In this document: positions 1 through 64,000 of the stretch, one piece after another | Layout: each line of letters begins with the position of its first letter | How positions within the stretch are numbered: position 1 is the first letter of the stretch | Origin: Candidatus Saccharimonadota bacterium | GTDB lineage: Bacteria; Patescibacteriota; Saccharimonadia; Saccharimonadales; UBA10212 | Direction of reading: 5' to 3' | NCBI GenBank assembly: GCA_016187125.1 | Contig: JACPKF010000001.1 | Location: 102,931-166,930 of the forward strand | Length of the DNA: 64,000 nt | The notes under the pieces: generated by a model | What the model was told of the DNA's origin: nothing | Databases searched by the model: none | What the model saw: the letters and a program-made list of their open reading frames with translations, nothing else | Made by a program: the position numbers and the translations under genes

Positions 1-2301
1 CTGGTTAAGCTAAACCAGGACTGGACCCAGGAGCGCACCGTGGGACGCAAAATCAAAGAGATCATTTTGGCGGTCGAACTTGAACGCAGCTTTACTAAGG
101 ACGAAATTCTAACTGGCTATCTCAATACCGCTCCTTATGGTAGTGTTGATTATGGTGTCCAGACAGCTGCTGCTGATTATTTTCAAAAATCGGCTAAGGA
201 CTTAACCCTAGCTGAGGCCGCCATGCTAGCCGCCATTCCAAAGTCACCAGCTATTTATTCGCCTTACAGTCCAGACTTTGACAGAGAAGCCTTCATCGGC
301 CGCCAGCACTACGTGATAGATAGCCTGCTACAGGCTCATAAAATAACTAAGGCCCAAGCCGATGAATCAAAAAAAGTAGACGTTTTGGCTGAAATTCATC
401 CTCAACAAACTAAATATGCTGGTATCCGATTCCCCTATTTCGTACTGGCAGCCAGAGATGAAATTAAGAACAAATTTGTACCTAGCGGGGGTAGTAAATC
501 GACCAAAATCGGCGGCTGGAAAGTAACAACTACTTTAGATGTAGACTTGCAGAATATCGCCGAGGAAAAAATTCGTAAGAATCTAGCCAATGTCCAGCGC
601 TACGGAGCCGATGAGCAAGCTTTAGTGGCTGAGGAGGTTAAGACTGGCCAAGTGGTAGCCTTGGTTGGCGGAGTAGACTTTAATAACCCTGATCATGGAC
701 AGCTCAACTATGCACACAGTGTTAAAATTGCTCCCGGTTCCAGCTTCAAGCCATATGACTATGCTTCACTGATAGAAAATACCACAAACAGTGGTGCTGG
801 TTCAGTCTTGTATGATATCCGACAGCCTTTGCCAGGGTATCCGTGTACCAATAAAGCTAACCCTAGAAACGGGGGTAACTGTTTAGAAGATTATGATTTC
901 AGATCACCGGGACCCTTAACTATCCGTTACGCGCTAGGTGGCTCCAGGAACATACCGGCAGTCAAGGCTATGCTGATTGCTGGCGTTGATAAGACTATCG
1001 ACTTGGCAGATTCTATGATGGCCGCTCCTGATGCTTATAATTGCTATAGCGATACCGCTTCAACCCAAAAAACTCAGTGCTACGGTGCGGCAGCCATCGG
1101 CGACGGCGCCTATTTGCACCTGGATCAGCACGTCAATGGTGTAGCTACTTTTGCGCGGATGGGACAAGCCATACCATCAACCTACATTTTAAGAATTCAG
1201 GATGCTGTCGGTAAACCAATTTATGAATGGAAGCAACCAAAAGCTACACAAGTAATCCGAGCCGAGACAGCCTATATCGTCAATAATATGGCATCCGACC
1301 CTAATGCTAGCTATTTGCCGGCTGGCTACTACAAATGGCACCGTTATAAAGGTTGGAATAACGCCGTTAAAACCGGTACTACCAACAATAGCTTTGACGG
1401 ATTAATGATGGGTTGGAACACTAAATACGCTGTAGGTAGTTGGGTTGGTTATCATACCCGCGATAAATCTCTTAGCACATTTATGGAGACTTTAACTGCT
1501 CCATTGACCCGCGATTTCATGCTAGCGGCGCTAGATAAATCTAAAGAAAAAGCCATTAATTGGGATGAGCCGGCCGGCATTCAGCACTTGCCGGGATTTA
1601 TCGTCCGAAGCCACGTCGGTATTGGTTCGGTTGAGCCCAGTCCGGCAACAGAAATCTTCCCAAGTTGGTATAGGGCTAGGGGTTCAACAACCCAGAGTTC
1701 GACTATTGATAAAGTATCTAACAAGCTAGCTACTAACTGTACTCCCCCACTAGCTAAACAAACAACGACTGATAATGGTAATTCCGATCAGTTTTCATCC
1801 GATACATTCTATGGCAGCGGTGCCGCAATCACCAACACCAGTCAAAATGATGACGTCCACAGCTGTAGCGATACCCCACCGGGAACTCCAACCGTCACCG
1901 CTAACTCTCCTAGGTGTACCGCTGGTAGTGAATGTTCGTTTACAGTAACTGTCGAACAGGGCACTCACCCTTTTAATGATCCGCAGTACGCCCAATTCCC
2001 GGGCACACTCAACTTTTTAATTGATGGCCAGAACGTCAAATCTGTCAGCATCCCGGATAGTGTCTGTAGCGGCAGCGTCTGCAGTTTGAGCATCACTTAC
2101 ACGCCAACTCCTGATCATCAAGGCAAGACATTGTCCGTGACTGCTAACGCCATCGATAGCGTACTTTTTCAATCAGCTACTTCACCGCCAATATCAGTTC
2201 CTGTCGCAGCAGCTGGTTCTGGCGATAATCCACCGGCGGACGGAACTAGCAACAGTGGCGGTAGCACACTCCCCGAGGTGGACAACAACCAGACTAATTA
2301 G
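1..2301 (+). CDS. Class A penicillin-binding protein (transglycosylase/transpeptidase), 5' end outside window
   Basis: Frame 1 is open from base 1 (LVKLNQDWTQERTVGRKIKE), so the GTG at 40 is internal. GT51 motif RKIKEIILAVELERSFTKDEILTGYLN. Transpeptidase motifs SSFK (SxxK), SRN (SxN) and KTGTT. About 200 aa Cys/Ser/Thr-rich C-terminal tail. Confidence 0.9.
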   Translation: MVKLNQDWTQERTVGRKIKEIILAVELERSFTKDEILTGYLNTAPYGSVDYGVQTAAADYFQKSAKDLTLAEAAMLAAIPKSPAIYSPYSPDFDREAFIGRQHYVIDSLLQAHKITKAQADESKKVDVLAEIHPQQTKYAGIRFPYFVLAARDEIKNKFVPSGGSKSTKIGGWKVTTTLDVDLQNIAEEKIRKNLANVQRYGADEQALVAEEVKTGQVVALVGGVDFNNPDHGQLNYAHSVKIAPGSSFKPYDYASLIENTTNSGAGSVLYDIRQPLPGYPCTNKANPRNGGNCLEDYDFRSPGPLTIRYALGGSRNIPAVKAMLIAGVDKTIDLADSMMAAPDAYNCYSDTASTQKTQCYGAAAIGDGAYLHLDQHVNGVATFARMGQAIPSTYILRIQDAVGKPIYEWKQPKATQVIRAETAYIVNNMASDPNASYLPAGYYKWHRYKGWNNAVKTGTTNNSFDGLMMGWNTKYAVGSWVGYHTRDKSLSTFMETLTAPLTRDFMLAALDKSKEKAINWDEPAGIQHLPGFIVRSHVGIGSVEPSPATEIFPSWYRARGSTTQSSTIDKVSNKLATNCTPPLAKQTTTDNGNSDQFSSDTFYGSGAAITNTSQNDDVHSCSDTPPGTPTVTANSPRCTAGSECSFTVTVEQGTHPFNDPQYAQFPGTLNFLIDGQNVKSVSIPDSVCSGSVCSLSITYTPTPDHQGKTLSVTANAIDSVLFQSATSPPISVPVAAAGSGDNPPADGTSNSGGSTLPEVDNNQTN

Positions 2302-2380
2302 GCCGAGCTAGTCTTTTTTAACCCGCTAGGCGGCAGACCCCGCAGTGAGTCCGCTTGAGGCAGATCTACTAAGAGGCTGA

Positions 2381-3787
2381 TTATCGGACCAAGAACGTGT
2401 TAAGAGCTGTCCGAACATTGGTTACTGACAGCAAATAGCTTGATTTTTCTGCCTTGAGCGAAGTGGTTCGACTACGCTCACCACCATGAGCTTGCCGAAT
2501 GGTCGAAAGGTTGCCCGCACGCACAACCGGACCAATGACTGCCTCAAAGCCGAGTTTCTTGGCTTCGGCCAGCCGTTTTTCTATGTATGGCACATGTCTG
2601 ACTTCGCCTGAGAGTCCGACCTCACCGAACACGACGGCGTTTTTTTTCAGCTGCATGGCTTTGGCCGCACTGGCAATTGCCATGCAAATAGCCAAGTCGG
2701 CGGCCGGCTCTGAAAGACGAATACCACCGACGATATTAACGTAAATATCCTTATCGGCTAATTTGAGCTTAGTCCGCCGCTCCAGGACGGCGATCAATAA
2801 GTTCACTCGATTTAAATCTATGCCGCTAGCTGTTCTTTTAGGATATCCGTAACTAGTCGGATTAACTAAGGCCTGAATCTCAACTAGCAACGGCCGGCTG
2901 CCTTCCATAGTGGCGTGGACTATTGAACCATCGCTGAGCTGCCTCTCGGCCAGCAGAGTTGCAGAAGGGTTTTTAACTGCCTCTAAGCCCTTGTCGCCCA
3001 TTTCGAAAATACCGGCTTCGGTAGTTGCGCCATATCGGTTTTTACTGGCTCTTAAAATTTTAAGCCCGCCGTAGCGGTCGCCTTCTAGTTGCAAAACTAC
3101 ATCAACCACATGCTCTAAAACTTTAGGGCCAGCGATAGAGCCTTCTTTGGTGACATGGCCAATTAAAAACAGAGCTGTATCGGTTGATTTAGCGGCCGCC
3201 GTCAGAAGCTGCGTAGAGTTGGTAATTTGGTTAACGCTGCCGGCGGCAGAGGCGATTTCATTCAGTGCCACGGCTTGAATAGAATCCACTACTGCAATGT
3301 CAAAATCTCCACTGGCAATTGTCGAGCTTATATCATTAGCAACCGTTGAAACAGCCAACTGCAGCGAACCATGATTAGCGCCTAGCCGATCGGCTCGCAG
3401 AGCTATTTGGCGGGCCGATTCTTCGCCGCTGACATAGAGCACTTTATAGGATTTAGCGGCGTTATAGGCGATTTGCAGCAGCAGTGTACTCTTACCGATC
3501 CCCGGCTGTCCGGCCAGTAAATTAACGCTGCCTGGCACTAAACCGCCCCCCAGCACTTCGTCTACGTCGCCAAGGCCAGTCGAGATCCTTGGCTGTTTAG
3601 TAGTTACGGCCTTGGCTACGGATTCAAGCTTTAATTTATGGCCACTAATCGCCGCAGTGGCCGAAGAAACCTCTATTTGTTCCTGAAGGCTGTTCCATTC
3701 CCCGCAAGCCTGGCAGCGGCCTGTCCAGCTGCCGCTGGCCACACCGCAGTTACTACAGACATATCGGATCCCTAGTTTCTTGGCCAC
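2381..3787 (-). CDS. radA: DNA repair protein RadA/Sms
   Basis: N-terminal zinc finger CSNCGVASGSWTGRCQACGEW, Walker A GQPGIGKST, RadA-type KNRYG motif, Lon-like C-terminal domain. GTG start preceded by AGGCGGG. Confidence 0.95.
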   Translation of the reverse strand: MAKKLGIRYVCSNCGVASGSWTGRCQACGEWNSLQEQIEVSSATAAISGHKLKLESVAKAVTTKQPRISTGLGDVDEVLGGGLVPGSVNLLAGQPGIGKSTLLLQIAYNAAKSYKVLYVSGEESARQIALRADRLGANHGSLQLAVSTVANDISSTIASGDFDIAVVDSIQAVALNEIASAAGSVNQITNSTQLLTAAAKSTDTALFLIGHVTKEGSIAGPKVLEHVVDVVLQLEGDRYGGLKILRASKNRYGATTEAGIFEMGDKGLEAVKNPSATLLAERQLSDGSIVHATMEGSRPLLVEIQALVNPTSYGYPKRTASGIDLNRVNLLIAVLERRTKLKLADKDIYVNIVGGIRLSEPAADLAICMAIASAAKAMQLKKNAVVFGEVGLSGEVRHVPYIEKRLAEAKKLGFEAVIGPVVRAGNLSTIRQAHGGERSRTTSLKAEKSSYLLSVTNVRTALNTFLVR

Positions 3788-3822
3788 TTACCCGCCTAAA
3801 CTTTCTTTTAATATTCGATTTC

Positions 3823-3850
3823 ATTATAGCCCGTACACATTTTTATCCAA
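3823..3850 (-). promoter_or_regulatory. Putative sigma70-type promoter of radA
   Basis: Minus strand reads TTGGAT, 16 nt, TATAAT, about 35 nt upstream of the radA GTG. Confidence 0.4.
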
Positions 3851-3898
3851 GTTTCAGTGGGTTTAGAAAGACGGGGAAAGAAAGTTTGTGTGGGTGAA

Positions 3899-4888
3899 TT
3901 AGTCGCTTTCCTTCATTGGTTTAGTGCCGAGACGGGTGTCAATTGAGTCGAACAAAGTACTTAGCTCACCGGCAACTTGGTTATATTGTTCGAGCAAACT
4001 GTTATAGTCAGCAACATCCTTCTTATAACTTCCTACTCTAAAGTTATAGTCGTCTACTTGACTATTAAAACTACTTACAGCTGTATTATATTCATCGATT
4101 TTATTGTCATTACGTAGTGAATCCAAGTGTAGCCGCTCCGATTCGATGCGAGCGGAAAAGCTTTTTAGACTACTCTCCTCATTATCTATCTTCTGCTTAA
4201 GAGTTCCGAGTTGGTTTTCGTAAGAGTGAGCCTTGGCACTGCGGCTGGTAAACTCGCTCTCATATTTTGCGGAGAACGCCGCAATTGCCGCGCGGTCTAT
4301 AAAATACTGCTTGTAGTAATTTTCGAGAGCTGACGGCAAAACGGCAATTTCCGTGCCAAACACAGAGTGCATTTCGTTCTCCACGTCATTTGGCTCGGTC
4401 TTTTTGTAATCGGCGATAGTGTCTTTAATTCGCTGGTCAACTAAACCATGTTTGTAAAAGTCCACTAACAAGGCGTCAATAGTCTGCCTCTGCTTTTTAC
4501 TAAGCCGATCATAGGCGGCGTGTAGCATTTCGTGGGCTGACGTAACTTCTTGAATGCCGCCCAAGCGCATGTCATGGACGTTGTAAATATATATTCCGGC
4601 TTGGTTTGAGTGATAGCAGCCTAAAATAATAGTTTGCTCGCCGAAAGCACACGACGAACGAAATTTTTTAATATCATCCACAAGCTGGGGATGGTTGACG
4701 TAAAAAATGTTCCTGGCTCGATCAGTCATCTTATCAGCCGTTGCCAAAGCCGAGATAGGCGCCGATGGACGATAGTCACGCAGTTGCCACCAATCATAGA
4801 TTGCTTGATGATTAATCCAAGCAACGGCCGGCAACACAATCAGAATTATAGGAATACTAAGTCCAGCGGACTTCTTAAGAAACTTCAT
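3899..4888 (-). CDS. Membrane-anchored hypothetical protein with HExxH motif and C-terminal coiled coil
   Basis: N-terminal TM helix (SAGLSIPIILIVLPAVAW). HEMLH motif with a downstream NEMHS as possible third ligand. Heptad-like C-terminal 120 aa rich in S, E, N and D. No family recognised. Confidence 0.6.
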   Translation of the reverse strand: MKFLKKSAGLSIPIILIVLPAVAWINHQAIYDWWQLRDYRPSAPISALATADKMTDRARNIFYVNHPQLVDDIKKFRSSCAFGEQTIILGCYHSNQAGIYIYNVHDMRLGGIQEVTSAHEMLHAAYDRLSKKQRQTIDALLVDFYKHGLVDQRIKDTIADYKKTEPNDVENEMHSVFGTEIAVLPSALENYYKQYFIDRAAIAAFSAKYESEFTSRSAKAHSYENQLGTLKQKIDNEESSLKSFSARIESERLHLDSLRNDNKIDEYNTAVSSFNSQVDDYNFRVGSYKKDVADYNSLLEQYNQVAGELSTLFDSIDTRLGTKPMKESD

Positions 4889-4950
4889 GCTTTAAAGTAT
4901 AGCAACACCTCCCTAATTTTTTTGAGTGTTACTTATGGCAGACTAAGCCA

Positions 4951-7449
4951 TTATTCGATGGTTGTGGCGTAAGCTAGTTTTGTCTCTTTGCCTTTCAAAG
5001 ACTTCTTGGCGCTAACGGTTACGACATCACCCTTATGGTAACTATCGTCTAAGAGACCGGCAGCGATTGCATCTTCTAGTGTTTCCTGAAGCAGACGCCG
5101 CATTGGCCGGGCACCATTATGGGCATCATAACCTTGCTCCAGAAGATGTGCTTTGGCGGCTTTGTTAACTTCTAAACCAATACCTTTTTTAACAAGACGC
5201 GAACGCAGATCATCTAGCTGCAGATCTAAAATCCTTAAGGCGTCTTTTCTGGTCAGTGCCCGAAAAACTATAACCTTATCGATGCGGTTCAGCAGCTCCG
5301 GCCGCATCATTTTCTTAAGCTCGTCTTGGACTTTGCTTTTATTATCGGCATGCAGCGCTTCAAGGCTATTTAGATCCGTTAGTTTATCAGCGCCAAAACC
5401 GAAACTGGCTTCTTTTTGAAGTTTTTCGGCGCCAATATTGCTAGTCATTATGACGATGGTATTGGTAAAGTCGATCTTACGACCCTTGGCGTCAGATAGC
5501 ACACCATCCTCCAGAATTTGCAAGAGCATATTAAAGACTTCAGGGTGGGCTTTTTCGATCTCGTCAAATAGCACAACACTATATGGTTGGCGGCGAATTT
5601 TATCGGTGAGTTGTCCGCCGTCATCATAGCCGACGTAGCCGGCCGGAGCACCAATTAGTCGAGCGACAGTGTGGTGCTCGCCGAATTCACTCATATCAAT
5701 CTTAACCAGCGTTTCTTCGCTGCCGAAGAATTCACGAGCCAGCACACGCCCCAGTTCGGTTTTACCAACACCAGTCGGGCCAAGGAATATGAATGAACCG
5801 ATGGGACGCTTTTCGCTGGAAATACCGCTGCGGCTACGCCTGACTGCACGAGCTACGGTTTCTACGGCTTCCTGCTGGCCGATAATATATTTACCAAGAT
5901 TTTTTTCTAGGTTGACCAAGTACTTTGCCTCGCTACGAACAACTTTGGTAACCGGAACACCAGTCATTCGGGCGACTGTTTCAGCAACATCCTCAACCGA
6001 GATAACTATCGGTTTGCCGGTTTTATGAGTAGTCTCAATCTGTTTTATTGCTTCAGTAATTTGGCTAGCTTGCTGTTTTTCGCGGGCCGCTTTTTCATAA
6101 TCCTCAGCGTCCACAGCATCATCTATCCTAGTGTTAACTAGCTTCAGTTCTTTTTGCATTTGCCGCAGCTCGGGCGGAGTTTTGCCTTTGTTAACTCTAA
6201 GATAGGCCGATGTTTCATCCAAAAGATCTATAGCTTTATCGGGCATAAAACGATCATTTATGTAGCGCCGGGCAAAAGCCACTGTATCGGCCAGCACCTC
6301 ATCATCGACTTTAACGCCATGAAATTCTTCATAATGCTTGCGCAATCCCTTAAGGATTGCCAGTGTCTCACTAATGGTGGTTTCTGGCACCTGCACTGGC
6401 TGGAAGCGGCGTTCTAAGGCGGCATCCTTTTCTACATAACGGGTGTAATCATCCGTAGTAGTGGCACCAATCATATGGATTTTGCCTCTAGCTAGACTCG
6501 GTTTTAGAATATTGCCGGCATCCATCGAGCCTTCGGCCGCCCCGGCACCAACAATTAGGTGTAGTTCGTCTATAAATATAATAGTGTTTTTGTCGTTTTC
6601 TAGTTCGGTTATAACTTTTTTAAGGCGGTCTTCAAACTCGCCGCGGTATTTAGTGCCGGCGATCATGCCCGCCAGATCAAGTGTCACAATCCGCCGGTCT
6701 AGCAAACTGTCAGGGACCTCTTCGTTAACGATGCGTTGGGCAATGCCCTCGACGATGGCAGTTTTACCGACCCCGGGTTCGCCAATCAAGACTGGGTTGT
6801 TTTTACTGCGCCTATTCAAAATCGTAATGACGCGTTTGATTTGGGCTTCGCGGCCGATTACCGGATCGAGTTTGCCTTGGCGGGCCAGTTCGGTAAGATC
6901 GGTACCAAAAAACTCCAGAGCCGTTTTTTTGCCGTTTTTGCCACGGCGTTTGGTGGTAGCCGAAACTCGGCCGTCTTCTTCATACTGCTGGCGGTTTAAA
7001 AACTGCTCGACTTCAGAGCTTAATCGGTCAATGTCAACGCTCATATCCCGCAGCAAAGTCGTGGCCCGAGCATTTTTCTGACTTAAAATACTGTAAAGGA
7101 CATGCTCGGTGCCACAATAGTCTTGGTTAAATTCCTGAGCGATCTCCCAAGCCATTTTAAGAGTTAGTTTAGCCGTTTCGGACAAGCCTTTGCCGCCCAT
7201 ACTAATAACCAAAGTCTTGGGGGTCAGATTAAGAGCCAGGCGAGCTCGGTCCAAATTGACACCCACACCGTCCAAAATCTTAGCGCCCATTGAACCATCT
7301 TGAGCCAACACGCCCAGCAGTAAATGCTCGGTACCGATATAAGCGCTGCCGGAGGCTCTGGCGATAGCATCGGCATGCCGCAAGCTATGCAGCGCATTGT
7401 TGGTTAAATGGCTCAAAAATTCTTGAAAGTCTGGTGATTGAGGCATCAT
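4951..7449 (-). CDS. clpC: ATP-dependent Clp protease ATP-binding subunit ClpC
   Basis: Two Clp_N repeats. Walker A motifs GEPGVGKT and GPTGVGKT. UVR-like linker (DAEDYEKAAREKQQ). ClpB/C signature throughout. Confidence 0.95.
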   Translation of the reverse strand: MMPQSPDFQEFLSHLTNNALHSLRHADAIARASGSAYIGTEHLLLGVLAQDGSMGAKILDGVGVNLDRARLALNLTPKTLVISMGGKGLSETAKLTLKMAWEIAQEFNQDYCGTEHVLYSILSQKNARATTLLRDMSVDIDRLSSEVEQFLNRQQYEEDGRVSATTKRRGKNGKKTALEFFGTDLTELARQGKLDPVIGREAQIKRVITILNRRSKNNPVLIGEPGVGKTAIVEGIAQRIVNEEVPDSLLDRRIVTLDLAGMIAGTKYRGEFEDRLKKVITELENDKNTIIFIDELHLIVGAGAAEGSMDAGNILKPSLARGKIHMIGATTTDDYTRYVEKDAALERRFQPVQVPETTISETLAILKGLRKHYEEFHGVKVDDEVLADTVAFARRYINDRFMPDKAIDLLDETSAYLRVNKGKTPPELRQMQKELKLVNTRIDDAVDAEDYEKAAREKQQASQITEAIKQIETTHKTGKPIVISVEDVAETVARMTGVPVTKVVRSEAKYLVNLEKNLGKYIIGQQEAVETVARAVRRSRSGISSEKRPIGSFIFLGPTGVGKTELGRVLAREFFGSEETLVKIDMSEFGEHHTVARLIGAPAGYVGYDDGGQLTDKIRRQPYSVVLFDEIEKAHPEVFNMLLQILEDGVLSDAKGRKIDFTNTIVIMTSNIGAEKLQKEASFGFGADKLTDLNSLEALHADNKSKVQDELKKMMRPELLNRIDKVIVFRALTRKDALRILDLQLDDLRSRLVKKGIGLEVNKAAKAHLLEQGYDAHNGARPMRRLLQETLEDAIAAGLLDDSYHKGDVVTVSAKKSLKGKETKLAYATTIE

Positions 7450-7452
7450 GGC

Positions 7453-7540
7453 GGCTTCGCCTTATGAGACAAAACCAGATGGTTTTTTCTCATCGCGCCG
7501 GGTGCGGAATAAATCCGACACTCGGGCTGCTCTTTTTCCT
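7453..7540 (+). repeat. Modular intergenic element R1, copy 1, in the clpC leader and antisense to clpC
   Basis: GCTTCGCCTTATGAGACA, hairpin (gagacaaaacc/ggttttttctc), ATCGCGCCGG, hairpin (gtgcgga ataaa tccgacac), TCGGGCTGC, then a T-rich tail. The 40-nt core is 38/40 identical to 16374-16413. Confidence 0.75.
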
Positions 7541-7620
7541 TTCTTAACAAAAAACTTAAATTTTTTAGCTGTTGGCCTAGGTGCTGTTAGCTGATAGCTA
7601 TCTGCTAACCGCTAAGAGCT

Positions 7621-7660
7621 ATTGTATCACAAGTTGGCACTCACACGTCAAGAGTGCCAA
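7621..7660 (-). promoter_or_regulatory. Putative clpC promoter overlapped by a CIRCE-like inverted repeat
   Basis: TTGGCACTC (7634-7642), N9, GAGTGCCAA (7652-7660), against the CIRCE consensus TTAGCACTC-N9-GAGTGCTAA. On the minus strand TTGACG lies in the spacer, followed by an extended -10 TGaTACAAT (7621-7626). Confidence 0.5.
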
Positions 7661-7671
7661 AAAACACCCCT

Positions 7672-7740
7672 GGTGTTTCAATTTTCAGTCTCCAATTTCC
7701 AATTTCCATTAAATTATCAATGATCCAATAAAAACAATTA
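7672..7740. repeat. AT-rich short-period repeat block related to the gat spacer
   Basis: caattttcagtctccaatttccaatttccattaaattatcaatgatccaat resembles 23620-23680 (cagttttcaattttcaataatttatcattgatcaatt). Confidence 0.5.
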
Positions 7741-7911
7741 CTCTATATCCCGGCCGCGCTTAGCTGCTGCCTCCCAGTCACCTGGAGTCGCAGTAGCGCC
7801 ATATAATTCATCTATTTCCCTAAAGTGCTTTTTTAATTTATAGAAGTGCAAATAGGCAAAAAATATCCGGGTATCTGGTGAGCCCTGATCTTATTTAATT
7901 ACTGTGCGAGT

Positions 7912-8095
7912 CCCTAGTTTTTCCGAGCATCGGAGTCAACCTGAGTAGATGTTGTTTTAAAACAGGCGGCCTTGGGTGCGAGAGCTGTCTGACGAGTAAA
8001 GTTGCTTAAGAGCAAGTTTACGAGGAGTTCTTGAGCAAGCCTGTTTTAGACAACAGATACATCTATGTTGGCGAGGCGGTCGGAAAAAATAGGGC
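7912..8095. ncRNA. Candidate structured RNA: about 185-nt extended imperfect hairpin with 6S-like architecture
   Basis: Closing stem ccctagtttttccga / tcggaaaaaataggg. Middle stem tagatgttgttttaaaacaggc / gcctgttttagacaacagatacatcta. Poorly paired central region. Terminal stem-loop gtaaagttgc-ttaaga-gcaagtttac. Starts right after the nusA stop. Confidence 0.3.
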
Positions 8096-8098
8096 GAG

Positions 8099-9295
8099 TT
8101 ATTCTCCATGTTCTTCGATGGCTTTTAGCAAGCTATCTTCCAAATCGGATTTCTTTTTCAGTTTTTGGACTACCGGTTTGCCCTCAACCTCTCCTTCGGG
8201 CTTTTGCTCGGTCTTCTGTTCAGAAGCTTCTTTAGATTCTTTAGAATGGGCGGAGCCTTTTTCGGAGTCAACATCCAACTCATAGCCCGTTAGTTTGCCG
8301 GCTAGGCGGACGTTCTGACCTGATTTACCAATCGCTATGCTCAGTTGATCTTCCGGAACGATTACGGTCGCTTTGGTAGATTTTGAATCAAGTTTGACGC
8401 TTGTAACATTGGCCGGCTTCATAGCATTGGCTACGTAGGTCGTCGGATCTTCATTCCAAACAATAATATCTATCATCTCCAGGCTGCCGATTTCATCACG
8501 CACGGCATTGATCCTGGTCCCATGACCGCCGACAAAAGTACCGACTGGATCAACTCCGGGAACAGTGCTGGCAACGGCAATCTTGCTTCTAACTCCCGCC
8601 TCCCTGGCAATATCTTTAATTTCTACAGCTCCCGAACTCATCTCTGGCACTTCGCCCCTAAACAACTGTTCAACGAATTCTTTGCAACCTCGGCTGACAA
8701 TTAGCTGAGGCCCACGGAAATTCTTTTCTACATCTTTAAGATAAAATTTAAGACGCTGTCCAGGATAGTATCTTTCGCCCTGAATTTGTTCGCTGGTAGG
8801 CATAATGCCCTGGGCTCGGCCCAATTCGACTCTTATGACGCGACCTTCAACTCGGTTAACTACGCCATTGACTAGAGTGCCGATTTTGTCTTCGTATTCG
8901 GCCAGGACAATTTCACGTTCCGCCTCTCGGAGACGCTGCAGGATCACTTGCTTGGCTGTTTGAGCGGCAACGCGGCCAAAATCCTCAACCTTTTGGACAA
9001 CCTCGATAGTTTCGCCGAGCTTGGCGTTTTTTTTCATTGCCTGGGCTTCACTAAAGTTAATTTGACTACGCTCGTCTTCCACTGTTTGAACGATTTCTTT
9101 GGTGACATAAGCTGTAACTTCGCCGGTGTTTAAGTTCATTACCACGCGGACTTCTTGCTCGCGCTCGCCGTAATCACGCCGCCAAGCAGCGGCCAAGGCC
9201 TGTTGAACTATGTCTTGCACTTGCTCTTCCGGCAGATTTTTCTCTTCGGCTATTACCCGGATTGCCTGAGCCAGTTGTTTAAAATCCATTTCCAC
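8099..9295 (-). CDS. nusA: Transcription termination/antitermination factor NusA
   Basis: NusA N-terminal domain (AIRVIAEEKNLPEEQV), S1 and two KH regions (IAIGKSGQNVRLA), charged C-terminal tail. Confidence 0.93.
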   Translation of the reverse strand: MEMDFKQLAQAIRVIAEEKNLPEEQVQDIVQQALAAAWRRDYGEREQEVRVVMNLNTGEVTAYVTKEIVQTVEDERSQINFSEAQAMKKNAKLGETIEVVQKVEDFGRVAAQTAKQVILQRLREAEREIVLAEYEDKIGTLVNGVVNRVEGRVIRVELGRAQGIMPTSEQIQGERYYPGQRLKFYLKDVEKNFRGPQLIVSRGCKEFVEQLFRGEVPEMSSGAVEIKDIAREAGVRSKIAVASTVPGVDPVGTFVGGHGTRINAVRDEIGSLEMIDIIVWNEDPTTYVANAMKPANVTSVKLDSKSTKATVIVPEDQLSIAIGKSGQNVRLAGKLTGYELDVDSEKGSAHSKESKEASEQKTEQKPEGEVEGKPVVQKLKKKSDLEDSLLKAIEEHGE

Positions 9296-9360
9296 GAGTC
9301 ACTCCATTCCATTTAGCATTTACTGATTTACCCTTCGACAAGCTCAGGGTCAATTTCGGC

Positions 9361-12057
9361 ATGCCGAAATTGAAAAATCCGACCTGCCGGCCGGACTACT
9401 ACACCTTGGAGTTTATCCTGCTTCGCTTAAAAATGCAAGTTGGTCCGGAATCCCTATCTGATAGAATAGATGGAATGACAAAGCAAGTTAGACGTCTTTA
9501 TAAATATTTCCGGCCCCAAAATTATAAATTAGAGCTCCAGCCTGATGGGGACAAGATGACCTTTTCTGGCCGGGTTGTTATCATCGGTAAGAAAACCGGC
9601 CCTCCGTCTAAACGTCTAACTTTTCATCAAAGTAACTTAAAAATATCTAGCGCCGAAATTACAAAATTTGACAAAAAAGGCTTACGAGAATTTAGTATTT
9701 CGCGAATTAACACTCACCAAAAATTCAACGAACTCCGTCTTCATACCAGCGATCTGCTGTACGGCGGTCATTACAAAATCGAGGTAAGTTTCTCGGGTAA
9801 AATAACCGATCAGATGCACGGCCTGTACCCCTGCTATTTCGCTGGGCGAAAGAAAAAAATTATTGCTACCCAGTTTGAAAGCCACCATGCCCGCGAAGTC
9901 TTTCCATGCATTGATGAACCGCAGGCTAAGGCCACTTTTGATTTATGCCTAACAACTCCCAAAGGTGAAACGGTACTGGCAAATACTCCAATCAAAGAGC
10001 AAAGAACAATGAACAATGAACAAATAACAACGTTCGAAACGACGCCCATTATGAGTTCGTACCTGCTAGCCTTTGTCTATGGCGAGCTTGTCTACAAAGA
10101 AGCCAAGACAAAAAATGGTATCGTCATCCGGTCTTACGCCACTCCCGGCAGCAAAAAATTACTGGATTTCTCAGTTGACATCGGTGCTAGATCTGTCGAT
10201 TTCTTCGAAGACTATTTTTACACACCATATCCCCTGACTAAACTGGATATGGTGGCGCTGCCGGAATTTTCTTCCGGCGCCATGGAAAACTGGGGCCTTA
10301 TAACTTACCGCGAGAGTATTTTGTTGGTAGATCCTAAAAAAACCAGTATTGAATCCAAGCAACTTACAGCTTTGGTCGTAACTCATGAAATAGCCCATAT
10401 GTGGTTCGGCAATTTAGTAACCATGGAGTGGTGGGATGACCTATGGCTCAATGAGAGCTTTGCCAACGTCATGGAATACCGAGCAGTAGATGCGCTGTTC
10501 CCAGAGTGGAGAATTTGGGAGCAGTTTATTAACACCGAAATGCATGCTGCCATGGCGCGCGATAGTCTGCCCAACGTCCAAGCCGTGCGCTGCAAGGTTA
10601 ACCACCCAGACGAAATCGGCCCGTTATTTGATCCGGCCATCGTCTATGCTAAAGGTGGCAACATCTTGAGTATGATGCGTCATATGATAGGCGAAGAAAA
10701 TTTTCGCCAGGGACTCAAAGATTATTTCCAACGCTACGAGTACAGCAATACGGTAGCCGATGATTTATGGAAAAGCTTAGGCGAGGCTTCGGCATTAGAT
10801 GTCAATAACTTTATGCATCAATGGCTCAACTTCCCAGGCTTTCCGGTGGTTGATGTTAGATACACCCCCGGCAAAAAGAGTTTCACGGCTAGTCAAAAAA
10901 GATTATCTATTGGCAAAAGCAGCAATAGCAGGGACGTTTTATGGCCAATACCCCTAGCTACTGATACTTCGACAACTACTCCGCTGCTTAGGAAAAGCTC
11001 AGAGCAGTTCGATTTTGAAACCATTCCCGAAAATCCTATTTTTAACCGCGACGGACACAGTTACTACGTGCCTCACTACCTAGATCCTCAGCACTTTAGC
11101 GTTCTTTTGCATATGGTAGCCAAAAAAAAGTTGAGTCCTATTGACCGTTTGCAACTAGTTCAAAACTACAATCTGATGGAAAGAGCCGGCATTGTAAGCA
11201 CCATCGAAAATTTGGAACTTACCGGCGCCTATAAATCCGAAGATGACGAGGCGGTATGGAGTGCTATCGCTACCACACTTGCCAGTGCCCGGCGTTTAGT
11301 TAAAGGAGACGAGGCAGCTGAAGCCAATTTAAATAATTTTGTGGCTGGATTGGTTAAAGCCCTTGTCAAAAAAGTTGGCTGGAAGGCTAGGGCCGGCGAG
11401 TCGGCGCAGAGTTTGCGCCGGCGCAACTTAATATTAACCATTGGGGCCTCTGCCGAAATGCCCGAAATACTTAAAGAAGCCAAAAAACTCTTCGCTAAGT
11501 TTAACAAGCCCGTTGATCTGCCAGCCGATACCAGAAGCGTAGTTTACTATGTGGCGGCCCGCTTTGGCCCGCCGGCCGATTTTAAAAAACTACTTAAACT
11601 TTATAAATCAATTGATAATGCTGATGAAAAAGACGAAATAGCTTCGGCGCTCTGCTCTACAAGAGATTTAAATAACCTAAAACTACTGCTTAGTATGATA
11701 ACCACTGATGATGTAAGACTGCAAAATGTAATTTCTTGGTTCATCTGGCTGCTGCGAAACTACGAAGCCCGTCCCTTAACCTGGCAATGGCTGATTGACA
11801 ACTGGGCTTGGATTGACAAATATTTTGGTACCGATAAGTATTATGACTTCTTCCCGCGATCGGCCGCTAGTACTTTCTCTACGACTCAGGAATTATCGAT
11901 GTACAAAAAATTCTTTGGACCCAAAATAGTTATTAGAGCTCTGGAACGGACGATTAAACTGGGACTGGAAGAGATGGAAGGCCGTATCGAGTGGCGAGTT
12001 AAAAATGAACAGCCAGTTAAAAAGTGGCTTACCACCTATAAATCTGCCAGAAGTTAA
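9361..12057 (+). CDS. pepN: M1-family aminopeptidase N
   Basis: GAMEN motif (SSGAMENWG) and HEIAHMWFGNLVTMEWWDDLWLNESFA (HExxH-18-E). The real start is more likely the ATG at 9475 (MTKQVRRLYKYF). Confidence 0.92.
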   Translation: MPKLKNPTCRPDYYTLEFILLRLKMQVGPESLSDRIDGMTKQVRRLYKYFRPQNYKLELQPDGDKMTFSGRVVIIGKKTGPPSKRLTFHQSNLKISSAEITKFDKKGLREFSISRINTHQKFNELRLHTSDLLYGGHYKIEVSFSGKITDQMHGLYPCYFAGRKKKIIATQFESHHAREVFPCIDEPQAKATFDLCLTTPKGETVLANTPIKEQRTMNNEQITTFETTPIMSSYLLAFVYGELVYKEAKTKNGIVIRSYATPGSKKLLDFSVDIGARSVDFFEDYFYTPYPLTKLDMVALPEFSSGAMENWGLITYRESILLVDPKKTSIESKQLTALVVTHEIAHMWFGNLVTMEWWDDLWLNESFANVMEYRAVDALFPEWRIWEQFINTEMHAAMARDSLPNVQAVRCKVNHPDEIGPLFDPAIVYAKGGNILSMMRHMIGEENFRQGLKDYFQRYEYSNTVADDLWKSLGEASALDVNNFMHQWLNFPGFPVVDVRYTPGKKSFTASQKRLSIGKSSNSRDVLWPIPLATDTSTTTPLLRKSSEQFDFETIPENPIFNRDGHSYYVPHYLDPQHFSVLLHMVAKKKLSPIDRLQLVQNYNLMERAGIVSTIENLELTGAYKSEDDEAVWSAIATTLASARRLVKGDEAAEANLNNFVAGLVKALVKKVGWKARAGESAQSLRRRNLILTIGASAEMPEILKEAKKLFAKFNKPVDLPADTRSVVYYVAARFGPPADFKKLLKLYKSIDNADEKDEIASALCSTRDLNNLKLLLSMITTDDVRLQNVISWFIWLLRNYEARPLTWQWLIDNWAWIDKYFGTDKYYDFFPRSAASTFSTTQELSMYKKFFGPKIVIRALERTIKLGLEEMEGRIEWRVKNEQPVKKWLTTYKSARS

Positions 12058-12219
12058 AAGTTCCTATCCGCTCACTCTAGGTAACTGCTCACTACCTCCA
12101 AAACGGAGGTGAAATTTAGCAGGTTGCGGTAGGGTTAAAATTCGCTCAATCTGTTACAGAAAACTCAATTTTACACTTGTCGTGTAAAATAACAGATGTC
12201 AGAAGGCAGTGAGCAGTTA

Positions 12220-12561
12220 CTACTCCAGTTCAACAAGCTCGATATTGTCGTAGTTCAGACCAGAAACTTCGGCGCCTAATATCCGGCAGTCACCACTCCA
12301 GTTATTGTTTTGGCACCAAACCCGAACGGCAAATTTTATTTGATTGAGCTTGCGAGGCGTGATGTGTTCAAGACCGCTGCCCTGCTCGGTTCCGGTTCGG
12401 TATTTTACCTCGACAAAGTAAATAATGTCGTCTTTGCGGACCACGACATCAATCTCGCAGACCTTAGTTTTCCAATTTTGGGCTAGAATTTTATAAGCGT
12501 TTTGAGCCAAATACCTTGCAACTGCAGCTTCTGCACTTTGACCAATTGCGGTAGTTTTCAT
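12220..12561 (-). CDS. yraN: YraN-family (UPF0102) endonuclease-like protein
   Basis: GQSAEAAVARYL..CEIDVVVRKDDIIYFVEVKYR pattern. Start set to the ATG at 12561 (MKTTAIGQ). The ORF-track extension to 12576 (GSNG) is encoded by the terminal repeat of the adjacent element. Confidence 0.85.
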   Translation of the reverse strand: MKTTAIGQSAEAAVARYLAQNAYKILAQNWKTKVCEIDVVVRKDDIIYFVEVKYRTGTEQGSGLEHITPRKLNQIKFAVRVWCQNNNWSGDCRILGAEVSGLNYDNIELVELE

Positions 12562-12666
12562 CCCGTTAGAACCCACTTACCTTCCAGCCCTTGGCAAACT
12601 ATTGAACACCTGTTTTTTACTTCAACGTACAAATTATTTCCGTAGGTCTTCTGGGTTCTAACGGGA
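12561..12666. mobile_element. MITE-like palindromic element, copy A (long form)
   Basis: Perfect 14-bp TIRs TCCCGTTAGAACCC (12561-12574) and GGGTTCTAACGGGA (12653-12666). Flanking direct TTCA (12557-12560 and 12667-12670). Lies exactly between the rnhB stop and the yraN start. Confidence 0.75.
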
Positions 12667-12667
12667 T

Positions 12668-13225
12668 TCATGCCGTAGTTCTCAACGGTTTAAAACTTAG
12701 ACGATGGATAGCCGCTAAAGGCCCAAAATGCTGCAAGGCTAGCTTATGCTGAGGAGTACAGTAGCCAGCGTGATTTTCGAAGCCGTAATTAGCATATTTT
12801 TTAGCCAACTCAGTCATAAAATGGTCGCGTCTGACTTTGGCATAAATCGAGGCCGCGGAGACTAGCGGCAGAAGGGCGTCGGCATCAATCAGACATTCAA
12901 AATTTTTATAAATTTTAGAAAGATAGTTTACCGGTCCATCAATAATAATTTTTTCATGACGCTTAACACCAAGATTACGCAGCGCCCGGGCAACACCTAG
13001 TTGCATGGCGCCTGTTAATCCCTGCTGATCTATTTCAGCTGCCAAAACCCAGCCTTCGCCAAACTTACATTGCCTAACCAGTAGTTTAAATAAACTTTCC
13101 CGCTGGGCGCGAGTCAACAATTTAGAATCCTTGACATTTTTGGGCAAACTACCATTCTGCCGAACGGCCGCAACCAGTAATGGTCCGGCGATACAGCCCC
13201 TACCGACTTCGTCTATCCCAATCAT
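12668..13225 (-). CDS. rnhB: Ribonuclease HII
   Basis: MIGIDEVGRGCIAGPL (DEVGRG catalytic motif) and conserved C-terminal RHS-like region. Stop is the TGA at 12668-12670. Confidence 0.93.
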   Translation of the reverse strand: MIGIDEVGRGCIAGPLLVAAVRQNGSLPKNVKDSKLLTRAQRESLFKLLVRQCKFGEGWVLAAEIDQQGLTGAMQLGVARALRNLGVKRHEKIIIDGPVNYLSKIYKNFECLIDADALLPLVSAASIYAKVRRDHFMTELAKKYANYGFENHAGYCTPQHKLALQHFGPLAAIHRLSFKPLRTTA

Positions 13226-13365
13226 ACAAATTTAGTTTATCCAGCCTTCGTAGCCGTTGCAAATCGGAACAAATACCTACCGAGTCAGTTTGTTGATAGT
13301 CACTACGCAGGGACTACCGACTAGTTACTTCGGTGAAGTAGGCCTAAATTTGTAGTCGCTAGTTG

Positions 13366-13947
13366 CTAGTCGTCAGCTTTTTTATCGGTTTCTATTTTTG
13401 TCTCTTTTTGCTCAGCGTGTTCCGCTTCAGCTTTGGCTTGGTGTTTAGCTAACGCCGCTTCGGCTTTAGCTTCTTCTTTAGCTCTTTCTTGAGCCTCTTT
13501 AGTGGCCAGCTCGTCATGCTTAGCCAGAGCTTCTTCGTGAATTTTAGCCTCTTCGGCTTCAGCTGCTTCGTCTTGGATCTTATTCACCGCTTCTTTATCA
13601 AAGTCCAGACCAGCCATACGCGTACTTTTGCCGGTTAGACCTCGAATATAAGTTAAATAATTACGTCGAACTTTGCTGCGTTTTATAATTTCGATCTTAA
13701 GAATATTTGGCGAATGAATTAGGTAAGTTTTTTCAACGCCTACACCGCTGGCAATCCGACGAACGCTAAAGCTAGCCGTTAAGCTGTTTTTCCTACTAGT
13801 CCGAATTACAAGACCTTCAAATAACTGAATTCTTTCCTTGCCGCCCTCACGGATTTTTTGATGCACGCGGACGCTATCGCCGCTCTTTAGATCAACGACA
13901 GCTTTCTTCTTATATTTCTCCTCGACTCGTTGAATAACACTAGTCAT
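13366..13947 (-). CDS. rplS: 50S ribosomal protein L19 with about 80-aa Glu/Ala/Lys-rich C-terminal extension
   Basis: The L19 core (KSGDSVRVHQKIREGGKERIQLFEGLVI ... YIRGLTGKSTR) ends near residue 112. Residues 113-193 are a low-complexity EAK tail. Confidence 0.92.
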   Translation of the reverse strand: MTSVIQRVEEKYKKKAVVDLKSGDSVRVHQKIREGGKERIQLFEGLVIRTSRKNSLTASFSVRRIASGVGVEKTYLIHSPNILKIEIIKRSKVRRNYLTYIRGLTGKSTRMAGLDFDKEAVNKIQDEAAEAEEAKIHEEALAKHDELATKEAQERAKEEAKAEAALAKHQAKAEAEHAEQKETKIETDKKADD

Positions 13948-14143
13948 AAGTCCCGTAAATTCTACAGTAAAACACCTTAGAATGCAATGTTTAGCCGACT
14001 ACGCGATAAACCCCGCACTAATTTTTGATATTCCGAAGTAGTCCGCCAGCTGGCGGATATTCAACCTCTTCTACGTTCAGGAATTAGTAAAGGGGAAACT
14101 TGTTTGATTTACCCCACAACTCTGTACACCGCAGTAGTAAGAC

Positions 14144-15751
14144 TTAGCCTACTACACGGTAAACTTCCTCTAGGGTTGTGAGCCCGTCGAAGGCCTTGAG
14201 AAGACCGTCTTGCAATATCGTCCGCATGCCTTCTTCTACGGCTTTGGCTTGCAGCATGTCGGTAGTTACTTGGTTGGGCGGCAATTTCAATATAGCCTGG
14301 ACGCCGGGAGTCATTATCAGCTGCTCGCGCAGGGCCAGTTGTCCTTGGTAGCCAAAAGGGTTTTGATCTGATGTACCCGCTTTATAAAGTGTAATTTGGT
14401 TAATATCGGGCCGCTTAATATCTGCTGGGAGAGTATCTATAACGGTTTTAAGCTGCCGCTTCAAGGCATCATCAGGTCTATATGGTTGGCGAGTTGCCTC
14501 GTCTAAACGTCGCACCAGCCGTTGAGCCATCACCAGGCGCATAGCGCTAGTAAACAGAGGATTGATGCCTACCAAGTCGAGCATCCTGGTTAGCGCGGCC
14601 GCGGCGCTAGCGGCGTGAAAGCTAGACAATACCAAATGCCCGGTCAGCGCGCTTTGCAAGGCTGTTTTGGCCGTGTCTTGATCACGAATCTCACCAACCA
14701 TAACTACATCAGGATCTAGTCGCAGAACGGCCCGCAGTTTTTCGGCAAAGTTCTTGCCCTCCAGATGACCAACAACCGGAATCTGGACAACTCCCGGCAT
14801 GTTGTATTCCACCGGATCCTCCAAAGTAACAATCTTCCGTTCCGGGCCGTTAAGCGTATTGATAAGGGAGTAAAGCGTAGTTGTTTTGCCAGAACCGGTA
14901 GGACCAACAACTAACACCATGCCTGAAGGATGCTGAATAATATCGTCCACAACCCCCAGTTCCTGCGGCGATAGACCTAAGTTTTGGAGGTTGAAAAATT
15001 CTAGTCTTAGATTGAATAAGCGCATAACGATATCCATGCCATAAATCGTTGGCACGGTTTCAACTCGTAGATTTAAAGTTACCTTTTCGCCAGTGGCCAT
15101 CTGATAAGACCTACTGATATGACCGCTTTGGGCATCATCGGCATCGGTTGAAATATTAGCGGCGCTGGCCACTACCGCAATTAAGTGATGATATTTTTCA
15201 TGAGCCATAAAGGCTACCGGATGCAGTACACCGTCGACTCTAAAACGGACCCGGACATTTTCAAGCTGGCACTCTAAATGTATGTCGCTAGCCTTAAGAC
15301 TATAGGCCTGCTTGACTAAATACGCCAAGGTGTCATCTGGACGAACTTGCTGCAGAGTTGTACTAACGGCATCAACTATTTTGGCTTGCTCGGTAGTACC
15401 GCTCTTACTCAGAGCGATGTCCCGGTAGTGTACTTTTTTTGGTGGGTCATACAGCAGCATATAGTCCCTATATCCAGCTTCAGAAATGACCGAAAAGGTG
15501 GTCTTTTGGTCGGGAAAACGGGCTTCAAGTTTTTTGATGGTCTGCTGAGCCGTGGTGGTTGTGATCCCAAAATGAATGTGGTGCTCGTCGGCAAAAATCG
15601 GAACTACCCGCAATCGATATAGTTCGGCAACATTTAAAATGCTCTTATACAGCTGTTTTTGTAGCTTGCTAGTATCTACGTAATCAAAGCCGAGCACTAC
15701 GGCTCGGCGCTGGGCCACCAGTTCCTGGTCAGCGCGGGCATCTTGTGACAT
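14144..15751 (-). CDS. pilB: Type IV pilus / type II secretion family ATPase (PilB/GspE-like)
   Basis: T2SSE N-terminal domain, Walker A GPTGSGKTTT, Asp box and Walker B (VMVGEIRD), His box. ATG at 15751 is preferred over the TTG at 15769. Confidence 0.9.
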   Translation of the reverse strand: MSQDARADQELVAQRRAVVLGFDYVDTSKLQKQLYKSILNVAELYRLRVVPIFADEHHIHFGITTTTAQQTIKKLEARFPDQKTTFSVISEAGYRDYMLLYDPPKKVHYRDIALSKSGTTEQAKIVDAVSTTLQQVRPDDTLAYLVKQAYSLKASDIHLECQLENVRVRFRVDGVLHPVAFMAHEKYHHLIAVVASAANISTDADDAQSGHISRSYQMATGEKVTLNLRVETVPTIYGMDIVMRLFNLRLEFFNLQNLGLSPQELGVVDDIIQHPSGMVLVVGPTGSGKTTTLYSLINTLNGPERKIVTLEDPVEYNMPGVVQIPVVGHLEGKNFAEKLRAVLRLDPDVVMVGEIRDQDTAKTALQSALTGHLVLSSFHAASAAAALTRMLDLVGINPLFTSAMRLVMAQRLVRRLDEATRQPYRPDDALKRQLKTVIDTLPADIKRPDINQITLYKAGTSDQNPFGYQGQLALREQLIMTPGVQAILKLPPNQVTTDMLQAKAVEEGMRTILQDGLLKAFDGLTTLEEVYRVVG

Positions 15752-15769
15752 ACCACCATTAAAGCACAA

Positions 15770-15854
15770 GCTTTAACTAGTCGGAAAGTCGTAAGTCGGT
15801 CAAGTCCTTCGAGCTTTATGGACTTTAAGCTTTACGGACTTTAGACTGAAACCT
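15770..15854. repeat. Short-period imperfect palindrome in the pilB / spoU divergent spacer
   Basis: Arms agtcggaaagtcgtaagtcggtcaagtcc and ggactttaagctttacggactttagact are about 65-70% complementary and built from 7-8-nt repeats. Confidence 0.45.
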
Positions 15855-16355
15855 ATGCAAAGCATAGTTTTGGTTGTTCATAACGTCCGCTCCGCCCACA
15901 ATGTCGGTTCTATTTTACGCAGTGCCGACGGTTTTGGTCTGGACCATGTTTATTTAACTGGCTACAGCCCATACCCTGAAACTAAAAATGATACTCGTCT
16001 GCCGCATATGGTAAAACGGGCTACGCGCCAAATTAGCAAAACGGCTCTAGGAGCCGAAAATTCAGTTAAATGGACGCACTCCGAGAATGTTTTCCAGCTG
16101 ATTAACAAACTAAAGCTGGATTTCCTGGTAATCGCCTTAGAACAAACACCTAAGGCTAAACTCTTAACAGATTTCAAAACTTCGAATAATATAGCTTTGA
16201 TTGTGGGCAGTGAAGTCGAGGGGTTGGACCGGCAAATATTAGAGATTGTGGACTTGCATCTAAAGATTCCAATGCTCGGTCAAAAAGAATCTTTCAATGT
16301 GGCGGTTGCGGCAGCCATTGCCATGCACTATTTAAGAACGGCTGGCGCCTTATAA
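15855..16355 (+). CDS. SpoU/TrmH-family RNA 2'-O-methyltransferase
   Basis: VVHNVRSAHNVGSILRSADGFG ... LIVGSEVEGL ... IPMLGQKESFNVAVAAAIAM (SPOUT motifs 1-3). Confidence 0.88.
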   Translation: MQSIVLVVHNVRSAHNVGSILRSADGFGLDHVYLTGYSPYPETKNDTRLPHMVKRATRQISKTALGAENSVKWTHSENVFQLINKLKLDFLVIALEQTPKAKLLTDFKTSNNIALIVGSEVEGLDRQILEIVDLHLKIPMLGQKESFNVAVAAAIAMHYLRTAGAL

Positions 16356-16442
16356 GACACCCCTTCGGGGTTTCCTATCGCGCCGGGTGCGGAATAAATC
16401 CGACACTCGGGCTACCTTCCCGAGGATAGACAAAACACTTAT
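16356..16442 (+). repeat. Modular intergenic element R1, copy 2, bracketed by a 12-bp direct repeat
   Basis: GACACCCCTTCGGGGT hairpin, ATCGCGCCGG, gtgcggaataaatccgacac hairpin, TCGGGCTAC. GGCGCCTTATAA occurs at 16344-16355 (including the spoU stop) and again at 16443-16454. Confidence 0.8.
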
Positions 16443-16465
16443 GGCGCCTTATAATTAAACTGGAA

Positions 16466-17434
16466 ATGACCGCCAAAATAAAAAGACCGCGCCGTTCTTC
16501 AAGCCACACTCGCCCCCACCGACCAAAGGGTCTCAGCACCAGAGTCTTTGAGAGAGTTTACTGGCCCTATTTACCCCTGATTTTAGTAATTAGTCTGCTG
16601 ACAACCTTTAGTTTCCAAAATCATGTTCTGCCCTCAGCTTTTCATAACCCTATTGCCAAAGTTTTGTCTTACGCAACTCAGATGAGCGTCAAAGACTTAC
16701 TAACGGAAACTAATGACATGCGAGCTTTAAACAACGTTAGCTCCTTAAAACTGAATCAGAACTTAAACGCTGCGGCCCAAGCCAAGGCTAACGACATGGC
16801 AAAGCGTAATTATTGGAGTCATACAACCCCGGACGGCAATCAACCCTGGATCTTTGTGGCAAATCAGAATTACTCTTACCAAAAATTGGGAGAGAACTTA
16901 GCAGCCGGCTTTGGAGATTCTAAAGCTGCAGTCAAAGGTTGGATGTCGAGCGCCGGCCATCGCCAGAATTTACTTGACCCCTTATTTTCGGAGGCTGGGT
17001 TCGGCTTTGCTAACAATCCGGATTATGCCGCCAATGGCGGTCCGATGACTATTGTCGTAGCCTTTTATGGCCGACCCACCAGTGCTCCAGTTGTCGCTAC
17101 TAAAGACAACTCAACGCTTAATCTACAATCCCAAGATAAATCTCAGCCAGTTACTAGTCTTAGCGACATTCAAGGTAGCACTACTACTAAAACCACTTCT
17201 AGAGCTCAGGTCGCCCTGGCAAACTTGCCTGTAGCCGGTGTGGCTACAACAACAGTAGTGCTGCTGGCCGCAGCCGCTTTGGGTATTTGGATTGGTCGCC
17301 ATGCTCTAGCTGTCCGCAGGGCTTTAAGAAAAGGCGAAACCTACGTTGCGACACACCCTGCAGTGGACTTCAGTTTACTGGTTATTGCCGGCTTGTCGCT
17401 GTTGTTAAGCCGAGCTGCTGGTTTTATTACCTAA
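16466..17434 (+). CDS. CAP/SCP (PR-1-like) domain protein with N- and C-terminal TM segments
   Basis: AAQAKANDMAKRNYWSHTTPDG ... GENLAAGF ... AVKGWMSSAGHRQNLL ... AGFG (YkwD-like CAP motifs). Ser/Thr linker and C-terminal hydrophobic helices. Confidence 0.8.
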   Translation: MTAKIKRPRRSSSHTRPHRPKGLSTRVFERVYWPYLPLILVISLLTTFSFQNHVLPSAFHNPIAKVLSYATQMSVKDLLTETNDMRALNNVSSLKLNQNLNAAAQAKANDMAKRNYWSHTTPDGNQPWIFVANQNYSYQKLGENLAAGFGDSKAAVKGWMSSAGHRQNLLDPLFSEAGFGFANNPDYAANGGPMTIVVAFYGRPTSAPVVATKDNSTLNLQSQDKSQPVTSLSDIQGSTTTKTTSRAQVALANLPVAGVATTTVVLLAAAALGIWIGRHALAVRRALRKGETYVATHPAVDFSLLVIAGLSLLLSRAAGFIT

Positions 17435-20400
17435 CCACTACATTGGTTGAGCCGAACACGGCTGCCAAATCCCTCAAGCTTGATTCATTCACAGCCACAG
17501 TCTGCGGTAGTTTTATGGCTTGTTTGACAGCTGCTTCACCTGTAACAACTACTACTTCGGTATCTCCACGGTGAATGTCCAGTTTTTCTTTCAATCTAAT
17601 TAATAGTGATTGATTATCACTGCTTTCGATCCGAATATAAAGCCGCTTGGCTACTTGAGCAGTTGCGTCTCGTAGGGGTCTTGGCAGTTGATTATTAGAC
17701 TGTGGGAGTTTTGACGATCCTAAAAAAGACTGTTTCTGGCCGTTACTTTTGTAAACGCTAGCCTCCTTTAGTGAGACTGGCTTTAAGTCCTCGGCAATGA
17801 CTTTAAGCTCCTCAAGACTGGCGCCGGAACGCCTATCACGTGAACTTAGTTTCCCCTGCACAATAATCACACCATCACGATTAAGTAGGCTGCCAGTCTG
17901 CGCATAAAGTTTGGGAAAGACAACTATCTCTACTTCGCCACTGGCGTCCGCAACCTTAACAAAAGCCATTTGAACGCCGCTTTTGGTAGTGATTTGGCGT
18001 ACGTCCGAAACTATGCCGCCAATAGCCACTGGCGATCCGTCCATCTCTGGTTTAAGACTCACTATCTCTAGAGTCTTCTCTGAAAGAAAATTAGCGTACG
18101 GCTCTAGCGGGTGGGCGCTTAAATATAAACCGAGCAGTTCGCGCTCCCATCTTTGCTGCTCGCTCCTACTAAAAACTACGTCCGATTTTTCTAACCTTAG
18201 GCTAGGACTAGATACCTCTGAAACCTGGCTTAAGCTAAATAGATCGACTTGCCCACTGGCAGCATCCTTTTGTAATCTGTTAGCCAGCGCCAGGATGTTA
18301 TCAACATTATTAAGCAGCAGACTGCGCTCGAAAAAACTATCAAACGCCCCAGCTTTAATCAAGCTCTCCAGAACTTTTCGGTTAACTGCCGCTACGCTGA
18401 CATGCTTACAAAATTCGTCCAATGAAGTAAATTTACCGCCGGCTTTGTCACGACCAACAATGATTTCCTCGGCTGCTCCATAACCAACATTCTTGATGGC
18501 GTCCAAGCCAAAACGAATCTGATGAGCGCTAGGAACGACAGCGAATTCATGAAAAGATTGATTGATATCCGGCGGTAATACCTCAATACCCATGTTTTTG
18601 CACTCGGCAATTTCAATCGCTAGGCGATCTATATTATCGTAATCGCTAGTCATTAAGGCCGCCATAAAAGCCTCGGGGTAGTGGGCCTTTAAGTAGGCTG
18701 TTTGGTAAGCAATCAGGCCATAACAAGCAGCATGGCTTTTATTGAAGCAGTAGGCCGCAAAATCTTCCAGCTGATTCCAGAATTTTTCCATGGCCTGGCG
18801 ATCAGCCTTGGATGTTTTAATTGCTCCCTCTATAAAGTCAGATTTTAGTTTTGTCAAAACTTCCGGATTCTTTTTGCCAATAGCTTTTCTAAGGGTGTCG
18901 GCCTGCCCGCCGCTAAAGCCGCACAAATCCTTACTAATCTGCATTACTTGCTCTTGATAAACCATTACGCCGTAAGTTTTTTCAAGCGCTGATTTCATTA
19001 TGGCGTGTGGGTATGCAATTTTTTTGAGGCCATGTTTACGGACAATAAAATCATCGATCCATTGCATTGGGCCTGGTCGGTAAAGCGCCACCATAGCCAC
19101 AATGTCTTCAAAAACTGTCGGCCTGAGTTTTTTTAAATAACGACGCATCCCCGTGGACTCCAGTTGAAAAACGCCAGTAGTTTCCCCCCTTTGCAGTAAA
19201 CTATAAGTCTTTTTATCATCCAGCGCGATCTTAGCAATATCAATATCAAGGCCATGGACCTTTTTGACGATTCGCAGAGCATTTCTAATAGTGGTTAGGT
19301 TAGACAGTCCCAAAAAATCAATTTTGAGAAGCCCCAAATCTTCTACCGGATTCATTGAATACTGCGTAGCAACAGCTCCGTTTTGAGCCATTTCCAGCGG
19401 CGCGTACTCGACAATATCGTCCGGTGCTATAACTACTCCAGCGGCGTGTACACCATGACTACGAATAGTGCCCTCAAGCTTGACGGCTAAATCAAAAACC
19501 CGAGCCGCTTGAGGATTGATTCTATTTTCCTTTTGAAGTTCCGGAACATTTTTAATATGCGAAGCCAGCGGCGTGTGGCGACCTTGAATTGGCGGTGGAA
19601 TCATCTTGGCTAAACGATCGGCTTCGGCATATGGTACTTGCAGGACTCTAGCCACGTCGCGTACCGAGTTGCGAGCCGCCATCCGCCCAAAGGTTACGAT
19701 ATTAGCTACTCGATCACGACCGTACTTCTGTACGCAATAGCTAATAACTTCATCGCGACGGGAATCCTGAATATCAATATCCATATCCGGCATACTGATA
19801 CGGTCCGGATTCAAAAAACGCTCGAACAATAGGTCATACTTTAATGGGTCAAGATCTGTAATCCGGGTGGCATAAGCCAGCAGTGATCCGGCGGTACTGC
19901 CGCGTCCGGGTCCAAAGACGATCCCCTTATCCTTACCCCAGTTTATAAAGTCGGCAGCTATCAAAAAATAACCGCTGAATCCCATTTTTTCAACAACGCC
20001 TAGTTCGAAGTCAGCTCTTTGCTTAATTTCATGGCTTAACTTTTTTTTAGATGCAGCCACAGATAAAGTCTTGGATTTTTCATAATTGACACCGCCGTAA
20101 CGCCAAGCTAAGCCTTGCCAGACCATTTTTTCAAGCAAACTTTTTTCTGTCTCGCCTCTCTGCAACGGAAATTTTGGCAACAGAATTCCACCAAGTTCAA
20201 TGTCTAATTGGCAACGGTCGGCTATGGCTTTGGTATTGGCTATTAGCTCAGGATTGGACTCCCCCCAGCGCTTAATAACATTTCTGGGATCCATGACCTG
20301 CAGTTCAAAATCCTTTAGACTAAAGCGACCTTCCTCGGATAGAAATGAGCTTGTTTGGACGCATAATAGGATTTCGTGAGCTTCTTGATCGGCGGCTTTT

Positions 20401-21074
20401 AAATAATGGGCGTCACAGGTTACGACAGCTGGAATCTTTAGCTCACCAGCTAAACGAAGTAGCTCCTTGTTGACATCTTTTTGCTCGTCCCAAGCCGTTG
20501 GATGATTAGCGTGCCCATGGTCCATCAGCTCGATGTAATAACGGTCACCAAAAATTTTCTGATACCACATGGCGATTTTTTTGGCTTGTTCGTATTGCCC
20601 CTGGCGCAATGCATCACTAACTTCACCACCCATGCAGCCAGAGAGCACTATTAAACCTTCATTGTATTCTTCCAAAAAATCATGGTCAATCCGGGGCCGG
20701 TAATAAAAACCTTCTAGACTGGCCAAACTAGACAGGCGCATCAAATTTTGGTAGCCCTTATTATTCATGCTTAGCAGGGTCAGATGGTAGTTTTGCCTAT
20801 CTTTAACTGGATCTTTGTCCGAATACTTACGCGGAGCAACATAGGCTTCCATGCCGATAAGCGGTTTTAGGCCGGCGCCCCGAGCCTCTTTATAAAATTC
20901 AATCGCGCCACTCATCAGTCCATGATCGGTAATAGCCACCGCTTCCATGCCAAGTTCTTTGACATAATTAATAAGTTCCGGCACTTTTGTCAGTCCATCG
21001 AGCAAGGAGTATTGTGTGTGAGTGTGCAAGTGCACGAAATCCGATGGTTTTAGACGTTTTTTTTGTGCTCCCAT
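17427..21074 (-). CDS. dnaE: DNA polymerase III alpha subunit
   Basis: PHP domain FVHLHTHTQYSLLDG, polymerase core (GRGSTAGSLLAYA, PDMDIDI), OB-fold region. 1215 aa. Confidence 0.96.
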   Translation of the reverse strand: MGAQKKRLKPSDFVHLHTHTQYSLLDGLTKVPELINYVKELGMEAVAITDHGLMSGAIEFYKEARGAGLKPLIGMEAYVAPRKYSDKDPVKDRQNYHLTLLSMNNKGYQNLMRLSSLASLEGFYYRPRIDHDFLEEYNEGLIVLSGCMGGEVSDALRQGQYEQAKKIAMWYQKIFGDRYYIELMDHGHANHPTAWDEQKDVNKELLRLAGELKIPAVVTCDAHYLKAADQEAHEILLCVQTSSFLSEEGRFSLKDFELQVMDPRNVIKRWGESNPELIANTKAIADRCQLDIELGGILLPKFPLQRGETEKSLLEKMVWQGLAWRYGGVNYEKSKTLSVAASKKKLSHEIKQRADFELGVVEKMGFSGYFLIAADFINWGKDKGIVFGPGRGSTAGSLLAYATRITDLDPLKYDLLFERFLNPDRISMPDMDIDIQDSRRDEVISYCVQKYGRDRVANIVTFGRMAARNSVRDVARVLQVPYAEADRLAKMIPPPIQGRHTPLASHIKNVPELQKENRINPQAARVFDLAVKLEGTIRSHGVHAAGVVIAPDDIVEYAPLEMAQNGAVATQYSMNPVEDLGLLKIDFLGLSNLTTIRNALRIVKKVHGLDIDIAKIALDDKKTYSLLQRGETTGVFQLESTGMRRYLKKLRPTVFEDIVAMVALYRPGPMQWIDDFIVRKHGLKKIAYPHAIMKSALEKTYGVMVYQEQVMQISKDLCGFSGGQADTLRKAIGKKNPEVLTKLKSDFIEGAIKTSKADRQAMEKFWNQLEDFAAYCFNKSHAACYGLIAYQTAYLKAHYPEAFMAALMTSDYDNIDRLAIEIAECKNMGIEVLPPDINQSFHEFAVVPSAHQIRFGLDAIKNVGYGAAEEIIVGRDKAGGKFTSLDEFCKHVSVAAVNRKVLESLIKAGAFDSFFERSLLLNNVDNILALANRLQKDAASGQVDLFSLSQVSEVSSPSLRLEKSDVVFSRSEQQRWERELLGLYLSAHPLEPYANFLSEKTLEIVSLKPEMDGSPVAIGGIVSDVRQITTKSGVQMAFVKVADASGEVEIVVFPKLYAQTGSLLNRDGVIIVQGKLSSRDRRSGASLEELKVIAEDLKPVSLKEASVYKSNGQKQSFLGSSKLPQSNNQLPRPLRDATAQVAKRLYIRIESSDNQSLLIRLKEKLDIHRGDTEVVVVTGEAAVKQAIKLPQTVAVNESSLRDLAAVFGSTNVVVR

Positions 21075-21128
21075 GAACTCCTATTATACGACTAGACTAT
21101 CTTCAGTCTTCATTATATAATTCACAAC

Positions 21129-21156
21129 ATTCTGATATTCTTAAGAATATCAGAAT
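21129..21156. promoter_or_regulatory. 28-bp perfect palindrome between the ytxH-like gene and dnaE
   Basis: ATTCTGATATTCTTAAGAATATCAGAAT. Its core TTCTTAAGAA is shared with the palindromes flanking the ArsR gene. Lies 55 bp upstream of the dnaE start. Confidence 0.4.
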
Positions 21157-21204
21157 AAGCAAGTAATAATAGACCTCTCTAAGATCTGAGCTTTTAGGAC
21201 TTAC

Positions 21205-21615
21205 TTAGGACTTGAAATATCTACTGAGATTTTTGGCGGCTAGCTTGGCTTGTTTGATGGCTTTACTTAGTTGCGGATCATCGGCTTCACCGGATTTTAC
21301 AGCTTTAAGTACGTGTAGGGCTTTATTTTGAGCGTCTTTAGCCCGCACCACTGTTTCGTTAAATTCAGCTCTGGCTTTAGAACCAAGCTCCAAAGTTTTG
21401 GTTTTGGCGGTTTTTATGAGCTCGCCTAGCTCGTCGCTAGCTTTTTGTAGTTGCTCCTGGGCGTCATCCTTGAGGTCCTCAGCTTTTTCGGCGATATCTT
21501 CCCGAGTTTCCTTACCACTTTTGGGCGCCGTTAATATTCCAGCTAGATAACCGCCAATTCCAGCTATAAGCGCCCCAATCGCCAGTTTTCGGCCTGTATG
21601 TTCGTCCTGTGTCAT
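21205..21615 (-). CDS. YtxH-domain membrane protein
   Basis: N-terminal TM helix followed by APKSGKETREDIAEKAEDLKDDAQEQL (YtxH-like helical repeats). Strong SD AGGAGG 8 nt upstream. Confidence 0.75.
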   Translation of the reverse strand: MTQDEHTGRKLAIGALIAGIGGYLAGILTAPKSGKETREDIAEKAEDLKDDAQEQLQKASDELGELIKTAKTKTLELGSKARAEFNETVVRAKDAQNKALHVLKAVKSGEADDPQLSKAIKQAKLAAKNLSRYFKS

Positions 21616-21747
21616 TTTACCCTCCTAAACTTTTCATTAAATTATGGTACATCTGCGTAAATAGCCTTTGCGTATTATATCTCATCATTGCCTTTTCCAT
21701 GAATGTCGACACATTAAAAAATGAAAAGTTTTGGCGGGTGAGACCCT

Positions 21748-21966
21748 CTATTTCTTTCTAGAGACTATTTTACTAATTATTCTAATAAATGGAGCAGCCG
21801 TTACGCCCCGTTTGACTGCTGTGGCGGCTGACTCAACGCTACTAGCCACTTCCTCGGCCCGCTTAAGCACTCTGATCAGATAAATCAGAGCGATGCTCAA
21901 GATTATTAAGAAAACTGCTAGCACCGAACTGACAATAATTAAAAGAGCCGAGACTGCGCTATCCAT
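21748..21966 (-). CDS. Small membrane protein (DUF948-like)
   Basis: 72 aa with one TM helix followed by an amphipathic helix. Sits next to a YtxH gene, as in the Firmicutes ytxG/ytxH pairs. Confidence 0.55.
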   Translation of the reverse strand: MDSAVSALLIIVSSVLAVFLIILSIALIYLIRVLKRAEEVASSVESAATAVKRGVTAAPFIRIISKIVSRKK

Positions 21967-22014
21967 GGTTTATATTATAAACTTGTAACTCTTTTTAGCC
22001 AACTCTAGGAATTG

Positions 22015-22152
22015 CATCGGGGAGGGCAGCCCGACAAAATGTATTCCATTTTGCCGGCGCGATGATCGGGGTCCCCATGAAATAAATTTCATGGGGTAAG
22101 GTAGGAAATTCACGATGCGAGGTGTCTTATAGGGCGGAGCGAGAGCGGAGCC
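22015..22152 (-). repeat. Modular intergenic element R1, copy 4 (variant hairpins)
   Basis: Minus strand: CCCTATAAGACACC, hairpin (ccccatgaaat ttat ttcatgggg), ATCGCGCCGG, hairpin (caaaatg gaata cattttg), TCGGGCTGCC. Begins about 3 nt after the gatB stop. Confidence 0.7.
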
Positions 22153-22154
22153 GT

Positions 22155-23603
22155 TTACAAACCAAGTTGTTTTTTAATAAGCTTTTTAGCAATTTCTGGA
22201 TTGGCTTGACCCTTGCTTTTAGCCATAACCTGACCGACTAAAAAGCCGATGGCTTTTAGCTCACCGTTTTTGACGTCTTGGGCAGGTTTGGGATTCTCGG
22301 CTATAACTTCAGCGACGATTTTCTCAATTTCAGCCTCATCAGAAACTTGCAGCCAATCTCTTATTCTGGCAATCTCATTAGGATCTCCGCCGACGACAAC
22401 AATCTCGAACACTATATTTTTAGCTGTAGTTGAGTTTATTTTGTTGTCATCTAGCATATGCGAGACCATCGTTAGAGCTTTTTCACTTAGTTTTGCGGTA
22501 TCCCAACTAATTTTTCCTAGATTAACTAGTGACTGAACATCTATTGCTAGCCAGTTTGCAATTCTTCTAGCGTCTTTTATCGAGATGTATTTATTTGCCA
22601 TTATCCTAGACATAAAACTACTAACTTGCGGGTTATCAAGAAGTGATTCAATTAGGCCCTGAGGGAGGTCTAATTTTTCAAACTTCATCCTTAAATCATT
22701 TGGTAGAGAAGGCATTTTAGTCTTAGTTTTCTTTATATAGTCATCATCGAGCTCTATAGGTGGGATGTCCGGCTCGGGCATGTAGCGATAATCCTGGGCC
22801 TCCTCTTTGCTACGCTGGGCAAGACTTTTTTGTTTGGCTTCGTCCCAACCGCGGGTTTCTTGGACAACTGGTTGGCCTTTTTTTTGTAGCTCGGTTTGAC
22901 GCTTGATTTCATAATCAACTGCCGCTTCGACGCTGCGGAAACTATTTAGATTTTTAATTTCGCTGCGTATGCCTAGCCTGTCCGGATTTTCACTAACACT
23001 GACATTAACATCAAACCGCACGTGTCCGTGGTAGAGATCTCCGTCCGTCACCCCAGCGTATTTCATGGCTAGCCAAAGCTCCCGAGCGTAAGCCTTAGCT
23101 TCGGCGGCACTATGGATATCCGGCATACTAACGATTTCCAGTAGCGGCGTTCCAGCTCGGTTAAAATCAACTAAGGAATAATCTGCACCAGCTGGATGGG
23201 TATTTTTGCCAGCGTCCTCTTCCAGATTAGCCCGCTCGATCCTAACGCATTTTTTAGTGCCATTAACTTCAATATGCAAGTGGCCACCGGCAATAATCGG
23301 CGTCTCATATTGAGTAATCTGATAACCTTTTGGCAAATCCGGATAGAAGTAGTGTTTACGTTCAAAATAACTAAACTTCTGAGGTTCAGTCCCAAGGGCA
23401 ACCGCCGCCCTGGCGCAAAGTTCGATAGCGGCTTCATTGAGTACTGGCAGAGCGCCCGGCATACCGACACAGATATGACTAATAAGTGTATTTGGCGGCG
23501 CCTGACGGGCGTCATTGTCAACAGCCGCGAATAACTTAGTTTTGGTTTTAAGCTGGACGTGAGTTTCGATACCAATCGTCGGCGTGTATTCGCTAACTCT
23601 CAT
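22155..23603 (-). CDS. gatB: Asp/Glu-tRNA amidotransferase subunit B
   Basis: GIETHVQLKT...MPGALPVLN, FDVNVS, GatB/YqeY C-terminal domain. ATG at 23603 has GGAGG 7 nt upstream, so it is preferred over 23615. Confidence 0.95.
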   Translation of the reverse strand: MRVSEYTPTIGIETHVQLKTKTKLFAAVDNDARQAPPNTLISHICVGMPGALPVLNEAAIELCARAAVALGTEPQKFSYFERKHYFYPDLPKGYQITQYETPIIAGGHLHIEVNGTKKCVRIERANLEEDAGKNTHPAGADYSLVDFNRAGTPLLEIVSMPDIHSAAEAKAYARELWLAMKYAGVTDGDLYHGHVRFDVNVSVSENPDRLGIRSEIKNLNSFRSVEAAVDYEIKRQTELQKKGQPVVQETRGWDEAKQKSLAQRSKEEAQDYRYMPEPDIPPIELDDDYIKKTKTKMPSLPNDLRMKFEKLDLPQGLIESLLDNPQVSSFMSRIMANKYISIKDARRIANWLAIDVQSLVNLGKISWDTAKLSEKALTMVSHMLDDNKINSTTAKNIVFEIVVVGGDPNEIARIRDWLQVSDEAEIEKIVAEVIAENPKPAQDVKNGELKAIGFLVGQVMAKSKGQANPEIAKKLIKKQLGL

Positions 23604-23741
23604 ACACGCCTCCAATTAACAATTTACAGTTTTCAATTTTCAATAATTTATCATTGATCAATTTACAATTTTTCGAACAATGGATAATGGAAAATGGAAA
23701 ATTAATGGTAAATGGTAAATGGTAAATGGTAAATGACTCCT
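23604..23741. repeat. AT-rich heptamer-periodic imperfect hairpin spacer inside the gat operon
   Basis: (aatggta/aatggaa) repeats, e.g. aatggataatggaaaatggaaaattaatggtaaatggtaaatggtaaatggtaaatg, face a partly complementary arm cagttttcaattttcaataatttatcattg. Confidence 0.7.
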
Positions 23742-24152
23742 TCATAGGGCTCCTAAATCCTTAAGCCCTTGCCTAATTCCGGCCAGAGCGTCCTTGGCCT
23801 CGTTTTTCTTGAGCCTGATACTGGGCTCATGCACCAAACGATTGCGCAGCTTATGGGCGTACCAAACAGCGTCATTGTTAGTCAGAGTTCGTTGAGCGGC
23901 TACTAAACGCTCACCCATAGCTCTGCCTTTGTATTTTTGTTTTTTTAGAGCCTCATCCAGTAACTTATCGGCGTCAATTACAGCCAGAATCATCCCGTCG
24001 TAGCCAGTTCTAACTCTAGTCAAAAGCTCTAACCACCGATTTTCAAAATATTTCTTATTTAGACTTCGTGGTTTTTTGCGGTTCAGACGTATCAGAACTG
24101 CCAGCACTATAACGCCCATGACGATAGCGCCAACCAAAAATAAAATGGTCAT
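23742..24152 (-). CDS. Membrane-anchored hypothetical protein with RNxxxH (HEPN-type) motif
   Basis: N-terminal TM helix (ILFLVGAIVMGVIVLAVLI), then an all-helical 100-aa domain containing AHKLRNRLVHE. Start overlaps the gatA stop (TAATG). Confidence 0.45.
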   Translation of the reverse strand: MTILFLVGAIVMGVIVLAVLIRLNRKKPRSLNKKYFENRWLELLTRVRTGYDGMILAVIDADKLLDEALKKQKYKGRAMGERLVAAQRTLTNNDAVWYAHKLRNRLVHEPSIRLKKNEAKDALAGIRQGLKDLGAL

Positions 24153-25576
24153 TAGTTTAATTCCTCAAAGGCTTTGGCAATCTCCAGAAGCTGCTTGTCA
24201 GCTCGCTGAGGAGCAATGATTTGCAGCCCGACCGGCAAGCCCTGACTTTGGCCTGCGGGAATACTGATTGCCGGATTGCCAGATACATTGGCTGCTACTA
24301 GTAATATGTCCGACAAGTACATTTGCAGAGGGTTGCCCGTTTTGGCGCCGATTTTAAAAGCCACCGTCGGCGCGGTCGGACCTAGCAGAAAATCATAAAG
24401 TTGAAAAGCTTTGGCAAACTCATTAATAATTTTGGTTCGGACCTTTTGGGCTTTTTTGTAATAGGCGTCGTAGTAACCGCTGGAAAGCACGTGAGTACCT
24501 ATCATGATACGTCGTTTAGCCTCAGTACCAAAGCCTTGCTGGCGACTCAAAAAATAACTGTCTTCCAGATTTTTGGTTTCCCTAGCCGTGTGGCCATAGC
24601 GCTGACCATCATAGCGCGCCAAGTTGCTGCTTACCTCCGCCGGGCAAACGATGTAATAGACAGCTAGCGCCAAAGACAGGCTAGGTAAGCTGACTTCGCT
24701 GATATTGGCCCCAGCCTTTTCCAATTTTTTAATAGCTTGATCTATTACTGTTCGGACGCCAGGCTCCAAGCCTTCGCCCATATATTCCTTGATAACACCA
24801 ATTTTGGCTTTTCGGATTTCGGATTTCGGATTTCGGATTTCGTATCCGTTAGAGTCTTTTTCGATGGTTGTGCTATCCATGGCATCTTTACCGGACATTA
24901 CATCCATCACAAGTGCTGCATCGGCTATATTCCGTGTCAGCGGTCCAACAACATCAGTGCTGGAGGCCATAGCCACAATACCGCTGCGACTAATTAGCCC
25001 GTAGGTTGGTTTATAGCCAACGACACCGCAAAAACTGGCTGGCAGGCGAACCGATCCTCCGGTATCCGTACCTAGCGCAAAGGGAACAATGTCAAGGGCT
25101 ACAGCTGCTGCCGAACCGCCAGAACTGCCACCCGGCACCCTGGTTTTATCATGTGGATTTTTGGTGGTAAAAAAGTCGCTGTTCTCGGTACTACTGCCAT
25201 GCGCCCAAGCATCAAGATTGGCTTTAGCGACGCAAATTGCGCCCTCTAACTCAAGTTTTTCTATGGCCGTTGCTTGATAAGGCGCTTCAAATTCTTTGAG
25301 CATATTTGAAGCGGCCGTTGTGCGGCCGCCAAATGTCAAAAAATTGTCTTTAGCAATGAACGGCACGCCAGCTAGACGACCGACCCTTTCGCCTTGTTTA
25401 ATCCTTCCATCTATTTCCTCAGCCCTTTTAAGAGCACGTTCCATAGGAACCGAAATAATTGCCGCAAAATCTTTATGCTTCTCTACTTCCTGCAGCGCCT
25501 GCTTTACATTACCCTCAGCTGATGTTTGGCCTGATTGCACACTGGCCGCAATTTCATCAATACTTGGCCAACTCAC
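24152..25576 (-). CDS. gatA: Glutamyl-tRNA(Gln) amidotransferase subunit A
   Basis: Amidase signature GGSSGGSAAAVA and catalytic Ser/Lys context (FIAKDNF, GTDTGGSVRLPASFCG). Confidence 0.96.
   Translation of the reverse strand: MSWPSIDEIAASVQSGQTSAEGNVKQALQEVEKHKDFAAIISVPMERALKRAEEIDGRIKQGERVGRLAGVPFIAKDNFLTFGGRTTAASNMLKEFEAPYQATAIEKLELEGAICVAKANLDAWAHGSSTENSDFFTTKNPHDKTRVPGGSSGGSAAAVALDIVPFALGTDTGGSVRLPASFCGVVGYKPTYGLISRSGIVAMASSTDVVGPLTRNIADAALVMDVMSGKDAMDSTTIEKDSNGYEIRNPKSEIRKAKIGVIKEYMGEGLEPGVRTVIDQAIKKLEKAGANISEVSLPSLSLALAVYYIVCPAEVSSNLARYDGQRYGHTARETKNLEDSYFLSRQQGFGTEAKRRIMIGTHVLSSGYYDAYYKKAQKVRTKIINEFAKAFQLYDFLLGPTAPTVAFKIGAKTGNPLQMYLSDILLVAANVSGNPAISIPAGQSQGLPVGLQIIAPQRADKQLLEIAKAFEELN
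24813..24840. repeat. Tandem heptanucleotide repeat (CGGATTT x4) inside gatA
   Basis: Four perfect copies plus a degenerate fifth (cgtatcc). Encodes EIRNPKSEIRKAK in a variable loop just before the conserved KIGVIKEY. Confidence 0.85.
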
Positions 25577-25863
25577 AGGACTCGCCCCACCTTAAATTGG
25601 TTTTTTTCAACTGCCGGCGCGCCTTTGAGCAGATCGGCTGGCTTGGCCTGGTAGTCCTTGGTCTTATCCTCGCGCATAACATTTTTTAAGCCAGTGACTT
25701 GATAAGTCGGTTCTAGACCTTTAGTGTCAGCTTTGTCAAGCTGCTTGACGTAATCCAAGATCTCTGCCAGCTCGGTCCGAAAGCTTTCGATTTCTGCCTC
25801 GGTTAATTTCAGCCGGCTTAAGTGCGCCAATTTAAGTACGGCGTCGCGAGTCAATTTACCCAT
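25573..25863 (-). CDS. gatC: Asp/Glu-tRNA amidotransferase subunit C
   Basis: LTRDAVLKLAHLSRLKLTEAEIESF (GatC). Start set at the ATG at 25863 (MGKLTRD). The ORF-track extension to 25884 lies in the adjacent element. Confidence 0.88.
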   Translation of the reverse strand: MGKLTRDAVLKLAHLSRLKLTEAEIESFRTELAEILDYVKQLDKADTKGLEPTYQVTGLKNVMREDKTKDYQAKPADLLKGAPAVEKNQFKVGRVL

Positions 25864-25937
25864 CCCGATAGAAGTCCAATTCACTACCAGTAAATTGGCA
25901 GGTTTTATCTTTGATAAAAAACTTACTTCTAACGGGA
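25863..25937. mobile_element. MITE-like palindromic element, copy D (short form)
   Basis: Minus strand: ATGAA|TCCCGTTAGAAGTAAG ... GGACTTCTATCGGGA|TGGG. Termini match copy C (TCCCGTTAGAGGTAAG ... GGACTTCTAGCGGGA). The terminal A is the first base of the gatC ATG. Confidence 0.65.
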
Positions 25938-26067
25938 TTCATATCCTTGCTGTAAGTATACCAGAGGCTAAAGTTTAGTCTTAACTCTTGCCCCGTACTA
26001 AATCCTGAGTGGAGTAGTCTGCAATCATTTTACGAAACTTCAAGTTTTTTGTGCTGGGGTCGGCGTA

Positions 26068-28038
26068 TTACATTTTAGATTTAATTTCACTTATCAAATC
26101 CCTCAACTCTGCTGCTTTCTCAAACTCCAAGTTGGCGGCCGCCAGGTCCATCTGGGCCGTCAAGTCGTGGATCAAGTGTTTATACTCGTCTTTGGGTATT
26201 TTTTTGAGATCCAATTTGATCCGCCGGCTAGCGGATTCTTCTTTGACAGCGCGTGGCAGCATTTCACTAACTTCACGGCTAATGCTGCGCGGCGTGATGT
26301 CATGTTTAAGATTATATTCTTCTTGAATCAGTCGGCGCCGGTTGGTCTCGTCAATTGCCCGTTGCATACTGCCGGTAACATGGTCGGCATACATAATGAC
26401 TCTCCCCTGCTTGTGGCGAGCCGCTCTACCGACAGTCTGAATTAAGGCTTGCTGGGAGCGCAAAAAACCTTCCTTGTCGGCATCCATGATAGCCACTAAA
26501 CTGACTTCCGGCAGATCAAGACCTTCGCGCAGCAAGTTAATACCCACCAACACGTCGTAAACTCCTAGTCGCAGGTCACGCAAAATGTCAGTCCGCTCCA
26601 GTGTTTCAATTTCGCTGTGAATGTAGGCTACCTTCATATTTAGTTCCTGCAGATACTCAGCCAAGTCTTCAGCCATCCGTTTGGTTAATGTTGTTACCAG
26701 CACTCTCTGGCCCCGCCCGACTGTGTCCCGAATTTCGGCAATCAAATCATCGATTTGGCCGTCTATTGGCCGGATTTCTACTTTTGGATCCACTAGCCCA
26801 GTTGGACGGATAACTTGCTGAACTGGTTCGGGGCTGCGCGATAGCTCATATTCGGCCGGCGTGGCGCTGACGTAAATCGTTTGGTTCATATGACGCTCAA
26901 ACTCCGTAAAGGTTAGCGGCCGATTATCAAGCGCGCTAGGCAAGCGAAAACCATGTTCCACCAGTACTTCCTTGCGTGCCCGGTCGCCGTTGTACATACC
27001 ACGCACCTGGGGTACGCTCATGTGCGATTCGTCGATAAACAATAGATAATCATCTGGGAAATAGTCTATCAACGTTGCTGGTTGCTCGCCTTCTTCGCGG
27101 TTGGTCAGGTAGCGACTGTAGTTTTCAATGCCCTTCACAAAGCCAGTTTGTTCTAGCATTTCCAGGTCAAACTTGACGCGCTGTTCCAGGCGCTGGGCTT
27201 CTAGCAGCTTGCCTTCCTTCTTAAAGTAGGCCAGGCGCTGCTCAGTTTCCTGGCGAATTTTGCCTAGCGCCAGCTTGAGTTTGGCTTCCGGCGTCACGTA
27301 GTGGCTGCCTGGGAATATGCTCAAGTTGGTTAAATTCTTCTCGATTTCACCAGTCAGGGGATTTATTTGGGTAATACGTTCCAGCTCGTCGCCAAAAAAT
27401 TCGATGCGGTAGGCCACTTCTTCACCGGTTGGGTAAACATCAACCACATCGCCTCTGACCCGGAAGGTGCTACGCTGAAAATCAATGTCGTTACGGCGGT
27501 ATTGGATATCGGTCAGTCGGCGTAAGAACTTATCGCGCAGCAGTCGCTCGCCCACTTTGAGTTTTATGGTCATGCCGGCGTAATCTTCCACCGAGCCAAT
27601 GCCGTAGATGCAGGAAACGCTGGCAACAATAATTACATCGCGGCGCGAAAGCAGGGCCGCTGTGGCGGAGTGGCGCAAACGCTCGATTTCTTCGTTTATG
27701 TCGCTGTCTTTTTCGATGTAGGTATCGGTGCGCGGCATGTAGGCTTCTGGCTGGTAATAATCAAAGTAGCTGACAAAATAATGCACGGCATTATCCGGGA
27801 AAAACATCTTAAATTCGTTATAAAGCTGAGCTGCTAGGGTCTTGTTGTGGCTAAGCACCAAGGTTGGTTTTTGAATGTTGGCAATAACGTTGGCCATCGT
27901 AAAAGTTTTGCCGCTGCCAGTTACGCCAAGTAGTGTTTGGTGGCTAAGCTTTTGCTGAAGACCTTTAGTCAATTGAGCAATCGCCGCTGGCTGATCGCCG
28001 GTCGGTTTATAGTCAGCCTTAAGAACAAACTTAGCCAT
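26068..28038 (-). CDS. uvrB: Excinuclease ABC subunit B
   Basis: [12 protein letters not shown] Walker A, helicase motifs (DESH), C-terminal UVR domain ([10 protein letters not shown]). Confidence 0.97.
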
Positions 28039-28070
28039 CTCCTAAATTGTAGCAATTATCAGTAACTCTT

Positions 28071-28646
28071 TTATTGAACGAGGGTGGCTGTTTTGAAAGC
28101 TTCCGTAAGTTCTGTAAATAACTTACCAGCTTCATGTTGAGCCAAACCTGCGTCTACTTTTGGATTAGTGCAAGTAGTGATACCGTTTGGTTGACTCCCC
28201 TCAATATAAAAATTATCGAATTGTTTTAATGGTGGACCCTCAGTAGGTCCGGCAGTGTTTGGTGAATACTGTCCGTCAAGTTTATCAATAGCACCGAAAT
28301 TACCAGGACTATTGGAATCTACCTTTTGGTTATAACATTGCTCGACGGCGTCACTCATAGAGGGGCTCCCTAGATAAAGGACGGTGGAAGTACCGCCCTG
28401 GTTATTTTTACGACTCTCAACTTTGTAGCTTAGGCCTTTCAAAGCATCAGGTAAGGTTATTTTTACTCCCAGTTCCTTAAAGACAAACTCGTTATCCTTT
28501 TTAGTAGCAAGTGGTGGTGTTTTAGAATGTTGGGCGTGCCAGACGTAGTAGCCGCCAAAGCTAATAACAGCTAAAATCAGAACAATCAACAGTGACTCTA
28601 CTAGCCCGAAGCCTACCGAAACTTCCCTTGCCCGCCTAAACTTCAA
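28071..28646 (-). CDS. Type IV pilin-like protein (prepilin-type N-terminus)
   Basis: Basic leader MKFRRAREVSVG, then FGLVESLLIVLILAVISF (G|F...E at +5, hydrophobic helix). TTG start. Confidence 0.7.
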   Translation of the reverse strand: MKFRRAREVSVGFGLVESLLIVLILAVISFGGYYVWHAQHSKTPPLATKKDNEFVFKELGVKITLPDALKGLSYKVESRKNNQGGTSTVLYLGSPSMSDAVEQCYNQKVDSNSPGNFGAIDKLDGQYSPNTAGPTEGPPLKQFDNFYIEGSQPNGITTCTNPKVDAGLAQHEAGKLFTELTEAFKTATLVQ

Positions 28647-28774
28647 GGGAGTTTGCGTGGGTGAAATTTTGCGGACAAGCCATTTTGGTTATGCTTTTTC
28701 ATAAACCTAGATATAGGCTTAAGCAAATAGGAACACAAGCGCTCCAAAGATTAACCTCCCCTTTCTTGTTCCGG

Positions 28775-28788
28775 TGTTCTTAAGAACA
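28775..28788. promoter_or_regulatory. Candidate operator palindrome upstream of the ArsR-family gene
   Basis: TGTTCTTAAGAACA followed by TAAGAATA. GTTCTTAAGAACAT(A/T)AGAATA recurs at 29085-29105, at the 3' end of the same gene. Confidence 0.5.
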
Positions 28789-28830
28789 TAAGAATATGTG
28801 GTAAAATTATAGATATTTAGCCTGGGAGAT

Positions 28831-29106
28831 TTGATAGTGTTAAGTTTTCGTCAGTTGGAAAAACATGTGAAGGGCTTTGCTAATCACCGCCGTATTCAAA
28901 TCATGGTATTGCTGAGCGCGGAGCCTGGACTGTCTTTGCTGGACATAGCCGAGAAACTAAAAATCAATTTTAAAACCGCAGGCGACCATACCCGGCGCCT
29001 ACATCATGCCGGTTTGATTACTAAAAAACATCGTTCAGCCGCTGTAGCTCATGAAGTCAGTCATCGAGGCAAAGTTGTTCTGAAGTTCTTAAGAACATTA
29101 GAATAG
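28831..29106 (+). CDS. ArsR/SmtB-family winged-helix transcriptional regulator
   Basis: FANHRRIQIMVLLSAEPGLSLLDIAEKLKINFKTAGDHTRRLHHAGLI (HTH_5-like). 91 aa. Confidence 0.8.
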   Translation: MIVLSFRQLEKHVKGFANHRRIQIMVLLSAEPGLSLLDIAEKLKINFKTAGDHTRRLHHAGLITKKHRSAAVAHEVSHRGKVVLKFLRTLE

Positions 29107-29133
29107 TGTGAAACTGTAGTTATTCGCCAAGTG

Positions 29134-29706
29134 CTATTCGTAAATCTTGTGGTAGGGTTTGTGGAGTTTATCGAGTAACTTGATAAGTTTGCCAACTAAT
29201 ATGTCTGGATCTTTTTCAAAAATTACAAATTCTGGATCAATATTAGGTAACGTATCTACCAGCTTAATAATTTCGTCACTGATGCCACCGGCGCCTTCTA
29301 AAAAAGCAATTGGGGTGTGGGTTTCCATAGCGATAGTAAACTCATGCAGTGTACCCAGACGGCCGCCAATACTTATTACTGCGTCAGCCGAATTAATCAG
29401 CAGGGCGTCGCGGCCAACATAGTGCAGGCCCGTATATAAAATTAGATCAAAACAACCTGTTGGCAGGCGATATTTTAGCACGTGCTCAACCTTAGTAGCC
29501 GCCGGGCTAATCCCCAAGCTAGCCGCGCCGCCGGCTTTTTTATAGGCCAGCGCGGCATATTCCGGCAGGCCAGACGTGGCACCGGTCAACAAACTATGGC
29601 CGGCTTTAGCTAGCGACTTACCGATAGCACTTGCTAACTCCTTTCCCTGCTCAACGGTCTGGCCTTTGGCGCTGCCGGATACACAAATTTGATATTTTGT
29701 GCTCAC
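29134..29706 (-). CDS. LOG / TIGR00725-family Rossmann protein (nucleotide N-ribohydrolase-like)
   Basis: ICVSGSA...LLTGATSGLPEYAA ... ISIGGRLGTLHEF (matches the LOG motif PGGxGTxxE). GTG start with GGAGG 6 nt upstream, abutting the stop of the preceding gene. Confidence 0.7.
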   Translation of the reverse strand: MSTKYQICVSGSAKGQTVEQGKELASAIGKSLAKAGHSLLTGATSGLPEYAALAYKKAGGAASLGISPAATKVEHVLKYRLPTGCFDLILYTGLHYVGRDALLINSADAVISIGGRLGTLHEFTIAMETHTPIAFLEGAGGISDEIIKLVDTLPNIDPEFVIFEKDPDILVGKLIKLLDKLHKPYHKIYE

Positions 29707-30765
29707 TTAAGCCTCCGCGTATTCAACCACCAGTTTAGTCGATAAACTAGGCTTTTTTAGTTTGGCAGTTCCGGGAGACAACTGGTTGGAAAGTTTGGAT
29801 AAAATTTCGGCGTCTGTAGATATGTAAGCCTGATAACGGCGTAAAAGCTCTTTCCACAAAGACTCTTGACCAAAATGCACCGATCTACTGCCATAATCAG
29901 CCGCTTGTAAGTGACTCAAAGCTATATCTTTGAGGTTAAGTGAAACTGCCTCGCCACCGTGTTGAGATATCAGATGCGCGGTGTTAAACCACCAATTAAG
30001 GACTGGATGTAAGTTGGCCATTACTCTTGGCTGGCTCTTTACGCCTAGGACTTCCGCGGCATCTGCTAGCAGCAGGCTTAGATTTAAAACGGAGGCTTTT
30101 TCAAGTTTTGCTGCCGGCCATAGCGCGACCGCACCAACTAACTTGCTAGCGGCGGTAAACCGAGCTGGCCCTGTCCAGAACCTTAAACGCTCATTCGACA
30201 GCTTTGCAAGATTAAGCGGTTGCATAATCCAGTTGACAGTAGTTAAACTGTTCGCCGATCTTGTCAAGGCTTTGCTCCATGTAGATGATTCTACAACTGA
30301 GGCCATTAAGTATATCTCAGATACTGCTTCCCTTTTAAGCAAAGAGTTAACCGAGCGGTAATTTAGCAGCTTCATTAATTTCTTGGGCGGAAGTGCCAGG
30401 AGCAGCTGTTTGGCGGCAGTCGGTTTTAAGGCCCACACTTCTTGGCCTTTGAATAGGTGTTTGGTTAAATCAACCGCCAAATCCATTTTACGGTCCAAGC
30501 TCATGTCTATATCCGCGCCTATAGCTCGATCTATCTGGCTAGTATCGTTTCTGAAACGAGCTAGCAGCGCGTGATAGAGTTCCTGGCTGGTTGTATCGTC
30601 AGGGTCAAGACCTAACTGAGTCATTTTTTGGCGAAGCTTCAGCCCGTTGTCAGCCACTAAACGCACATCTTCGCTGGGAAAACCAGCCAATTTTTCCAAC
30701 TCCCAGACAGCCTCGCCAATAAGTTGTTCGGGCTTGCCCAGCATGACAGATAAAGTTTTTGACAT
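29707..30765 (-). CDS. Hypothetical protein, 352 aa, no recognisable motif
   Basis: Long ORF tightly packed between the PfkB kinase (4-nt gap) and the LOG-like gene (0-nt gap). No TM segment and no catalytic motif that I can name. Confidence 0.6.
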   Translation of the reverse strand: MSKTLSVMLGKPEQLIGEAVWELEKLAGFPSEDVRLVADNGLKLRQKMTQLGLDPDDTTSQELYHALLARFRNDTSQIDRAIGADIDMSLDRKMDLAVDLTKHLFKGQEVWALKPTAAKQLLLALPPKKLMKLLNYRSVNSLLKREAVSEIYLMASVVESSTWSKALTRSANSLTTVNWIMQPLNLAKLSNERLRFWTGPARFTAASKLVGAVALWPAAKLEKASVLNLSLLLADAAEVLGVKSQPRVMANLHPVLNWWFNTAHLISQHGGEAVSLNLKDIALSHLQAADYGSRSVHFGQESLWKELLRRYQAYISTDAEILSKLSNQLSPGTAKLKKPSLSTKLVVEYAEA

Positions 30766-30769
30766 CAGG

Positions 30770-31777
30770 TTATTTTAGTCTTTCTGGATGATACCATGGC
30801 GGCGCCACTCGCAAATACTGCTCGATCTCCGCCTGAGTCAGAAGACCGGCCTGGGCGCCGACGCTCTGGACCACGCTCATAGCGTTGATCGGCGCCCAAA
30901 GTAGTGCGCCTTGTATGTCGGCCCCTTGCATAATGGCTGCCACAAAGGTTGAGGTAAAAGCATCGCCGGCGCCGGTGCGATCATAAGGTGGTTTATGGTC
31001 CGGGTAGATCGGCATTTTGTACCTGTTTTGGCCATCGCTAGCATAGGCACCGGCGTGCCCATCACTAATCATCACGATTTTAGGTCCGAGTTCATGTAGA
31101 CGATCAAACAAATCATGAATGTCATGATGATTGCCGCCCGAAATGGTTGTAGCTTCTTCCCGATTAACGGCTAATATTTCGCTGCGCTGATAGATTTTTT
31201 TCAAGCGGGTCGGGCCAGCCTTAATCTGAAAAGTCCCAGGCTGAAAGGCCAACTTTATTGGCGGATGCCGTTCTAACCAAGCCACTAGCTGGTCGTGATA
31301 TTGTTCAGTATGTTGGCTAACCGAACTAAAATAAATCCATTTAGGGATGTCAATGATGCGGAAACGCGGCCAGTGGTAGGCATACTCCTCGTGCTTGATC
31401 AAGATCGTCCGGTCTTCTTTATACCAAAGCACGTAATGATAGTTGCTTTTTTGGCCGTGGTTGATATGAACAAAACGAGTATCAACGTCGGCCTTATGCA
31501 AAGCAGCTAGAATGTCGCGGCCCCAATCATCATCGCCGACATTAGAGACTAAACCACTGTCAAAACCCAATTTGGCAAAGGCTACAGAAGCGTTGGAAGC
31601 ATTGCCGACTGCTGGAACCACTTCGGCGAAATCAAAGGGTATTTTTGTGCCAAAAGGGATCTTTAATACTAGCCCGGATGGCGTCTTTTCCACATGCTCT
31701 AACTCATCGAACAACTTAATAAAGGCATCAATTACAACGTCACCCACCGCTAGTACATCAAGCTGTTTTTGACTCAT
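30770..31777 (-). CDS. PfkB-family sugar/nucleoside kinase
   Basis: N-terminal GDVVIDAF, NASNASVAFAKLG, C-terminal DRTGAGDAFTSTFVAA (PfkB signature 2). Confidence 0.85.
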   Translation of the reverse strand: MSQKQLDVLAVGDVVIDAFIKLFDELEHVEKTPSGLVLKIPFGTKIPFDFAEVVPAVGNASNASVAFAKLGFDSGLVSNVGDDDWGRDILAALHKADVDTRFVHINHGQKSNYHYVLWYKEDRTILIKHEEYAYHWPRFRIIDIPKWIYFSSVSQHTEQYHDQLVAWLERHPPIKLAFQPGTFQIKAGPTRLKKIYQRSEILAVNREEATTISGGNHHDIHDLFDRLHELGPKIVMISDGHAGAYASDGQNRYKMPIYPDHKPPYDRTGAGDAFTSTFVAAIMQGADIQGALLWAPINAMSVVQSVGAQAGLLTQAEIEQYLRVAPPWYHPERLK

Positions 31778-31880
31778 ACTTCTTACGGCTATTTTAGCAT
31801 AAGCTCAGTAGTGAGCCCGCCTTGGGTGGATCTACTACTGAGAAAAATCTCTTTCAATCTAAAATCCTAATGGATCTTAA

Positions 31881-31988
31881 TTTTACCCCACTTTTGGTCC
31901 GAGCCTACTTCGCCGTAGTAGGCTACGATCTATTCTCCGTAGTACTACGAAGGACGAAAGGCTGAATCGGACCAAATGTGGGGTAAAA
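31881..31988 (+). repeat. Element R2 copy 1, nested in a 22-bp inverted repeat
   Basis: ttttaccccacttttggtccga (31881-31902) and tcggaccaaatgtggggtaaaa (31967-31988) flank GCCTACTTCGCCGTAGTAGGCTACGATCTATTCTCCGTAGTACTACGAAGGACGAAAGGC. That core recurs at 41941-42006. Confidence 0.75.
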
Positions 31989-32079
31989 AGATAAGTCAGT
32001 ATCATTTAGCTAGATAAAAGAAGTTGCGGCCTTCGATCGCCACTAACTACCAGGCTTTGACTACGTTCTTCCAATAGGC

Positions 32080-32991
32080 TTATGATTTAGCCTTACCGGC
32101 AGAATTGAACATATCTATTTTGCTTTCGACTACTTTTTGGACTTCGTCAATGACCTTGCCCATTAGTTTGACTACGGCATATTCAGATTTATTTTCGGCT
32201 AGTACCTTTTCTAGCGTGTTGCGATAAGCGATGCGCAGGTCGCTGTTGATGTTGACTTTGGTCACACCGATCTTAGCAGCCTCGATAAAATAATGGGCTG
32301 GCGTGCCACTACCGCCATGCAAACTTATGTTGCAATCAATCACCTGTCGAATCTGTCGGAGTAAATCTAAATCTAGCACTTTGGGGACTGGATAGAGCCC
32401 ATGCAAGTTGCCTATTTGAGCGGCAAAAGTGTCTATGGCGGTTCTATGCACAAAATCAGCCGCTTCTTCGGGCTTAGTCTCATATTTTTTGACTTCATCA
32501 TAATCAATATTTTCGGTGTGCAGGTTGGACGAACCCAAAAAGTAACGTTCTTCGGCTTCAACTAATGCGCCGGTTTGCTTGGCGGCTGCGACCACTTGTT
32601 TGGTGCCGGCAATAATTTCTTCGCGCGAGGCCTCATGTTTAGCCTGGGAAATGTCAATGTGGATACACTCAAACCCAGCCTTAATACCGGCGATAGCATT
32701 CTCCACCGTTGGGCTGTGGTCTAGATTAATGTACATTTCAATTTCATACTCAGATTTATAGTTATCAACTAGATCCCGAATATTTTCTAAACCTAGGGCA
32801 TCGACTTCTCCCTTACTGAGTTCTACCAAAACGGGTGCATTTTTAATTCGAGCCGCTCTTGCTACGGCAATTAAGGTTTCCTGATTATCGAGGTTAAAAG
32901 CGCCCAGGGCAAAATGCTCTTTGCGAGCCCGTTCAAAGCAAGCCCGGGCTTTTTTACAGTCTTCTCTAATTTGAGTTACATTACGCGGCAT
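32080..32991 (-). CDS. fba: Class II fructose-bisphosphate aldolase
   Basis: FNLDNQE, YINLDHS, ISLHGGSGT, NINSDLR motifs of class II FBA/tagatose-bisphosphate aldolases. Confidence 0.9.
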   Translation of the reverse strand: MPRNVTQIREDCKKARACFERARKEHFALGAFNLDNQETLIAVARAARIKNAPVLVELSKGEVDALGLENIRDLVDNYKSEYEIEMYINLDHSPTVENAIAGIKAGFECIHIDISQAKHEASREEIIAGTKQVVAAAKQTGALVEAEERYFLGSSNLHTENIDYDEVKKYETKPEEAADFVHRTAIDTFAAQIGNLHGLYPVPKVLDLDLLRQIRQVIDCNISLHGGSGTPAHYFIEAAKIGVTKVNINSDLRIAYRNTLEKVLAENKSEYAVVKLMGKVIDEVQKVVESKIDMFNSAGKAKS

Positions 32992-33068
32992 TAATTTTAT
33001 TGTAAACGCTTGTGCTTGCGTTTCATATCCCAGGTTGTTATTAGTAGTGTATTAATTAAGGAGAAGCA

Positions 33069-33476
33069 ATGAACTATTTAAGATTACACGAAAGAGGGAG
33101 AAGAATAGCTGGGGTCACCGCATTAGTAGCAGCTGGCGCATTAGCAATGGTTGGATATAATCACTTCGAAAAATCTGCTGCTGCATCTAGCACATCGGCT
33201 GTAGCCACACGAGGAGATGGACCGGATGAAGGGTATATTTTCCCTGTTCAAACTGAAACAACCTTCTTTCAAAATGGTACAATGGTGACCAACTATATCG
33301 GAGATCATCGGATACTCAGATCAATTTATAGCAAGTGCCAGGGCCGAGATCTGCTTGATCAAGCTTGGGGTCGCAATATTGTTAGATCAGTTAACGTCCT
33401 AGCATGTGACGACGGGATGCTAACACCTAATGATTATCCAAACAACCCATCGAACAAAAACATAATTAAGAAATAG
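33069..33476 (+). CDS. Small secreted/membrane-anchored hypothetical protein
   Basis: N-terminal basic residues plus a hydrophobic stretch (IAGVTALVAAGALAMVG). Two Cys. The only plus-strand gene in a minus-strand run. Confidence 0.5.
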   Translation: MNYLRLHERGRRIAGVTALVAAGALAMVGYNHFEKSAAASSTSAVATRGDGPDEGYIFPVQTETTFFQNGTMVTNYIGDHRILRSIYSKCQGRDLLDQAWGRNIVRSVNVLACDDGMLTPNDYPNNPSNKNIIKK

Positions 33477-33477
33477 T

Positions 33478-34458
33478 TTAGTGTTTGTGGTTGGTGTGGT
33501 CGGTTAATAATTTTTGGGCAGCTTTGGCAATCGATTCAGCGTCCAGGCCAAAATGTTTAAGTAGTTCTTCCGGCTGACCAGATTCGCCAAACCGGTCTCG
33601 CATACCTATACGCAACATCGGGGTAGGGAGCTGCTCACCTAAAAGCTCGGCAATTGCTCCGCCAAGTCCACCGTTAATTTGGGCTTCCTCGGCCGTTACT
33701 ACATGACGGGTCCGCCCTACACTTTCTAAAATAGTACTATTGTCCAGCGGTTTTAAGGTTGGTACATGAAGTACCTCAGCTTCAATTTTATCTTTAGCCA
33801 GCATATCAGCGGCGGCTAGAGCTTGGTAAGTCATAGTGCCGGTGGCGATGATTGTCACGTCAGTCCCCGGTCGGAAAATATAAGCCTTACCGATCTCAAA
33901 TGGTGTCTGCTCGGTAGTAATAATCGGCGTTGCCTCACGAGCCAAACGCATGTAATTGGGCCTCTTGTCACTAGCCATGGCTATGGTTGCCTTAGCCGCT
34001 TCCAGGCTATCGCAGGGCGCCAGAACCACCATGTTAGGTAAAGCTCTCATTAAAGCCAGGTCCTCCAGCATCTGGTGGGTAGCGCCGTCTGGCCCAACGC
34101 TAACACCGGCATGCGAGCCAATGATTTTTACCGGCCGGTCATTGATGCAAATTGTGGTGCGGATTTGTTCCCAGTTGCGCCCCGGGCTAAAAGCGGCGTA
34201 ACTGCTGACGAAGGGAATTTTGCCCATGGCCGCCAGGCCGGCGCCCATCGTCACTAAGTTTTGTTCGGCAACGCCGACCTCTATAAAACGCTCCGGAAAT
34301 TCCTGGGCGAACAAATGCATCTGGGTTGATTCAGTTAAGTCGGCGCAGGCCGCTACTACATTTTCATCTCGTTTGCCGGCTTCTAACAGACCGCGGCCAA
34401 AACCTTTGCGGATCGGCTCCAGCGCCAGCGGTGGTTTAGCCAAAAAGAGCTCAGCCAT
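33478..34458 (-). CDS. tkt: Transketolase, C-terminal (pyrimidine-binding) subunit
   Basis: FIEVGVAEQNLV, GPDGATHQ, C-terminal domain. GGAG SD upstream of the ATG at 34458. Confidence 0.93.
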   Translation of the reverse strand: MAELFLAKPPLALEPIRKGFGRGLLEAGKRDENVVAACADLTESTQMHLFAQEFPERFIEVGVAEQNLVTMGAGLAAMGKIPFVSSYAAFSPGRNWEQIRTTICINDRPVKIIGSHAGVSVGPDGATHQMLEDLALMRALPNMVVLAPCDSLEAAKATIAMASDKRPNYMRLAREATPIITTEQTPFEIGKAYIFRPGTDVTIIATGTMTYQALAAADMLAKDKIEAEVLHVPTLKPLDNSTILESVGRTRHVVTAEEAQINGGLGGAIAELLGEQLPTPMLRIGMRDRFGESGQPEELLKHFGLDAESIAKAAQKLLTDHTNHKH

Positions 34459-34554
34459 CTACGGTCTCCGCTGGCTCAGTAAAATGTAAAAAGTAAAATG
34501 TAAAATGGCTTTTGTACTGCTTGTTGCTTATTGCTTTTTGCTTATTGCCTACCA
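34459..34554. repeat. Short-period low-complexity spacer between the split transketolase genes
   Basis: gtaaaatgtaaaaagtaaaatgtaaaatgg followed by tgcttgttgcttattgctttttgcttattgcc. The 15-mer cttattgctttttgc recurs at about 58835 in the ABC-transporter spacer. Confidence 0.65.
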
Positions 34555-35412
34555 TCATTGGTGTTCGCTCCGGATCTTGCCTTGAAGAGTGCGCAGCTCG
34601 TGCAAAGCTTTTTTGGCTTCATCGTGATTGGGCGGTTTACCATGCCAGTGAAAATCATACTCCATAAAATCGACACCCTTGCCCGGTATGGTATGGGCTA
34701 GAATAACCGTTGGTTTTTCGACGATGGCTTTGGCCATAGCAGCAGCATCAATCACCGCTGCTATGTCGTTGCCGTCAATTTCCAGGACGTGCCAGCCAAA
34801 AGCCTCCCATTTATCACGTAAGTTTTCCAGCGGCATGACGCTTTCGGTGGGCCCATCTATCTGAATATTGTTTCGGTCAATTATGGCTATTAAGTTATTT
34901 AGCCGATACTTGCTGGCTAACATGGCCGCTTCCCAGCTGTTGCCTTCGTCTAACTCGCCATCGCTCATGGCCGCATAAACCCAGCGATGACTTGCCCCAT
35001 CCATCCTGAGAGCCAGTGCCATACCGCAGGCTTGGCTAAGACCACTGCCCAGCGGTCCGCTAGTTGTCTCCAGCCCGGGCAACCTTAGCCGTTCTGGGTG
35101 TCCTTGTAACCTGGAGCCTAGACGGCGCAGAGTCATTAACTCTTTCTTGGGAAAGTAGCCGGCGTGAGCCATAACCGCATATCTAACCGGTACGCAGTGG
35201 CCGTTGGATTGCACCAAAATATCGCGCTCCGGCCAGTCAGGGTTTTTGGAATCGTGCTTCAGAATCTGAAAATAAAGCGCCGTATATATATCGGCCAGAC
35301 CAAGTGGCCCAGCGGAGTGCCCACTACCGGCCTGTTCCAGCATTTTAACTATGTCTATGCGAATATCGTTCGCTTTTTGCTGTAACTCCTCAATCGTTAA
35401 ATCAGTACTCAT
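34555..35412 (-). CDS. tkt: Transketolase, N-terminal (TPP-binding) subunit
   Basis: GSGHSAGPLGLADIYTALYF and SDGELDEGNSWEA. The ATG at 35412 is preceded by AAGGAG (MSTDLTIEEL), so it is preferred over 35460. Confidence 0.93.
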   Translation of the reverse strand: MSTDLTIEELQQKANDIRIDIVKMLEQAGSGHSAGPLGLADIYTALYFQILKHDSKNPDWPERDILVQSNGHCVPVRYAVMAHAGYFPKKELMTLRRLGSRLQGHPERLRLPGLETTSGPLGSGLSQACGMALALRMDGASHRWVYAAMSDGELDEGNSWEAAMLASKYRLNNLIAIIDRNNIQIDGPTESVMPLENLRDKWEAFGWHVLEIDGNDIAAVIDAAAMAKAIVEKPTVILAHTIPGKGVDFMEYDFHWHGKPPNHDEAKKALHELRTLQGKIRSEHQ

Positions 35413-35465
35413 ACTCCTTATGACTATACTCACTTTTACTCCTCTAATCAAAACAGCCAATGTAT

Positions 35466-35479
35466 TTCACGATCGTGAA
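35466..35479. promoter_or_regulatory. Candidate operator palindrome in the tkt / PaaX-like divergent region
   Basis: TTCACGATCGTGAA. The same 14-mer is the centre of the 30-bp palindrome at 36069-36098. Confidence 0.5.
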
Positions 35480-35499
35480 CTTTTATGTAGTATTAGTGG

Positions 35500-36066
35500 A
35501 TGGGAAAATATATCTGGCCCCATCAGTTGGGAAATGCAACCACGTGGTATTTGAGAGTACTGTCAGGTAAACAGAGGCTTAGCATTGATGCTATGATGGC
35601 CGAACAAATACACGCTAAAACCCATCGGCACAACCGAATCCAAATACGACGCCAGTTAGGTTTTATGTTAAGTAAAGGTCTAGTGGAAAAAAGAGGCAGC
35701 TATCGTGCTGCCGAATATCAAATATCCTCTCGCGGTACAGCAAGGCTCGAAGAACTTACTTTATCCCAGCTGCAAGCAACATCTTCAGTTTGGGATGGAA
35801 AGTGGAGGCTAGTTTTTTTTGATATTCCGGAGGTATCGCGCTCGGCCCGCGACCAAATCAGGCGACTCCTCAAGGAACTTGGGTTTAAACAGTTGCAGCT
35901 AAGCGTGTGGGTCCACCCTTTGCCCTGCTTAGACTATTTCCAAAAAATCCAAGAAGCATATGGAATTAAAAATCATTTATTTTTGGCGCAAACTTCTGAA
36001 ATCAATATCCCTGACTCAGTTCTTGCCCACTTCCGACGAAACTACCCAAAACAAAAGATAAAATAA
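35500..36066 (+). CDS. PaaX-like winged-helix regulator with Cas2-like C-terminal domain
   Basis: wHTH region (RRQLGFMLSKGLVEKRG) and WDGKWRLVFFDIPEVSRSARDQIRRLLKELGFKQLQLSVWVHP (PaaX/Cas2-like fold signature). Confidence 0.7.
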   Translation: MGKYIWPHQLGNATTWYLRVLSGKQRLSIDAMMAEQIHAKTHRHNRIQIRRQLGFMLSKGLVEKRGSYRAAEYQISSRGTARLEELTLSQLQATSSVWDGKWRLVFFDIPEVSRSARDQIRRLLKELGFKQLQLSVWVHPLPCLDYFQKIQEAYGIKNHLFLAQTSEINIPDSVLAHFRRNYPKQKIK

Positions 36067-36068
36067 TA

Positions 36069-36098
36069 CAACCAATTTCACGATCGTGAAATTGGTTG
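36069..36098. promoter_or_regulatory. 30-bp perfect palindrome downstream of the PaaX-like gene (operator and/or bidirectional terminator)
   Basis: CAACCAATTTCACGATCGTGAAATTGGTTG, between the convergent PaaX-like and rpe genes. Confidence 0.5.
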
Positions 36099-36145
36099 GT
36101 TGTTTGTTGAAAGGCCTCAACAAACCGCCCGGCGAGCGGGGAACG

Positions 36146-36844
36146 CTAGGTCGTGTCAGTTTCTTCAGCAATTCGTTCCAGTGCATGAAAAGCCCGCTCG
36201 GGATCATCAGCGTTTTGAATAAAGCCGCCAACATTGAGTACGTCAACACCGCCACTAACAAGCTGCGCAATGTTCTGGCTGTTAATGCCACCATCCCAGC
36301 CGATTTCCAGATCATGCTTATGGTTTTTGAGAAAATCAACTTTCTTGAGCAGATCAAGATCGGCATGGCCGCCAAATTTGCCTAGGTCGCCACTAAAAAT
36401 CAAAACGTGGTCGATATGATAAAGGGCCGGCACAATAGAAGCTGGATGTGAATTTGGCAGTAGGGCGATACCGATTTTAACGTTTCTTTTGCGGCAAAGA
36501 CGGGCGATTGGGTCAAAGCGGCCGCTAGCCTCGGCGTGAATTATTAGCATATGCGGACCGTGCTCCAACAAGGCCGCGACGGCTGACTGCGGATTTTTAT
36601 ACATCAGATGGAAATCGGCTTGCAGACCCACCGGCCACCAGGTTTGCTCCGGGTTAATCGTTCGAGGCGCGGCAAAAATCCCGTCCGTTAAGTCAATCTG
36701 AATGCGATGGGCAAAAGGCGCGATTCTCTCCATTTGAGTCCTATACTGCTCATCGGTTGATGCGCCAGTTATGGTCGGACAAATAACCGGCATCTCAGCT
36801 ATTTTTATCGAGTTTTTCATGGCGGCGGATATGACGCGGCTCAT
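36146..36844 (-). CDS. rpe: Ribulose-phosphate 3-epimerase family protein
   Basis: Ribulose-phosphate-binding barrel pattern (IQIDLTDGIF, HAEA, IGIALLPNS, VLIFSGDLGKFGG, GWDGGIN, NVGGFI). The real start may be the ATG at 36793, 1 nt after the rpiB stop. Confidence 0.75.
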   Translation of the reverse strand: MSRVISAAMKNSIKIAEMPVICPTITGASTDEQYRTQMERIAPFAHRIQIDLTDGIFAAPRTINPEQTWWPVGLQADFHLMYKNPQSAVAALLEHGPHMLIIHAEASGRFDPIARLCRKRNVKIGIALLPNSHPASIVPALYHIDHVLIFSGDLGKFGGHADLDLLKKVDFLKNHKHDLEIGWDGGINSQNIAQLVSGGVDVLNVGGFIQNADDPERAFHALERIAEETDTT

Positions 36845-37289
36845 CAGAAAATGGAGTTTCCAGCCACAGTTTTATTACAGACTTCATTTCTTCTAAGGTG
36901 ACGTAAGAGGCGGCCAAACTTAACATGTTGGCGTCATTGTGCTCCCGCGTCCGGCGAACAATTTCATAAGGGTTATGGCTAACTTCGCCACTAGCATCGA
37001 CGACTCCTTTGGGAACTGCCGGACCGTAAAATACCCCGCAGCGTACTCCTTTAATCCGGTTAGCGGCCATGGCTTCGCCTTGTCCACTGCGTCCCAAAAT
37101 TATCCCAAATGGGCATTCGCCGCTGGCTACGGCCCTAGCCGCCGGAATCACAAAATCCGGATAGTCATCGGCCGGGTCCAGTGATTTGGGACCGAAATCA
37201 TGTACCTCATGGCCAAGCGACTCTAAATAACTTTTTAGCTCTTTGAGTTGCTCAAAACCGGCGTGGTCAGTAGCCAAAGCTATGTTCAT
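36795..37289 (-). CDS. rpiB: Ribose-5-phosphate isomerase B
   Basis: MNIALATDHAGFEQLKELKSYLESLGHEVHDFG and GILGRSGQGEAMAANR (RpiB/LacAB family). Confidence 0.92.
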   Translation of the reverse strand: MNIALATDHAGFEQLKELKSYLESLGHEVHDFGPKSLDPADDYPDFVIPAARAVASGECPFGIILGRSGQGEAMAANRIKGVRCGVFYGPAVPKGVVDASGEVSHNPYEIVRRTREHNDANMLSLAASYVTLEEMKSVIKLWLETPFSDEPRHIRRHEKLDKNS

Positions 37290-37326
37290 CTTTATTTGCC
37301 TATCTTATTACTTCTCCTACTATATA

Positions 37327-37531
37327 GGAAAAGACAGCCCGAGCAGCGGATTTATTCCGCCCGTTCGACCCTTTCGACAGATGCTCAGGGTCGTCCTGTC
37401 TTCGACTCCGAGGTCGCTCAGACTCGAGGAGAGGATAGTCTAAGGACAACATGTTCAGGGCGGCCTGAGCAGCAGTCGAAGGCCGTGCCGGATCAGATGA
37501 GAAAAACTCAGTTTGTCTCATAAGCGAAGCG
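37327..37531 (-). repeat. Modular intergenic element R1, copy 3, carrying an extra insert of about 130 bp
   Basis: Minus strand: GCGCTTCGCTTATGAGACA, hairpin (gagacaaact/agtttttctc), a 130-bp ttcgac/gctcag-rich segment, GCGGAATAAATCCGC, TGCTCGGGCTGTCTTTTCC. Starts at the gap stop codon. Confidence 0.7.
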
Positions 37532-38863
37532 CTAATAACGGCGATAGCCCTCCAATTTAGTACCGCTGCTGACGCTAGGCTCAGACGAGGTATTGGCGCT
37601 GGGATCTAGGGGTTTATCTTGCCTTGGCTGATCAGTAGCAGCCCCACCTATAATGTCTGGTGGAGCCAATAATTCTTCTGGCTCAGGGGCTTCGAGCAAA
37701 GGCTCATCATAAGTTACAGGTACCAGAGTTGGGGACTGAGGTGGGGCCTTTTTTGACATAGGCTGATCCTCCACTGGCTGGCCTTTAGACTCAGCTTCTT
37801 GGAGCAGCCTCCCAACGTCGGCGGTCATTTCCACTAAACGGTTGGAGTATCCCCATTCATTGTCATACCAAGCTATAACTTTGACCATATTACCGGCCGC
37901 TACTTTAGTTAAGCCAAGATCAACAATCGCCGAGTGACTGTTGCCTATAAAGTCGCTGCTAACCAACTCATCCTCTGTGACATCCAAAATTCCTTGGTAA
38001 AAAGGCTCAGCAGCGGCTTTTTTAAAAGCCTGATTGACTTCGTCAACCGTCACATCACGCTTGGTAATAACCACCAGATCAATTAGCGACACAACCGGTG
38101 TTGGTACGCGGATACTCAAGCCTTCAAATATACCTTCGACTACCGGCAGAGCTTGGGCCACTGATATTGACGCGCCAGTGGTAGTCGGCACGATGTTGCT
38201 AGCGGCGTTGCGAGCTTCGCGCAGATCTTTGGCCGGAGCATCTTGCAACCGCTGAGAGGCGGTATAGCTGTGAACCGTCGTCATCATAGCTTTCTCTACA
38301 CCAAAAGACGCTTCAATTACGGCCAAAACCGGAGCCACGCAGTTAGTCGTGCATGATCCGTTATTAATAATTTCAGCGGCGTGATCGAGCGCTTCCTCGT
38401 TAACACCTAAAACTACTGTTGCCGAACCATCGCCCTTAGCCGGAGCGCTGATAATTACCCTTTTGGCGCCGGCTGTGATGTGGGCTTTGGCTTTGGCCGG
38501 GTCGGTAAACAAGCCGGTGGATTCAATCACTACATCGACTGCCATGTCTTTCCAGGGCAGCTGGGCTGGGTCTTTTTCGGCTAGTACCCGGATTTTTTGG
38601 CCCTCGACTATCAAATTCTGCTGGTCAAAATCAACCCGGCGGGGATATTCGCCGTAGTTGCTGTCGTGTTTTAAAAGATGAGCCAGGGTCTTAGTATCGG
38701 CCAGGTCATTAACGGCCACGATTTGCAGATCGCTGCGCTCAAAAGCTATCTTGAAAGCGTTGCGGCCAATACGTCCAAAACCGTTGATGGCAATTTTGAT
38801 TTTTGCAGCGACCCCACCTTGATCCATAACAGAATTATATAACGCTTGTGTTAAGTGCGACAA
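37532..38863 (-). CDS. gap: Glyceraldehyde-3-phosphate dehydrogenase with about 90-aa Pro/Glu-rich C-terminal extension
   Basis: INGFGRIGR, SCTTNC, WYDNEWGYS. The canonical fold ends near residue 352 of 443. The real start is possibly the ATG at 38827. Confidence 0.93.
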   Translation of the reverse strand: MSHLTQALYNSVMDQGGVAAKIKIAINGFGRIGRNAFKIAFERSDLQIVAVNDLADTKTLAHLLKHDSNYGEYPRRVDFDQQNLIVEGQKIRVLAEKDPAQLPWKDMAVDVVIESTGLFTDPAKAKAHITAGAKRVIISAPAKGDGSATVVLGVNEEALDHAAEIINNGSCTTNCVAPVLAVIEASFGVEKAMMTTVHSYTASQRLQDAPAKDLREARNAASNIVPTTTGASISVAQALPVVEGIFEGLSIRVPTPVVSLIDLVVITKRDVTVDEVNQAFKKAAAEPFYQGILDVTEDELVSSDFIGNSHSAIVDLGLTKVAAGNMVKVIAWYDNEWGYSNRLVEMTADVGRLLQEAESKGQPVEDQPMSKKAPPQSPTLVPVTYDEPLLEAPEPEELLAPPDIIGGAATDQPRQDKPLDPSANTSSEPSVSSGTKLEGYRRY

Positions 38864-38886
38864 GAGATTGTGGGTTTCGTCGAGAT

Positions 38887-39489
38887 TTATTTGACTTTTT
38901 TGTCGTCTACTTCACGACCTTCGAATTCCGGTAAGTTCAGAAGTTGGTCTATGGTTTCCAAATTTTCAAAAATCCCATGGGCCTCAGCCAGATAGCCGGC
39001 TTTATTCAAAACCTGCTTTTTTACTTCTTCAAAGGCCAGCTTTTGGACCACAATCTTTTCGCCGGCGTCCAATTTTGGCTCGGTTTGCTTGTCTGCGTCC
39101 CAGGCAAGGTAGTAATAGATAAACCACTCTATTTTTTTATGCGGCTGAACAACTTTTACCAGCCGCCAATTACTGAATTCATAGCCAGTCTCCTCCAGAA
39201 TTTCGCGCCTAGCAGCGCTCACCACATCCTCGTCTGTTTTATCTACTCGGCCACCGGGAAAACTTAGGCTCAGGCCGCTATGCGGCTGCTGTTCCTTCAG
39301 CACTAAAATATCGTCACCCACTAGCGATATTACGATCACGGTATCGGGACGCTTGAGCATCTCAAAGGTGTAGCTTGAGCCGTCAAACATGGTTTGCGGC
39401 CACTGGTAAACGTCAAATATCTGGCCCTCAAAAACTTTTTTTGCCTCCTCAGGGATAAGGACAGCATTTTTTGGCACTACTTTTTTCAT
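38887..39489 (-). CDS. NUDIX hydrolase (ADP-ribose pyrophosphatase-like)
   Basis: Nudix box GGRVDKTDEDVVSAARREILEETGY. Confidence 0.85.
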   Translation of the reverse strand: MKKVVPKNAVLIPEEAKKVFEGQIFDVYQWPQTMFDGSSYTFEMLKRPDTVIVISLVGDDILVLKEQQPHSGLSLSFPGGRVDKTDEDVVSAARREILEETGYEFSNWRLVKVVQPHKKIEWFIYYYLAWDADKQTEPKLDAGEKIVVQKLAFEEVKKQVLNKAGYLAEAHGIFENLETIDQLLNLPEFEGREVDDKKVK

Positions 39490-39491
39490 CT

Positions 39492-40037
39492 CTAAGCGTT
39501 ATTGGCACGCTCTAAAGATTCGGTAATCACTTGGCGGGCTTCGCTGGCATCGCCCCACCCCTTGAACTCAACTTTTACACCCTGCCAATTATTCTTCCAG
39601 TCTTTAACATGAGTGTAAAAATGCTCGACACGCTTTTTGAAGTTGGGCTCTAGATCTTCTACGCTTTTAATATGGTCTTTGCTAATATCATCAGTTGCTA
39701 CACAAATAAGTTTTTCGTCCTCGTCTCCGTCGTCAATCATAAAAAGCACACCAATTGGGCGAGCCGACACTAAAGTACCAATCGCAATAGGTTCGTCGAT
39801 GACAAGTAATGCGTCCAGCGGATCGCCGTCTTTACAAAGAGTCTGGGGAACATAGCCATAGTCTGTTGGATAACCTAAAGTTGTAGCATTCACACGATCT
39901 AAAATTCTCCGGCCAGTTTTTTTGTCGGTTTCATATTTATTCCTACCGCCGCCTTTTTGGATTTCTATAATCAAATTCACCTGATCTGGAGCACTTTCAC
40001 CGGCAGTAACTTCTTGATATGCCACTTTTCCTCCCAA
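39492..40037 (-). CDS. ppa: Inorganic pyrophosphatase (family I)
   Basis: IEIQKGGGRNKYE, YGYVPQT, DGDPLDALLV, IDDGDEDEK. Confidence 0.93.
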   Translation of the reverse strand: MGGKVAYQEVTAGESAPDQVNLIIEIQKGGGRNKYETDKKTGRRILDRVNATTLGYPTDYGYVPQTLCKDGDPLDALLVIDEPIAIGTLVSARPIGVLFMIDDGDEDEKLICVATDDISKDHIKSVEDLEPNFKKRVEHFYTHVKDWKNNWQGVKVEFKGWGDASEARQVITESLERANNA

Positions 40038-40097
40038 CTATTTTCTAGTTACTAATTCCTAATTTATAGCCATATTGTACACTAAGAACTGGATGAA

Positions 40098-40202
40098 TCC
40101 CGTTAGACTCCACTTAACCTTTTGTTGCTGGTTAACGATTGATAAACAGTTTAGGTTTCAGTCGTCCTATAATTTCCGTGGGCGTTTTGGAGTCTAACGG
40201 GA
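40098..40202. mobile_element. MITE-like palindromic element, copy B (long form)
   Basis: TGAA|TCCCGTTAGACTCC (40098-40111) ... GGAGTCTAACGGGA (40189-40202)|TGAA. Interior ends resemble copy A (acttaacc..., ...tttccgtgggcgtttt). Confidence 0.75.
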
Positions 40203-40897
40203 TGAAGATTATCGCCCATCGTGGAGCTAGAGGCATCCTAACCGAAAACAGCTTGCCCGCTTTAAAATTCGCGGCCGATTTACCAATTGACGCGATTGAG
40301 TTTGATGTGCGCGTTAGTCAAGATAAAAAGCTTGTCATTTGTCATAACCAGAATCTAAAGAATGTTTACGGCCTTGACAAAAACATTGGCCAGCTGACGC
40401 TTGAGGAGCTACAAAAGATAAAATCGCCGTCCGGCGAAACAATTCTAACTTTGGAGCAAGTGATGGAATTTGATTTTGGCAAAACCCTGGTGCTCGACAT
40501 TAAGCAGCAGAACACTGCCGATCTAGTGCATGAAACTTTGCAATCCATCAAGGTAAAGAACGCTTGGTCGGTGACTTCGCTGTTTCCTGCCAATCTGGTT
40601 CGTTTAAAACAGCTTTACCCCAAACTGGACACCAATTTACAAACATATAAACGTCCCCTCAAGACAATCCGCAAAGCCCAAGAAATAGGAGCTACTTCGG
40701 TGACACTTGTGCTGTATTTATTAAACCCTTTGACTTACTGGTGGGCCCGGCGAGCCGGACTTAAAGTTTGGACTTACCAAAACTATTTGTCTTTCTTATT
40801 AACTTGGCGCTGGCTGGCTAGACTACTTTTTGTACTTTATCCGTCACTTACTATTGTCACTGATCGACCGGATAAAATAGCTTCGCTAAAAAAATAA
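40202..40897 (+). CDS. Glycerophosphodiester phosphodiesterase (GDPD family)
   Basis: MKIIAHRGARG..ENSLPALKFA..IEFDVRVSQDKKLVICHN. Start set to the ATG at 40202. The ORF-track start at 40139 lies inside the element. Confidence 0.85.
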   Translation: MKIIAHRGARGILTENSLPALKFAADLPIDAIEFDVRVSQDKKLVICHNQNLKNVYGLDKNIGQLTLEELQKIKSPSGETILTLEQVMEFDFGKTLVLDIKQQNTADLVHETLQSIKVKNAWSVTSLFPANLVRLKQLYPKLDTNLQTYKRPLKTIRKAQEIGATSVTLVLYLLNPLTYWWARRAGLKVWTYQNYLSFLLTWRWLARLLFVLYPSLTIVTDRPDKIASLKK

Positions 40898-40902
40898 AGT
40901 TT

Positions 40903-41904
40903 TTAGTACAGGGATGGGTGTCCAACTACTTCCGGCATTGGCCCGCGCTCCATAGCCTCTAAGTATTCACGAATCATTAAAGCGGCGGTTGCCCCCTCGC
41001 CGCTAGCACTGGCTATTTGCAGCGTGGCGCCGGAACGGACATCGCCGGCAGCAAAAACTCCGCGAACGTTGGTCATTAAATGTTCGTCAGTTTTGATAAA
41101 GCCGCGCTCATCCAGTTCTATGCCGGTGTCTGACAGAAACCCGGTGTTGGGCCTTAAGCCGACAAACACAAAAACGCCGTCCGTTGGAAATTCGACCTTG
41201 TTACCGTTTGTGGTATCTGTGCCAATGACCTTGGTTACTTTTCCGCCGGTCGGTGGATCGCCAGATGGCGGATTGCCGACAATTTCATCAGTCGAAGTAT
41301 TTAGATGAATAGTGATTTTATCCCTGCGTTTTTCTAATTCTTTGATTAAAACATCGCTAGCCTTTAGCTTACTGCGTACCAGCATATCTATATGAGTAGC
41401 AAATTTTGTTAGAAATAAACTTTCTTGAGCCGCCGAATTGCCGCCACCTACCACAACCAGTTTTTTGTCGCGATAAAATGCCCCATCGCAAGTAGCGCAA
41501 TAATGCACACCGTGGGCATAGTACTGCTCCTCGCCCGGCACGCCGATCTTTTTATATTCGCTGCCGGTGGCAATTAAAATAGCTTTAGCGTAAATGTCGC
41601 CCTCGGTAGTTGTTAGTTTTTTGAGCTGGCCTCGGTCTTCGATTGCTTGGACTTCGCCAAGCTCAATCTTGGCGCCAAAACGTTCGGCTTGCTGGCGCAT
41701 TTGTTCTGATAAATCCAGACCGGCAATGCCTTTAGCAAAACCCGGATAATTATCTACCCAGTCGGTCACAGCCGCCAAGCCGCCGATGGCGCCTTTTTCA
41801 AATAGCAAAGTTTCAATGTCTTCTCGGGAAGTATAAAGCGCTGCGGAAAGCGCCGCCGGCCCGGCGCCAATGATTACAAGATCGTGCGATTGTTTATTTT
41901 GCAT
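40903..41904 (-). CDS. trxB: Thioredoxin-disulfide reductase
   Basis: IIGAGPAALSAALY, redox-active CATCDG, VVGGGNSAAQE, FAAGDV. Confidence 0.94.
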   Translation of the reverse strand: MQNKQSHDLVIIGAGPAALSAALYTSREDIETLLFEKGAIGGLAAVTDWVDNYPGFAKGIAGLDLSEQMRQQAERFGAKIELGEVQAIEDRGQLKKLTTTEGDIYAKAILIATGSEYKKIGVPGEEQYYAHGVHYCATCDGAFYRDKKLVVVGGGNSAAQESLFLTKFATHIDMLVRSKLKASDVLIKELEKRRDKITIHLNTSTDEIVGNPPSGDPPTGGKVTKVIGTDTTNGNKVEFPTDGVFVFVGLRPNTGFLSDTGIELDERGFIKTDEHLMTNVRGVFAAGDVRSGATLQIASASGEGATAALMIREYLEAMERGPMPEVVGHPSLY

Positions 41905-41940
41905 TTACTATTTCCCAATTCACAATTATTAACCATTGTA

Positions 41941-42006
41941 GCCTACTCCGCCGTAGTAGCCTACGGCTACGATCCATTCTCCGTAGTACTACGAAGGACG
42001 AAAGGC
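41941..42006 (+). repeat. Element R2, copy 2
   Basis: GCCTACTCCGCCGTAGTAGCCTACGGCTACGATCCATTCTCCGTAGTACTACGAAGGACGAAAGGC. About 90% identical to 31903-31962 with a 6-nt indel. Confidence 0.75.
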
Positions 42007-42089
42007 CGGGCATTTACCAAGGTACTTTTTTGGAAATGCCGAAATGTAAAGTAATTCGGCTAATGGAAATTGGTAAACGACAAATTTAT

Positions 42090-42338
42090 CTAGGCTATAG
42101 CTGGAGCTAGTTTTTGGAGGTTATAGCCTATGATCACGTCCTGAGAGTCGTCTTGTTTAGTGACAATCGTAATTGGCACAGTCAGAGCGCCGCTAACTTT
42201 AAAGACTTCATCTTGGCGATCCGGGTGTTCTTCTAGATTAACCTCGTCGTAACTCAGGCCTTTGCTATGCAAATAGCGCTTGACCATAGGGCAGTAAGAG
42301 CAAGTGTTAGTAGTAAAGATAGTTATATTTTTTGGCAT
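42090..42338 (-). CDS. Glutaredoxin/NrdH-like thioredoxin-fold protein
   Basis: MPKNITIFTTNTCSYCPMVKRYL (CxxC). ATG at 42338 is preferred; the upstream part of the ORF (to 42437) is low-complexity. Confidence 0.8.
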   Translation of the reverse strand: MPKNITIFTTNTCSYCPMVKRYLHSKGLSYDEVNLEEHPDRQDEVFKVSGALTVPITIVTKQDDSQDVIIGYNLQKLAPAIA

Positions 42339-42615
42339 TCGAGGGTTCCTTTTTGTTAATTTTTCTTGATCTGGACTAATGATATATGGTGCCGGCAGTA
42401 AAAGCAATAGCACTACATATTGTGGTTTTTGCACCAAATATACACACCGCCCGCCTTCTGTCCCCGCCGTGGCGTGGCCATGCGGCGGGCTCTTGGCACG
42501 CTGCAGCGTTGCTTAGCTACGGTACGTCCTCACCGTATTGAGTATACGGCTGCGGGCGTTCCTCGCTAGCGCCTTGCATCGCACCCAAGTGTGAACATTT
42601 GGTTGCCAAAAAATT

Positions 42616-43140
42616 TTACTTTACGTCCAATAAGATGATGTCGAACACCAAGTCAGCATTAGCCGGAATGCCCGAGCCTGGCGGCGGATTAGCTCCATAA
42701 GCCAGGCTAGCCGGAATCAGCAGTCGTCTTTGGCCGTTGACCTTCATTCCTGGAACTCCGTCAGTCCAGCCTTTGATAACTTGGTTGAGTCCAAACGTGG
42801 CTGGTCGCCCGCTATCCAGCGAACTTTCGAAGATTACTCCGGTGGCTGCTACCGCGCCGGTGTACTGCACGGTTACTATCGCGCCCGGCTTAGCTTCTGC
42901 ACCAGAGCCAACTTGTATATCCGTAGCTTGTAGTGAGTCGGCATGCGCTATAGGCGTGAAGCCGCTTAATTGGGTGCCTTTTAACTGCTGCGAGGGCTGA
43001 TTGTCGGTATTAATCACGGATGAGGTCTCCTGCTTTTGATGAGTTGCTTGCCAAAAGGCTACCACGCCGATACCAAGCCCCGTTCCCGCAAACAAAAGAA
43101 CCAAAAATAACCAGCCGGCGCGCCTTAATTTATCTTTCAT
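42616..43140 (-). CDS. FKBP-type peptidyl-prolyl cis-trans isomerase, membrane-anchored
   Basis: N-terminal TM helix. VTVQYTG...FESS...FGLNQVIKGWTDGVPGMKVNGQRRLLIPASLAYG. Confidence 0.9.
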   Translation of the reverse strand: MKDKLRRAGWLFLVLLFAGTGLGIGVVAFWQATHQKQETSSVINTDNQPSQQLKGTQLSGFTPIAHADSLQATDIQVGSGAEAKPGAIVTVQYTGAVAATGVIFESSLDSGRPATFGLNQVIKGWTDGVPGMKVNGQRRLLIPASLAYGANPPPGSGIPANADLVFDIILLDVK

Positions 43141-43228
43141 CCTCGAAATATTATACTCAGAAGTAAACCTTCGTGACTACCCATTAACTGACGGGGTTTT
43201 GCCAAGCACGCCAAGATCTACTTCTGGG

Positions 43229-45757
43229 TCATACTCTTTCCGCCTTAAATTTTACTTTGGCAGCGGCCGCTACCTTATCAAGTAGCGTGTTAACTTCGGC
43301 GGTAGTTAAGGTCCTATCTGGATGAGCGATGACTACGTGCCAGGTTGTTTGTTTGAGCTTTTTATCACCCGGCTTTTGGTAAATATCCAGAGTTCGCAGC
43401 CAGTGTGTATAACCATGTCCCTTAGAAAGATCGCCAAGAGACTTTAGTATAAAATCCGTCAGTTGGCTGTAGCCAAGATTGATACTTGTCCGCAAACATA
43501 AGTCTTGCTCCACGCTTGGGAAGCGGTTCAGTGAATAGTATGTTGGTGGTTGAGTTTGCATCAACAAAGCATTTATATCGATCTCGGCTTGCGCCGTGAA
43601 GCTAGGCAATTTAAGTATTTGTTTCAGAACTTGAGTCGGTTCGCCGACAAGGCCAATAACTTCATCTTTATGGTAGATGATGGCGCTGCGTTTAGGTTCA
43701 TAAGCTTGGGCCGTCACCTTCCATTGTTTATCTAATTTACTGTCTATAGGTTCATAACGAATTTTGTAGATTCCGATCCCATGTAATAGATTCTCTAGCT
43801 GTTTCTTGGCCGCAAAATATGGCGCTCCTTCTTCTTGGTTCGAATAGTTCTTGGTTGCGACCAAAGCCAGTCTATCTAACTCCTTTGGCAGTTTTTCTTC
43901 GTCGAGAACCCCCTTTATGTGGGTCCGGCCAAGTTCAAAAAGCACAAATTTATCAAAACCTTCCTTGACGTTGGTATGAATTTTTTCCAGCAGGCTCGGT
44001 GCCAGACTCAGACGGTAATATTGTAAGTCCGGGCTCAGCGCATTTCTAATATGGTAAGCGTCCTTGGTGTTTTGGCCGGCTTTTTGGATTAGTGAACTAT
44101 CAACAAAACTATAGGTCAGGACCTCGTTGGCTCCAGCCGAAGACAGTATTTGTCTAATTTTATTTTTAAAAACTAGGCTTTGATTTAGTTTTGCCGGGCT
44201 ATGATCCCGAGTTGGCAGCTTTAGTGGCAGATGATCATAGCCGTAGAGTCGGCCGATTTCTTCGACTATATCTTCGGGAATTACAATGTCTGTTCGCCAA
44301 AATGGTGCGATGATTCGCAGAGAGTCATCACTGCCTATTTCAACTTTGAATTCGACATTTTCTAATAGTTGTTTAGTTTGAGTAGCTGAAAGATTGAGTC
44401 CAAGTCGATCATTGATAAAGCCTAGTTTTGTTTTCACCTGAGATGGTGGAGCCAATTTGCTTTTGAGGTCGTAAACACTGCGGGCCGGCAGACCACCGCT
44501 TTCGTGAATCACAAAATCTATTGCCCTGGCCAACACCCGATCGTTCTGCCATGGCGATTGGTTTTTAGTAAAGCGCGTGGCAGCATCTGTAAATAAGCCG
44601 TGGGTCATAGCTGTTTTACGCGTCGCATTCATGTCAAAATTACCGACTTCCAAAATGATATTTTTGGTATTTTCATCGACTTCCGTATCGGCCCCGCCCA
44701 TAACACCACCAAGCCCAAGAACTAGTCTGTCAGTAGCGATAACTACTTCTTGGCCGCCCAGAGTAACTTCTTTGCCGCCTAAGATTTTAAGCTTTTCGCC
44801 CCTTCGAGCCATCCGGACTGTAATCTGGGCTTTGCTAGTAGCGCTCAGAGCTTTTACTTTATCGTAATCATAGGCATGCAGCGGCTGGGCAGTCTCCAGC
44901 ATTAAATAGTTGGTGATATCAACAATGTTGTTGATGGGACGCACAGCAACGCGCGCTAGAGCGGCTTGGATACCCAAGGACGAAGGACCAACTTTGACAT
45001 TCTTGACTATCTGCATCATAAAGCGTGGTACTAACATTGGTACTTGGTTTTTTACACTCAACAGTTGGTTATCTGTTTTATGTGTGCTGATTGTTTTATC
45101 ACCTAAATACCAATTCGGGGAGCGAAAAACCATGCCCTGGATGCCCGCCAGTTCGCGGGCAATGCCAAGCATACCGAAGCAGTCCGGGCGGTGGGTGAAC
45201 ATCTTGTTTTCGATGTCGATGATGTAATCATCAAGCCCGTAGACTTCGGCGAAAGGTTGGCCCGGTTTGGCCGGTTGGTCAATTACCAAAATGCCGGTGT
45301 GATCGTCACCGAGACTCAGTTCTTTCAAACTGGCGATCATACCGTTACTGACTTTGCCACGAATTTCTCTGGCCTCCAGCACCATCGGGTCTTTATCGAT
45401 CGTGACTGGAACTGTCTGACCGGGCGGGATCCAAGCTACCATTTGGCCAGCTTTGACATTCGGAGCTCCACAGACTACCTGTACCAAACCCTTACTGTCG
45501 TGCCTAACTTTTTTTACTACACCACCGTCGTCAATCATACAGACACTTAACTTGTCGGCATTGGGGTGTTTTTCACAACTCACAACCTTAGCCACGACAA
45601 CGCCTCGATATTTTTTTCCGACATCAACAACTTCTTCAACCGCGCCCAACTGGGAGCCAATTTTTTCAACTAAAGCATCAATGCCTTTTGGCATCGGATC
45701 TGCCGAACATTGGTATTTTTTATTTATTTCACGAATCCAGTTAACCGAGACCTTCAT
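43229..45757 (-). CDS. pheT: Phenylalanine--tRNA ligase beta subunit
   Basis: tRNA-binding OB domain (HPNADKLSVC), B3/4 and B5 domains, FDX-ACB C-terminal domain. 842 aa. Confidence 0.95.
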   Translation of the reverse strand: MKVSVNWIREINKKYQCSADPMPKGIDALVEKIGSQLGAVEEVVDVGKKYRGVVVAKVVSCEKHPNADKLSVCMIDDGGVVKKVRHDSKGLVQVVCGAPNVKAGQMVAWIPPGQTVPVTIDKDPMVLEAREIRGKVSNGMIASLKELSLGDDHTGILVIDQPAKPGQPFAEVYGLDDYIIDIENKMFTHRPDCFGMLGIARELAGIQGMVFRSPNWYLGDKTISTHKTDNQLLSVKNQVPMLVPRFMMQIVKNVKVGPSSLGIQAALARVAVRPINNIVDITNYLMLETAQPLHAYDYDKVKALSATSKAQITVRMARRGEKLKILGGKEVTLGGQEVVIATDRLVLGLGGVMGGADTEVDENTKNIILEVGNFDMNATRKTAMTHGLFTDAATRFTKNQSPWQNDRVLARAIDFVIHESGGLPARSVYDLKSKLAPPSQVKTKLGFINDRLGLNLSATQTKQLLENVEFKVEIGSDDSLRIIAPFWRTDIVIPEDIVEEIGRLYGYDHLPLKLPTRDHSPAKLNQSLVFKNKIRQILSSAGANEVLTYSFVDSSLIQKAGQNTKDAYHIRNALSPDLQYYRLSLAPSLLEKIHTNVKEGFDKFVLFELGRTHIKGVLDEEKLPKELDRLALVATKNYSNQEEGAPYFAAKKQLENLLHGIGIYKIRYEPIDSKLDKQWKVTAQAYEPKRSAIIYHKDEVIGLVGEPTQVLKQILKLPSFTAQAEIDINALLMQTQPPTYYSLNRFPSVEQDLCLRTSINLGYSQLTDFILKSLGDLSKGHGYTHWLRTLDIYQKPGDKKLKQTTWHVVIAHPDRTLTTAEVNTLLDKVAAAAKVKFKAERV

Positions 45758-46197
45758 TCTTTGGTCTCCGTATCTCGTATCTGGTATAAGGTATTAGGTA
45801 TATTGTTTTTTGTTTTAGAAGATTTGATCAGTCCATTTATCAGCTTGTTCGTACGTTCAGAGAGAATAAACAGAGTTTCTGATTCTTTTTCATCTATATA
45901 TCCGAGGTCTGATGAAATTTTAAGCTGATTTTGTAGTTCTGTGAGCGAGCCTTGAGCCATAAAGTAGAATTGATTTTTGTTCTCTCGTGTTTTTCTTGAG
46001 AAGCCTTCCGCAAGATTTGAAGTAACAGAAACTGAAGATCTCCGCATCTGACTCACTAGATTATACTGTTCATTTTTAGGAAATTGCTTGGTTAGTTTGT
46101 ATACAACCAGTGCAAGCTCATGGCCAACTTGCCAGGCGATTAAATCCATAAAGGATTTTATTTTCTGGTTCTCTATACCTGATACTTTATACGTCAT
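45754..46197 (-). CDS. Four-helix-bundle protein (23S rRNA IVS protein / Avd-like family)
   Basis: IKSFMDLIAWQVGHELALVVYKLTKQFP ... SQMRRSSVSVTSNLAEGFSR ... FYFMAQGSLTELQNQL..DLGYI. Overlaps the pheS end by 11 nt and the pheT start by 4 nt. Confidence 0.85.
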   Translation of the reverse strand: MTYKVSGIENQKIKSFMDLIAWQVGHELALVVYKLTKQFPKNEQYNLVSQMRRSSVSVTSNLAEGFSRKTRENKNQFYFMAQGSLTELQNQLKISSDLGYIDEKESETLFILSERTNKLINGLIKSSKTKNNIPNTLYQIRDTETKE

Positions 46198-47263
46198 ACC
46201 ATATACCTTCTAAACTGAATTGCCTCAAGAACTTTAGGTTGCCGGAGTGAAAGTGTCTAATGTCTTCGATGCCATACTTCATCATTACCAAGCGTTCAAG
46301 TCCGCAACCCCATGCAAACCCGGTGTATACAATTGGGTCAATGCCGGCCAATTTAAGTACGTTCGGATGGATCATTCCCATACCTAACAGTTCTATCCAA
46401 CCGGTGTAACCACAGACATGGCAACCTTTCTTTTGACAGAATGGGCAGCTTAAAGCTAGCTCAAATGAGGGTTCAGTGAAAGGAAAATAGAAGGGCTGGG
46501 TCTTTATTTCAAGGTCTTGCTGGTAATATTCCTGCAAAAAAGTCTTAAAAGTAGCTAGCAGATTGCCTACATGGATGTCTTTATCGACATAGACCCCTTC
46601 AAACTGGTGGAATGTATGCTCGTGTCGAGCATCCAAATCTTCATTTCGAAAGACTCGCCCAGGCAGTAAAATCGCGATGGGCTTACCATTCTCCAGGTTG
46701 ATCTTAAACTCTTTTAGTACTCGGTTCTGCATAGTCGATGTATGAGCCGGTGCAACTAAATCTTCATCGGTTACAAAAGTATCATAATCATCCCGAGCAG
46801 GATGGTCTTTAGGAAAGTTCAGGGAAGTAAACATGTGCCAATCATCATCAAGCTCTCTTGATTCCACGGCTGTGAAGCCCATGCGATAGAAAATATCTAG
46901 TACAGTTGCTAGTTCGCTCATCAATGGATGCTGACTACCCATATCAGCCGTCAGTAATTTGGGTTTTTGTTCTGGGGGTACATTGATGTCAAAGGGCGCC
47001 GTTATATCAATTGAGCTTAAAGCTTTAGGCTTAAAGCTTTGAGCTTGGCGAACGAGCTGCTCAAGCTTACTTTTAAGTTGATTTACTTCCTTCCCAAAAG
47101 CAGCTCGTTCGCCGGCCGGCAGTGTTTTTATGCGGTCGTAAAGCGCTACCAGTTCCGGCGCTCGCAAAATTGCTCGCTTATCTTCGAGTTTTTTAAGCTT
47201 CTCACTTAGAACTTTAGCAGCCGCTTGCACCTCTTTGTCGACATACGCCATAACTGGACACAA
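46187..47263 (-). CDS. pheS: Phenylalanine--tRNA ligase alpha subunit
   Basis: Class II aaRS motifs (HPARD, FRNEDLDARHEHTFHQFEG, GFAWGCGLERL). The likely start is the ATG at 47251 (MAYVDKE). Confidence 0.95.
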   Translation of the reverse strand: MCPVMAYVDKEVQAAAKVLSEKLKKLEDKRAILRAPELVALYDRIKTLPAGERAAFGKEVNQLKSKLEQLVRQAQSFKPKALSSIDITAPFDINVPPEQKPKLLTADMGSQHPLMSELATVLDIFYRMGFTAVESRELDDDWHMFTSLNFPKDHPARDDYDTFVTDEDLVAPAHTSTMQNRVLKEFKINLENGKPIAILLPGRVFRNEDLDARHEHTFHQFEGVYVDKDIHVGNLLATFKTFLQEYYQQDLEIKTQPFYFPFTEPSFELALSCPFCQKKGCHVCGYTGWIELLGMGMIHPNVLKLAGIDPIVYTGFAWGCGLERLVMMKYGIEDIRHFHSGNLKFLRQFSLEGIWYDV

Positions 47264-47316
47264 TTATAGCAATCAACACCTCTGCTGACCACAGGAGTTG
47301 ATATACTTAAACAGTA

Positions 47317-48711
47317 ATGAATAAAGACCAGCTGTTGCTTAAGGAGGCTCAGAAAGTTTTAAAACAAAACGACCGTGGCGACTGGACGGTGCCGGCCGGC
47401 GATCTTTACCCACACCAGTGGCTTTGGGACAGTTGTTTTATTGCCATCGGGCTGCGTCATTTGGATATACAAAGGGCCCAAACAGAGCTAACTAGCCTGC
47501 TCCGCGGCCAGTGGAGCAACGGCATGCTGCCCAACATTATATTTTCAGATGGCCGCGAATTTCATCGTGACCGAGAGCTTTGGCGCAGCTATGTGAACCC
47601 TTATGCACCAGATAATGTTGCCACTAGCGGAATAACACAGCCGCCAATGCTGGCCGAGGCGGTCCTTCGAGTTGGGGAAAAACTAAAAAATCCACAACGT
47701 CGTAGCTGGTATCAAAGCGTGTTTGTTGAGCTAGTGCGTTACCATGAATGGCTTTACAATGAACGCGATCCCCACAAAGAAGGTTTAATCCTGCTTCTGC
47801 ATCCTTACGAATCGGGTTTAGACAATTCCCCTCCCTGGATAAGCGAGCTACGCAAACATAGCATGCCGTGGTGGGTGGTGGCTGTTGAACGTCTACGTCT
47901 TGACAGCTTTGTTAATTTAGTTAGACACGACACTCGCCATATACCGCCTGGGCAACGAATGAGCAATATTGAGGCTATGGCCTATTGGGCAGCTATAAGA
48001 CGACTCAGGCGCAAAGCTTATAACAGTGAGGCTCTACTGCCGCGCTCACTTTTTGCGGTACAGGACCTAGCCTTTAATTGCATTTTGATCCGAGCAAACA
48101 GCTGTCTTAAAGAGATTTCTCAAATCATCGGCCGAGAATTGCCAGCTGAATTAGTCCAAAAAATAGAGACTACCGAAAAAGCCTTGGAACAGCTTTGGGA
48201 TGATACCACTGGCCAGTACTATAGCCGTAGCTTCGTCAGCCATAAACTGATAGAAGAACCGACTGTGGCAACTTTATTACCACTCTACGCCGGGAAAATT
48301 TCTAAGGCGCGAGCCGAACATTTGGCTGGTTTACTCAAACGCCGTAAGTGGTTTGCAACCAACTGGCCGGTGCCTAGCGTTCCACTGTGTTCGTCATATT
48401 TTGATCCTATCAAATACTGGCAGGGCCCGACTTGGGTTAATACCAATTGGCTTATCATCGAGGGTTTGAAAAACTATGGCTTTGACCAAGAAGCTGCAGC
48501 CTTGCGTCAAAAGACTCTGGATTTGGTCGCTAAAAACGGGATGAATCCCGTTAGAGGTAAGAAATCAGCAATTTCTGCCGACTCGCATATAACGAACCGG
48601 ACTTCTAGCGGGATGAACGAATACTTTAACCCTATTAATGGCCACCCTGTTGGCGCTCCTAATTTCAGCTGGACCGCCGCCCTTACTATCGATCTACTTA
48701 AGCAGCCCTAA
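47317..48711 (+). CDS. GH63-family glycosidase (glucosylglycerate/mannosylglycerate hydrolase-like)
   Basis: LYPHQWLWDSCFIAIGL, GQWSNGMLPNIIF, TSGITQPPM, HPYESGLDNSPPW, YWQGPTWVNTNWL, NEYFNPINGHPVGAPNFSWTAA. From memory this closely parallels mycobacterial GgH. Confidence 0.8.
   Translation: MNKDQLLLKEAQKVLKQNDRGDWTVPAGDLYPHQWLWDSCFIAIGLRHLDIQRAQTELTSLLRGQWSNGMLPNIIFSDGREFHRDRELWRSYVNPYAPDNVATSGITQPPMLAEAVLRVGEKLKNPQRRSWYQSVFVELVRYHEWLYNERDPHKEGLILLLHPYESGLDNSPPWISELRKHSMPWWVVAVERLRLDSFVNLVRHDTRHIPPGQRMSNIEAMAYWAAIRRLRRKAYNSEALLPRSLFAVQDLAFNCILIRANSCLKEISQIIGRELPAELVQKIETTEKALEQLWDDTTGQYYSRSFVSHKLIEEPTVATLLPLYAGKISKARAEHLAGLLKRRKWFATNWPVPSVPLCSSYFDPIKYWQGPTWVNTNWLIIEGLKNYGFDQEAAALRQKTLDLVAKNGMNPVRGKKSAISADSHITNRTSSGMNEYFNPINGHPVGAPNFSWTAALTIDLLKQP
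48546..48613. mobile_element. MITE-like palindromic element, copy C (short form), in frame inside the GH63 CDS
   Basis: TGAA (48542-48545)|TCCCGTTAGAGGTAAG ... GGACTTCTAGCGGGA|TGAA (48614-48617). 68 bp plus a 4-bp duplication gives 72 bp, or 24 codons (PVRGKKSAISADSHITNRTSSGMN). Confidence 0.7.
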
Positions 48712-48728
48712 AAATACTCAATATTGCT

Positions 48729-48768
48729 TTATCCCGTTTTTTGTCCGATCGGACAAAAAACGGGATAA
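48729..48768. terminator. 40-bp perfect palindrome between the convergent GH63 and rmuC genes (bidirectional terminator candidate)
   Basis: TTATCCCGTTTTTTGTCCGA|TCGGACAAAAAACGGGATAA. Confidence 0.55.
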
Positions 48769-48794
48769 TAATGAACCAATACAACTTGGAGTTT

Positions 48795-49874
48795 TTATTC
48801 TTCGTCGAGACTGGGGCGGTCCAGCAGCATCGGTTCGACGCTGGGACTAGTGTTGGCGATTTTTACCACGTCTTTGTCTATTTTGCCCAGTTCTTTGTAG
48901 GTGGTATTAAAATGCCCGACAGTTGTGCCCAAGCTACTGCCAAGCTTTTGCATGTAACCGTTATGGGCGACCAGGTGCCGGCTTAGTTGTTCGATGTTTT
49001 TGCGAATTTTCTCGGTATCTTTATGGATGTCTATGGAGCGCAGGCCCTGGGCAATAATTTGCAACATAGCCGCCAATGTACTGGGACCGACGATGGTAAC
49101 CTTCTTATCCGCCGCCGCGTACTGGATTAAGTTGCGGCCGCTGACACCACCCAGTCCGACTTTATTAGCCAGTAAGTCGTAGTAAATGCCTTCGCTGGGA
49201 ATAAACATCAAGGCTTGGTCCAGCGTGCCCTTGCCTGGCTTAATATATTTGGCGGCCTCGTCGATGCGTTTTTTGAGGTCTTCCTTAAAAGCCCGCTCCA
49301 GCGCCGGCCGGTCTTCCGGCTTGGCTTCCACCAGCCGATTATAGTTTTCCAGGCTAAATTTGCTGTCTATGGGAAGCAGTTTGTCGTCCAGCTTAACAAC
49401 GGCATCTACCACCATCCCATCGCTCAATTTATATTGGAGCTGGAAGGCTCCCGGCGGCAAGACGTTTTTTAGAATTTGCTCGAGATAATATTCCCCCAAA
49501 ACACCCCTTTGTTTGGGATTTTGCAAGACGTTTTGCAGAGATTTTAATTCGGACGCTATATCGCCAACGTTTTTATTAGTTCTATCGAGTTCGGTCAGTT
49601 TTTGGGTGACATCGCGAATAATCTTGGCGCTTTGAGCATACTGGGCGGCCATTTGTTTGTTGCTGCTTCCTAATTGTTCTGTCAGTTTTTTCTGCAGGTT
49701 TTCATTAAGCAAAGTAACATTTTCGCTAATTTGAGTCAGGTCGGCCTTAAGCAGCAGAGCCGAATTACTATCGCCAGGTTTGAGAAGAATTTTCCAAACT
49801 ACCACTCCTAGCAAGGCCACGCATAAAATCCCCAAAATAATAATAGCCGGTAACATAATCGATTTACCTTTCAC
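48795..49874 (-). CDS. rmuC: DNA recombination protein RmuC
   Basis: N-terminal TM helix, long coiled coil, and RmuC nuclease-like domain (LPIDSKFSLENY, MFIPSEGIYY). Confidence 0.88.
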   Translation of the reverse strand: MKGKSIMLPAIIILGILCVALLGVVVWKILLKPGDSNSALLLKADLTQISENVTLLNENLQKKLTEQLGSSNKQMAAQYAQSAKIIRDVTQKLTELDRTNKNVGDIASELKSLQNVLQNPKQRGVLGEYYLEQILKNVLPPGAFQLQYKLSDGMVVDAVVKLDDKLLPIDSKFSLENYNRLVEAKPEDRPALERAFKEDLKKRIDEAAKYIKPGKGTLDQALMFIPSEGIYYDLLANKVGLGGVSGRNLIQYAAADKKVTIVGPSTLAAMLQIIAQGLRSIDIHKDTEKIRKNIEQLSRHLVAHNGYMQKLGSSLGTTVGHFNTTYKELGKIDKDVVKIANTSPSVEPMLLDRPSLDEE

Positions 49875-49887
49875 TTTAACTCATGGA

Positions 49888-49922
49888 CAAAGAAGCGGCG
49901 ATCAACCGCTTCTTTGTTTTTG
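49888..49922 (+). terminator. Stem-loop followed by a T-run
   Basis: ACAAAGAAGCGG cgatcaa CCGCTTCTTTGT TTTT. Canonical on the plus strand only, where no upstream plus-strand gene exists. Lies between the zupT end and the rmuC start. Confidence 0.4.
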
Positions 49923-50136
49923 GAGGGCTTGCCCGTTTCGATAGCTTTGGCGAAAGTACACTTTCTTGAAACAACTATGTGTCTCCTCAGCAACTTCTAC
50001 TTTGAAACAATTTTCCAAGATACCCAGACCTTGATCGCCATATAGTTTTGACGGCCAGTGACTTCATGAAATGCGGTGTACCCGTCAGGTGTACCTATCC
50101 TATTCCACTCTTGGTCCGTCTATATTATACCAAAAA

Positions 50137-50862
50137 TTACGCAAGTCTTGTGACCCCGAACATAAAAGCTGTGCCTAGGACTGTCAGCAGAATGGTCCAG
50201 CGGGATGAGCCTTTGGAGTGGGCTTGGGGCAAGATGTCGCTGGCCCCAATGTAGAGCAAAAAGCCGGCAAAAAAACCAAGGTAAAGCGCCAAAACACTTT
50301 CCGACAATGTGAATAGTAGGGTGCTGAGACCACCGAGTATTGGCATGACAGCCGCGGCCAGCAGCATTTTTTGGGCCCTGCTTGGTTTGTTTTGGTGGAA
50401 CAGCATAACGTTGGTGGTATTAAAACCGTCGGCAAAACGGTGGCCTATTACGGCTATAGCTACTGCCACACCAACAGCCGTGCTTACCTGGAAAGCAATA
50501 CCAATACTCACTCCATCCAAAAAACTATGCCCCGACAAGGCTACAGCGCCCGCTACGCCAACGTGGGGGTGCTGATGCGGACCGTACTGCGATTCATGCG
50601 AGTTATGAATCAATATCGATTTTTCTACAATATGGAAAAGCAGGAAGCCCAAAACGAGCGTTAGCATCGGCCAAGTGATATCTAAGCCGGTAGTTTGGCT
50701 GATATGAAATATTTCCGGCAATAGATCAAAAGCTACCAGTCCCAAAATTATACCGGCGGTAAAGCCGAGTGTTAGATATAGTTTGCTGCGGCTGCGAATG
50801 GCAGCCAGTCCACCTAAAAGTGCTGCCAGAGCGGCAACAACTGACAGTAGAAAAACTAGCAT
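50137..50862 (-). CDS. zupT: ZIP-family zinc transporter
   Basis: Eight predicted TM helices. His-rich loop (HNSHESQYGPHQHPH). HSFLDGVSIG and IGHRFADGF motifs. Confidence 0.85.
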   Translation of the reverse strand: MLVFLLSVVAALAALLGGLAAIRSRSKLYLTLGFTAGIILGLVAFDLLPEIFHISQTTGLDITWPMLTLVLGFLLFHIVEKSILIHNSHESQYGPHQHPHVGVAGAVALSGHSFLDGVSIGIAFQVSTAVGVAVAIAVIGHRFADGFNTTNVMLFHQNKPSRAQKMLLAAAVMPILGGLSTLLFTLSESVLALYLGFFAGFLLYIGASDILPQAHSKGSSRWTILLTVLGTAFMFGVTRLA

Positions 50863-50928
50863 AATCGTATTCTATATTTTTAAAATGCTTATTTGCAAAT
50901 TTGTCGCAGTTTTATGTAAAATTGCTGT

Positions 50929-51342
50929 ATGTACGACGATTTAGCCGCTCTACTGAAGAAAAACAACGCCAGTTTGACGCAACCACGTAAAAAGATATTT
51001 GACCTCTTACTCAATCAGGAACCCCAGACTGTGCAGGTGTTAGTCCGCCGGGCAGCTGGCGAGGTCGATCGAGCCACTGTTTATCGAGCCATAGAGCTAT
51101 TTGAACGACTCGGAATAGCCCACCGTCTTAATATCGGCTGGAAATACAAAATCGAGCTCAGTGATATTTTTGCTAAGCACCACCACCATTTTTACTGCAC
51201 CAATTGTGGCAATACTTTTAATCTGTCTCAAAACACTATGCTAGAAACCATGATTGATTCAGTCTCCTCCAAAACCGGTTTTTCGCCACGAGGTCATCAG
51301 CTAGAGGTTTATGGCCTATGCGCAAACTGCCAAAGTAGTTAA
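50929..51342 (+). CDS. Fur-family metalloregulator (Zur-like)
   Basis: wHTH (ATVYRAIELFERLGI), HHHHFYCTNCG and CANC metal sites. Divergent from the ZIP transporter. Confidence 0.85.
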   Translation: MYDDLAALLKKNNASLTQPRKKIFDLLLNQEPQTVQVLVRRAAGEVDRATVYRAIELFERLGIAHRLNIGWKYKIELSDIFAKHHHHFYCTNCGNTFNLSQNTMLETMIDSVSSKTGFSPRGHQLEVYGLCANCQSS

Positions 51343-51469
51343 TCTCTAAACACTAAATCTGAAATCCTAAACAAAAATTAAATTACAATTCTCCGAAATC
51401 CAAATTGTCTGTAATTTAAGAATTCGGGCTTGTTTAGAGTTTAGAAATTCGTGCTTAGGAATTGGGCTT
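51343..51469. repeat. Short-period imperfect palindrome between the convergent zur and MFS genes
   Basis: tctctaaacactaaatctgaaatcctaaac ... gtttagagtttagaaattcgtgcttagg, with an inner aattacaa..ttgtctgtaatt pairing. Confidence 0.45.
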
Positions 51470-52918
51470 TTAGCCCATTGACATGGCTTCCTTAGCATCG
51501 ACCTTGTGGTTTTTAACCACCAATAAGGCTACGACAAACGCTGCTAAAGCTAAGCCGATGCCAACGTGCAAACCGTTGCGATAGCCATGCACCTGGGCTG
51601 TTGCATAATCAATATGGGCCGCCGTGTGGTTCCTGACAGATGAAAAAGCTACCGCCGAAAGTATTCCAAGGCCAATGGCTCCACCGATTTGTTGGGAAGT
51701 GTTTAAAATCCCGGACGCCAGCCCAGAAAAATGTTTGGGGATCCCCGAAGTAGCCGCCAAGGTGCCGGAAACAAAAGTCAGACCCATGCCCGAGGCAGCA
51801 ATCGCCAGACCCGGAAAAACGTTATGCCAGTAGTCGCCGCCAACCTTCATGGTCAGACTAATAACCAACAAGCCGATCGACAGAACCAGCGGCCCTAAAA
51901 CCAGCGGCGGTTTATAGCCAATCTTGCCGACCAAACTAGCGACAATCCCCGAGATTGTAGCTACCAAGAAAGTCACCGGCAAAAAGGACACGCCGGATTT
52001 AACTGGTGAAAAGCCGAGAACTTGTTGGACATAGAGCGTCAGAAAGAAAAACATTGAGAACATCGTACATGAGATGACCAGAAAAGCTAGATTAGCACCC
52101 AGAACATTACGAATTTTGAAGATTTCGAGGGGCATCAGCGGTTGCCCAACGCGTTTTTCATTAAACAAGAAGGCAACTAACAACGCGACTCCGGCGGCGA
52201 CAAAACTCCAGACTTCGGTCGAACCCCAAGAAAGCACCGGCGCCTTGGATACTCCGTAGACCAAGGCCATCAGACCGCCGGTTGCCAGTATCGCCCCCGG
52301 CAAGTCCAGCTTGATTTTGTGATCTTCTTCGCCAATGTGATGCGGCAATAGACGCATGGCGGCCAAAACTACAAATAGGCCGACTGGTGCGTTGATAAAG
52401 AAGTTCCAACGCCAACTGAAGTATTGAGTCAGCACGCCGCCTATTAATAACCCAGTGGCCGCCCCGCCAGCCGCCACCGCCGCCCAGACACCCATAGCCC
52501 TGTTACGTTCTTTACCTTCTTGAAATTCAGTTAAGACGATCGACAAGGCCGCCGGCGACATAATAGCCGCTGCTAGACCCTGTACCGCCCGTGTAACAAT
52601 TAACGCAGTGTCAGATTGCGCCAAGCCGCAGGCCAGCGAAGCAAGCGAAAAAGCCGCTATCGCGCCAATAAAAATTTTGCGGCGACCGTAAAGATCGGCC
52701 GCCCGGCCGCCGAGCAATAAAAAACCGCCAAAAGTCAGAGTGTAGGCCGTGATTACCCACTGTAAGTTGTTGGCAGCAAAGTGTAGTTCGCGTGATATGG
52801 ACGGCAGCGCGACATTAACGATTGTGACGTCCAAAACTACCATAAACTGGGCCAGCGCTAGCAGGGCTAGTATCACCCATTTATTTTCGGCATGGCGCGA
52901 CAATTTTTTACTGGGCAT
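51470..52918 (-). CDS. MFS transporter, DHA2 (EmrB/QacA-like, 14-TMS) family
   Basis: 14 hydrophobic segments. Motif A-like GGRAADLYGRRK. 482 aa. Confidence 0.85.
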   Translation of the reverse strand: MPSKKLSRHAENKWVILALLALAQFMVVLDVTIVNVALPSISRELHFAANNLQWVITAYTLTFGGFLLLGGRAADLYGRRKIFIGAIAAFSLASLACGLAQSDTALIVTRAVQGLAAAIMSPAALSIVLTEFQEGKERNRAMGVWAAVAAGGAATGLLIGGVLTQYFSWRWNFFINAPVGLFVVLAAMRLLPHHIGEEDHKIKLDLPGAILATGGLMALVYGVSKAPVLSWGSTEVWSFVAAGVALLVAFLFNEKRVGQPLMPLEIFKIRNVLGANLAFLVISCTMFSMFFFLTLYVQQVLGFSPVKSGVSFLPVTFLVATISGIVASLVGKIGYKPPLVLGPLVLSIGLLVISLTMKVGGDYWHNVFPGLAIAASGMGLTFVSGTLAATSGIPKHFSGLASGILNTSQQIGGAIGLGILSAVAFSSVRNHTAAHIDYATAQVHGYRNGLHVGIGLALAAFVVALLVVKNHKVDAKEAMSMG

Positions 52919-53026
52919 TTGACCCTCCTAATTTTTTTGAATATTGTTCCCATTATAGTGAAGCCCCTGGCTTTACCAAAATCTTCCTTAGTTGCTGGCA
53001 GGTAACAGCGGTTTAAGCTAAACTCT

Positions 53027-54226
53027 ATGGTTAGAATGGGCCAGCAAAAAAAGCAGGTTTTAATTTTAGGCGGTGGTTTCGGCGGTATAAAAACCGCCCT
53101 GGAACTAGAGAGCAATGCTTCTTTTGAAGTTAGGCTACTGTCTGATCAAGATAGCTTTCGTTATTATCCTACCCTTTACCGGGCAGCTGTTGGCGGCAGT
53201 CCGCTAGCCTCGGCAATTCCTTTGAGCGAAATATTTAAGGGCAAGAGGGTCAACCTCATTAAGGACACTGTCAAGCAATTAGACCGTGATTCAAACACCG
53301 TTTTTGCTGCTTCGGGAAAAAGCTATAACTACGATGTTCTAATTGTTGCGCTTGGGGTAGTTACAAATTTTTACGGTATCAAAGGGCTCAAACACTACGC
53401 CTATGGAATCAAAACTCTGGAAGAAGCCAAAAGGCTGCATGATCACCTCCATCAACAACTCATGCAAGACTCTAAAAGTGACGTCCACTACGTAGTTATT
53501 GGTGGGGGGCCGACAGGCGTAGAACTGGCCGGCGTTTTGCCTAGCTATATAGAGCACATTCTGAAGTGTCACGGCCTGTCAGTTAAAAACTATCACGTTG
53601 ATTTAGTCGAAGCCGCCCACCGGCCATTGCCCCAGATGTCAAAGACATACTCTAAAGCCGTGGCCAGGCGTCTTCGTAGACTAGGAGTCAGACTTTATTT
53701 GGGCCAAGCTGTCGAAGCTGCCTCGGCTGATCATTTAACACTTAACGGACATGATATTAAAAGCCACACTATCGTTTGGACAGCTGGAGTTACCAGCCAT
53801 CCTTTCTTAGAAGACAATGGCTTTAGACTAGGCCATAGTGGCAAAGCGGCGGTCAATAATTTCTTACAAGCCCAAGACAATATTTACGTCATCGGCGATA
53901 ACGCTGAGACGCCGTATTCCGGGATGGCCCAAACCGCGCTCCACGACGCTAGCTATGTGGCTAGTAATTTAAAGCGTCTCACCCGAGGTAAAAAACCTAA
54001 GTCCTATGTATCCAAGAAGCCCGTCTATGTCATACCGGCGGGACCTAACTGGGCAGCCGTTGCTTGGGGCGGTATACATATATACGGTTGGCTAGGTTGG
54101 TGGTTGCGCCGGGCTGCTGATTTTATTGCTTACCACGACGTCGAACCATGGTGGCAAGCTACCGAACACTGGTTGGAATCAGTCCGAAGTCAGGAAACTT
54201 GCCCCATCTGTTCAGTTAAAAAATAA
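53027..54226 (+). CDS. ndh: Type II NADH dehydrogenase (NDH-2)
   Basis: Two dinucleotide-binding motifs (VLILGGGFGG and VVIGGGPTGVELAG) and GDNA near the C-terminus. Confidence 0.85.
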   Translation: MVRMGQQKKQVLILGGGFGGIKTALELESNASFEVRLLSDQDSFRYYPTLYRAAVGGSPLASAIPLSEIFKGKRVNLIKDTVKQLDRDSNTVFAASGKSYNYDVLIVALGVVTNFYGIKGLKHYAYGIKTLEEAKRLHDHLHQQLMQDSKSDVHYVVIGGGPTGVELAGVLPSYIEHILKCHGLSVKNYHVDLVEAAHRPLPQMSKTYSKAVARRLRRLGVRLYLGQAVEAASADHLTLNGHDIKSHTIVWTAGVTSHPFLEDNGFRLGHSGKAAVNNFLQAQDNIYVIGDNAETPYSGMAQTALHDASYVASNLKRLTRGKKPKSYVSKKPVYVIPAGPNWAAVAWGGIHIYGWLGWWLRRAADFIAYHDVEPWWQATEHWLESVRSQETCPICSVKK

Positions 54227-54234
54227 GAATTTTT

Positions 54235-55338
54235 TTAGGGAACAATTTGTTCCCACGGCAGGCCGGCTTTACCAAAATGGCCATAGGTCGCGGTTTGAAG
54301 ATAGATTGGCCGGCGCAAATCTAGCTTGGCAATGATCCCACTAACCGACAGATCTATTAGACTACTTGCAAAGTCGGCAATCGCTTTGTCGCCTTGCTTG
54401 GCTGTGCCGAAGGTATTAATATCCAGCATCACCGGTTTTTTACCGCCGATATAGTAGGCTAGTCCGACTTCGGCTTGCTCGGCCAGTCCATGGGCCACGA
54501 TGTTTTTAGCTACGAAACGAGCCGCGTAAGCGCCACTGCGATCAACTTTAGAGGCGTCTTTTCCGGAAAAGCAGCCGCCGCCCACCCGCGCATAACCGCC
54601 ATAAGTATCAACGGCGATTTTGCGTCCAGTTAAGCCGGCATCGCTGGTTGGTCCGGGCATGTGCCAAACGCCTGTGCCGTTAAGCACCAATTTATCAGGC
54701 GTAATTTGATAACCGAACTCACCCAGGACCGGCGAGACAATTTTTTTGTAAACATCATCTTTAACCTGCGTCAGTTGAACAGACTCATCGTGAGGTACGG
54801 CGATCGTTAAATGCTCAACACTTACCGGTTGGGAATTTTCATAGCCGACCACCACTTGAGCTTTACCATCCGGTCTCAGATAAGGTAGATTGCCACTTTC
54901 ACGGGCTAGGTCAAGGTTACGAGTTAGGCTGTGGCTAAGCATGATTGGTAGGGGCATTAATTGTTTTGTCTGATTGCAGGCGAAACCGAACATCAATCCT
55001 TGATCGCCTGCCCCCTCGGCATCAACCGCTAGAGCAATCTCCGGAGATTGGTCATGAATATAAACGTCAACCGGAGAAGCGTCACTGAAATTCCAAGCTG
55101 GATTGGTGTATCCCAGCCGACGGATTTGTTCACGGGCAATCCCGGGAAAATCCAGTTGAGCGTTGGTCTTAACCTCTCCAGCCAAAATCAGACGGTTGTG
55201 TGTGGCAATCGTCTCCAGCGCCAGACGCGATACAGGGTCTTGTTTTAAGGCCGCGTCCAAAATAGCGTCGCTAATTTGGTCGCAGATTTTATCTGGATGA
55301 CCGGCGCAGACTGATTCTGAGGCAAAGTAATGATTCAT
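54235..55338 (-). CDS. metK: S-adenosylmethionine synthetase
   Basis: SESVCAGHPDKICDQISDAILD, GAGDQGLMFGFA, GGGCFSGKD, GRKIAVDTYGG. Confidence 0.96.
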   Translation of the reverse strand: MNHYFASESVCAGHPDKICDQISDAILDAALKQDPVSRLALETIATHNRLILAGEVKTNAQLDFPGIAREQIRRLGYTNPAWNFSDASPVDVYIHDQSPEIALAVDAEGAGDQGLMFGFACNQTKQLMPLPIMLSHSLTRNLDLARESGNLPYLRPDGKAQVVVGYENSQPVSVEHLTIAVPHDESVQLTQVKDDVYKKIVSPVLGEFGYQITPDKLVLNGTGVWHMPGPTSDAGLTGRKIAVDTYGGYARVGGGCFSGKDASKVDRSGAYAARFVAKNIVAHGLAEQAEVGLAYYIGGKKPVMLDINTFGTAKQGDKAIADFASSLIDLSVSGIIAKLDLRRPIYLQTATYGHFGKAGLPWEQIVP

Positions 55339-55512
55339 AAATATCTTTCCTTCTGGTTGGAGTTAGCACCTTTCGAGTTAGTAGTTGGTAGTTCGCAGTT
55401 GGTAGTTTGGGTTTTTTTATCTACTAACTACAATCTACAACCTACTAAACGGGGTTGCTGAGCGGTTTCAAACGAGCCAATTCTCTCTCCGCTGCTCTTA
55501 ATATTTAATTGT
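55339..55512 (-). promoter_or_regulatory. SAM-I (S-box) class riboswitch in the metK leader, with expanded P3 and minimal P4
   Basis: Minus strand: AAAUAU UAAGAG C AGCGG AGAGAGAAUUGGCUCGUUUGAAA CCGCU CAGCAACC [P3 hairpin, about 85 nt] GAAAGGUGCUAACUCCAACCAGAAGGAAAG AUAUUU AUG. Matches the S-box core (AAGAG, GAGnGA..GGCnC..UGAAACC, GCAACC, GGUGCUAAnUCC, AAAGAU). P1 pairs AAAUAU with AUAUUU and abuts the start codon. Confidence 0.7.
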
Positions 55513-55624
55513 TAAGTCCCATTTAGTATAGCAGTTCTGGACGTGGGGTTTTTTAGAAGCCCAGGGTGCAATTTAATGTTTCACCATTGCCAACAATAGT
55601 TGTTGGCTTAGTGCAATAGAGCTA

Positions 55625-55906
55625 CTAAAAGCTGGCTAAGTCTTGATCAAGTTGAGCGGTGTCGTAATCGCTGTCAAGCACTGTTTGGTCTAGGATTTGT
55701 GCAGCTTTATCAAGATCGCTGGCTGTGCTGAGTGCTGGCGCCAATGGTACGGCCTTGATGGCCGATGCCCCAACAGAAGAACTAACAGCTTCATTTTTTT
55801 GGCCACGTTGGTAAATGTTCCAGCCAGCCAAGACTATTATAGCCAGCACTCCGGCTAAGATAACTACTACAAAAAAAGTGAAGCCTTGCTGGTTAGTCTT
55901 TTTCAT
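55625..55906 (-). CDS. Small membrane-anchored hypothetical protein
   Basis: 93 aa. N-terminal TM helix (FTFFVVVILAGVLAIIVLAGW). 4-nt overlap with the upstream gene. Confidence 0.55.
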   Translation of the reverse strand: MKKTNQQGFTFFVVVILAGVLAIIVLAGWNIYQRGQKNEAVSSSVGASAIKAVPLAPALSTASDLDKAAQILDQTVLDSDYDTAQLDQDLASF

Positions 55907-56637
55907 CTTTGACTTCCTTCTGAAGCAGTGGTGCCTTGAACTGATTTAACTCCGACAATTAAATTTTTGACGGCGCTGCGGTAATCTTTTAGAGCTGAGT
56001 TCATAGTTTTCACCTTAGCTTTAAATTCAGCAGCTACGCCTTTAGGGTTGCTGCCGTCGCACTTGAAGCTAACGCTGCTGGATATAACGGCGTCAACAGC
56101 TGCTTGGGCGACAGTTTTTTGGGCACCAACGGCCGCTACTAGAGCGTCGTAGTTAGTTAAGGTTTTGCCTTTGTTTTTATAGAAAGTTTCGGTGCGCTCG
56201 GCAATTGTGCTGAACAAATCAAGCCGCTCTTGGCCGCGCGTCGCCAGAGTCGACATATTATTGTTGATATGGCTTTCGCGTTCCTGGCAAATTTTGAGCT
56301 TATCATCTTTGAGTTTTTCTTTCTTCTGCTCAAGGTCATTTTTGGCGGCTTCGCGTTTTTTCTCAAGTTCTTGCTTGGCCGCTTCGCGTTTTTTTTCGAC
56401 CTCCTGTTTGGCGGCTTCGCGTTTTGCTTCGGCTTCTTTTTTAGCCGCCTCTTTGCTTGACTCGCTGGTGCTGAAGTTTGAACTATCAGAACTGCTATTT
56501 TCAGCCAGTGCCGGCACAGCCGCTAATATCAAAGAGCCAAAAAGGACAGCAACGGCAGTCTGAAAGGCTAACTTTAGCTTTAGTTTTGACATTGATTTTC
56601 TGTCACTCATTTTAAGCTTATGCTTATTCCAAGTCAA
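55903..56637 (-). CDS. Secreted hypothetical protein with tandem KREAAKQE repeats
   Basis: Signal/TM segment (AVAVLFGSLILAAVPALA). Three 33-bp DNA repeats at 56342-56440 encode E(A/V/L)(E/K)KKREAAK(Q/N)(E/D)(V/L). Helical C-terminal domain with two Cys. Confidence 0.6.
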   Translation of the reverse strand: MTWNKHKLKMSDRKSMSKLKLKLAFQTAVAVLFGSLILAAVPALAENSSSDSSNFSTSESSKEAAKKEAEAKREAAKQEVEKKREAAKQELEKKREAAKNDLEQKKEKLKDDKLKICQERESHINNNMSTLATRGQERLDLFSTIAERTETFYKNKGKTLTNYDALVAAVGAQKTVAQAAVDAVISSSVSFKCDGSNPKGVAAEFKAKVKTMNSALKDYRSAVKNLIVGVKSVQGTTASEGSQR

Positions 56638-56639
56638 TC

Positions 56640-58049
56640 TTAGTCATTTTTAAAAAAATCTACATCTTTCAGTTCTGGCGGCAAGAAGCCTTCCTTATGC
56701 TTAAAACCAGCTTGCATCTTGTAGTTTTCGCCGTAGCCGAGGTCTTTCATCAGTTTAGTCGGGGCATTGCGCAGATGCAGCGGTACTGGCAGATCAGGGT
56801 GCTGTTGGGCAGCTGATAAAGCTTGATTCATAGCATTAGTAACTTCCCGGGACTTGGGTGCCTTAGCAAGTACAGTGGCGCAGTGAAACAGATTGTATTG
56901 GCATTCCGGCATGCCGATCCGTTCGACTGCGGCAAAGGTGGAAACTGCCAAATTGAGCGCCGCCGGCGCCGCCAGGCCGATGTCTTCGCTGGCGAAAACT
57001 ACCATTCGCCGGGCGATAAACTTCGGGTCTTCGCCAGCTTGCAGCATGCGAGCCATATAATAAAGAGTAGCTGTGGGTTGGCCACCGCGCATCGATTTTA
57101 TAAAAGCACTGATGATGTTGTAATGATTCTCGCCGGCTTTATCGTAGCCTGGCACACGGGCTTGGGCGGCTACTTCGATAATTTTAGGAGTGATTTTGGT
57201 CTTGGTCAGTCCCGACGATCCAGTCGGGATAAGTTGCATGGCCATTTCTAAAGTATTCAGCGCGATACGACCATCACCGCTCGATAGCTCGGCTAGCAGA
57301 TCAATGCTTTCTTTGGGCAAGCGTTTGACAATCTTCTCGCCCCGAGATGCGCGATTGATAATTTCGATAATCTCAGTTTTGCTCAGTGGCTTTAAAACTA
57401 CCACCCGGCTACGGGATAGTAGTGGGTTAATAATCTCAAAGCTGGGATTTTCAGTGGTAGCGCCAATCAACGTAACCAGCCCGGATTCGACATGCGGCAA
57501 GAAAGCATCTTGTTGAGCTTTATTAAAACGATGAATTTCATCAACAAAAAGCACCGTGGCACGCGCCGTGCCGTCCGGCTTTCCGGCAGAGCCGGAAATT
57601 CTGACAGCACTTTTGGCGCGCTGCGGTGTCAGCGGCTCCAGTGCACCTTCACTGTATTCTTGATACAGCTCAGTTTGCGCTTCGCCGCTTCCTTGCACCG
57701 CATCCAAACGCGAGCCCCGTGCGTTCTTTTTTGCTCGCTCAACGACTTTAGTGACATCGGCCTTGCCGGCCGCCACCGCAGATATCTCTACAAAATCGGC
57801 TTTCATTTCTTTGGCGATAATCCGGGCCAGAGTTGTTTTGCCACTACCTGGTGGACCCCAAAAAATCAAGCTAAATGGCTTGCCAGCTTTAACTAGTTCA
57901 GTTAAGAGTTTACCCTGCCCAACCACATGGGCCTGCCCAACTACTCCGTCTAAAGTACGGGGCCGCATCCGCTCCGCTAAAGGCTGCTCAATCACCTTAC
58001 TATTATATGCCTCACTAAGCTTGGAGACGATTAAAACGGCTAACCGCAA
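56640..58049 (-). CDS. rarA: Replication-associated recombination protein RarA/MgsA (AAA+), with insertion of about 50 aa
   Basis: PLAERMRPRTLD, GPPGSGKTT, LFVDEIHRFNKAQQDAFLPHVE, GATTENPSF, MgsA C-terminal domain. The start is more likely the GTG at 57995 (downstream of the permease stop at 58015). Confidence 0.92.
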   Translation of the reverse strand: MRLAVLIVSKLSEAYNSKVIEQPLAERMRPRTLDGVVGQAHVVGQGKLLTELVKAGKPFSLIFWGPPGSGKTTLARIIAKEMKADFVEISAVAAGKADVTKVVERAKKNARGSRLDAVQGSGEAQTELYQEYSEGALEPLTPQRAKSAVRISGSAGKPDGTARATVLFVDEIHRFNKAQQDAFLPHVESGLVTLIGATTENPSFEIINPLLSRSRVVVLKPLSKTEIIEIINRASRGEKIVKRLPKESIDLLAELSSGDGRIALNTLEMAMQLIPTGSSGLTKTKITPKIIEVAAQARVPGYDKAGENHYNIISAFIKSMRGGQPTATLYYMARMLQAGEDPKFIARRMVVFASEDIGLAAPAALNLAVSTFAAVERIGMPECQYNLFHCATVLAKAPKSREVTNAMNQALSAAQQHPDLPVPLHLRNAPTKLMKDLGYGENYKMQAGFKHKEGFLPPELKDVDFFKND

Positions 58050-58761
58050 AACCTATGCAAACGGTCAAGGTCGCCGATACAACAATCAAGTCTTTGCCAA
58101 TACCGAAGTGCGATTGGGTAATCAAGCTATAACGGAGTCCATCAACGGCATAACTCAAGGGATTGACAGATGCCAGCAGTTGCAGCAAATGCGGCGCGTG
58201 CGTTAAAGGATAGAGTGCGCTAGATAGGAAAAATAGTGGAAAAATCAAAAAATTATTAATGGCCTGAAAACCTTGAAAATCCTCAACCATACTAGCCAAG
58301 CCGGCCCCAAAGCTGGTCAGCGCCAGACTCAGCATAACCATCAGCAGTAAGGCTAGCGGCAACATTGACAAGTTATCTGGTCGAAAACCGAAAAAATAAG
58401 CTATGATCAGCACGAAAAAACCCTGGAGCAGAGCGATGGTCGCGCCGCCTAGGGCGTTCCCCAATAAAATCCTCAGCCGTGAAACCGGCGCTACCAACAT
58501 CTCTTTCAAAAAGCCAAAGCGTTTATCAAATAGAATCTGCATCCCCCAAAAAACCCCCGAAAAAAGAATCGTTTGGACAATTACTCCGGGGACTAGAAAA
58601 TGCAGATAATTACCCTCGCCAGCTCTTTGGTAAACCGAGCCCAGACCATAGCCCAGCGCCAGCAAAAATAAAATCGGCTGGCCAATCGCCCCGACAATCC
58701 GCGACCGTGTTCGTATATAACGTTTCATTTGCCGCCACCAGAGTATATAAATTTCGGCCAT
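58015..58761 (-). CDS. ABC-2 type transporter permease
   Basis: Six TM segments and an ABC-2 membrane pattern. The ATG at 58761 has GGAGG 8 nt upstream, so it is preferred over 58791. Confidence 0.85.
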   Translation of the reverse strand: MAEIYILWWRQMKRYIRTRSRIVGAIGQPILFLLALGYGLGSVYQRAGEGNYLHFLVPGVIVQTILFSGVFWGMQILFDKRFGFLKEMLVAPVSRLRILLGNALGGATIALLQGFFVLIIAYFFGFRPDNLSMLPLALLLMVMLSLALTSFGAGLASMVEDFQGFQAINNFLIFPLFFLSSALYPLTHAPHLLQLLASVNPLSYAVDGLRYSLITQSHFGIGKDLIVVSATLTVCIGFAVSRFNRLQA

Positions 58762-58785
58762 CAGGCGGCCTCCGGCCGCAACAAT

Positions 58786-58888
58786 AAACAATCAGCAGAA
58801 AACAATAAACAATTGAGGCTAAAATACTTATTGCTTTTTGCCTGTCCGACGTAGCCTTGGCGAAGGCGGGCTTTTTGCTTTTTGCTCA
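58786..58888. repeat. Short-period low-complexity spacer between the ABC ATPase and permease genes
   Basis: caataaacaatcagcagaaaacaataaacaatt ... cttattgctttttgcc ... ctttttgctttttgc. Shares a 15-mer with the tkt spacer. Confidence 0.6.
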
Positions 58889-59716
58889 TTACCTGAGCCT
58901 CTGGTTTAACATAGCGCCACGTACATTAAGTCCATTATTATCCTCGCTAACCTCATCCCGCGTTCCCTCGCCAGTCAGTTTTAAGTAGGCCTGCTCTAGA
59001 TTCTTGGTGCTAGTCAGGTCAGTTAGCTGCTTGGAGGTGCCGGTGGCGATGATTTTACCGTGGTCAATAATAGCAATCCGCTGCGCCACCTGCTCGGCCT
59101 CGTCCAGGTAATGAGTTGTAAAAAAGATTGTCATCCCCTCATTCTTGCTCAACTTGCGCACATAAGCCCACAGAATATTGCGAGTCTGAGTGTCTAGTCC
59201 GAGCGTTGGCTCGTCTAAAAACAAAATTTTTGGGTGATGTAGCAGGCCACGGGCAATCTCTAGACGCCGGCGCATTCCGCCAGAGAAAGTTCTGACTAAC
59301 GAATCCCGGCGTTCCCAAAGTTCTACAAGCTCCAGTAATTGTTTAATTCTGGGTTTTTGCTCTACTTTAGGCACGCCATAAAGTACAGCGTGAAAAAGCA
59401 TATTCTCGTAAGCTGTCAGTTCTTCTTCCACCGCCGGGTCTTGGAAAACTATGCCAAAAGATTTACGAGCATAAGCTTGTTCTTTAACTACATCGTGGCC
59501 GTTTAAAAATAGCTGGCCGCTGGAGGGCCGCAGCATAGTAGTTAGCATTTTGATAGTGGTACTTTTACCAGCACCATTCGGGCCCAGGAATGCAAAAATT
59601 TCGCCTGGCTTAACCTCAAAACTAACACCGTCTACAGCTTTAATGCTACCGAATGTTTTAACAACATCCCGCGCCACTACTGCATATTTAGAGCTCATCA
59701 GTTGCGTATTATACAA
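58889..59716 (-). CDS. ABC transporter ATP-binding protein (DrrA/ABC-2 type)
   Basis: Walker A GPNGAGKST, signature FSGGMRRRL, Walker B ILFLDEPT. Confidence 0.93.
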   Translation of the reverse strand: MYNTQLMSSKYAVVARDVVKTFGSIKAVDGVSFEVKPGEIFAFLGPNGAGKSTTIKMLTTMLRPSSGQLFLNGHDVVKEQAYARKSFGIVFQDPAVEEELTAYENMLFHAVLYGVPKVEQKPRIKQLLELVELWERRDSLVRTFSGGMRRRLEIARGLLHHPKILFLDEPTLGLDTQTRNILWAYVRKLSKNEGMTIFFTTHYLDEAEQVAQRIAIIDHGKIIATGTSKQLTDLTSTKNLEQAYLKLTGEGTRDEVSEDNNGLNVRGAMLNQRLR

Positions 59717-59751
59717 GAGTGGGTCACCTCGATGCTCATCTTTTGCACTTC

Positions 59752-59988
59752 TTATCGCTTTGATTTTCGGCTTAGGCCTAATTTAACAAGCTCAATTACG
59801 AGCCATATACAGCCGAAAATAGAAATTGGCATTCCAACGAGTGCTATCAGTCCGGCACCAATATTAGCGTCGCGTTTAGCTGGGTCGGGGTTGTAGTATC
59901 CTGTTTGATTAGCCCACATGCTTGCAAAAACATATATTGCCGCACCAATAAGTATCGTAAGCATAGGTAATGTCAGCTTCTTTTTCAT
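59752..59988 (-). CDS. Small two-TM membrane protein
   Basis: 78 aa with two hydrophobic helices and a basic C-terminus. Tightly packed between zwf and the ABC ATPase gene. Confidence 0.5.
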   Translation of the reverse strand: MKKKLTLPMLTILIGAAIYVFASMWANQTGYYNPDPAKRDANIGAGLIALVGMPISIFGCIWLVIELVKLGLSRKSKR

Positions 59989-59995
59989 AGCTTAA

Positions 59996-61345
59996 TTATA
60001 CAGATCCCATAACTTGGTCTATCGTGCTGCCGGGTTTGTAGAACTTCAGATCGTCGCTACTCATACTCCAGCTATCTAAAACCGGCTGCAGTATCCGCCA
60101 GCTGGCTAAAACTTCGGCACTGCTAGCAAATAAGCTATGATTGGAGCGCATAGAATCAACAATCACCATCTCGTAGGCGTCCGGCAGTCTGCCAAAGTGC
60201 TGCTCGTAGGCAAAGCTAAGCTTCAGTTTCTGCAACTTCCGTTCATAGCCCGGTTCCTTGACCCATAGATCAATCTCGATTCCTTCCCTGGGCTGGACAC
60301 GCAGGATTAACAGATTAGATGCCGAGGCGCTAGTTTTTTTAAATTGAACTCTGATTTCCGTCAGTTTTTGATCCAAATTTTTGCCAGTCACAAGATGTAT
60401 TGGCACTCCCTCCCAACGGAAGTTGGAAGATTCCAAAGTCAATGAAACAAAAGTTTCGGTAGTCGTAGCAGGATTGTTAACTTCTTTGGTATAGCCCTCA
60501 TATTGGGCCCTATAAACCCGGCCCGGAAACTTATCAGCCGGAATCGGTTGGAGAGCCTCCAGGGCCGCCAGGCGACGTCTTGGGATTTCTTCAAAATCAA
60601 ATATATCGCTACAGGGCTCCATCAGTACCAGAGCTGCCAACTGGAGCAGATGGCTTTGCATAAAATCACGTAGCGCTCCCGTGCCTTCGTAAAATCCAAT
60701 GCGGCCTTCTATGCCTATTGCCTCTGCAGCTACTATCTCAATTTCTTCTATAAATCCGCTATTCCAAACATTCCTAAAAATGGCGTTACTGCCTAAAAAG
60801 ACAGTTATGTTTTGAGCCATTTGTTTAGCCAAATAGTGGTCAATCCTATAAACCTGGTCTTCTGAGTAATGTTTATCAATTTGATCAATAAGTTCTTTGG
60901 CCGAATTCCAGTCCGTGCCGAACGGTTTTTCTAGCAGTAGCTTAGTGTGGTCGCCATTCAGTCCAGCCTTGCCCAAATGTCTGATTATAGGTAACACGGC
61001 AGCTGGCGGAACCGCGAAATAAAAGATAATCTGTGGTGGCTGCGGGAAATCCTTGCCAAGTCCGGCCAACTTTTCTTTTAGTTGCCTATAATCCTCTGCC
61101 TCGGATAAATTCATTTTGTACAGCTCAGTCTGAGTCCTAAGGCTTTGTAAGTGAGGTCCTAAAACCTCTTCCAAATTTTTGTTTTGGCGCGATACGCCTA
61201 AAATACTCAACTTCCCGGTCAGATTAGAAGCCGAACAAATTTGAGCTAGAGCTGGCAGTAAAAAACGGTGCGACAAGTCGCCGCTTATGCCAAATACCAC
61301 TAAGATGGTTGGCGACAGACTTGCTTCTTTGCTCACGATATTCAC
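59996..61345 (-). CDS. zwf: Glucose-6-phosphate 1-dehydrogenase
   Basis: VFGISGDLSHRFLLPAL (NADP site), RIDHYLAKQMAQN (G6PD signature), EKPFG. Confidence 0.92.
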   Translation of the reverse strand: MNIVSKEASLSPTILVVFGISGDLSHRFLLPALAQICSASNLTGKLSILGVSRQNKNLEEVLGPHLQSLRTQTELYKMNLSEAEDYRQLKEKLAGLGKDFPQPPQIIFYFAVPPAAVLPIIRHLGKAGLNGDHTKLLLEKPFGTDWNSAKELIDQIDKHYSEDQVYRIDHYLAKQMAQNITVFLGSNAIFRNVWNSGFIEEIEIVAAEAIGIEGRIGFYEGTGALRDFMQSHLLQLAALVLMEPCSDIFDFEEIPRRRLAALEALQPIPADKFPGRVYRAQYEGYTKEVNNPATTTETFVSLTLESSNFRWEGVPIHLVTGKNLDQKLTEIRVQFKKTSASASNLLILRVQPREGIEIDLWVKEPGYERKLQKLKLSFAYEQHFGRLPDAYEMVIVDSMRSNHSLFASSAEVLASWRILQPVLDSWSMSSDDLKFYKPGSTIDQVMGSV

Positions 61346-61533
61346 AGTATACCCGGAAGTGAGCCTTCGAGACTATTCACTTGGCAATGAAATAGCTATC
61401 CTATGAGATGATAAGATACTCGAAAATCCACTTTCGGGTATGAAGGATTGTTATGAAAAATTTGCCCAGCACTTAGGGTCGAGCGCTTTGCAAATATCCG
61501 CTAAAGAGGATAGTCTCGGACCTAAGTGCTGGG

Positions 61534-61562
61534 TTGAACTTGAGGGGTAAAACTGCTACAAT
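61534..61562 (+). promoter_or_regulatory. Putative sigma70-type promoter of the atp operon
   Basis: TTGAAC (61534-61539), 17 nt, TACAAT (61557-61562), about 80 nt upstream of atpB. Confidence 0.4.
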
Positions 61563-61644
61563 GCAGGCCAATGTGTTGTAGGGATAGTCTAGCGACTAGC
61601 GACAGATCGCCCGCCGTTCGTATGGCTATAAGTGGGAACATGCA

Positions 61645-62457
61645 ATGCTGATGAGTGTATTTGGTCTTGGCGCTGAACCGCTGGCTCCGGAAAAACTTTT
61701 TAGTATTGGCCCCCTTCCAATCACCAACTCGATGGTGCTCGGCATCATATCAGCGGTGTTTGTGCTGGGGCTTTTCGGTCTGGCTGCCCGGGCCAGCCAG
61801 CTGTGGCCCAAACGCCGCCTGGCTTTTTATATCGAGAGCATTGTCGATCTAGTTTTTGGACTAATGGCCGAGAGCTTTGGTGACCGTAAAAAAGCAGCCC
61901 GTCATTTTCCGCTGCTAATCACGCTGTTTGTTTTTATTTTGGTCGGTAACTTAAGTGGTCTGATGCCAGGAATTCAAACTATATCGCTAAGCACCGAGGC
62001 TGGGCATACCGCCCTTTTTCGGGCTTGGACTACTGACCTAAACTCCACCTTAGCCATGGCTATTTTAAGCTTGGCGACCGTTCACATTTACGCCATCAAA
62101 GAAATTGGTTTGTTCGGTTATGTCAGACACTTTTTTTCCGGGAATCTCAAAAACCCAATCAATGTATTCATCGGCCTCAATGAACTGTTTGGCGAAGTCC
62201 TGCGACTGGTAACCCTATCACTACGATTGTTCGGAGTAATTTACGGCGGCGAGGCACTACTATTCGCGATCTCGGCGCTGGCCGGTAATTTTGGCTGGGC
62301 GGCAACATTGCCCATCATGTTTTTGGAAATTTTCTTCTCGCTTGTCCAAGCCTATTTGTTTATGATGTTAACAGCCACTTATTTAGTGATGTCAACATCA
62401 CACGGTGAAGAGTCCGAGTCTGATGCTACTAAAGCAGCAACGGCAAATAGTAGATGA
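61645..62457 (+). CDS. atpB: F0F1 ATP synthase subunit a
   Basis: LFSIGPLPITNS, conserved Arg region (LRLVTLSLRLFGVIYGGE), about 5-6 TM helices. Confidence 0.9.
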   Translation: MLMSVFGLGAEPLAPEKLFSIGPLPITNSMVLGIISAVFVLGLFGLAARASQLWPKRRLAFYIESIVDLVFGLMAESFGDRKKAARHFPLLITLFVFILVGNLSGLMPGIQTISLSTEAGHTALFRAWTTDLNSTLAMAILSLATVHIYAIKEIGLFGYVRHFFSGNLKNPINVFIGLNELFGEVLRLVTLSLRLFGVIYGGEALLFAISALAGNFGWAATLPIMFLEIFFSLVQAYLFMMLTATYLVMSTSHGEESESDATKAATANSR

Positions 62458-62493
62458 GTTTATTAATAATTGTATGCTAGTAAAGGAGCAAAT

Positions 62494-62712
62494 ATGGAAA
62501 CTCAAATCGATCCATCATTAATTAAAGGTTTAACCATTGGCCTGGGTGCTATCGGGCCGGCTATCGGCGTCGGTCTGATCGGTGCGGCAGTAGTTGGTGC
62601 TGTTGGTCGCAACCCGGAAATCCAAGGTAAAATTTTGTCAACCGCTTTCATTATGATCGGTCTGGTTGATGCCGTCTTAGCCTTTGTACTACTAATTCTA
62701 TTTACAACTTAA
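62494..62712 (+). CDS. atpE: F0F1 ATP synthase subunit c
   Basis: Two-helix hairpin, GLGAIGPAIGVGLIG, polar loop RNPE, carboxylate in GLVDAV. ATG at 62494 has AAGGAG 5 nt upstream. Confidence 0.9.
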   Translation: METQIDPSLIKGLTIGLGAIGPAIGVGLIGAAVVGAVGRNPEIQGKILSTAFIMIGLVDAVLAFVLLILFTT

Positions 62713-62723
62713 GGAGTCAGTAG

Positions 62724-63260
62724 TTGCTTAATATGCCTATACAATTTGCCCAGGCCAGTGGTTCCTCTAGTGGGATCAGTGCCTTTAACATTAACCTCAA
62801 AGGTCTAATCTTTCAACTAATCACTTTTGTGATCGTGCTGCTGATATTTAAGCGCTGGGTCTTGCCGCCCTTGCTAAAAACTCTGGAAGACCGCCGCCGA
62901 ACGCTGGAGCAAAGCCTGACACATGCTAAGCAGACGCAGGAGGCCCTGGCCCGGGCCGAGGCTAAGGCCGAAGAAATCATTACCCGGGCCCGGACTCAAG
63001 CCGATGAAGCACTAACCGAAGCCAAAAAAGTAGCTGCCAGTGTTATTGTTGATGCCGAGTCAACAGCCGCCCAGCGAGCTAGTTTAATCATCAAGGAGGC
63101 TGAAGCTCACCTGAAGCAAGAACACGCCAAATTGCATGAGGAGCTGCGTGGTGAATTGGCCGATTTGGTGGCCGATGCGACCGAAAAAATTATCCACGAA
63201 AAACTTAACCCTCAGCGCGACCGGTCTTTAATTGAGCGGGCTCTTAGGAGGTTAGTGTGA
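62724..63260 (+). CDS. atpF: F0F1 ATP synthase subunit b
   Basis: N-terminal TM helix followed by a long charged helix. TTG start 7 nt after AAGGAG. Confidence 0.85.
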   Translation: MLNMPIQFAQASGSSSGISAFNINLKGLIFQLITFVIVLLIFKRWVLPPLLKTLEDRRRTLEQSLTHAKQTQEALARAEAKAEEIITRARTQADEALTEAKKVAASVIVDAESTAAQRASLIIKEAEAHLKQEHAKLHEELRGELADLVADATEKIIHEKLNPQRDRSLIERALRRLV

Positions 63261-63649
63261 ATAAGATTTCTAGGCGAGCCTTGGCCCGTTACGCGGCTAA
63301 TGAATTACTAGCTGGTAAACCAGCCCAAACTGTTGCTAAACATTTAGCTGCGGCTATGGTTGAAGCTGGCAAGACTGACTCTGTCGAATTTTTGCTAGGT
63401 GATATTGCTGCCGAGCTGGAAGCCCGCCGGGAATTGAGCGTGGCGCTAGTCACCAGCGCTTCTGAACTAAGCCCCCAGCTGCGGGTAGCTCTTAAAAATC
63501 AAATCAAATCAGCCACACGCTCGCGATCCGTACTACTGCAGGAGCGAATTGATCAATCGGTACTAGGCGGTATCAGAGTTGAAACCCCGTCCCACGTTTG
63601 GGATCACACTGTAGACCGAAAACTAACAGATTTAAAGGAGACCTTCTAG
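63257..63649 (+). CDS. atpH: F0F1 ATP synthase subunit delta (short, 130 aa)
   Basis: Position in the operon and OSCP-like C-terminus (IDQSVLGGIRVE). GTGA overlap with atpF. Confidence 0.75.
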   Translation: MNKISRRALARYAANELLAGKPAQTVAKHLAAAMVEAGKTDSVEFLLGDIAAELEARRELSVALVTSASELSPQLRVALKNQIKSATRSRSVLLQERIDQSVLGGIRVETPSHVWDHTVDRKLTDLKETF

Positions 63650-63817
63650 AATGACTACTTCATTCCCCTTCGCCGTTGACTATTCACCATTCACAGCACA
63701 TGAGCTGTTCACCATTCACCATTCACCATTCACATTTAATCCATGGTTAATGGCTAATGGAAAATGTACGGTAAATGGTAAATGGCTAATGGAAAATGGC
63801 TCCGGAGGAGCAATCTA
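63650..63817. repeat. Heptamer-periodic imperfect hairpin spacer between atpH and atpA
   Basis: ttcaccattcaccattcaccattcaca faces atggttaatggctaatggaaaatg...ggtaaatggtaaatggctaatggaaaatgg. Shares aatggaaaatgg and ggtaaatggtaaatgg with the gat spacer. Confidence 0.7.
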
Positions 63818-64000
63818 ATGGCGCAACTAGAGAATGAAGTCAAATCACTGGCCGAAGAAGTCAAAAACGCCATTTCGCAGTTAAAGGAATCGCGGCAGGA
63901 GCGATCGGCCGGCGTGGTCACCCGTATCGGTGACGGCATAGCTTGGATCTACGGCCTACGCGATTGCGGTTACACAGAAATGGTTGAGATCGAAGGCAGT
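63818..64000 (+). CDS. atpA: F0F1 ATP synthase subunit alpha, 3' end outside window
   Basis: ATG at 63818, 8 nt after GGAGGAG. MAQLENEVKSLAEEVKNAISQLKESRQERSAGVVTRIGDGIAWIYGLRDCGYTEMVEIEGS matches the alpha N-terminal barrel (G.V..IGDGIA...GL). Open to the window end, so absent from the ORF track. Confidence 0.85.
   Translation, partial: MAQLENEVKSLAEEVKNAISQLKESRQERSAGVVTRIGDGIAWIYGLRDCGYTEMVEIEGS

Follow-up and report, generated by a model that had tools for sequence, protein, structure and literature searches.

In the window (the whole 64,000-nt stretch of Candidatus Saccharimonadota DNA analysed here), rnhB and yraN were once joined by an ATGA stop/start overlap, into which a 106-nt palindromic element, copy 1, has inserted; both codons have been regenerated at its borders. 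Copy 1 belongs to a family that spans the whole Patescibacteria superphylum. The statistics of its copies demonstrate that the family occupies start codons far beyond the availability of such sites, and that stops are avoided all the way through the element in the frame which the relic start codon opens; this avoidance suggests that the resulting relay ORF may preserve translational coupling. We conclude that copy 1 is probably a non-autonomous, MITE-like palindromic element seated in an ATGA overlap, a member of a start-codon family that would relay coupling between its neighbours.

Insertion of copy 1 into the rnhB/yraN overlap

The junction comprises the following features, all on the minus strand, which is the strand of the flanking genes:

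12561 to 12666, minus strand: copy 1 of the element (106 nt), separating the rnhB stop from the yraN start
12653 to 12666, minus strand: gene-strand 5' terminal inverted repeat, TCCCGTTAGAACCC; the family-wide terminus comprises its first 10 nt
12561 to 12574, minus strand: gene-strand 3' terminal inverted repeat, GGGTTCTAACGGGA; the rebuilt yraN ATG takes its A from the final base of this repeat (12561)
12667 to 12670, minus strand: upstream TGAA target copy, holding the rnhB stop TGA (12670-12668)
12557 to 12560, minus strand: downstream TGAA target copy, whose TG completes the rebuilt yraN ATG (12561-12559)
12558 to 12671, minus strand: relay ORF of 37 codons plus stop, MNPVRTQKTYGNNLYVEVKNRCSIVCQGLEGKWVLTG, from the relic ATG to TGA
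12668 to 13225, minus strand: rnhB, RNase HII, 185 aa (PF01351; homologues 185 aa)
12220 to 12561, minus strand: yraN/UPF0102, 113 aa from the rebuilt ATG (homologues 113 aa with PF02021)

An earlier sequence-only reading of this DNA had described perfect 14-bp inverted repeats at 12561-12574 and 12653-12666 within a duplicated TTCA (TGAA on the gene strand) at 12557-12560 and 12667-12670. Both duplicates were confirmed, and a repeat search found the arms to be perfect over 16 nt (12560-12575 and 12652-12667). Its assignment of the rnhB stop to the left TGAA, and of the yraN ATG to the terminal A of the repeat plus the duplicated TG, agrees with both ORFs, which have the length of their homologues; the length of rnhB is unaltered by the insertion. 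A12671 and the upstream TGAA together form the relic ATG of the former overlap, and the TGA within the downstream TGAA (12560-12558) is the stop of the relay ORF. The relay ORF of copy 1 accordingly begins in an overlap with the rnhB stop and ends in an overlap with the rebuilt yraN start. The element folds into a hairpin of -39.2 kcal/mol (z = -4.8). No promoter-like or terminator-like site was found in copy 1 or at its borders, and co-transcription across it is therefore plausible.

Comparison with relatives demonstrated the corresponding empty site. In three related genomes (L124/L125, L126 and L127/L128), whose RnhB proteins are 68-73% identical to that of the window, copy 1 is missing from the orthologous junction, and the two genes share a 4-nt overlap (ATGA or GTGA). 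Relative to theirs, the window junction has gained 106 nt and one further TGAA, and is otherwise the same. These genomes bear out the insertion into an ATGA overlap that had been proposed from the window alone, and the homologous spacer of about 100 bp that would have spoken against it is absent from all of them. These were the closest relatives found, no near-identical strain being among them, and a wobble-tolerant 40-mer search for the precise-excision product gave 0 matches in the metagenome collection.

Family members, target duplication and start codons

The pattern TCCCGNTAGA..TCTANCGGGA occurs in exactly four copies in the window, with 0 expected from 100 shuffles; besides copy 1 these are the three members already listed by the sequence-only reading:

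25863 to 25937, minus strand: copy 2, 75 nt, at the gatC start codon; TGAA upstream, TGGG downstream
40098 to 40202, plus strand: copy 3, 105 nt, at the start codon of a 231-aa ORF; TGAA on both sides
48546 to 48613, plus strand: copy 4, 68 nt, within a trehalase-family glycoside-hydrolase ORF (47317-48711); TGAA on both sides

The statement that all members adjoin (A)TGAA holds on both sides for copies 1, 3 and 4, but on one side only for copy 2, where the downstream TGGG is part of the ATGGGT of gatC. The relic-frame ORF of copy 2 has 28 codons and ends at a TAA just within gatC. Copy 3, at the start of what we take to be a GlpQ-like phosphodiesterase gene, belongs to the subfamily of copy 1 but has the opposite internal orientation; its relic-frame ORF, of 34 codons, is closed by the right repeat's TAA, 4 nt ahead of the ATG. 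Copy 4 does adjoin ATGAA, but there is more to it than adjacency: it is an in-frame insertion (68 + 4 = 72 nt) that gives the 464-aa hydrolase 24 extra residues, absent from 15 homologues, and the homologous genes have an empty site at its position. No degenerate copies were found in the window at up to 2 mismatches per arm, which argues against decayed spacer copies as the source of an artefactual start-codon bias, although copies may have been lost by deletion. The density of four copies in 64 kb compares with up to three per 8-kb locus elsewhere.

Beyond the window, elements of 65-121 nt bounded by the family termini (TCCCGTTAGA...TCTAACGGGA) were retrieved from over 200 genomes and metagenome contigs, which belong to Patescibacteria in nearly every case. 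The search, which required perfect 10-nt termini and used simple ORF calls as genes, yielded at least 142 copies in species-representative genomes and at least 128 in metagenome contigs, and the 270 copies among the matches listed form the basis of the counts below. In these listed matches a few elements reach 171 nt. The forms of about 105 and about 70 bp seen first in the window are both present, and a third class of 116-121 nt, the commonest, has to be added family-wide. The 10-nt termini are conserved, the 13-bp terminal stem is paired in more than 90% of the 270 listed copies, and the interior is variable. The sole ORF in these elements is the relay frame of 25-42 codons, and there is no coding capacity for a transposase. 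The encoded peptides are unrelated except where the repeats encode them (MNPVR... and ...LTG or ...F). In their interiors, copies that share a genome mostly differ as much as copies from different genomes do, one 98% identical pair excepted, and recent bursts are therefore rare. At least 5 of the 142 copies in the first sample lie in frame inside genes (window copy 4, L006, L055, L093 and L098). A search of 2.9 million viral contigs returned 13 matches, most of them without family flanks and 2-3 looking genuine, a result that speaks against phage carriage of the family. A few matches in GC-rich non-CPR contigs (L115, L120, L130) resemble chance occurrences.

The flank duplication proved reproducible over these at least 270 copies. 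An exact 4-nt duplication flanks 163 of the 270 copies among the matches listed (91 of 142 in the first sample and 72 of 128 in the second), where about one would be expected by chance; a further 16 of the 270 listed copies have a 3-nt duplication, and in about 6% of copies the left flank is RCYTG and only TG is repeated. TGAA, TGAG and TGGA predominate among the duplicated 4-mers, which are nevertheless diverse and include TTGA, TAAA, TGCG and CTGA. Such unusual 4-mers, duplicated on both sides, rule out a tetranucleotide carried by the element, as in IS200/IS605, and likewise a carried recombination core. We found no covariation by eye between duplication type and stem positions 11-13.

In 200 of the 270 copies among the matches listed, the last A of the element and the flanking TG form the ATG of a real gene; the ATG at the junction opens an ORF of at least 60 codons in 111 of 142 and 89 of 128 listed copies, respectively. 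Exact ATGA overlaps like that of copy 1 account for 26 of the 270. Start-codon duplications consist of TG followed by RR in 95% of cases, compared with 39% RR after ATG at unoccupied starts, and the base preceding the duplication (A 81, G 7, C 2, T 1) resembles ATG/GTG/TTG usage. Of the unoccupied TGRR sites in non-coding sequence, only 12% are start codons, and among occupied sites start codons are enriched approximately 6-fold even over other non-coding TGRR sites. No extended target motif was visible around occupied starts from -20 to +12. The accumulation at start codons would arise from three circumstances: insertion there would be harmless, intragenic insertions would be purged unless in frame, and copies in spacers could be removed by any deletion.

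The relay frame and translational coupling

The frame that begins at the relic start codon was open through the element in 36 of 72 and 39 of 61 copies among the matches listed, compared with 8-19 per control frame, corresponding overall to 56% of the listed copies versus approximately 17% for control frames. For listed elements of at least 97 nt the proportions were 53/101 and 59/505 (p = 3e-18). The stop of the relay frame is either a TAA supplied by the right repeat, lying 4 nt ahead of the rebuilt ATG, or a TGA overlapping this ATG. Among the same matches it was open in 21 of 26 copies (81%) at exact ATGA overlaps versus 53 of 104 elsewhere (p = 0.007), a rise that is partly confounded because the control frames are also more open at tight junctions (17% versus 8%).

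Termination-reinitiation coupling is reported to require overlaps or very short gaps (PMC6728339; PMC10666635). For copy 1, ribosomes finishing rnhB would begin anew at the relic ATG, melting the hairpin as they translate the relay ORF of 37 codons; they would then end at the TGA overlapping the rebuilt yraN ATG and re-initiate there. Stepwise re-initiation at the relic ATG and at the yraN ATG would thus preserve the original coupling in two steps. Coupling at ATGA and TGATG overlaps offers a close parallel, the relay ORF of copy 1 having an ATGA overlap at each end, and the TAA placed 4 nt before the ATG in other copies has a geometry reported to support coupling (PMC6728339, PMC10666635). 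Known coupling joins two cellular genes directly, whereas in this family the relay would be an ORF that the mobile element itself places between them.

The open frame could instead be a by-product, for example of a family that has come to be tolerated within genes in the manner of the Rickettsia palindromic elements, with the displaced gene translated through direct initiation on an AT-rich leader, from a transcript that begins within the element, or after the hairpin loops out. We consider this doubtful. The in-frame, read-through intragenic copies are consistent with it, as is the persistence of those start-codon copies, about half of all such copies, in which the relay frame meets a stop early. 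Shine-Dalgarno cores are rare at these sites. Their presence ahead of the rebuilt ATG in only 9 of 72 copies, which leaves most of these starts without a ribosome-binding site of their own, favours the relay, whereas their presence in 6 of 72 even before insertion fits the by-product; this rarity also led us to reject a hairpin that brings a Shine-Dalgarno sequence near the ATG. A perfect TATAAT is somewhat commoner in the gene direction (23 versus 10), but looser -10-like boxes are symmetric (90 versus 91); given this symmetry, the weak excess of perfect boxes and the absence of any such box from copy 1, we rejected an outward promoter. Three further observations argue against a by-product: openness peaks precisely where the gene depended on an upstream stop, at the ATGA overlaps; lengths at which frame and gene would become one (N mod 3 = 2) are depleted rather than favoured, at 21 of 133 copies among the matches listed; and in the second sample the used frame alone, and not the mirror frame, is enriched for openness. 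Preservation of coupling by the relay ORF is the reading that these stop-codon patterns suggest.

Mobility, significance and known systems

Insertion of the element would proceed through staggered cuts made by an enzyme acting in trans. Of the features that define a MITE (general features as in the review PMC10969869), the family shows small size (under about 300 nt) without a transposase, terminal inverted repeats, a duplication of fixed length with empty sites, and many dispersed copies. An autonomous insertion sequence with the same termini was sought in approximately 1.7 Mb of flanking loci and not found: unpaired termini, and pairs with matching flanks at spacings of 122-4000 nt, all proved to be nested, tandem or neighbouring small copies. 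The MITE label given by the sequence-only reading therefore stands for size, repeats, duplication and copy number, with no autonomous partner found in those loci. That reading had also seen no transposase in the window and knew of no described element with these termini. Pfam at permissive thresholds agrees on the first point. On the second, the whole window had no gathering-score match in Rfam 15, copy 1 and a long-form copy gave only noise at E = 10, and the open-access literature held nothing relevant on the terminal sequence, on CPR MITEs or on start-codon MITEs; a 2024 review of prokaryotic MITEs mentions neither of the latter two (PMC10969869). The family is apparently undescribed.

The structure of the elements bears on the enzyme. 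Stem positions 11-13 vary in sequence, with four pair types each, and remain Watson-Crick paired in 91-94% of the 270 listed matches; a subterminal hairpin shows compensatory changes in 6 of 7 pairs; and the orientation of the long form is nearly fixed (76:3 among the matches listed), about six long copies away from gene starts (6/6) likewise being forward relative to TGRR. The fixed orientation and the covariation at positions 11-13 make the family unlike a classical DDE-type inverted-repeat element. Together with the absence of a partner bounded by inverted repeats, the approximately 6-fold start-codon enrichment, and termini that are identical across many CPR phyla despite unrelated interiors, they are consistent with a hairpin or cruciform recognised by a structure-specific, direction-setting enzyme, possibly host-encoded and shared among CPR, such as an HUH/Y1 (REP/RAYT) or attC-type recombinase; targeting would then be a property of the enzyme and not a result of selection. 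We judge this unlikely: whatever 4-mer is hit is truly duplicated, whereas IS200/IS605, REP/RAYT and core exchange yield no duplication, occupied starts have no extended motif, and no candidate enzyme was identified.

A vertically inherited cis-regulatory leader RNA, riboswitch-like or an attenuator, would account for the position directly 5' of start codons, the strong hairpin and the covarying stem, but it is very improbable in view of presence and absence at orthologous sites with target duplication, copies that are tandem, nested or inside ORFs, functionally unrelated downstream genes, unrelated interiors and the lack of an Rfam match even at E = 10. The termini are short and the few GC-rich non-CPR matches do look like chance, but a chance palindrome or an assembly artefact can be dismissed, given 0 shuffle matches versus 8 observed in the window, the presence of the same copy in independent assemblies and the hundreds of copies that obey one junction rule.

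For the MITE-like start-codon family, a putative, widely shared mobility enzyme is suggested by the fixed orientation and by the conservation of the termini. A further reading, tentative and less likely than not, is true start-codon homing, in which asymmetric, structure-recognising machinery, possibly a conserved CPR host enzyme and not an element-borne transposase, would set a translationally transparent hairpin onto the TG of NTG start codons, always in the same orientation. If this is correct, regeneration of the ATG and the relay ORF would allow the family to colonise the overlapping junctions of the most compact bacterial genomes, and it would be the first mobile element to have the start codon itself as its niche. 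Few known genomes are as small or as dense as those of CPR, which are usually described as repeat-poor; the occupation of start codons and overlaps shows that selfish DNA can persist almost without neutral space. Should the relay ORF function in this way, it would be a natural and portable module for translational coupling, and a hairpin of 70-120 nt would be tolerable between coupled genes provided that it is spanned by an ORF terminating at or beside the next start codon. For annotation, gene callers will extend or misplace starts, for example by beginning yraN at a GTG inside the element, and will give proteins insertions of 24 residues; contigs are also broken at element copies during assembly.

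Correia elements (CREE) of Neisseria are non-coding, approximately 100-150 nt long, have terminal inverted repeats, a short target duplication and long and short forms, are co-transcribed with their neighbours and fold into a long mRNA hairpin. The family resembles them in size, repeats, short duplication, long and short forms and hairpin. Correia elements have, in contrast, a TA duplication, 26-bp repeats and a range of one genus, compared with a 4-nt TGRR duplication, a 10-nt conserved terminus and a whole superphylum here; they lie near genes, not exactly on start codons, and no rebuilding of starts or relay ORF is known for them. Their repeats also differ in sequence from the termini of the family.

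Integron attC sites are imperfect palindromes of 57-141 nt and share with the family conservation of structure above sequence, asymmetric bulges and a fixed orientation. Their short terminal motifs, R'' (RYYYAAC) at the 5' end and R' (GTTRRRY) at the 3' end, are similar to TCTAAC and GTTAGA, but the order is reversed here (GTTAGA 5', TCTAAC 3'). Cutting in attC occurs at G|TT, whereas the family boundaries lie outside the stem at the duplicated 4-mer, and attC sites stand in cassette arrays next to intI, whereas family copies are single and dispersed at housekeeping gene starts. IS200/IS605-derived and REP/RAYT elements likewise have hairpin ends in fixed orientation next to a tetranucleotide, and REPs also lack a partner bounded by the same inverted repeats; they differ in having no target duplication and a constant tetra- or pentanucleotide, where the family has diverse 4-mers duplicated on both sides. 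Rickettsia palindromic elements, of approximately 100-150 nt, insert in frame into protein-coding genes and are translated (PMC10969869), as copy 4 and at least four others are likewise in frame and intragenic. Those elements lie mostly inside genes, are confined to Rickettsia and encode a conserved peptide, whereas in the family described here intragenic copies are a minority, interior peptides are unrelated, and the start codon is the typical site.

Insertion of copy 1 at the rnhB/yraN junction

The window carries four copies of a small palindromic, MITE-like element with shared 10-nt termini, which lie among the following features.

12561-12666: copy 1, between rnhB and yraN
12668..13225, minus strand: rnhB
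13366-13947: ribosomal protein L19 gene; the encoded C-terminal tail is long (about 70 residues) and rich in Lys, Glu and Ala
25863-25937: copy 2, at the gatC start
40098-40202: copy 3
45754-46197: ORF between pheT and pheS with a PF05635 match ('23S rRNA intervening sequence protein', bAvd-like)
48546-48613: copy 4, within a trehalase-family glycoside-hydrolase ORF

As described in the sequence-only reading, copy 1 has perfect inverted arms at 12561-12574 and 12653-12666, which a repeat search lengthened to 16 nt, and it is flanked by a TTCA duplication (TGAA on the gene strand) at 12557-12560 and 12667-12670. Both codons of the junction are retained: the TGA contained in the upstream TGAA serves as the rnhB stop, and the element's last A (12561) together with the TG of the downstream TGAA rebuilds an ATG that opens a 113-aa UPF0102/YraN protein, equal in length to its homologues. 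An alternative yraN start, GTG at 12576 within the element (window 12562-12576), adds five residues (MGSNG), and automatic gene callers would probably pick it.

A degenerate pattern, TCCCGNTAGA-(45-101)-TCTANCGGGA, returned exactly the four copies already named, with none expected from 100 shuffles, and all four fold into a long hairpin (z about -5). The surroundings first given for two of them need amending: copy 2 has TGAA upstream but TGGG downstream, and copy 4 lies within the hydrolase ORF, where its 68+4 = 72 nt keep the reading frame and are translated as 24 additional hydrolase residues.

Empty sites were read from the closest RnhB homologues on sufficiently long contigs (68-73% identity). 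The predicted ATGA overlap was found, with rnhB and the UPF0102 gene sharing 4 nt and no spacer in the relatives L124/L125, L126 and L127/L128 (..CCAGTGAAAACTAC.., ..ACTATGAGGACC.. and ..AAGATGAAAACTAC.., respectively); the window junction reads ..GGCATGAA[106 nt]TGAAAACTACC... Copy 1 is thus an insertion, and the relatives show exactly the empty ATGA overlap that had been foreseen. The 24 residues of copy 4 are missing from 15 hydrolase homologues, one of them 87% identical, and the DNA of the closest homologue is unbroken at that site (..AGCGGCATGAACGAATAC..). For the same strain, two assemblies built independently from different read sets also contain copy 1 (L121 1370-1513, L122 1120-1264). 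Both contigs stop within four bases past its last base, as a repeat that breaks short-read assemblies would lead one to expect. In another relative (L129, 1-786), yraN is missing near rnhB and an rve-type integrase gene adjoins rplS.

Other inverted repeats occur in the window. A second family, ACCC[G/T]CCTAAACTTT...AAAGTTT..GG[C/T]GGGT, occupies 3790-3895 and 21619-21739; the minus-strand 3' arm of the latter reads AGGAGGGT-AAA-ATG, so that the YtxH-like gene (21205..21615) would have its ribosome-binding site hidden in the stem. Next to the copy 1 locus, a 140-nt inverted repeat (12081-12220; GTAACTGCTCACTACCT / AGGCAGTGAGCAGTTAC) takes up all the sequence separating the stops of pepN and yraN, which converge here; it may act as a terminator in both directions or be a further small element. 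Just past the hydrolase stop, a perfect 20+20-nt palindrome (48729-48768; TTATCCCGTTTTTTGTCCGA|TCGGACAAAAAACGGGATAA) has an outer 8-mer, ATCCCGTT/AACGGGAT, that matches the studied family's terminus together with one base of its flank; the palindrome may be a relative of that family that has collapsed, or the match may be a coincidence.

Distribution and target choice of the family

We scanned 185,579 species-representative genomes and JGI metagenome contigs with a pattern demanding perfect termini; family counts are among the matches listed, MAG taxonomy is as deposited, and genes are simple ORF calls. Further copies were found in number, at least 270 in two samples (142 + 128, window included), 65-121 nt long. 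The matches listed are overwhelmingly from Patescibacteria/CPR (Saccharibacteria, Paceibacterota, Nomura-, Kaiser-, Wolfe-, Yanofsky-, Kerfeld-, Levyi-, Jorgensen-, Lipton-, Campbell-, Harrison- and Doudnabacteria), with a few from Omnitrophota, WOR-3 or Planctomycetota MAGs and a few evident chance ones in GC-rich genomes. The proposed long (~105 bp) and short (~70 bp) forms are recognizable among them as modes near 102-108 and 66-81 nt, to which a further mode at 116-121 nt has to be added. Interiors of the listed copies are highly diverse, with copies at the same locus usually no closer than copies from different genomes; one pair, 98% identical, is the exception. Tandem copies with one common TGAA occur among them, as do nested copies (L036 4620-4789, L047 3211-3381, L085 2088-2232, L111 1965-2134, L082 1446-1640), some of which duplicated 5 nt at targets other than ATG (CGAAG, CGCAG); an outer pair in L082 is bordered by (G)TTTAC. 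Rfam 15 holds no matching family at any threshold, and neither searches of open-access full text nor a 2024 review of prokaryotic MITEs yielded any mention of these termini, of MITEs in CPR or of MITEs located on start codons.

The flanking duplication proved reproducible: an identical 4-mer stands on both sides in 91/142 and 72/128 listed copies, and a 3-mer in 16 more, against a chance expectation of about one. The duplicated 4-mers among the matches listed are led by TGAA (89), TGAG (21) and TGGA (18), and many rarer ones, TTGA, TAAA, TGCG, TGCA and CTGA among them, are also found on both sides, indicating that the repeat derives from the target and is not carried by the element. Two purines follow in 95% of the listed TG-initial duplications (n=76), compared with 39% after the ATG of unoccupied gene starts in the same loci (AA 20%), so the preference for TGRR is genuinely one of sequence. 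The nucleotide 5' of the upstream duplication copy (A 81, G 7, C 2, T 1 in the matches listed) looks like ATG/GTG/TTG start usage, not like a requirement for A.

A different left flank, RCYTG (ACTTG, ACCTG, GCCTG...), abuts the element in 16/270 listed copies (about 6%), with TGRR on the right; the repeat is limited to TG, and a relic ATG (the original start upstream of the element) is missing. Fifteen of these 16 rebuilt ATGs still open an ORF (49 to 750 codons), often with a TATAAT-like box at a distance of 10-20 nt upstream. The 16 copies include L022, L033, L037, L038, L063, L077, L078, L082, L094, L143, L157, L243 and L260.

In 111/142 and 89/128 listed copies, the ATG formed by the terminal A and flanking TG starts an ORF at least 60 codons long. 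In a site census of the same loci, with ORF calls giving 89% coding density, 339 unoccupied TGRR sites fell on a start codon, 2,460 lay in a spacer and 25,008 within a gene. Start codons thus make up 1.2% of all unoccupied sites and 12% of non-coding ones, yet about 75% of listed copies are there, over half of these at tight operon junctions and at least 26 in exact 4-nt ATGA overlaps like that in the window. An intragenic, in-frame, read-through minority of the matches listed (window copy 4, L006, L055, L093, L098) measures 68 or 71 nt each. The bias may arise at integration, or it may arise through selection afterwards, in which case insertion at gene starts would be harmless, intragenic insertions would be purged, and spacer copies would be lost by any deletion while start-codon copies would be lost by precise removal only.

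A proposed relay reading frame and its translation

The frame opened by the relic start codon (ATG AAT CCC GTT AGA...) is stop-free through the interior in 36/72 listed copies of the first sample and 39/61 of the second, compared with 8-19/72 and 8-19/61 for each of five control frames; for listed elements of at least 97 nt, the figures are 53/101 vs 59/505 (p = 3e-18). When the length is 0 mod 3, the open frame closes at the right-repeat TAA (TC-TAA-CGGG-ATG), 4 nt before the rebuilt start, and when it is 1 mod 3 with a TGA-purine duplication, at the TGA overlapping the rebuilt ATG. Length 2 mod 3, which would fuse the frame to the gene, is depleted (21/133 listed copies). Openness among the matches listed falls from 81% at exact ATGA overlaps (p = 0.007 against the rest) to 66% at -1 to 10 nt, 50% beyond and 33% without an upstream ORF. 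It climbs with dependence on an upstream gene, a trend that is partly compositional, since tight junctions also raise the openness of the control frames somewhat.

All four window copies have an open relic frame. The relay ORF of copy 1 encodes MNPVRTQKTYGNNLYVEVKNRCSIVCQGLEGKWVLTG*, its ATG overlapping the rnhB stop and its TGA the yraN ATG; that of copy 3 ends at the repeat's TAA, that of copy 2 just within gatC, and that of copy 4 is part of the hydrolase reading. A Shine-Dalgarno core precedes the rebuilt ATG in merely 9/72 listed copies, and no promoter-like or terminator-like site was found at copy 1. Termination-reinitiation coupling requires overlaps or very short gaps, according to published work (PMC6728339, PMC10666635). 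From this need, the open relay frame and the rarity of Shine-Dalgarno cores, we infer that the element maintains translational coupling by means of an ORF of its own; translating this ORF would in addition open up the hairpin, in which the ATG is otherwise buried.

Structure, mobility and relation to known elements

The first 10 bases of the terminus are fixed, but positions 11-13 are variable, with A:T, G:C, C:G and T:A all found, and are complementary in 91-94% of the 270 listed copies; in-register pairing beyond them ends at an asymmetric bulge. Long-form copies have, at one end only, a local stem-loop or long-range pairing, after which come YCT-NNN and the terminus, and compensatory changes keep pairing in 6/7 pairs of the stem-loop. 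This asymmetric end faces the gene in 40/43 informative listed copies of the first sample and 36/36 of the second, and lies on the TGRR-downstream side in about six listed long copies away from gene starts. The window's 105-nt subfamily occurs in both orientations, copies 1 and 3 being opposite.

That arbitrary 4-mers are truly duplicated speaks for staggered cutting followed by repair, in the manner of transposases, and against IS200/IS605-like, REP/RAYT-like or core-exchange movement. The window had been said to lack a transposase, and none was found there; no partner bounded by the same inverted repeats was found in about 1.7 Mb. Given this, the covarying stem, the fixed orientation and the superphylum-wide termini, a textbook DDE element fits the family poorly.

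The features tested led us to reject a Correia element, an RPE, an IS200/IS605 derivative, an attC site and an Rfam family. What appears to be new is the niche and the adaptation to it: an exact occupation of start codons and ATGA overlaps with both codons regenerated, a stop-free relay frame finishing at the start that is rebuilt, an orientation that is nearly fixed, and a CPR-wide distribution. The family works like a MITE: it agrees with that class in size, in its inverted repeats and target duplication, in the number of copies and in having empty sites, and differs in that no cognate autonomous element was found in about 1.7 Mb; a minority of copies resemble the Rickettsia palindromic element in behaviour.

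Follow-up and report, generated by a model that had tools for sequence, protein, structure and literature searches.

The spacer between spoU and a CAP-domain gene in the window (the whole 64,000-nt stretch of DNA analysed here, part of a Candidatus Saccharibacteria genome) holds two hairpins with conserved linkers, flanked by a short direct repeat, and the question is whether this is a regulatory RNA structure, a transcription terminator or an inserted element. The first-pass annotation had reported the same architecture at four loci. We consider it likely that the flagged sequence is one member of a small non-coding interspersed family specific to Saccharibacteria, mobile now or in the recent past. 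The argument for this reading is carried by the family itself, the covariation of its structure, orthologous sites that are filled in some species and empty in others, and long duplications flanking the copies. The two-hairpin repeat is previously undescribed: a literature search did not find it, Rfam 15 gave no match at gathering score in the whole window (copy 1 had no match at E<=10 and copy 4 had chance-level matches only), and phage and plasmid collections gave no match to the element. A pattern scan of IMG/VR returned 4 matches, all by chance and without hairpins. A TM7x transcriptome preprint reports that there are no validated small RNAs.

A search of the window with a covariance model, filters off, returned exactly 4 copies (83.7, 72.9, 41.7 and 24.2 bits), and the four loci first described are all present; the motifs TTATRAGACA, ATCGCGCCGG and TCGGGCTRY co-occur nowhere else in the window. 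The element is about 75-85 nt long and consists, from 5' to 3', of an optional extension with the mini-hairpin motif GSS-YTY-SSC, hairpin P1, the linker CGCGCCGG, hairpin P2, UCGGGCU and a pyrimidine tail. P1 has an AUGAGA base with a conserved C.U mismatch; in P2 the GC base, which includes a bulged G and a G.U pair, is conserved. The tops of both hairpins are variable. Although the two hairpins originally drawn are real and self-complementary, their limits were too narrow: hairpin 2 reaches into what had been taken for linkers, GC(G)CCGG pairing with UCGGGC, and hairpin 1 also takes in AUGAGA/UCUCAU with the C.U mismatch. The hairpins are subterminal at both ends, P1 at the 5' end and P2 at a distance of 9-12 nt from the 3' end. 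The termini, ATGAGACA... and ...GCTCTTTTCCC, are not mutually reverse-complementary, and the element thus lacks terminal inverted repeats. The hairpin feet carry the bases AUGAGA and GCGCCGG; the sole occurrence of GTAG is in one common P1 loop when it is read as its reverse complement. Beyond a weak preference for T(T/A) at the 5' edge, neither flank has a conserved signal. The features of the window are as follows.

7453-7539, plus strand: copy 1, complete (extension 7453-7463, P1 7464-7493, P2 7495-7527, tail 7528-7539); the neighbouring clpC, with its ATG at 7449, reads opposite to the element.
16338-16421, plus strand: copy 2, refined coordinates.
16338-16351, plus strand: 5' extension of copy 2, ACGGCTGGCGCCTT, with the mini-hairpin motif.
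16343-16355, plus strand: left direct repeat TGGCGCCTTATAA, overlapping the spoU stop codon and the P1 base.
16352-16378, plus strand: P1, AUAAGACACCCC-UUC-GGGGUUUCCUAU, with the conserved C.U mismatch (covariance-model alignment, fold, covariation).
16379-16412, plus strand: linker and P2, base GC(G)CCGG/UCGGGC with the G.U pair, variable top GUGCGGA-AUAAA-UCCGACAC (covariance model, fold, covariation).
16413-16421, plus strand: pyrimidine tail UACCUUCCC, mirror of the P1 3' strand (length covariation of tail and P1).
16422-16441, plus strand: filler GAGGATAGACAAAACACTTA from the tail to the second repeat.
16442-16454, plus strand: right direct repeat, overlapping the -10 box TATAAT (16450-16455).
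22019-22154, minus strand: copy 3, beginning directly after the gatB stop codon (22155-22157); P1 degenerate, P2 CAAAAUG-GAAUA-CAUUUUG; then the promoter TTGGCT-17-TATAAT of a leaderless 72-aa ORF.
22064-22101, minus strand: extra 38-nt hairpin of copy 3.
37327-37533, minus strand: copy 4, its extension overlapping the gap stop codon (37532-37534); P1 intact at 37497-37521, tail 37327-37335; the rpiB start (ATG 37287-37289) is 37 nt past the tail.
37363-37495, minus strand: 133-nt structured hairpin insertion inside P2 of copy 4.

As had been described, spoU, gatB and gap end in stop codons that adjoin or overlap the element when its 5' extension is included, and copy 1 stands antisense before clpC, reverse-complemented and 14 nt upstream of its start codon. 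At the spoU-CAP locus the extension encodes the final codons of SpoU/TrmH (T-A-G-A-L), and the stop codon TAA (16353-16355) lies inside P1. A matching extension (ACGGCTCCGCCTTAT) is present at the unrelated loci L122 and L035 and in copy 3 of the window. The direct repeat around copy 2, first given as 12 bp, does exist; its length is 13 nt. In shuffled pairings the longest exact flank match was 9 nt, compared to these 13 nt. The repeat is the remnant of an insertion or target-duplication junction, as the first-pass annotation had surmised: it fits the general pattern of target duplication with junction filler described below, and relatives are empty at this site. The filler carries a -35-like TAGACA (16427-16432) and the string AGACAAAAC, which resembles the start of P1. 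The CAP-domain gene is near-leaderless, with its ATG at 16466 and a promoter match of 11/12.

The first-pass annotation had proposed a covariance-model scan for further copies, and such copies exist well beyond the window. With a pattern scan and the covariance model we collected 95 copies from dozens of Saccharibacteria MAGs and from metagenomic contigs; one run of the model recovered 88 copies. The genome pattern scan alone gave 120 loci, about 80 with true copies, and the hosts of the true copies were all MAGs of Saccharibacteria, Saccharimonadales or Patescibacteria. In 80 lepA loci (235 kb) taken as an unbiased sample, the model found 7 copies, approximately 1 per 34 kb. The core is conserved across the entire class-level lineage with compensatory changes in the hairpins. 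The invariance of the linkers is partly by construction, because the majority of copies were collected with a pattern that fixed 22 bases. Gene calls at related loci were ORF-based only.

The description of a modular element with conserved linkers and covarying hairpins was borne out over this collection. Across 88 copies 96.3% of cells are paired, and we counted 296 double-sided changes as opposed to 89 in shuffles, with none of 500 shuffles reaching the observed value. Compensatory changes occur in L026 and L196 even in the seemingly invariant base helices, including the conserved P2 base. The fold z-scores were -5.1, -3.2 and -4.1. The covariation shows that selection acts on the hairpins in single-stranded form, either RNA or DNA. 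The forward strand folds more stably in 68 of the 88 copies, mostly because of one invariant G.U pair; the variable wobble pairs favour neither strand, so the wobble evidence is mixed. From the conservation of hairpins and linkers we infer that they may be recognised by a mobilising machinery. The variability of P2 excludes a conserved peptide as the explanation. An internal promoter was likewise rejected, as there is no conserved -35/-10 pair at a fixed distance in either orientation.

A further relation connects the two ends of the element. The number of U in the tail exceeds by one the length of the A/U run of P1 (nU = nA+1) in 71 of 80 copies over four length classes, and the linkage holds within P2 classes (p<=1e-4). 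The mutual information amounts to 1.18 bits between P1 and tail, as against 0.16 bits when the intervening P2 is the partner. The tail reads as a mirror image of the 3' strand of P1, and P1 and P2 could therefore stack with the tail in the major groove of P1. This suggests a candidate triplex of tail and P1 (U.A-U / C+.G-C) that may form in the single-stranded form, whether RNA or ssDNA, as judged from sequence. A purine-type triplex on the reverse strand fits the P1-tail data equally well. In sequences read by eye, tail position 'a' is not C in 5 of the 6 copies with a G-C to A-U change, and it is U just once. In 25 of 80 copies the tail has no more than 2 U. Pure subfamily descent as an explanation of the linkage is weakened because P2, located between the two parts, is shuffled, and the matched length changes over four classes argue against it. 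Gene conversion confined to P2 could imitate part of the P1-tail linkage.

The comparison of orthologous loci, which had also been proposed at the outset, yielded both filled and empty sites in related species. At spoU-CAP the window, L124 and L125 carry the element, whereas L126 and L123 have an empty site. SpoU ends in RTAGAL or RTADAL in the filled genomes and in RFGA or RLGA in the empty ones. The 5' end of lepA is filled only in a small clade, while the other species read by eye carry ACCTCTGTTATAAT-N7-8-ATG (19 of the 80 loci were read by eye; the remainder have no upstream copy according to the covariance model). The 3' end of lepA is filled in L201, L200, L196, L187 and L026, with differing junctions, and empty in 12/12 others inspected. 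Young copies are flanked by perfect repeats of 50, 48, 44 and 42 nt, and older ones by repeats of 30-56 nt with 75-97% identity. In total, target-duplication repeats flank about 15 of 87 copies, with an overall range of 13-56 nt, and the filler measures 0-19 nt towards P1 and 4-38 nt towards the tail. L026 has a tandem arrangement of repeat, element, repeat, element and repeat. Logan contigs with spoU terminate within the element, where the assemblies break. For the young insertion at msrA in L039, a metagenome search matched no empty allele of the same species, and the filler sequences were not found elsewhere among the collected loci.

The copies next to protein genes show little regard for position or strand. 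In co-directional gene pairs there are approximately 15 reverse-complement and 13 forward copies, which is about random, and the contexts comprise 5' leaders, 3' ends and the spaces between convergent and between divergent genes (13 cases of the latter). At lepA, tpiA, msrA and an iscS-like gene, forward copies separate a promoter with a start-codon stub from the real start of the gene, and reverse copies also occur upstream of clpC and tuf. The upstream stub ORF is open through the element in 7/7 resolvable cases, with its stop -2 to +12 nt from the real start. The tRNA-linked copies are placed differently: 25 of 26 have one orientation, reverse-complemented and upstream of the tRNA, and 23 lie inside the leader, 3-11 nt from the mature 5' end. 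As the tRNA promoter is upstream of the element, these copies are transcribed as part of the leader. No target duplication was seen at the approximately 26 tRNA-adjacent copies.

These tRNA-linked copies speak for a selected structured RNA acting in cis (for example a module of a tRNA or mRNA leader, of processing or of stability, or a site bound by protein) that spreads occasionally by local duplication and has its functional or source copies in tRNA leaders. Their shared orientation, narrow spacing, transcription and lack of target duplications would all be accommodated, as would the linkers conserved across many species, the covariation of the hairpins and of P1 with the tail, and the more stable forward strands. 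The same places are also occupied across species, tRNA-Arg in 4, initiator/elongator tRNA-Met in 5 and rpsF-ssb in 3. However, about half of the tRNAs in the collected loci have no element, P2 is completely different at the orthologous tRNA-Arg sites, copies at protein genes take both orientations and every position, the wobble pairs prefer neither strand, and orthologous sites in close relatives are empty without visible replacement. The neighbours (tRNAs, tuf, rpsF-ssb, clpC, spoU, gap, gatB, lepA, tpiA, msrA) are not functionally coherent as those of a riboswitch or cis-leader should be. We therefore judge a primarily cis-acting RNA unlikely. A portable intrinsic terminator, suggested by the first-pass annotation on account of the T-rich tract, was not supported. 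In its broader form, P2 and the U-rich tail would end the upstream transcript or protect its 3' end, and it is true that copies 2, 3 and 4 are sense and behind stop codons, that the promoter of the next gene directly follows copies 2 and 3, and that the GC-rich P2 base is followed by GCUGCUCUUUU. Copy 1 scores weakly as terminator-like, albeit on a partial 5-bp stem, and no such site was scored at copy 2. In a Rho-independent terminator the GC-rich stem-loop has a U run no more than 0-2 nt behind it, and the unit stands in sense orientation at the 3' end of transcription units; here 7 nt separate the U run from the variable stem of P2, and the run shrinks to 2 U in about a third of the copies. 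Hairpins of either orientation could stop 3' exonucleases, as REP hairpins do. Nonetheless, the element is found forward inside the transcribed 5' regions of lepA, tpiA, msrA and the iscS-like gene, reversed in tRNA leaders and before clpC and tuf, and between divergent genes, and a terminator strong in either orientation would be lethal at lepA-type 5' regions and tRNA leaders. Such a role is very improbable.

Mobility by a known single-strand route was weighed as well. On this view a genome-encoded Y1 transposase of the HUH class would recognise the two imperfect hairpins on one DNA strand, and the element would be a derivative of the REP/REPIN or IS200/IS605 'PATE' type. There is a separate imperfect hairpin at each end, with conserved asymmetries (C.U mismatch, bulged G and G.T pair) and flanked by conserved single-stranded linkers. 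Read on the reverse strand, the 5' extension is GCGAAGC or GCGGAGC, an unusually stable DNA mini-hairpin, and copies occur close to genes with high transcription, whose DNA is often single-stranded. HUH/Y1 families insert without target duplication and with a strand bias relative to replication, whereas here the duplications are 42-56 bp and, in a region of uniform GC skew, 2 of the copies in the window are on the plus strand and 2 on the minus strand. Nor was a Y1 transposase present among the window proteins scanned or the recurrent neighbours, and we hold this derivation to be quite unlikely. More generally, neither a transposase nor a reverse transcriptase nor an integrase turned up among 54 window proteins scanned against Pfam, 8 of them without a family match, and no mobilising enzyme was found among the gene families recurring beside copies, which are housekeeping (EF-G/LepA/EF-Tu, MurJ, NrdR, SSB, S6, Gmk).

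Returning to a mobile interspersed family, we know of no bacterial transposon with target duplications nearly as long, and no mechanism known to us fits, because the element combines very long duplications with a lack of terminal inverted repeats. Copies would enter very short spacers and gene ends of compact genomes, and insertion would duplicate about 40-55 bp of the target, often leaving a few to about 25 nt of junction filler. The neighbouring genes may survive because the duplication keeps one intact overlapping signal on each side. At spoU-CAP the left repeat would have retained the stop codon of spoU and the right repeat the -10 box of the next gene. At the leaderless lepA, tpiA and msrA the old start would have become that of a short upstream ORF running through the element and ending at a new start led by a Shine-Dalgarno sequence. 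One specific version, which we offer as a long shot, is a retroposon-like or mechanistically new unit with source copies in tRNA leaders, in which RNase P would release a leader RNA (element plus 3-11 nt), the stacked hairpins would form a triplex rod and the target strands would be cut about 45 bp apart. If true, this route could account for variable filler, long duplications and the lack of any transposase with matching ends.

The genomes of Saccharibacteria and of the other ultra-small CPR bacteria are viewed as streamlined and almost devoid of mobile DNA. A repeat every 16-34 kb or so that reshapes gene ends suggests ongoing genome turnover instead, and duplications of 42-56 bp with filler point to an undescribed insertion pathway. 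The insertions give proteins such as SpoU a new C-terminus, pull apart overlapping stop, promoter and convergent-gene signals, and appear to rewire expression by turning leaderless genes into Shine-Dalgarno-led ones behind a coupled upstream ORF. The covariation of both P1 strands with the tail provides a testable candidate for a natural nucleic-acid triplex. The repeat also fragments metagenomic assemblies of Saccharibacteria and is missed by annotation because no Rfam or IS model exists for it; the covariance model built here can be used to mask or annotate it.

Among known systems, miniature inverted-repeat elements have target duplications much shorter than 42-50 nt. Prokaryotic MITEs are characterised as non-coding, multi-copy and below 500 bp, with terminal inverted repeats of about 4-30 bp, target-duplication direct repeats in young copies and an autonomous IS with the same ends (PMC10969869). 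Like MITEs and the Correia, ERIC, RUP and BOX repeats (PMC10969869), the element is short, non-coding and multi-copy and lies within intergenic regions or at their edge. Its young copies have flanking direct repeats, its insertion sites are polymorphic among relatives, and it is able to change gene ends and provide expression signals. It differs in having a hairpin of its own at each end in place of terminal inverted repeats, in duplications of 42-56 bp with filler as opposed to a short fixed length, and in a core that, with compensatory changes in its hairpins, is kept throughout a class-level lineage. Neither the window proteins scanned nor the recurrent neighbours revealed an autonomous element related to it. 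REP/BIME/REPIN and IS200/IS605-derived elements are many-copy extragenic imperfect hairpins with conserved flanking single-stranded bases. The element shares with them its structure-conserved imperfect hairpins, extragenic location, high copy number and possible effects on mRNA stability, and with IS200/IS605 the subterminal hairpins at both ends. REP/REPIN and IS200/IS605-derived families do not duplicate their target, need a Y1 transposase and are strand-biased, while the element has long duplications, no strand bias in the window and no transposase found in the window proteins. It also has neither the imperfect 20-40 nt palindrome with conserved GTAG at the 5' foot of the RAYT-mobilised REP/REPIN nor the duplication-free insertion 3' of a fixed tetra- or pentanucleotide of IS200/IS605, since it duplicates 42-56 bp.

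Eukaryotic SINEs are similar in being small structured units, linked to tRNA genes and dispersed in both orientations, and the element's duplications of variable length, junction filler and variable flank at one end extend the likeness. The element has no A-rich tail, and no reverse transcriptase was found in the window proteins scanned; to our knowledge no SINE-like retroposon is established in bacteria. In the ENE of PAN, MALAT1 and transposon RNAs, an A-rich tail is clamped between two U-rich strands. If an RNA triplex forms in the element, a 3' tail would similarly be sequestered in a hairpin major groove by U.A-U triples, although the partners would here be a pyrimidine tail and a purine-pyrimidine hairpin, and the likeness rests on length and base covariation. 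The Rickettsia palindromic elements (PMC10969869) belong to an unrelated lineage and are compared by description. They are about 100-150 bp long and mostly in frame inside ORFs, whereas the present element mostly adjoins gene ends and tRNAs and has long duplications. Both are palindromic repeats of a host-dependent bacterium with a reduced genome, and both are tolerated in or at the ends of coding regions and partly translated, here as the C-terminus of SpoU and the stub ORFs.

The R1 element is a repeat of about 75-85 nt with two hairpins, P1 and P2. It was present at all four loci of the window that the first-pass annotation had named, and three conserved strings were found together only there. 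The annotation had also proposed a covariance model, and we trained one on 75 related copies. With filters off, the whole window gave exactly four copies and nothing more above noise, and scans of related loci and of a LepA-fetched sample found further ones. The window copies, numbered by position, are as follows.

7453-7539 (+): copy 1, complete
16338-16421 (+): copy 2, complete
22019-22154 (-): copy 3, P1 degenerate, with an additional 38-nt hairpin
37327-37533 (-): copy 4, P2 interrupted by a 133-nt structured insertion

Neighbouring genes are also as annotated: clpC beside copy 1, and spoU/trmH, gatB and gap beside copies 2, 3 and 4, whose extensions hold or abut the ends of these three genes respectively. 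Copy 1 precedes the clpC ATG by 14 nt, in reverse-complement orientation. The extra hairpin of copy 3, CCCCAUGAAAU-UUAU-UUCAUGGGG (22064-22101, -), is perfect and lies between the degenerate P1 and the linker; the P1 variant of this copy, beginning CCTCGCATCG, was seen again in two related loci (L058, L124). The insertion inside P2 of copy 4 (37363-37495, -) folds into a long imperfect hairpin, and no second copy of it was found in the window or related loci, nor any Rfam match. The whole of copy 4 has a folding energy of -80 kcal/mol (z = -3.5). The adjacent GAPDH gene (37532-38863, -) encodes 443 aa; Pfam domains stop at residue 333, and a C-terminal extension of about 110 residues reaches to copy 4. 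Between nusA and copy 1/clpC, a stretch of about 550 nt (7545-8098) shows neither an ORF of at least 80 aa nor a promoter-like site or Rfam hit.

From 5' to 3', the element consists of an optional 5' extension (GGCTTCGCCTT, GCGCTTCGCTT or ACGGCTSSCGCCTT, with a 3-bp mini-hairpin), P1 (AUGAGA followed by a conserved C.U mismatch and an A-U pair, with a variable top and its loop above them), the linker CGCGCCGG, P2, and a UGCUCUUUUCCC-like tail. At its base P2 is conserved (GC(G)CCGG/UCGGGC, including a G.U pair and a bulged G), and above this it has a variable 7-9 bp top in several versions unrelated to one another:

CAAAAUG-GAAUA-CAUUUUG
GCAAAAA-N6-UUUUUGC
GYGCGGA-AURAA-UCCGNCRC
GCUUUGG-CAAA-GCCAAAG

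The conserved linkers and covarying hairpins reported from the first reading held up, the invariance of the linkers being partly built in because the search pattern for most copies fixed 22 bases. Paired cells made up 96.3% compared with 79.6% in shuffles, and double-sided changes numbered 296 compared with 89, a value reached in none of 500 shuffles; both hairpins are strongly supported, and the pairing collapses in slid controls. Among copies collected without the pattern, the seemingly invariant helices carry compensatory changes:

L026: CUGAGA/UCUCAG in P1; CGCGCGGG/UCCGGC in P2
L196: UUGAGA/UCUCAA in P1; AU(G)CCGG/UCGGAU in P2

Window copies are much more stable than shuffles: forward-strand folding z values were -5.1, -3.2 and -4.1, and reverse-strand values -3.7, -2.7 and -1.9. 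Of 88 copies, 68 have the more stable fold on the forward strand, mostly owing to one invariant G.U pair. Variable wobble pairs show no preference for the forward strand, and the A.C found in P1 of 8 copies would read G.U on the reverse strand.

A pattern scan with one genome per species gave at least 120 loci, and about 80 of the 120 listed are true copies; the others are GC-rich chance matches that lack hairpins. Except for one contig labelled 'Binatia', all true copies among the listed loci belong to Saccharibacteria, Saccharimonadales or Patescibacteria MAGs. The covariance model, whose E-values are rough, recovered 88 copies in 78 sources, some outside the pattern. An unbiased sample of 80 metagenomic loci retrieved via LepA (235 kb) held 7 copies, or about 1 per 34 kb, compared with 1 per 16 kb in the window. 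Nothing similar was found in phage, plasmid and viral collections, and a literature search found no description of the element. Tandem or clustered elements were seen at L026 (66-275), L059 (3123-3389, two element-tRNA-Pro units in succession), L188 (887-1192) and L018 (three copies in 8 kb).

The element behaves as inserted DNA. At the spoU-CAP locus of copy 2, comparison of orthologous loci showed it present in some relatives and absent in others: L124 and L125 are filled at the window's position, and in L126 (SpoU 78% identical) and L123 spoU is followed by 28-29 nt with TATAAT and then the CAP gene ATG. SpoU ends in RTAGAL or RTADAL where the site is filled and in RFGA or RLGA where it is empty, and its final codons in filled genomes derive from the 5' extension of the element, found at unrelated loci too. 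Contigs with spoU break off inside the element, as is typical of a repeat. The window SpoU itself has a 100% identical counterpart at NCBI, a protein labelled 'Candidatus Saccharibacteria bacterium' and encoded on a 397-kb contig.

The direct repeat annotated here is real and measures 13 nt rather than 12 (TGGCGCCTTATAA, 16343-16355 and 16442-16454). The left one contains the spoU stop codon and the right one the CAP gene -10 box. It had been read as a target duplication or recombination scar; judged by the signals it carries, it is the remnant of a junction like those of the duplications around other insertions. Since the left repeat coincides in part with the 5' extension of the element itself, the origin of the right one is ambiguous: either the target was truly duplicated, or a second, partial extension was joined on at TTATAA microhomology. 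The filler between element and right repeat (16422-16441) holds ATAGACAAAAC, which is similar to the P1 start of copy 1 (ATGAGACAAAACC) and provides the -35 box of the downstream promoter; this filler may be a piece of a second element.

Elsewhere, long direct repeats of target flank about 15 of 87 copies, neighbouring-tRNA pairs excluded. The perfect ones are:

L037: 50 nt
L035: 48 nt
L039: 44 nt
L201: 42 nt

Older repeats are 30-56 nt at 75-97% identity, with 0-19 nt of filler next to P1 and 4-38 nt next to the tail. The lepA 3' end is filled in L201, L196, L200, L187 and L026, where repeat boundaries, filler and P2 are not the same, and empty in all 12 further species inspected; L026 carries two tandem copies and three repeats in alternation. 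The lepA 5' end is filled in a small clade only (L008, L070, L102, L078, L046, L188, L138), and the model found no upstream copy at the remaining lepA loci. By eye, 19 empty 5' loci have a TATAAT-like -10 box a few nt upstream of the start codon, in most cases preceded by CCTCTG, which implies a leaderless or near-leaderless mRNA.

In the leaderless genes lepA, tpiA, msrA and an iscS-like gene, the left repeat begins with the old ATG, downstream of the old promoter, and the right repeat forms the actual start of the gene, with a Shine-Dalgarno in the filler before it. From the old start an ORF of 44-51 codons is open across the element in 7/7 resolvable cases, and in all seven its stop lies between -2 and +12 nt relative to the new start, with overlaps of the forms GTGA, TAATG and TTGA; the arrangement looks like translational coupling. 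In L037 the duplication covers the sequence shared by two convergent genes, in L086 the overlap of divergent starts, and in L035, L081, L103 and at the lepA 3' end the last codons of the gene; at each of these the neighbour genes retain an intact copy after insertion.

Many insertion sites lie beside highly expressed genes. Reverse-complemented copies recur across species, directly upstream of tuf in the fusA-tuf spacer (L017, L113) and in the rpsF-ssb spacer (L064, L105, L112). Upstream of lepA (about 10-25 nt; L131, L132, L134, L136, L137, L141, L149, L179 and others) there is a conserved promoter-proximal motif; (A)CCTCTGTTATAAT stands 7-8 nt before the ATG, implying an extended -10 promoter and a leaderless mRNA, and some species have CCTCTGTTATTT-N4-TATAAT as an alternative. 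A related TACCCCTGTT follows the -10 box in tRNA promoters (L033, L043, L050, L059, L071). Leaderless or near-leaderless starts in the window include the CAP gene ATG (16466) and a 72-aa ORF ATG (21966).

The portable intrinsic terminator suggested by the annotation is not supported. The scan found no terminator-like site at copy 2, where an 11/12 promoter (TAGACA-17-TATAAT, 16427-16455) serves the CAP-domain gene, and orientation near protein genes is mixed: by ORF-based gene calls, about 15 reverse-complement and about 13 forward copies lie between co-directional protein genes, 13 in divergent and 8 in convergent spacers. Such a context speaks against both a terminator and any single cis-regulatory function. 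The main rival to a mobile element, less probable, would be a structured RNA under selection, acting as leader or in processing and centred on tRNA genes. Among tRNA-linked copies, 25 of 26 are reverse-complemented and upstream of the tRNA, 23 of them at 3-11 nt from its 5' end; in several inspected cases the element is itself preceded, 15-70 nt away, by a promoter-like TAnAAT-TACCCCTGTT, so that the reverse strand would be transcribed as a tRNA leader. In these loci the element is missing from about half of the tRNAs. The two readings can be combined as a mobile element with tRNA-leader copies as its sources.

P1 and the tail change together. The numbers of A following GAGAC on the 5' side of P1, of U in the run on its 3' side and of U in the tail run occur as (1,3,2), (2,4,3), (3,5,4) and (4,6,5), and the tail U run is one longer than the A run in 71 of 80 copies; with tails shuffled within P2 classes, conforming copies averaged 32 and never exceeded 47 (p<=1e-4). 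Mutual information is 1.18 bits between P1 and tail and 0.16 bits between either and the intervening P2 class. Gene conversion confined to P2 could account for the shuffling of P2, but it leaves the matched length changes of P1 and tail unexplained. In the 5' to 3' direction the tail mirrors the 3' strand of P1. Watson-Crick pairing of the tail with P1 is impossible; the tail exactly matches what a third strand of pyrimidines (U.A-U, C+.G-C) would be if it lay parallel to the purine strand, and its exit from P2 at the P1/P2 junction has a suitable direction. Single-base changes conform in part: where a P1 G-C has become A-U the matching tail position is no longer C in 5 of 6 copies (the expected U once), and a U-to-C change on the 3' side of P1 in window copy 2 has its mirror counterpart in the tail. 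We infer from these patterns that the tail may form a triplex with P1 in a single-stranded form, in which it would need to skip the C.U mismatch; a purine-type triplex of the reverse strand fits equally well. On the reading as a mobile element, the hairpins, conserved linkers and mirror tail would reflect a folded single-stranded form recognised or used in mobilisation.

A 147-aa '23S rRNA intervening sequence protein' (PF05635) is encoded between pheS and pheT (45754-46197, -). Among the members of this four-helix-bundle family are accessory proteins of diversity-generating retroelements, and near the gene there is no reverse transcriptase. Neither the 54 window proteins scanned nor the recurrent neighbours of the element include a transposase, reverse transcriptase or integrase.

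Compared with known systems, the element is not supported as a terminator, and the Rfam search of the window matched it to no family. It lacks the terminal inverted repeats by which MITEs are defined (PMC10969869), falls outside the definition of REP elements, and is separated from IS200/IS605-type elements by its long duplications. The best-supported reading is a new Saccharibacteria-specific family of small non-autonomous elements, mobile or recently mobile.

Follow-up and report, generated by a model that had tools for sequence, protein, structure and literature searches.

The gatC-gatA-X-gatB operon

The window (the whole 64-kb stretch of DNA that was analysed) carries on its minus strand an operon whose first gene is gatC (25573..25884; TIGR00135 equivalog, E=1.4e-20). 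It is followed by gatA, which encodes the glutaminase subunit (24152..25576; TIGR00132, 570 bits), by a 136-aa open reading frame with an ATG start that we call X (23742..24152), and by gatB (22155..23615; NF004012 GatB, 553 bits). The three gat genes that flank X are all NCBIfam equivalog-level matches. The true start of gatB is probably the ATG at 23601-23603, which has GGAGG ahead of it. A promoter-like site lies upstream of gatC (25984-25955), in a promoter scan that gave nothing above background. The spacer between X and gatB (23616..23741, minus strand) contains a heptamer tandem repeat, CATTTAC/CATTTTC on the coding strand (23679-23735), and no terminator was predicted in this interval on the minus (coding) strand. 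The neighbours in the window are uvrB, gatC, gatA, gatB, a 72-aa TM ORF, YtxH and dnaE. No nucleotidyltransferase or antitoxin gene adjoins X among them, as the sequence-only reading had already noted.

Base 24152 is common to the TAA stop codon of gatA and the ATG of X, giving a TAATG junction (...GAG GAA TTA AAC TAA TG ACC ATT...), with a Shine-Dalgarno-like GAGGA 9 nt upstream of the X start. The TAATG that was read here agrees with the earlier description of a 136-aa ORF between gatA and gatB whose start overlaps the gatA stop. X is a genuine gene whose translation is coupled to that of gatA. Its product is 100% identical to HYW35_00670 from a MAG of Candidatus Saccharibacteria, and the family comprises 2884 clusters at 90% and 1948 at 50% identity; no other copies of X (paralogues) were found in the 64-kb window.

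Topology, fold and motif of the X protein

HEPN domains (Pfam clan CL0291; ECOD 'Nucleotidyltransferase substrate binding subunit/domain') are all-alpha domains of ~100-120 aa, which form a four-helix bundle from two alpha-hairpins. The N-terminal TM helix and the helical domain of about 100 aa that had been read from the sequence both reappeared in our models. The TM helix spans residues 2-23 (24084..24149, minus strand) as an AF2 helix, and the Kyte-Doolittle peak covers residues 3-21 (mean 3.25). As seven K/R lie within the 15 residues directly after this helix, the C-terminal domain is predicted to be cytoplasmic. This domain occupies residues 33-132 (23757..24056, minus strand) according to the AF2 models and Foldseek, with helices H1 (33-47), H2 (51-71), H3 (93-108) and H4 (116-132). 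The insert between H2 and H3 (residues 72-92) holds a short helix (79-85) and the conserved G76 and R82, the latter within GERL. The soluble domain is basic (K+R 22 vs D+E 13), which would be compatible with RNA binding.

The two AlphaFold (AF2) models of the family have a pLDDT of 95.5 and 97.9, and their best PDB matches in Foldseek, all of them HEPN proteins, were 5yep, 7bxo, 6m6u, 6m6w, 8xeh, 2hsb and 1wty, which include HepT, HEPN-MNT, AF_0298 and 1wty. The match probabilities reached up to 0.99 with TMq of 0.6-0.7, and the E-values were all weak (~0.2). At the sequence level, sub-threshold Pfam matches were obtained to four HEPN families: HEPN_RiboL-PSP, Hypoth_Ymh, HEPN_Swt1 and HEPN_Cthe2314. 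HEPN_RiboL-PSP matched 8/50 family members with an alignment over the full domain (best 7.5e-5; 23.1 bits for the best member, against a cut-off of 28.4). Hypoth_Ymh gave E=1.9e-4 with a family member and only E=0.1 with the window protein, and in the member P0266 a local Pfam match (residues 155-181) covers that protein's own RN...H (157-162). Hence, the resemblance of X to DUF4145, HEPN_RiboL-PSP, Hypoth_Ymh and Swt1-like proteins is centred on the R-N-x3-H helix and is sub-threshold; DUF4145 itself (PF13643) had no match to the window protein at E<=10. PDB searches by sequence (phmmer) and by profile (hmmsearch) gave chance-level matches and no HEPN protein.

According to the published definition of HEPN (PMC3710099), the Rx4-6H motif closes helix 3 and its Arg is followed by a polar residue (N, D or H), helix 2 carries a conserved acidic residue opposite the motif, typically as Ex3[KR], and an insert is found between helices 2 and 3. 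X fits this definition in the position of its motif, in the acidic residue of helix 2 and in the H2-H3 insert. The placement in the HEPN superfamily that had been proposed from the letters alone was therefore upheld in part: fold, insert, motif and helix-2 acid agree and the best Foldseek matches in the PDB are all HEPN, whereas no curated HEPN Pfam threshold was reached by the window protein or by any tested family member. On the models, the assignment of the X domain to the HEPN fold is supported.

The motif itself, R103-N104-R-L-V-H108 (Rx4H), stands at the end of helix 3 (23829..23846, minus strand; CGC AAT CGT TTG GTG CAT) within AHKLRNRLVHE, residues 99-109. A bare RN...H occurred once in the long ORFs of the window, where 0.88 was expected (18,889 aa); as this is chance level, we did not take the bare pattern as evidence in itself. 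What makes the motif of X meaningful is its conservation, together with its placement where HEPN proteins canonically carry it, in a model of high confidence. Among 316 family proteins, R103 is conserved in 290, N104 in 285 and H108 in 282, and Rx4H is retained in 110/135 full-domain representatives (50% identity), with the loss in one main clade. Even better conserved are H100, one helical turn ahead of the RN motif (23853..23855, minus strand; 313/316, the remaining three being gaps), and D62 in helix 2, opposite the HEPN motif (23967..23969, minus strand; 314/316). D62 is followed by D66-x3-K70, within helix 51-71. The canonical RNxxxH recognised at the outset was thus confirmed and sits at the canonical HEPN place.

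The likeness to the RNxxxHxY motif of HepT, which had been drawn along with it, did not hold. In HepT, the Tyr of Rx4HxY is the site AMPylated by the MNT antitoxin. In the window protein, which reads H108-E109-P110, this Tyr is absent; in the family as a whole, position 109 is occupied by E, T or D. Thus, the motif of X is RNxxxHE(P) rather than Rx4HxY and has no AMPylation tyrosine. HepT/DUF86 proteins of the MNT-HEPN (MntA-HepT) toxin-antitoxin systems, such as Shewanella SO_3166 (5yep, 7bxo, 6m6u), are the best structural matches of X, and like them X is a small single-domain HEPN protein with Rx4H ~30-35 residues from the C-terminus. Unlike them, it is anchored by an N-terminal TM helix, and its neighbours are gatA and gatB in 80/80 related genomes, with no MNT gene beside it. 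The profile DUF86 / NTase_sub_bind gave no match to the window protein at E<=10 and was absent from the 25 Pfam families listed for 50 members. With no Tyr, no MNT partner and no DUF86 profile match, an identity as a HepT/DUF86 toxin was rejected.

Distribution of X and variation within the family

The order gatC-gatA-X-gatB was found in 80/80 Saccharibacteria species genomes, so that the survey of gat synteny bore out the operon seen in the window. These 80 loci were retrieved via a 12-sequence alignment, and as the search pattern contained the RN motif, they are unusable for estimating how often the motif is retained. Of 78 loci, at least 65 have the gatA stop codon overlapping the start of X: 56 by 4 nt, 4 by 1 nt and no fewer than five others by 10-25 nt. 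Among divergent CPR loci collected with a context-neutral pattern, gatA lies directly upstream of X in 61/80, those without it being mostly too short to judge, and gatB lies downstream in only 7/80. The gatA-X adjacency with overlapping codons persists to ~35% identity, also where gatB has moved away. The association with amidotransferase genes, which was first seen in a single operon, is therefore conserved over hundreds of CPR lineages, but it does not extend to gatB, which is non-adjacent in most lineages outside the Saccharibacteria. The conserved partner of X is gatA, as gatC-gatA-X, rather than the gatA/gatB pair. Median identity to the window proteins is 56% for X, 57% for GatB and 55% for GatC. 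X belongs to the core genes of Saccharibacteria and other Patescibacteria and is inherited vertically, and its distribution is of the housekeeping core gene type, unlike that of a toxin or defence module.

Published data on Southlakia bear on the importance of the gene. SEML1_0535 is the apparent orthologue of X there, as judged from position, size and DPAM domain rather than from a sequence alignment. Its DPAM/ECOD assignment is e1wtyA1 (probability 0.99), its label from the language model ProtNLM is 'DUF4145 domain-containing', and it is flagged as a core family that is enriched in Patescibacteria. The published Tn-seq calls are GD/GD/ES for SEML1_0535, GD/ES/ES for GatA and GatB and GD/GD/GD for GatC; the depletion in SEML1_0535 is based on 8 input insertions and could include a polar effect on gatB. 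X is probably an essential gene.

These observations bear on the view of X as a toxin or defence RNase of the HEPN type, either HepT-like or from an abortive-infection module, restrained by an unidentified antitoxin or by sequestration at the membrane. HepT toxins are its closest solved structures and the window protein has an intact catalytic motif, as such a view would have it, but neither an MNT gene nor another antitoxin gene lies beside X, and the AMPylation position carries no Tyr. X is also single-copy, syntenic and vertically inherited in 80/80 species genomes, where HepT is sporadic and mobile. It matches GatB in conservation, and in the Southlakia gene at the same position insertions are depleted instead of tolerated, the opposite of what is expected of a toxin gene. 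PADLOC defence models run against four family members matched 0 families, and PHROGs gave no significant match. We consider a toxin or defence role extremely improbable, and the defence-module reading was rejected on the empty PADLOC and PHROGs results, the conserved synteny and the vertical inheritance. Most links of the DUF4145, RiboL-PSP, Ymh and Swt1-like families are to restriction-modification or conflict systems, whereas the X family is gatA-linked and housekeeping; TM fusions are on record for members of the DUF4145 and Swt1-like families.

The motif is not universal. In one large Saccharibacteria clade, AHKLRN...H is replaced by AHNL[AS]KK...[DEAN], and in a subclade of it the TM helix is also missing; the motif-less clade and the TM-less subclade retain the gene, its slot, D62, R82, W97 and H100. 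Non-conservation of the R and H had been named in advance as evidence against a HEPN RNase, and this is true of the large clade and not of the rest of the family, given R103 in 290/316 and H108 in 282/316. As a clade without RNxxxH keeps the gene in its slot, the conserved core role of X cannot rest on the canonical R/H dyad, and the anchor and the canonical RNase chemistry are both dispensable somewhere in the family. The Rx4H-less clade still has H100 plus a nearby basic K104. In this it resembles AF_0298 (2hsb, among the best structural matches) and AbiV, which also have an alternative His; this His lies in the H2-H3 insert of AF_0298 and AbiV, but in helix 3 of the X clade, where the motif Arg is also lost.

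This variation could be explained if X were a non-catalytic scaffold or adaptor, in which the HEPN fold binds a protein or a small ligand such as a nucleotide, not RNA, and anchors or regulates cytoplasmic enzymes at the membrane (GatA and, in paralogues, a VirD4-like ATPase). The loss of the dyad in a large clade that still conserves D62, R82, W97 and H100 fits this idea, as do the known non-catalytic HEPN domains (KNTase, GlnD/GlnE, Swt1) and the occurrence of the same module between DUF8128 and an ATPase, the context of one family paralogue being DUF8128 - X' - VirD4/TrwB-like ATPase. Yet RNxxxH with the polar Asn is present in all 46 relatives of P0251 (the DUF8128 context was checked for P0251 only) and RNxxxH in all distant gatA-linked members examined, which argues for selection on a catalytic-type site. 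In addition, the subclade without a TM anchor argues against tethering as the essential role, and the strongly basic character of the domain does not favour a scaffold either. We regard this explanation as quite improbable.

In a second paralogue context, the neighbours are methionine aminopeptidase and a TPR-like membrane protein, and gatA is not nearby; since paralogues occur in other contexts, the module is not exclusive to Gat. In a mirror-tree analysis (15 loci, UvrB-controlled), the partial r was 0.26-0.46 for the Gat subunits and 0.55 for the control YtxH, so that in these loci the co-evolution of X with GatA, GatB and GatC is no stronger than with the control. Both results would suit an independent housekeeping endoribonuclease, a membrane-tethered, metal-independent HEPN RNase for the general processing or decay of mRNA, rRNA or tRNA that shares the gatCA operon only for co-expression; functional analogues would be the membrane-bound RNase Y and RNase E or, at the ER, Ire1 and C6orf70. 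It would also account for the full R-N-x3-H with the helix-2 Asp, which the window protein shares with ~80% of lineage representatives, and TM-anchored HEPN RNases have precedents in C6orf70, Ire1 and STY4199. On the other hand, the gatA-X overlap survives to ~35% identity and the relocation of gatB, which is unusual for a mere hitch-hiker, and the major clade that has lost R103 and H108 kept the gene and its position. An independent RNase is thus possible, though on balance unlikely.

A possible role in tRNA amidation

X is strongly conserved across the ultrasmall bacteria of the CPR, where its gene nearly always comes directly behind gatA. This suggests an as yet undescribed housekeeping protein that works alongside the tRNA amidation machinery, rather than a toxin. 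We propose that X is an RNA- or tRNA-binding accessory factor of the GatCA(B) pathway and possibly an RNase, a function that we infer from these features and to which we give an even chance. X would be a housekeeping member of the HEPN superfamily that is specific to the Patescibacteria (CPR) and, through translational coupling, is produced alongside GatA. It would be anchored in the cytoplasmic membrane by its one N-terminal helix, with the basic four-helix HEPN domain on the cytoplasmic side, and by analogy to characterised HEPN proteins it probably dimerises. RNA would most likely be bound in the conserved cleft formed by D62 and D66 of helix 2, R82 of the insert and W97, H100, R103, N104 and H108 of helix 3. 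Because X follows gatA throughout the CPR, the bound RNA would most likely be the tRNA substrates or products of GatCAB. X may thus assist the indirect Asn/Gln-tRNA pathway, for instance in recruitment, localisation or quality control, and may be in physical contact with GatCAB. In lineages with an intact RNxxxH, including that of the window, X may cut RNA by the metal-independent HEPN mechanism.

A more specific form of this proposal, which is tentative and rather unlikely as it stands, is a fourth, CPR-specific component of the amidotransferase, 'GatCA-X'. Here, a membrane-tethered HEPN dimer would keep GatCAB, or the transamidosome, together with its tRNAs at the membrane and, where RNxxxH is intact, would act as a fidelity nuclease on unamidated (mischarged) Asp-tRNAAsn and Glu-tRNAGln or on their tRNAs. 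If true, toxin-type HEPN chemistry would here serve a housekeeping purpose in translation.

A functional analogy for X as an accessory factor may be found in other small helpers of two-step tRNA-dependent amino-acid conversion. Hp0100 (QueH) of H. pylori stimulates GatCAB and the transamidosome, and SepCysE of methanogens is likewise a small accessory protein; both are unrelated to X in fold and sequence. In architecture, X can be compared with the eukaryotic HEPN/KEN RNases Ire1 and C6orf70/ERMARD, which act in housekeeping or stress RNA processing and are not toxins, as all of them combine one TM segment with a cytoplasmic HEPN-type domain. Unlike these, X is bacterial, has 136 aa, stands in a context of tRNA amidation and is without a kinase or lumenal sensor domain.

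To our knowledge, bacterial HEPN domains are known almost only from conflict systems, that is, toxin-antitoxin and abortive infection systems, CRISPR ancillary nucleases and restriction-modification islands. By contrast, X is an apparent core HEPN gene that is enriched in the CPR (Patescibacteria) and coupled to gatA across most of the radiation. Much of bacterial diversity belongs to the CPR, whose essential 'dark matter' genes are mostly unexplained. In the literature searched, no paper treats HEPN together with GatCAB, and the protein is listed only in supplementary tables, as a row without a name. Should X indeed act with GatCAB, the indirect Asn/Gln-tRNA pathway would gain a new accessory component, and the eukaryotic housekeeping HEPN RNases such as Las1, Ire1 and C6orf70 a bacterial counterpart. 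The natural variants, with the motif intact, with the motif replaced and with both motif and TM helix lost, form a comparative series for genetically tractable Saccharibacteria.

Gene order around X in Saccharibacteria and other CPR lineages

X is a 136-aa ORF (23742-24152) in a series of minus-strand genes that runs from uvrB (26068-28038) through gatC (25573-25884), gatA (24152-25576), X, gatB (22155-23615 as the listed ORF), a downstream ORF of 72 aa with one TM segment (21748-21966) and a gene for a YtxH-family protein (21205-21615; PF12732, E=1e-17), whose N-terminus carries a TM helix, to dnaE (17427-21074); gatC, gatA and gatB all pass the NCBIfam equivalog cut-off. At the gatA/X junction (GAG GAA TTA AAC TAA TG ACC ATT), the stop codon of gatA and the start codon of X have base 24152 in common, confirming the overlap (TAATG) described in the sequence-only reading; GAGGA is found 9 nt before this start codon.

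The X-gatB spacer (23616-23741) carries a heptamer tandem repeat at 23679-23735, beginning 3 nt past the X stop and reading, on the coding strand, (CATTTAC)x4, then CATTAATTTTC, CATTTTC and CATTATC. Short-read contigs L002-L004, three independent ones from the same organism, all terminate within this repeat, which therefore interrupts assemblies and whose length may vary. The listed gatB ORF opens at TTG 23615, and an ATG at 23601-23603 has a well-spaced GGAGG before it; since homologues also begin aligning at about query residue 5-10, in agreement with this ATG, gatB probably starts there and, in this genome, would have a ribosome-binding site to itself. Overlap of gatB with X is instead seen in many relatives, and the spacer of orthologous loci is usually ≤30 nt.

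Scanning species-representative genomes yielded at least 582 loci, the best 80 of which, all on Saccharibacteria-type contigs, were analysed. The order gatC-gatA-X-gatB, noted earlier for the window, was found in 80/80 of these best loci, usually within uvrB...YtxH...dnaE. The gatA stop and X start overlap by 4 nt (ATGA) in 56 of 78 loci, by 1 nt, as in the window, in four and by 10-25 nt in at least five more, and X is followed by gatB after a median of 14 nt (≤30 nt in 56/77). Median identity of the relatives' proteins to those of the window was 78% for UvrB, 71% for DnaE, 67% for GatA, 57% for GatB, 56% for X, 55% for GatC and 42% for YtxH. The YtxH gene holds the slot before dnaE in most related genomes and is non-essential in the Southlakia Tn-seq (PMC10633639). 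Two loci labelled Candidatus Binatia (L022) and Candidatus Limnocylindrales (L030) have the typical Saccharibacteria order uvrB-gatC-gatA-X-gatB, running on to YtxH-dnaE in L022, and are 52-83% identical to the window proteins; they are probably Saccharibacteria contigs mis-binned into those MAGs.

In members at 34-40% identity, gatA-X is kept even when gatB is absent from the neighbourhood, as in ligA-gatC-gatA-X followed by an opposite-strand radical-SAM gene (L086), gatA-X-lgt (L090) and gatA-X (L092). We then scanned metagenomes with the helix-2 pattern IIEADKLLD, which is neutral to context and to the RN motif, and obtained 80 divergent loci. gatA lies within 400 nt upstream of X in 61 of them; about 11 offer too little upstream sequence for a judgement (gatA visibly overlapping X in at least two of these), and about four have no gatA within 3.5 kb, X there preceding a TPR-like membrane protein and methionine aminopeptidase. 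Downstream, gatB is found in only seven of the 80; genes for Lgt-like membrane proteins and thioredoxin-reductase-like proteins are the commonest there. In several non-Saccharibacteria lineages (L098, L104, L109, L112, L123), gatC-gatA-X forms a conserved block with Lgt-like membrane protein (~250 aa) and thioredoxin-reductase-like (~305 aa) genes after it, and gatB is located elsewhere. We see the strongest functional clue in the survival of gatA-X, stop and start codons overlapping, through rearrangements that separate gatB: it suggests that X is produced along with GatA and probably takes part in a process with it.

A HEPN fold outside the curated families

The sequence of X begins MTILFLVGAIVMGVIVLAVLIRLNRKKPRSLNKK and is 100% identical to HYW35_00670, annotated as a hypothetical protein in a Candidatus Saccharibacteria MAG. 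Its family comprises 2884 clusters at 90% identity and 1948 at 50% identity (E≤1e-3), and all named members are Saccharibacteria or 'Patescibacteria group'. X has a single strongly hydrophobic segment (residues 3-21, mean Kyte-Doolittle 3.25), and seven of the next 15 residues are K/R; because of this flank (positive-inside rule), the remaining ~105 residues, which are basic (22 K+R vs 13 D+E), are predicted to be cytoplasmic. Together with a modelled TM helix at 2-23, this supports the earlier description of one N-terminal TM helix and a helical domain. The stretch AHKLRNRLVHE is residues 99-109, the codons of RNRLVH being CGC AAT CGT TTG GTG CAT at 23846-23829. By itself, the RN...H pattern is at chance level in the window (1 found vs 0.88 expected in 18,889 aa), so the case for the motif rests on fold and conservation.

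X passes no Pfam, NCBIfam, PADLOC or PHROG model. AlphaFold2 models from the family alignment reached pLDDT 95.5 for the full length and pLDDT 97.9 with pTM 0.90 for residues 30-136, with helices H1 (33-47), H2 (51-71), H3 (93-108) and, after a loop, H4 (116-132), and a short helix (79-85) in the H2-H3 insert. In Foldseek searches of the PDB with each model, almost all of the ten best matches were HEPN proteins, namely HepT SO_3166 (5yep, 7bxo, 6m6u, 6m6w), HEPN-MNT (8xeh), AF_0298 (2hsb) and 1wty; for the soluble domain, probabilities were 0.9-0.99 and TMq 0.6-0.7, but E-values only about 0.2. Individual family members also gave sub-threshold matches to four different HEPN Pfam families: HEPN_RiboL-PSP in 8/50 members (best 7.5e-5, 23.1 bits vs the 28.4 cut-off, spanning the whole soluble domain), Hypoth_Ymh in five (best 1.9e-4), HEPN_Swt1 and HEPN_Cthe2314. 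In member P0266, the local Pfam match (residues 155-181) covers its RN...H at 157-162.

The published definition (PMC3710099) describes a 100-120-aa domain of two alpha-hairpins, in which Rx4-6H terminates helix 3 and extends into the loop, a polar residue comes after the R and a conserved acidic residue of helix 2 faces the motif. As modelled, X matches it point for point: hairpins H1-H2 and H3-H4 span residues 33-132, R103...H108 closes helix 93-108, N104 follows the R, and the acidic D62 is accompanied by D66-x3-K70. In Southlakia epibionticum, a 420-nt hypothetical gene between GatA and GatB, SEML1_0535, was named 'DUF4145 domain-containing protein' by ProtNLM (score 0.98), with no Pfam match (Wang et al., Cell 2023, PMC10633639, Table S2); from position, size and domain assignment we infer that it is orthologous to X, and the HEPN fold has already been caught automatically, in one supplementary-table row. 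On the models, Foldseek, sub-threshold Pfam matches, fit to the definition and Southlakia annotation, we accept X as a HEPN superfamily member at the fold level, outside every curated HEPN family, as its motif had suggested.

The resemblance to the RNxxxHxY of HepT/DUF86 toxins noted in the sequence-only reading was not upheld, and this identity was rejected: HepT/DUF86 proteins have x-Y after the motif His, whereas X has E-P (position 109 is E, T or D family-wide), no DUF86 profile matches, and no gene for the nucleotidyltransferase antitoxin (MNT) lies nearby, as reported earlier.

Conserved core and derived clades

Over 316 family proteins, conserved residues were D62 (314), G76 (313), H100 (313, the other three being gaps), W97 (312), A61 (307), W40 (297) and R82 (296), followed by R103 (290), N104 (285) and H108 (282). 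The expected conservation of R and H thus holds for most of the family, but one large Saccharibacteria clade has lost both. Among the samples available, the least biased is that of the top 150 representatives at 50% identity (135 full-domain); R103 or H108 is missing in 25/135, and 21 of these form a single neighbour-joining clade. With its member P0134 as query, 111 of the 120 best matches have AHNL[AS]KK[IL]x[D/E/A/N] instead of AHKLRNxxxH (K101 to N, R103 to A/S, N104 to K, H108 variable), W40, D62, G76, W97 and H100 being unchanged in all 120, A61 in 119 and R82 in 118; in sequence, this motif-less group is large and coherent. The P0134 locus (L093, X at 5001-5420) reads uvrB...gatC-gatA-X-gatB-YtxH-dnaE with overlapping gene ends, and since P0134 occupies the same gatA/gatB slot, the motif-less proteins are true orthologues. 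In P0359 (114 aa; L096, X at 5001-5345), still between gatA and gatB, the TM helix is also gone, with a stop codon immediately before its ATG; proteins of this TM-less subclade are 114-118 aa long.

Since parts of the family do without the canonical dyad (R103 and H108) or without the membrane anchor, neither is universally required; the D62/R82/W97/H100 core is indispensable. A non-catalytic adaptor would accommodate loss of the dyad, yet we regard this reading as unlikely. By analogy with AbiV and AF_0298-type HEPN proteins, which use an alternative upstream His (PMC3710099), the motif-less clade (H100 and K104) could still be catalytic. With its intact, motif-less, and motif- and anchor-less forms, the family offers naturally occurring variants in which the importance of each feature could be tested.

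Possible function of X

Published Tn-seq of S. epibionticum (PMC10633639, Table S1) marks SEML1_0535 as 'core family' and 'Patescibacteria enriched', labels that relate to the Meheust et al. protein families (73/116 enriched genes were essential). Its calls at the three time points were GD/GD/ES, compared to GD/ES/ES for GatA and GatB and GD/GD/GD for GatC, and its normalised reads fell from 126.6 to 5.9 and 2.8, with only eight input insertions and possible polarity on gatB. A HEPN toxin is highly improbable, since X is single-copy, syntenic, vertically inherited and as conserved as GatB, and insertions in its apparent Southlakia orthologue are depleted; by these comparisons, X has the profile of a housekeeping gene, not of a toxin or defence gene.

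In this basic domain, the conserved polar residues cluster where HEPN proteins have their canonical cleft for binding and cleaving RNA. We propose that X is a membrane-tethered HEPN protein, probably dimeric, which would bind RNA, most plausibly the tRNAs handled by the amidotransferase GatCAB, and may assist or police the indirect aminoacylation pathway, with RNase activity possible where RNxxxH is intact. No paper linking HEPN with GatCAB or discussing this family was found in the literature searched. The family is best filed as a housekeeping, gatA-coupled, membrane-anchored, CPR-specific HEPN family with natural motif-less and anchor-less derivatives, and bears on CPR biology, tRNA aminoacylation and HEPN nucleases.

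Against this proposal we count the dispensability of dyad and anchor in some clades, a co-evolution of X with the Gat subunits no stronger than with the control YtxH (distance-matrix, 15 loci), and paralogues in other operons. A membrane RNase that acts independently of the GatCAB pathway and has only its operon in common with it is a rather doubtful alternative. Members of the paralogous subfamily are longer than X (176-217 aa) and are flanked by genes for a DUF8128 membrane protein and a VirD4/TrwB/DUF87-like ATPase (L085, L088). No literature on DUF8128 was found in the literature searched, and the three genes, with overlapping ends, constitute an uncharacterised membrane module. On two Patescibacteria metagenome contigs (L088, 3549-7000, and L085), it consists of a 481-aa multi-TM DUF8128 protein, the X paralogue and a 490-aa P-loop ATPase. 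RNxxxH is kept in all 46 retrieved members of this subfamily.
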